A stretch of DNA of 450 nucleotides, from NCBI RefSeq assembly GCF_003334765.1, contig NZ_QOWT01000122.1; one strand, 5' to 3'. Each line of letters opens with the position of its first letter. The first letter of the stretch is position 1. This DNA comes from Escherichia coli (GTDB taxonomy: Bacteria; Pseudomonadota; Gammaproteobacteria; Enterobacterales; Enterobacteriaceae). The translations under genes were made by a program, and so were the position numbers. The notes under the pieces were generated by a model that saw nothing but the letters and a program-made list of their open reading frames with translations, ran no database searches and had not been told where the DNA came from. Shown here piece after piece: positions 1-450 of the stretch.

Positions 1-450
1 GAAGATGTTTTTCTTGCCTTTCTTCTCAACGGTCAGCAGACCTTGTTTGATCGCATACAGCGGAATAGCGTGTACCAAATCGCGCAGGGTGATGCCCGGC
101 TGCATTTTGCCTTTGAAGCGCACCAGAACGGATTCCGGCATATCCAGCGGCATGACGCCAGTTGCAGCAGCAAATGCCACCAGACCGGAGCCTGCCGGGA
201 AAGAAATGCCGATCGGGAAACGGGTATGGGAATCACCACCGGTACCGACGGTATCCGGCAGCAGCATACGGTTCAGCCAGGAGTGGATTACGCCGTCACC
301 CGGACGCAGCGACACACCGCCACGGTTCATAATGAAGTCCGGCAGCGTGTGGTGCGTATTCACGTCAACTGGTTTCGGATACGCCGCGGTGTGGCAGAAA
401 GACTGCATCACCAGGTCAGCCGAGAAGCCCAGGCACGCCAGGTCTTTCAG
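1..450 (-). CDS. acnB: Aconitate hydratase B (aconitase 2; bifunctional aconitase / 2-methylisocitrate dehydratase), internal fragment, partial at both ends
   Basis: Seen in sequence: the reverse complement read in the frame whose first codon is + strand 450..448 gives 150 sense codons with no stop across the whole window. The translation contains GSGxxH-like DGVIHSW and GGDSHTRF motifs and matches my recollection of E. coli AcnB through ...KGKKNIF. Codon usage is strongly E. coli-like: 16 of 17 Leu codons are CTG and 10 of 11 Pro codons are CCG. Established knowledge: the Asp-Ser-His motif and the upstream His are conserved active-site residues of the aconitase family. The identification rests on recalled protein sequence, not a database search. 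Confidence 0.95.

Follow-up and report, generated by a model that had tools for sequence, protein, structure and literature searches.

A second, island-borne aconitase B gene in Escherichia coli at the end of a lactonase and citrate lyase module

Whereas the core aconitase B gene (acnB) is present in 100% of complete Escherichia coli genomes, about 0.65% of them carry in addition a second acnB ('acnB2'), which forms the terminal gene of an 11-kb module with a lactonase, a transporter and a complete citrate lyase system. The 450 nt of DNA analysed here (the window) very probably represent codons 425–574 of this island-borne second gene, an assignment made by nucleotide haplotype and not by a diagnostic marker. 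We consider the overall picture likely, in which acnB2 resides on insertion sequence (IS)-flanked islands beside the housekeeping acnB, belongs to the 11-kb module, takes part in a proposed lactone pathway and has an interior recombinant with core alleles. As an enzyme, AcnB2 is unremarkable and leaves the basic understanding of aconitase unchanged; it is the genomic setting that is of moderate interest.

In a six-frame scan, the window (57% G+C) lacks stop codons in minus frame 0 over bases 1–450, and the 150-residue minus-strand translation is identical and gap-free (150/150) to residues 425–574 of E. coli aconitate hydratase 2 (AcnB; PDB 1L5J, entry 1l5j_A; E = 8e-100). The top NCBIfam models are the AcnB equivalogs TIGR00117 (E = 7e-100; 335 bits for the window alone, model positions 415–564) and NF006690 (E = 1e-96). 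The AcnA, LeuC and homoaconitase models reach E ≥ 7e-10 at best, and no paralogue fits better than AcnB. On the 1l5j_A and TIGR00117 matches, the window is an internal fragment of the acnB coding sequence (1..450, minus strand; codons 425–574 of 865), equivalent to nt 1273–1722 of the 2,598-nt gene, in a haplotype that we call island allele A. It encompasses the codons for GGDSHT (AcnB residues 495–500; 223..240, minus strand), presumably the aconitase-family Asp-Ser-His active-site motif and counterpart of Asp165-Ser166-His167 of mitochondrial aconitase, and those for GDGVIHSW (residues 475–482; 277..300, minus strand), presumably a conserved aconitase-domain segment with a catalytic-site histidine. 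Both positions were computed, and the residues of both motifs are identical to those in 1l5j_A. Direct or inverted repeats of at least 12 nt and Rfam matches at E ≤ 1 were both absent from the window, and structured RNA or repeats inside it are rejected.

The initial annotation of this DNA had placed the window wholly within acnB and in the central part of the protein, with no intergenic DNA, second gene, repeat or mobile-element signature inside the 450 bases. All of this is borne out by the results above, residues 425–574 of 865 being the middle of AcnB. Its expectation of a near-identical, gap-free alignment to K-12 AcnB is exact for the protein (150/150), but the DNA differs from K-12 at 15/450 positions, all of them synonymous. 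Where it went astray was in seeing no accessory or novel content, since the DNA matches of at least 99% identity are exclusively the island second acnB, in 23/5,426 genomes. The accessory nature of the window could not have been read from its sequence alone, since it encodes the same residues as the core enzyme and includes no island-diagnostic site.

The evidence for the island copy comes from an allele survey of 5,426 complete E. coli genomes, matched to the window by nucleotide identity. An acnB match was recovered in every genome (5,426/5,426), with at least 99% identity in 23, 95–99% in 5,398 and 90–95% in 5, the last two classes corresponding to core acnB. Among the matches of at least 99% that were listed, all 15 of 15 are 100% identical to the window, each in a genome with two acnB places; the listed matches lack the neighbours of the core locus (yacH upstream, yacL downstream) and are all situated in the citG–acnB island module. 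With the whole island gene as query, 21 genomes match at 99.7–100% and two (ES1 and ST38) at 98.5%, and all 23 have two acnB places, with coordinates inside the island module. Specifically, in strain 746 the window is matched exactly by nt 1273–1722 of the island acnB (L001 19125–21722, minus strand). In the whole set of 5,426, no core acnB reached 99% identity to the window; the nearest that was seen, in strain 2012C-4221 (yacL downstream), differs at 5/450 positions of the window and at 57/2,598 of the gene. Two carriers were checked for both copies, Santai and 21AR0173; each has an intact core acnB in the lpdA-yacH-acnB-yacL context plus the island copy, the two copies differing at 95 sites in Santai and 82 in 21AR0173, and the Santai core acnB has at least 12 mismatches to the window.

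The island acnB is 2,598 nt long, with one terminal stop and no gaps relative to K-12, and all of the island carriers listed have it complete and undamaged. Compared with the E. coli housekeeping AcnB (acnB, b0118), its product has the same length (865 aa), with 99.1% identity in protein and 96.8% in DNA; the 84 nucleotide differences from K-12 acnB (72 at third codon positions) translate into 8 differing residues (positions 1, 3, 71, 638, 858 and 862–864). The island protein scores 1,716 bits against TIGR00117 (cutoff 1,287; model positions 1–844 of 844) and 1,575 bits against NF006690 (cutoff 782). It is a bona fide AcnB, an already known enzyme annotated as AcnB in RefSeq, and is expected to function as an aconitase/2-methylisocitrate dehydratase with a 4Fe-4S cluster, an activity predicted because just 8 residues differ from K-12 AcnB. 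The two proteins differ at their termini, the island version starting with MLK instead of VLE and ending with DRVIFPSVV instead of DGVIFQTAV. Similarity between the island and core genes extends from the start codon to approximately 9 nt past the stop codon, and none was detected between the flanks of island and K-12 acnB: the island copy has citG upstream and an IS66/IS100-flanked region downstream, in place of yacH and yacL.

The module comprises gntR (HutC/UTRA type) and, divergently oriented, genes for a lactonase (COG3618, Amidohydro_2; 265 aa) and a major facilitator superfamily (MFS) transporter (449 aa), followed by citC, citD, citE, citF, citX, citG and acnB. All six components of the citrate lyase system (citCDEFXG) are present, each scoring above its curated NCBIfam cutoff (CitC 588/262, CitD 144/65, CitE 452/443, CitF 815/501, CitX 265/158 and CitG 641/477, score/cutoff). 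The gap between the MFS gene and citC is 5 nt, and 25 nt separate the citG stop from the start of acnB, a gene equipped with a GGAG ribosome-binding sequence of its own. Approximately 70 nt past the acnB stop, both island groups have a conserved hairpin of 14–16 bp (−23.8 kcal/mol; arms TAGAACTCCGTCTA-N3-TAGACGGAGTTCTA). Scans of the module for promoter and terminator consensus sequences returned counts at or below shuffled expectation, so that co-transcription is deduced from gene spacing alone, and we infer that acnB would be the last cistron of one operon with the lactonase, MFS and citCDEFXG genes.

The complete citCDEFXG set is shared with the E. coli citCDEFXG-citT cluster (citAB/dpiBA) and with the Klebsiella citS-oadGAB-citAB and citCDEFG clusters. 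Relative to the E. coli cluster, the island Cit proteins are 98–100% identical (97.8–98.7% in DNA over 5.2 kb), the island–core similarity spanning module positions 3128–8334, so that it starts 6 nt into citC and ends 19 nt short of the citG stop. Unlike the enterobacterial citrate-fermentation clusters, the module lacks citT and the citAB two-component system, and adds a GntR/HutC regulator, the COG3618 lactonase and the MFS transporter upstream and acnB downstream. It is best filed as a new variation on the enterobacterial citrate-lyase fermentation clusters, with another regulator and transporter and an added lactonase and aconitase. Our full-text literature search found no description of a second, island-borne acnB in E. 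coli, of a lactonase-MFS-citCDEFXG-acnB operon or of an isocitrate lactonase.

The complete module occurs in 31/5,426 complete E. coli genomes, and approximately 4 further genomes retain acnB in a truncated or split version, bringing the carriers of island acnB to approximately 35 (0.65%). Two allele groups can be distinguished (99.4–100% and approximately 98.2% identity to the strain 746 module), which have the module in common and differ in their flanks. In strain 746, the module is part of a composite island of more than 100 kb that adjoins the gsp and kps loci and contains Ag43, pap remnants and sul2; its flanks include IS66, IS100, ISEc38 and an integrase, with citG immediately before acnB, an IS66 fragment after it, and IS elements, an integrase, toxin–antitoxin genes and malX-malY around. 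In strain 21AR0173, IS100 and a second lsr operon follow the module. This patchy distribution, together with the variable flanks and the integrase and IS genes, marks the module as a genomic island. Plasmid carriage is rejected: no PLSDB plasmid holds 80% or more of the module, the matches being core cit and acnB genes on mis-typed megabase 'plasmids'. In public data, 345 contigs encode an AcnB identical to the island protein, and 936 plus 370 encode an identical lactonase; all are from E. coli.

The lactonase matches Pfam PF04909 over residues 4–257 (E = 1e-43) and aligns end to end with LigI (PDB 4d8l; E = 4.5e-24), its DTHAHVF, VVDHF and WGSDWPH segments corresponding to IDAHCHVF, VIDHMG and WGTDWPH of LigI. 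It retains the HxH, His and Asp motifs of LigI, as a TIM-barrel amidohydrolase domain should, and we take the N-terminal HxH, the later His and the strand-8 Asp to be the LigI catalytic residues. By the equivalog cutoffs, it belongs to none of the characterised specificity groups (2-pyrone-4,6-dicarboxylate (PDC) hydrolase, 4-sulfomuconolactone hydrolase and L-fucono-1,5-lactonase), scoring 137 bits against a cutoff of 500 for 4-sulfomuconolactone hydrolase and 24 against 400 for another; its position far below all characterised equivalog cutoffs is an observation that speaks against a lactone pathway. Its closest solved relatives, 2ffi and 4i6k, were both deposited without an established substrate. 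The island enzyme thus shares the PF04909 fold family and the HxH/His/Asp motifs with LigI and other COG3618 lactonases, but its genomic partners are an aconitase and citrate lyase instead of lignin- or aromatic-degradation genes. The MFS transporter is of the organic-anion type; it resembles the PgtP and D-galactonate transporter families most closely, in each case with a score below the family cutoff.

Related loci in other organisms show that each of the six enterobacterial contexts retains the gntR–lactonase pair as its invariant part, and that the transporter varies between MFS and CitMHS. In the E. coli island, the partners of this pair are MFS, citrate lyase and acnB. In Citrobacter amalonaticus, they are CitMHS, citrate lyase, acnB and oxaloacetate decarboxylase; in Klebsiella oxytoca, CitMHS, citrate lyase and oxaloacetate decarboxylase, in a cluster that adjoins acnB, two more aconitases, PrpF and an isocitrate-dehydrogenase-family gene; and in Escherichia fergusonii, CitMHS, with aconitases, PrpF and TctCBA nearby. 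A metagenomic Enterobacterales contig has gntR-lactonase-MFS directly upstream of the core acnB-yacL pair, without citrate lyase, and in a second metagenomic contig the same unit is placed between core acnB and yacL. The C. amalonaticus chromosomal operon (L017) has the same order as the island, namely regulator, lactonase, transporter, citrate lyase, and acnB right after citG. Specifically, it consists of gntR and, divergently, Amidohydro_2-CitMHS-citCDEFXG-acnB-oadGA(B), and differs in having CitMHS in place of MFS and oad genes after acnB. Its proteins are 61% (lactonase), 57% (GntR) and 88% (AcnB) identical to those of the island module, and it is embedded in a chromosomal rmuC-ubiE-tat context, in contrast to the IS-flanked island of E. 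coli. Outside the enterobacteria, in Pseudomonas and Paraburkholderia, the gntR–lactonase pair is accompanied by MFS only, with no aconitase or citrate lyase nearby, an occurrence that counts against a lactone pathway.

On an Enterobacter chromosome, a version of the module with MFS and citrate lyase aligns with that of E. coli at 79% nucleotide identity, starting at gntR and ending 147 nt into acnB. What follows citG there is a 42-codon acnB remnant, which begins with (V)LKEYRKH and contains the island-specific Lys3. Judged from this remnant and from the C. amalonaticus operon, the citG–acnB junction predates the island of E. coli. With acnB lost from the Enterobacter module, the operon copy is dispensable where a core AcnB exists; the lack of an intact acnB in this version is another observation that weighs against a lactone pathway.

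That the lactonase is so often physically linked to aconitase B, whether or not citrate lyase is present, suggests that AcnB may act on the compound which the lactonase releases. In the pathway that we propose, the transporter would import a hydroxy-tricarboxylic acid lactone, most simply isocitrate lactone, the lactonase would open it, AcnB2 would isomerise the product via cis-aconitate to citrate, and citrate lyase would cleave citrate to oxaloacetate and acetate, with oxaloacetate decarboxylase acting next where present. Formation of isocitrate from isocitrate gamma-lactone is the chemically simplest candidate reaction. Metabolomics papers have reported isocitric lactone from plant material and from human samples (plasma, urine or stool). 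Aerobes could feed isocitrate straight into the TCA cycle; facultative anaerobes could route it via AcnB and citrate lyase. Private copies of acnB and cit under a GntR regulator would uncouple the pathway from core-gene regulation, which would let it run in the anaerobic gut, a rationale that derives from general E. coli physiology. We lean towards an operon that would channel an imported compound through AcnB to citrate lyase; isocitrate lactone specifically is a possible but rather doubtful identity for that compound. More broadly, we tentatively put forward that the gntR, COG3618 lactonase and transporter genes plus AcnB (in facultative anaerobes with citrate lyase, and with or without oxaloacetate decarboxylase) may constitute an undescribed catabolism of isocitrate lactone or related tricarboxylate lactones in Enterobacterales, acquired as a mobile module by some extraintestinal or commensal E. 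coli lineages, in which cit and acnB would have evolved in concert with their housekeeping paralogues by recombination.

Conversely, the module could be a mere second citrate-fermentation locus, in which citrate would enter through the MFS transporter rather than CitT, with unrelated or marginal roles for the lactonase and AcnB. The near identity of its Cit proteins to core citrate lyase (98–100%) fits such a locus, as does the fact that citrate lyase clusters are paired with various transporters in enterobacteria. However, citrate reaches citrate lyase without the help of an aconitase or a lactonase, the element conserved across the six enterobacterial contexts is the gntR–lactonase pair and not the type of transporter, and lactonase-MFS-acnB is also found without citrate lyase; we regard a plain citrate locus as unlikely.

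The island acnB has a composite history. Its three island alleles have in common the 5′ end ATG-TTA-AAA...CAT and the 3′ end encoding ADRVIFPSVV before the stop codon (core ADGVIFQTAV). Sites fixed between island and core alleles (nt 1, 4, 7, 24, 546, 624, 627, 1929, 2097 and 2556–2591) cluster at nt 1–24 and 2556–2591. Between these ends, island and core sequences are intermingled: island A has no differences from the core allele of 2012C-4221 over nt 1401–1600, along with a 291-nt identical tract, and island B has a single difference from the Santai core allele over nt 2201–2400 and a single one from K-12 over nt 801–1000. Six acnB alleles contain 92 informative sites, with Rmin = 22 and p < 0.001 in a PHI-like permutation. 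Island alleles differ from core alleles at 57–113 sites, as compared with 65–87 between core alleles, and the island interiors fall within the core allele pool, except for a divergent 200-nt patch in the ES1/ST38 allele. This patch is approximately 90% identical to each E. coli allele compared and 76% identical to the Citrobacter operon acnB, and no donor was found among these sequences. A foreign origin of the whole island acnB is rejected for the interior, which lies inside the cloud of E. coli alleles, and retained for the termini only.

The simplest reading of these sequences is that an ancestral enterobacterial operon, already ending in acnB, entered E. coli, and that core-type alleles would then have replaced the inner parts of its cit and acnB genes repeatedly, through homologous recombination or gene conversion, so that only the gene termini would remain as island-specific relics. 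The window protein is identical to K-12 AcnB because the island interior is recombinant with core alleles. A recent duplication of the resident core acnB is rejected, given the 82–95 differing sites, the unrelated flanks and the occurrence of the citG–acnB junction outside E. coli.

The same exchange bears on the origin of the window. No fixed island-versus-core site falls within it (nt 1273–1722), so that the island assignment is an exact haplotype match in one collection, and the core acnB of an unsampled strain could carry the same haplotype. The window might accordingly be ordinary housekeeping acnB (lpd-yacH-acnB-yacL) of some E. coli strain, with nothing accessory about it, as would suit a protein identical to K-12 AcnB, a fragment devoid of island-diagnostic sites, a core strain (2012C-4221) just 5 mismatches away, and island interiors that swap sequence with core alleles, through which a core gene with this haplotype could arise. 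Against this, the survey of 5,426 complete genomes turned up no core acnB with 99% or higher identity to the window; the 23 matches that reach this level are without exception island copies, those listed being 100% identical, which leaves a housekeeping origin of the window distinctly improbable. That acnB2 is a functionless passenger, a core duplicate that was carried along into the island and owes its integrity solely to repair by gene conversion from the core, we hold to be highly improbable: its recombinant interior, the loss of acnB from the Enterobacter version and a cell already equipped with AcnB and AcnA are in line with it, but the gene has kept its full length undamaged in all carriers listed, shows 8 amino-acid against 84 nucleotide changes relative to K-12, has the same citG–acnB arrangement intact in C. 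amalonaticus and a lactonase-MFS-acnB linkage that recurs elsewhere, and differs from its own core copy at 82–95 sites in the two carriers checked, in which there has therefore been no recent intragenomic repair.

An island-borne acnB2 has practical and evolutionary implications. A window that looks like housekeeping DNA at the protein level can be accessory DNA, which the nucleotide haplotype and the location alone reveal. Pangenome, cgMLST and orthology pipelines probably merge acnB2 with core acnB, and recombination between the two could then distort allele calls and phylogenies. The operon is a candidate nutrient-utilisation trait of E. coli lineages with large pheV-type islands, and, were the lactone pathway true, the COG3618 lactonases would gain a new substrate specificity. 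The module also illustrates neatly how a mobile operon can evolve in concert with two distant core loci, which map to 0.65 Mb (cit) and 0.13 Mb (acnB) in K-12.

A minor observation concerns the reading frames of the window. The initial annotation described a single uninterrupted frame, and the minus frame is indeed open over all 450 bases; 'single' is inaccurate, as plus frames 0 and 1 also lack stops, which with minus frame 0 makes three open frames out of six. As overlapping genes, the antisense open reading frames are rejected, given that an NCBIfam search with both translations matched no family, that plus frame 0 can be traced to codon usage and that the second is closed in K-12. We regard both as by-products of codon usage. 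Plus frame 0 has its codon boundaries in common with the sense frame, and is open because the sense strand lacks TTA, CTA and TCA codons in the window. When synonymous codons were resampled, 28% of trials left plus frame 0 without a stop and 0.9% left both antisense frames so, and the K-12 core allele has one antisense frame open and the second closed.

The linkage between the lactonase and acnB is also found away from the genomic islands, at the core acnB locus itself. Specifically, two metagenomic Enterobacterales contigs carry the gntR-lactonase-MFS unit at the core acnB-yacL locus (L024 10001-16251; L023 3-9351), immediately upstream of acnB in one contig and between acnB and yacL in the other. 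This placement hints that the linkage of the lactonase to acnB began at the housekeeping locus. Large ‘tricarboxylate’ loci were additionally observed in Klebsiella oxytoca (L005/L006 1-20795) and Escherichia fergusonii (L022). In K. oxytoca, an aconitase-PrpF-aconitase-Iso_dh-AcnB array adjoins gntR and a lactonase-CitMHS-citCDEFG-oadGAB array, and in E. fergusonii a second lactonase, a beta-propeller protein (PF10282), occurs with CitMHS-aconitase-PrpF-aconitase, with TctCBA close by. Both loci look uncharacterised.

The module also occurs in reduced forms. In Enterobacter sp., a 42-codon 5' remnant of acnB lies 3' of citG (L003 17423-17700; L004 9068-9340); an in-frame stop comes next, and the DNA beyond it is unrelated. 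The operon-borne acnB has thus been lost from this module by deletion. Three other genomes (B-JRPT-4119, E400634 and E500002) contain 5'-truncated modules in which the lactonase, transporter and regulator have all been lost, so that only citF'-citX-citG-acnB, some 51-55% of the unit, remains. As for the island surroundings (module flanks in L007, L018 and L010), the module of strain 746 resides inside a composite island exceeding 100 kb, adjoining gsp and kps loci, with a cargo comprising Ag43, pap remnants, malX-malY and sul2-ISCR2 together with a type I restriction-modification system and two CP4-like toxin-antitoxin blocks. The module of strain 21AR0173 adjoins IS100 and an additional AI-2 uptake operon (lsr).

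Within the cit region of the strain 746 island (L001 21748-26979), the CitD and CitE proteins have RefSeq accessions identical to those of the E2348/69 core proteins. CitC and CitG differ in length from their core counterparts (351 versus 352 and 295 versus 292 amino acids, respectively), in both cases at the outer terminus, which parallels the island-specific termini of acnB. Separately, the island acnB of strain ES1 (L011) displays 22 differences per 200 nt across gene nucleotides ~601-800 relative to each other E. coli allele compared. This patch of the ES1/ST38 allele is ~90% identical to the compared E. coli alleles and 76% identical to the Citrobacter operon acnB; it may be what remains of the island gene as it was before conversion, or it may have been acquired from an unsampled Escherichia relative.

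On the opposite strand of acnB, plus-strand frames 0 and 1 contain no stop over window positions 1-450. The antisense frame sharing the acnB codon boundaries, open for 507 codons in the full gene (L001 18963-20483), is stop-free because the sense codons TTA, CTA and TCA are absent, and the second plus-strand frame is closed in the K-12 allele. Translations of the window's two antisense frames yielded no family match.

Finally, a perfect 14-bp inverted repeat, TAGAACTCCGTCTA-ATC-TAGACGGAGTTCTA, is located ~70 nt 3' of the island acnB (L001 19025-19055, minus strand; -23.8 kcal/mol). This hairpin is a candidate operon terminator. Its counterpart in the second island group (L010 ~16670-16700) has a 3-nt loop that is the reverse complement (GAT) of ATC, as if the tip of the hairpin had flipped.

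Follow-up and report, generated by a model that had tools for sequence, protein, structure and literature searches.

The 450-nucleotide stretch of Escherichia coli DNA analyzed here (hereafter, the window) is an intact, ordinary fragment of the aconitase B gene (acnB), with its active-site motifs in place. Its allele identity, read from a window without flanks, assigns it to a rare, accessory, island-borne second acnB rather than to the housekeeping gene. We give a probability of about 0.9 to the combined reading that the window is part of a functional AcnB-type gene, that this gene is the accessory copy of a cit operon, and that the operon has the kind of role we read from its gene context. 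A small minority of E. coli carries, in mobile islands, a second and selectively maintained AcnB together with a second citrate lyase, a transporter and a lactonase-like hydrolase.

Frame 1 of the minus strand is open across all 150 codons of the window, with no stops in the translation. The resulting 150-residue peptide is 100% identical to residues 425–574 of PDB 1L5J chain A (E = 8e-100), which the PDB entry identifies as E. coli aconitate hydratase 2. On its own, the window matches part of the AcnB equivalog model of NCBIfam (TIGR00117), with 335 bits over profile positions 415–564. The Pfam aconitase model (Pfam accession PF00330) is significant on window residues 47–129 (i-Evalue 7.5e-10, model positions 101–188 of 463), which supplies the catalytic-domain profile alignment that a first-pass annotation of this DNA had proposed as a check. 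We take the acnB product to be the bifunctional aconitate hydratase 2/2-methylisocitrate dehydratase. The AcnB numbering of the motifs in Table 1 follows from the 1L5J match. The first-pass annotation had read GDGVIHSW and GGDSHTRF from the minus strand, and translation of both intervals agrees exactly with that reading.

Table 1. Coordinates of window features (plus-strand positions) and of the two multi-gene loci discussed in the text.
Feature	Location	Strand	Basis or content
acnB internal fragment, codons 425–574 of 865	1..450	-	1L5J, TIGR00117; nucleotide allele matching the cit-operon-linked copy, variant 1
GDGVIHSW motif, AcnB 475–482	277..300	-	His480 codon at 283..285, column of mitochondrial aconitase His147
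GGDSHTRF motif, AcnB 495–502	217..240	-	Asp497-Ser498-His499 at 226..234, columns of mitochondrial Asp165-Ser166-His167
Asp497 codon	232..234	-	
Ser498 codon	229..231	-	
His499 codon	226..228	-	
His444 in SFCHTAAY	391..393	-	HMMER alignment of FCH to FDH of homoaconitase 4KP2
Nine-gene operon and divergent GntR/UTRA regulator	L001:11125-22011 (strain 746, NZ_CP023353.1)		Flanks ISEc38, IS66, IS100
Klebsiella oxytoca tricarboxylate cluster	L016/L017 1-20311		Aconitase (645 aa), PrpF, aconitase (754 aa), Iso_dh, AcnB paralog (862 aa); GntR; Amidohydro_2, CitMHS, citCDEFG, oadGAB

The active-site assignments rest on comparison with mitochondrial aconitase (pig and bovine; PDB 7ACN and 1ACO), a member of the same superfamily, which has the His147 and Asp165-Ser166-His167 columns in common with AcnB. 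The mitochondrial sequence was taken from PDB SEQRES, and its index corresponds to the classical numbering (Gln72, Asp100 and His101 fall where expected). BLASTP aligns the window peptide with mitochondrial residues 65–280 (E = 3e-4, ~29% identity in the aligned stretch) and pairs RPGDGVIHS with RPGSGIIHQ and GTGGDSHT with LIGTDSHT. The resulting columns place AcnB His480 with His147, and Asp497, Ser498 and His499 with Asp165, Ser166 and His167. HMMER alignments to homoaconitase (4KP2) and to the isopropylmalate/citramalate isomerase IPMI (4NQY) return the same columns, and window residues H56, D73, S74, H75 and T76 are invariant in a five-sequence cross-subfamily MAFFT alignment. His480 and Asp497-Ser498-His499 are invariant across AcnB, mitochondrial aconitase, homoaconitase and IPMI. 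The residue equivalences proposed in the first-pass annotation are thus upheld by the BLASTP, HMMER and MAFFT columns, and the alignments contain neither substitutions at Asp-Ser-His nor a placement of these residues in non-catalytic columns.

The same annotation described these positions as the substrate-binding and catalytic residues of domain 1. The alignment columns bear this out, as does the domain assignment (in the Robbins and Stout structure, mitochondrial residues below ~200 reportedly make up domain 1), but the word ‘catalytic’ is somewhat broad because the general base (mitochondrial Ser642, AcnB Ser244) lies outside the window. Ser498 contacts a substrate carboxylate, and the network to which it belongs surrounds the fourth iron of the [4Fe-4S] cluster, which has no cysteine ligand, and the water or hydroxyl bound to that iron. 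In mitochondrial aconitase, His147 and Asp165-Ser166-His167 form a hydrogen-bond network around the cysteine-free Fe4 and the bound water or substrate, Ser642 is the general base, and Cys358, Cys421 and Cys424 are the cluster ligands (PMC8184944). The motif residues are better called the hydrogen-bonding set for Fe4, water and substrate than the whole catalytic apparatus. The two enzymes differ in domain order, which is 1-2-3-linker-4 in mitochondrial aconitase and HEAT-like, 4, 1-2-3 in AcnB (PMC8184944).

Judging from the alignments, His444 is probably a further active-site histidine, equivalent to the histidine of the mitochondrial Asp100-His101 pair. In the HMMER alignment to homoaconitase 4KP2, AcnB has Cys443 at the aspartate column of this pair; a cysteine thus precedes the putative His101 equivalent in AcnB, whereas mitochondrial aconitase has an aspartate there. 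The MAFFT placement of His444 is ambiguous, falling on either His98 or His101 of the mitochondrial enzyme. Within the two motifs, the window differs from K-12 by three synonymous and no non-synonymous changes, two in GDGVIHSW and one in GGDSHTRF (GAT/GAC at Asp497). The motif finding is already known: it is textbook aconitase biochemistry in a gene that RefSeq annotates as acnB. As stated, it confirms the known enzymology of an enzyme with a solved structure and changes nothing.

The nucleotide allele is more specific. We compared the window by megablast with 5426 complete E. coli genomes and found a match in all of them, 23 at an identity of at least 99% and 5398 at 95–99%. Among the matches listed, 10 of 10 exact ones fall in a second acnB, adjoining the coordinates of a citG-acnB junction, and each genome with an exact match has acnB at two places in its chromosome. 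In strain 746, for example, the exact match is a second acnB of 865 codons directly downstream of citG. In K-12, acnB has yacH and yacL as its neighbors, in the housekeeping locus lpd-yacH-acnB-yacL. The window is identical to island variant 1 (450/450 nucleotides) and differs from island variant 2 at 12 positions, from K-12 at 15 and from a third allele (SWHEFF_58) at 18. The citG-acnB junction itself was found in 35 of the 5426 complete genomes (~0.65%). The exact variant-1 protein is indexed in 351 blocks of public assemblies, with cit genes directly upstream in all eight of the contexts listed.

Since the island cit genes and acnB are 97–98% identical to the E. coli core genes, an Escherichia-like donor must exist. 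This raises a competing account in which the window, which has no flanks and encodes a peptide identical to K-12 AcnB, belongs to housekeeping acnB at lpd-yacH-acnB-yacL in a divergent Escherichia lineage, its identity to the island copy reflecting the donor. We consider this improbable. Among the matches listed, every exact one is at the cit-linked locus, whereas canonical copies match at 95–99%, and the window allele was not seen at the canonical locus among complete genomes of E. coli, the one Escherichia species covered. An unsampled lineage could carry the window allele at that locus. Assignment to the island copy also has a practical consequence for annotation: acnB reads or SNPs from carrier strains may stem from either copy, a point to heed in typing and variant calling.

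We identified the island acnB as the last gene of a tightly packed operon of nine genes that encodes an Amidohydro_2 lactonase-like hydrolase, an MFS anion transporter, citC, citD, citE, citF, citX, citG and acnB. Intergenic gaps are 5–31 nt where measured (strain 746). Complete E. coli genomes contain at least three alleles of the operon at two or more chromosomal sites, with variant 2 located at another site that adjoins IS100. Carriers include human, animal and environmental isolates. Like the canonical citCDEFXG-citT operon with citAB, the island has a complete citCDEFXG set, ~98% identical to the core genes. Unlike the canonical citrate-fermentation operon, it has the Amidohydro_2 and MFS genes upstream, acnB downstream and a GntR/UTRA regulator; neither the citT antiporter nor the citAB sensor-regulator is annotated in the 24-kb or 30-kb operon regions.

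The border between acnB and its surroundings is sharp. Homology of the island gene to the K-12 locus extends from the start codon to ~10 nt after the stop; the island gene was thus inserted into the operon with ORF precision. A GGAG ribosome-binding site of its own stands seven nucleotides before an ATG start codon (GTG in K-12). K-12 AcnB (acnB, b0118; PDB 1L5J) and island AcnB have the same length, Pfam architecture, cluster ligands and active-site residues. The island gene differs from that of K-12 in its locus, at the end of a cit operon within a mobile island, and has neither of the native untranslated regions (5' or 3').

In strain 746, the operon lies in a ~90 kb mosaic island beside kps group-2-type capsule genes (L014/L015, 870-975 kb). 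The same island contains malX/malY-like PTS genes, Ag43, two CbtA/CbeA toxin-antitoxin modules, an integrase, papA/papI remnants, sul2 with ISCR2 and many IS elements. A plasmid origin was considered and rejected: in a megablast of the 11-kb operon against PLSDB, no record covers the citG-acnB junction. The E. coli matches there are megabase-sized ‘plasmid’ records with cit or acnB separately, at core-gene identity.

Several observations support the view that the island acnB is a functional, selectively maintained aconitase gene, as far as sequence can indicate this. First, the gene is complete. It aligns with K-12 acnB without gaps over 2598 nt, with 84 differences (96.8% identity) and a single terminal stop, and the proteins differ by eight changes in 865 amino acids, one of which is the start codon (GTG to ATG). 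We found no frameshift, premature stop or truncation of the island gene, and the CDS is annotated as intact in every genome inspected. The full-length gene with the window allele scores 1716.2 bits against TIGR00117, compared with a curated equivalog cutoff of 1287.2. Its 865-residue product contains, in order, Aconitase_B_N (Pfam accession PF11791), Aconitase_2_N (Pfam accession PF06434) and Aconitase (Pfam accession PF00330), corresponding to the HEAT-like domain, swivel domain 4 and domains 1–3.

Second, the residues expected of an aconitase are retained. Cys710, Cys769 and Cys772 are present in the full-length island and K-12 genes, in the contexts FIGSCMTN and IPGCSLCMGNQ; all three lie outside the window, in line with the earlier remark that the Fe-S cysteine ligands fall beyond its plus-strand position 1. 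Island AcnB also retains R191, S244-S245-R246, Q414-D415-T416, H444, H480, D497-S498-H499, R791 and R796. Together with the three cysteines, these are what we take to be the AcnB active site, following the UniProt P36683 annotation. We likewise take Ser244, Arg191, Arg246, Arg791 and Arg796 of AcnB to be the counterparts of mitochondrial Ser642, Arg580, Arg644, Arg447 and Arg452, given the annotation and their matching spacing.

Finally, the substitution pattern points to selection. We estimated dN and dS over the whole gene (865 codons) by the Nei-Gojobori method. Island variant 1 compared with K-12 gives dS 0.128, dN 0.0039 and omega 0.030, and variant 1 compared with variant 2 gives dS 0.119, dN 0.0015 and omega 0.013. 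Omega relative to K-12 is 0.030–0.034, and all comparisons together range over dS 0.119–0.128, dN 0.0015–0.0044 and omega 0.013–0.034; relaxed selection on the island gene (dN/dS near 1) was not found in any of them. The low omega at this depth of divergence between island alleles shows that the copy evolved under purifying selection during its residence in the island. Every island allele carries the signature K3, V71, R858, P862, S863 and V864, so they have one origin.

These values bear on a second account, in which the island gene is a redundant duplicate decaying to a pseudogene and its intact motifs reflect recent copying. We regard this as very unlikely. The housekeeping acnB would make the copy redundant, the IS-rich island is full of annotated pseudogenes, the upstream half of the operon has been lost in one genome, and one sublineage has an S709F change beside Cys710. 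The divergence of the island alleles from each other, however, shows that they are not recent copies. The gene is also full-length in every genome inspected, all examined active-site and cluster residues are kept, and the same module is conserved at a minimum of two chromosomal sites.

The first-pass annotation had likewise favored a functional copy over a pseudogene. Homology, the substitution pattern and the full gene sustain that conclusion, but the part of its argument that relied on the lack of stops is weak. Plus-strand frames 1 and 2 are also stop-free over the whole window (positions 1–450, six-frame count), and an open frame arises in 91 of 20,000 mononucleotide shuffles of the window (~0.5%); the absence of stops alone is therefore weak evidence for an intact gene. 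Stronger evidence comes from variation among five alleles: of the 23 variable sites in the window, 21 occupy the third codon position of the minus frame, and every one of the 23 is synonymous, so that the five alleles encode one single protein sequence over the window. Unlike the open frame, this codon-position pattern and the identity to AcnB go beyond chance. That the plus strand is the coding strand, as its two stop-free frames might suggest, is effectively refuted by the 100% identity of the minus frame to a protein of solved structure and by the synonymous, third-position bias of the polymorphic sites in that frame. In G+C-rich enterobacterial genes, antisense open frames often arise from codon bias, and the open plus-strand frames of the window are most likely antisense by-products of this kind.

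What the operon does can be approached through its hydrolase. The protein matches Pfam Amidohydro_2 (1e-43). Its nearest NCBIfam model is 4-sulfomuconolactone hydrolase, at a score below the cutoff, and its nearest structures are 2FFI, 4I6K and LigI (2-pyrone-4,6-dicarboxylate hydrolase), which are uncharacterized or LigI-type relatives. These matches suggest a putative lactone-hydrolase-like enzyme.

We used the hydrolase protein to scan species representatives and identified at least two loci (I. alba and P. composti). Both consist of a GntR–Amidohydro_2 pair and an MFS gene, a trio without cit or acn genes, which weighs against the metabolic link discussed below, and no catabolic genes shared by the two loci were found in their neighborhoods. 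An Enterobacter strain has the GntR–Amidohydro_2 pair with MFS and citCDEFXG and without acnB. In E. fergusonii, the pair occurs with CitMHS, near a cluster of a second lactonase, CitMHS, aconitase, PrpF and aconitase.

The closest parallel is in K. oxytoca (Table 1). As in the E. coli island, a GntR–Amidohydro_2 pair (59% identity) is joined to citrate lyase and an AcnB-type aconitase. At 73% identity to the island protein, the K. oxytoca AcnB is an older paralog, and its gene is upstream and divergent. The cluster differs from the island in having CitMHS as the transporter instead of MFS and in including an oxaloacetate decarboxylase. Three different aconitase-family genes stand side by side in it.

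That the pair recurs together with tricarboxylate transporters, citrate lyase and aconitases suggests, from gene context, a pathway of lactone opening, AcnB and citrate lyase. The MFS transporter would import a substrate that the Amidohydro_2 enzyme would hydrolyze. AcnB would interconvert isocitrate, cis-aconitate and citrate (or a close analogue), and citrate lyase would cleave the AcnB product to oxaloacetate and acetate. One tentative proposal, to which we assign a rather low probability, is that the operon is an undescribed anaerobic route for a tricarboxylic hydroxy-acid lactone, such as isocitrate lactone or a plant hydroxycitrate lactone, and that an AcnB-type enzyme was recruited to this route at least twice. 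Import would then be followed by ring opening by the LigI-like hydrolase, isomerization to citrate by AcnB and cleavage by citrate lyase, and the two recruitments would be of an old paralog in K. oxytoca and, in E. coli, of a recent copy of the core gene. If the operon is a nutrient-acquisition pathway, it would exemplify the precise copying of a core TCA-cycle gene into an accessory catabolic operon. Full-text literature searches on a second acnB, on a cit island, on isocitrate lactone and on the breakdown of hydroxycitrate found no relevant description. The cit-linked operon with acnB is apparently uncharacterized and offers a modest lead beyond the known enzymology.

Two departures from the intact operon were observed. 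In B-JRPT-4119 (CP106756.1, L013 1-12598), the regulator, hydrolase, MFS and citC-E genes are replaced by CP4-type island genes (CbtA/CbeA, RadC and antirestriction), leaving an operon reduced to citF, citX, citG and acnB. In strain 10 (NZ_CP048330.1, L003:11726-14323), the island acnB encodes S709F, which turns FIGSCMTN into FIGFCMTN directly before the ligand Cys710. The exact S709F protein is found in only ~3 assemblies, and the variant-2 genome of strain 51489 keeps Ser709. This change could impair cluster binding. The loss of the 5' half in B-JRPT-4119 and the S709F sublineage indicate that maintenance of the operon is not universal.

A perfect 13-bp inverted repeat, AGAACTCCGTCTA-ATC-TAGACGGAGTTCT, lies ~70 nt after the island acnB stop (L001:11026-11054, minus strand) and is plausibly a transcription terminator or an IS-related end. 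Scanning the operon for consensus promoters and terminators gave counts at or below shuffle expectation and left this 13-bp hairpin unflagged.

The acnB alignment of variant 1, variant 2 and K-12 (codons 1–865) is mosaic, with 46 sites common to the island alleles, 35 specific to variant 1 and 36 specific to variant 2. In stretches of ~nt 800–1400, variant 2 agrees with K-12, and divergence is greater at the ends of the gene than in its interior. The mosaic of informative sites, with variant 2 equal to K-12 in places, is suggestive of gene conversion between the island acnB and the resident copy.

Follow-up and report, generated by a model that had tools for sequence, protein, structure and literature searches.

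A codon-optimal acnB fragment of Escherichia coli probably derives from a second, island-borne aconitase gene overwritten by recombination with native alleles

The DNA analysed here is a 450-nucleotide stretch from Escherichia coli (the window), whose coding strand is the minus strand, read in frame 0 through 150 sense codons. Its peptide showed 100% amino-acid identity to residues 425 to 574 of E. coli AcnB (PDB 1L5J chain A), and it scored 335 bits against the TIGR00117 acnB equivalog model at model positions 415 to 564, the whole-protein cut-off of 1287 being beyond the reach of a fragment. Aconitase-family NCBIfam models align across the window, which is part of the catalytic portion of the enzyme, and its G-D-S-H sequence (Table 1) is what we take to be the conserved active-site motif of the aconitase family. 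At the nucleotide level the window is an exact copy of gene nt 1273 to 1722 of acnB2, a gene carried in a genomic island of strain 746 (NZ_CP023353.1, 917273-919870). The full island protein is 99.1% identical to K-12 AcnB and contains PF11791, PF06434, and PF00330, the AcnB architecture of HEAT-like, swivel, and aconitase catalytic domains; by sequence, both the window and the full protein thus belong to AcnB. The acnB2 reading frame was intact in all four island copies translated, and its product differs from K-12 AcnB by eight substitutions (residues 1, 3, 71, 638, 858, and 862 to 864), which presumably lie away from the Fe-S cluster cysteines. Three of the six frames of the window are free of stops, namely, the true minus-strand frame and plus-strand frames 0 and 1 (all 450 nt); the latter two are probably "shadow" frames produced by the strong codon bias of the gene, in which CTG reads CAG on the antisense strand.

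Table 1. Features of the window (plus-strand coordinates; gene positions are those of acnB2)
Feature	Window position	Strand	Detail or basis
acnB internal fragment	1..450	-	codons 425-574 of 865, in frame, no stop
G-D-S-H codons (AcnB residues 496-499)	226..237	-	read from translation
Divergent patch (gene nt 1491-1578)	145..232	-	10 of 15 synonymous K-12 differences in 88 nt
Exact tract shared with native acnB of 2012C-4221 (gene nt 1354-1644)	79..369	-	291 nt
Seven single sites unlike all 8 fully compared native alleles, all synonymous	78..358	-	alignment
Sole non-CTG leucine, TTG codon 549	76..78	-	K-12 comparison

The codon bias that a sequence-only reading had pointed out proved exact in every count: 16 CTG and one TTG among 17 leucines, 10 CCG and one CCA among 11 prolines, and four CGT and two CGC among six arginines (minus strand, frame 0). 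Against a background of 133 other annotated K-12 genes, in which CTG makes up 51.2% of leucine codons and CCG 52.3% of proline codons, the probability of at least 16 CTG in 17 is 2 × 10−4 and that of at least 10 CCG in 11 is 9 × 10−3, while the arginine skew is uninformative (P = 0.28 for six of six), since CGT and CGC together already account for 81% of the background. The proposed codon adaptation index (CAI) and GC3 checks were run with a CAI reference of 5,945 codons from 35 annotated K-12 genes for ribosomal proteins and elongation factors. The window reached a CAI of 0.668, compared with a reference median of 0.666 and a background median of 0.379, and 3% of background genes equal or exceed it; its GC3 was 0.68 versus a background mean of 0.552. 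The preferred E. coli codon set is therefore present as claimed, with a CAI at the ribosomal-protein level, and both values are as high as would be expected at a core locus.

Nevertheless, native-looking codon usage is no proof of a housekeeping locus. CAI values of acnB2 and K-12 acnB were 0.607 and 0.617 for the whole gene and 0.668 and 0.676 for the segment corresponding to the window, so a high CAI or GC3 does not tell the island copy from the native one. Both segments use CTG for 16 of 17 leucines and CCG for 10 of 11 prolines, but they arrive at the leucine count through different codons, as K-12 acnB has CTG at codon 549 but CTT at codon 526. Neither the window nor acnB2 as a whole displays the atypical composition looked for in island DNA; the codon usage of both is typical of highly expressed E. 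coli genes.

A megablast search of 5,426 complete E. coli genomes served to locate the allele. All of them have some acnB and matched the window, but identity of at least 99% was found in only 23, and all 23 carry the window as a second acnB in an island operon; none of the 5,426 genomes had a match of at least 99% at the native locus. The 15 genomes listed among these 23 all matched at 100%, each with two matching places in its record. Strains 746 and Santai have the exact match in the second acnB, situated among ISEc38, IS66, and IS100 elements. Exact matches follow citG2 and precede an IS66 remnant, and so fall outside the conserved synteny of the core gene, whereas all nine sub-99% alleles examined lie in the yacH-acnB-yacL-speD context. 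A probe for the citG2-acnB2 junction was fully covered in 35 of the 5,426 genomes (0.65%), and every one of these carriers has three matching probe places, consistent with retention of the native citG and the native acnB. The 23 genomes with the window allele are a subset of the 35, and the coordinates agree. In a large assembly collection, 351 indexed blocks contain the exact AcnB2 protein, which directly follows citF-citX-citG at all nine places shown; the full gntR-to-citG operon lies upstream at seven of them, one of the others being truncated by CP4-type genes and one cut by a contig end.

The earlier conclusion of "a chromosomal housekeeping gene, not recently acquired" thus stands in one part, as the sequence is a well-expressed core-type acnB with an interior of E. 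coli ancestry, and fails in the other, as this copy is borne by an island and the inferred housekeeping location does not hold. We consider it probable that the window is part of acnB2 in an island operon whose paralog-bearing parts have been overwritten by recombination with native alleles. It could instead be a native acnB at yacH-acnB-yacL, of an allele absent from the genomes searched. Codon bias, CAI, and GC3 do not set it apart from native acnB, the acnB alleles of E. coli form a diverse, mosaic set, and the best native allele found, that of strain 2012C-4221 retrieved with a targeted patch probe, is 98.9% identical in the window (5 differences) and contains the exact tract in Table 1. 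Yet this origin is improbable in view of the count of zero at the native locus among 5,426 genomes, the island position of all 23 close matches, and the island context at nine of nine places shown for the exact full-length protein. Two other sources were considered and rejected. The 16 matches in a plasmid collection were megabase-sized records or came from other genera, and none reached 99%; several of the acnB-matching records, of 0.4 to 5.4 Mb and with chromosomal genes, look like misfiled chromosomes or fragments. As for a foreign-species donor of the window, acnB of E. albertii, of the divergent lineage L019, of Citrobacter, and of 44 other Enterobacterales was in all cases at most 94% identical in the window.

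The island operon consists of a divergent gntR, a gene for a cog3618-type lactonase-like amidohydrolase, an MFS transporter gene, citCDEFXG, and acnB2. Only a 25-nt spacer separates the citCDEFXG and acnB blocks in the island, whereas in K-12 they occupy distant chromosomal positions. The gntR, lactonase-like, and MFS genes are without a K-12 counterpart and atypical in composition (CAI, 0.25 to 0.28; GC3, 0.40 to 0.46), and the latter two had matches in 33 of the 5,426 genomes. Both the sporadic distribution of the operon (0.65% of genomes) and its flanking mobility genes are characteristic of island DNA: in strain 746 it is surrounded by kps capsule genes, CP4-type toxin-antitoxin modules, an integrase gene, ISEc38, IS66, IS100, and IS3. 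A search of four loci (L105, L001, L106, and L012; about 130 kb) found no tRNA attachment site or tRNA gene. The surroundings in strain 746 (L001 18240-25656 and L106 27540-29582) also include a frameshifted UxaA-family gene, split aldolase fragments, malX/malY-like genes, and a gene for a 629-aa protein that is annotated as "enterotoxin" in Santai. Farther out lies sul2 with ISCR2, within a pathogenicity-island-like mosaic that includes this resistance gene.

Two parts of the operon have counterparts at native loci. Over 5.2 kb, island citC-citG is 97.8% identical in nucleotide sequence to the K-12 genes of the native citCDEFXG-citT locus (b0612-b0618), with proteins 97 to 100% identical; however, the island has acnB2 in place of citT and a gntR-type regulator in place of dpiBA, and citC2 over its first ~10 codons and citG2 over its last ~15 resemble the Enterobacter operon described below. 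Compared with native acnB (b0118; aconitate hydratase B/2-methylisocitrate dehydratase), acnB2 encodes a protein of equal length, 99.1% identical and with the same Pfam architecture, but the island copy stands at the end of an operon, is found in about 0.4 to 0.65% of genomes rather than in all, and starts with ATG instead of GTG. Its amino-acid changes are concentrated in the first 3 and last 8 residues, and its dN/dS is at least about four times that of native alleles.

Related operons were found in other enterobacterial genera. In Enterobacter (L107 and L108), gntR, amidohydrolase, MFS, and citCDEFXG genes come in this order, and the acnB at the end has decayed. Its remnant in Enterobacter sp. 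comprises 146 nt after citG (L108 about 9093-9239; the same in L107), with an in-frame TAG and a frameshift. Positions 5446 to 13875 of the E. coli island are colinear with this operon at 79% identity, from gntR to 146 nt inside acnB2. The citG-acnB spacer and its ribosome-binding site, as well as an unusual TTAAAAGAA (Leu-Lys-Glu) after the start codon, are common to island acnB2 and the Enterobacter remnant and are not present in K-12. No acnB 3′ remnant was found in Enterobacter beyond the first ~42 codons, so the foreign-type 3′ end of acnB2 is without a comparator. Citrobacter amalonaticus (L118) has an intact operon of gntR, amidohydrolase, a CitMHS transporter, citCDEFXG, acnB, and oadGAB. 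Gene order and orientation in the C. amalonaticus and Enterobacter operons are the same as in the E. coli island, although the Citrobacter operon differs in its CitMHS transporter and the extra oadGAB. Since Enterobacter and Citrobacter share this arrangement with diverged genes of their own, the operon architecture predates its stay in E. coli.

Further arrangements link a trio of such leading genes to aconitases. In Klebsiella oxytoca (L109/L110 1-20311), the trio of gntR, the lactonase-like gene, and CitMHS has citCDEFG and oadGAB downstream, while upstream of it are an AcnB-like gene, two AcnA/X-type aconitase genes, PrpF, and a gene of the isocitrate/isopropylmalate dehydrogenase family; the AcnB-like protein, of 862 aa, is 73% identical to E. 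coli AcnB, and the function of this tricarboxylate cluster is apparently undescribed. In E. fergusonii, the trio lies near aconitases and PrpF. On a metagenome contig (L112, 3-5682), a gntR/lactonase-like/MFS trio adjoins acnB, with a YacL-family gene downstream; the encoded AcnB, an 852-residue partial reading frame, is 90 to 91% identical to native-type AcnBs and has a C-terminus identical to the native type. This acnB-yacL pair looks like a native locus, and the contig provides another independent link between the trio and AcnB.

Among operon-linked AcnBs, that of the E. coli island is the exception. The Citrobacter protein is 88% identical to native-type AcnB with a gene CAI of 0.48, and the Klebsiella protein is 73% identical with a CAI of 0.35 (computed with E. 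coli weights for genes of other genera), whereas the native AcnBs of other genera are 94 to 96% identical to that of E. coli. Island AcnB2, by comparison, is 99.1% identical to the native protein, with a CAI of 0.59 to 0.61. The operon aconitase is a diverged paralog in Citrobacter and Klebsiella and a decayed remnant in Enterobacter, but in E. coli the interiors of both the cit genes and acnB are of E. coli type.

We then compared acnB2 with native alleles. Of its 2,598 nt, 84 differ from K-12 acnB, 72 of these in third codon positions, and 8 amino acids are changed; in the window there are 15 differences, all synonymous. Its distance to 8 native alleles is 2.9 to 3.9%, compared with 0.8 to 3.8% among native alleles, 6.5% to the L019 lineage, and 7.9% to E. 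albertii (the Escherichia comparators among the matches listed were E. albertii, one divergent "E. coli," and "Escherichia sp. ESNIH1," the last at 91% amino-acid identity). Neighbour-joining placed acnB2 inside the E. coli clade with 100% bootstrap support, on the longest terminal branch and with 29 private sites. Its dS of 0.11 to 0.16 is in the native-native range; its dN/dS is 0.03, versus at most 0.008 among native alleles, and a ratio of 0.03 indicates that acnB2 is still under strong purifying selection.

Within the window, the divergent patch in Table 1 differs from K-12 at 11% of sites versus 1.4% in the rest of the window (binomial P of about 1 × 10−4, for a patch picked post hoc). 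A 101-nt probe for this patch was matched exactly by the 23 carriers as well as by one native allele and at 96% in one genome, and in 806 other genomes it fell into a 90 to 95% band (92.1% in the rows listed). The exact native match is in 2012C-4221 (L122 530-3127), a non-carrier with the yacH-acnB-yacL arrangement, whose native allele is also the closest overall, with 57 differences. The allele type of the window is therefore also present, rarely, in the native pool; the 2012C-4221 allele is either of the donor lineage or the result of back-flow from an island copy into the native locus. The seven sites at which the window is unlike the fully compared native alleles are plus-strand positions 358, 232, 193, 190, 187, 166, and 78, corresponding to gene nt 1365, 1491, 1530, 1533, 1536, 1557, and 1645, respectively.

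A three-way comparison of the island, the Enterobacter operon, and K-12 located the transitions between the two sequence types inside coding sequence. Resemblance to Enterobacter extends to codons ~7 to 10 of citC2 (nt 20 to 30) and gives way to a K-12-like stretch from island position ~8500 to 13655. It resumes at about codon 280 of citG2, ~45 nt short of the stop, and continues through the spacer to nt ~24 of acnB2; within acnB2, the breakpoints are at nt 24 and nt 2556. The E. coli-type tracts are therefore bounded within regions of homology and leave divergent ends, which match the Enterobacter operon where comparable. Thirteen signature sites are common to all island acnB2 alleles and absent from native ones, namely, nt 1, 4, 7, 24, 624, and 627 and seven in nt 2556 to 2591. 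Overall identity of island acnB to K-12 acnB is 96.5%, and that of the interior is 96.8%.

Variation among carriers is unevenly distributed along the operon. The lactonase-like and MFS genes are 99.7 to 100% identical in all 33 genomes matched, while acnB2 occurs in at least three allele types differing at 74 to 103 sites (2.8 to 4.0%), and the cit genes differ by up to 2.2%. Between Santai and 746 there are 48 differences in cit and 1 in acnB2, versus 1 in 3,027 nt of the foreign genes (Fisher P = 2 × 10−6), and the 9 differences between acnB2 of B-JRPT-4119 and the 746 type all fall in a stretch of about 400 nt. The excess variation is thus confined to the segments that have native paralogs. 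Exact tracts are shared with native alleles (10 of which were compared in full) over 291 nt in 2012C-4221 and 356 nt in 2017C-4109; such tracts alone are weak evidence of exchange, because tracts of 290 to 360 nt also occur between native alleles.

As to the source of the imported sequence, the donors resemble alleles of other strains, and a converted tract identical to the native copy of the same genome was not found. The sole genome with both full copies compared, SWHEFF_58, has 131 differences between island and native acnB. In 20 of 23 carriers the patch probe found only the island copy, the native gene of most carriers thus lacking the patch. There is therefore no evidence of recent conversion from the native gene of the present host, which points to another host or to incoming DNA as the donor. 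The acnB2 of SWHEFF_58 (L119 3230-5827) is 4.4 to 5.3% distant from every native allele compared, above any native-native pair, and its gene nt 600 to 900 contain 19 private sites in 300 nt, many of them shared with other genera; this allele may keep more of the original island gene as it was before recombination.

We infer the direction and mechanism of recombination from these sequence comparisons. In the history that we propose, an operon with its own aconitase and citrate-lyase set would have existed before its stay in E. coli, and native-type E. coli sequence would then have overwritten citCDEFXG and acnB, in patches and more than once, through ectopic gene conversion or incoming native-type DNA. 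Only the extreme gene ends would have been left foreign, because recombination needs homology on both sides. The CTG and CCG bias, built by translational selection in the highly expressed native acnB, would have come with the imported sequence.

Two histories without such overwriting were weighed against this one. If acnB2 were a plain, fairly recent IS-mediated copy of native acnB, with the native cit genes copied separately, no earlier aconitase, and no conversion, its 96.8% interior identity to K-12 and its place inside the E. coli clade would follow directly; IS elements do flank the operon, and similarity to the native 3′ flank persists for about 25 nt past the stop codon. But a duplication does not explain why the citG-acnB junction, spacer, ribosome-binding site, and first codons recur in the Enterobacter remnant, and it does not account for the intact equivalent operon in C. 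amalonaticus or the way in which E. coli-type sequence begins and ends within coding sequences, between foreign-type ends. Nor could a single event give 3 to 4% divergence of acnB2 beside foreign genes that are at least 99.7% identical, and we regard this history as very unlikely. Even less credible is descent of the whole operon from a divergent, unsampled Escherichia lineage, with the likeness to E. coli reflecting shared ancestry and not recombination. The long terminal branch of acnB2 with its private sites and the distance of the SWHEFF_58 type from all native alleles would fit such an origin, but the gntR, lactonase, and MFS genes are foreign-looking in composition, have no K-12 counterpart, and match in so few genomes, the breakpoints within genes are sharp, and vertical descent cannot explain the unequal divergence of adjacent segments among carriers.

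Recombination between island and native copies has a parallel in tufA and tufB of Salmonella and E. coli, the textbook case of concerted evolution of duplicated genes by gene conversion. As with tufA/tufB, there are two homologous acnB copies per genome, homology-bounded exchange tracts, and purifying selection. Unlike tufA/tufB, however, one partner lies in a mobile operon and was originally a diverged xenolog, and the copies are not kept identical, as seen in SWHEFF_58; exchange appears to be episodic and to involve the alleles of other strains. Both island catabolic operons and paralog recombination are known processes, and what is new is this example of them.

For the codon-usage and GC3 tests that are widely used to tell native from acquired DNA, the window is a clean false negative, and recombination with native paralogs can bring the codons of an acquired operon to the host optimum in a single step. 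In addition, acnB typing or read mapping may be confused by the second copy in roughly 0.65% of strains.

The genes of the operon also offer clues to its function. The island amidohydrolase belongs to PF04909 and scored below the cut-off of the 4-sulfomuconolactone hydrolase model, and the nearest relatives with solved structures, 2FFI and LigI (4D8L), are putative or confirmed 2-pyrone-4,6-dicarboxylate lactonases. In five contexts, among which we count the acnB remnant of Enterobacter and the other aconitase-family genes of E. fergusonii, the amidohydrolase lies beside a carboxylate transporter and AcnB-type aconitases, and in four of them citrate lyase is present as well. Gene neighbourhood and family membership suggest a pathway in which a tricarboxylate lactone or a related acid is taken up and its ring opened, after which AcnB2 would isomerise the product for cleavage by citrate lyase. 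The repeated association, across several genera, of a lactonase-like enzyme and a transporter with AcnB-type aconitases and citrate lyase points to a catabolic pathway undescribed in the literature searched; within the incomplete coverage of that search, neither the operon nor an island-borne second acnB of E. coli is described. More tentatively, and as a conjecture that we rate less likely than not, the module may constitute an undescribed pathway by which enterobacteria use a tricarboxylate lactone or a related acid of plant or dietary origin, with citrate lyase supplied by an AcnB paralog dedicated to this role; the mobile E. coli version would repeatedly swap its own cit and acn genes for host-adapted native alleles. 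If so, the "amelioration" of an acquired operon could be instant, by recombination, instead of proceeding by slow mutation. In B-JRPT-4119 (L012 and L121), the part of the operon upstream of citF is replaced by CP4-type genes beside cadC, and citE is a pseudogene fragment; the pathway is thus decaying in some carriers while acnB2 stays intact.
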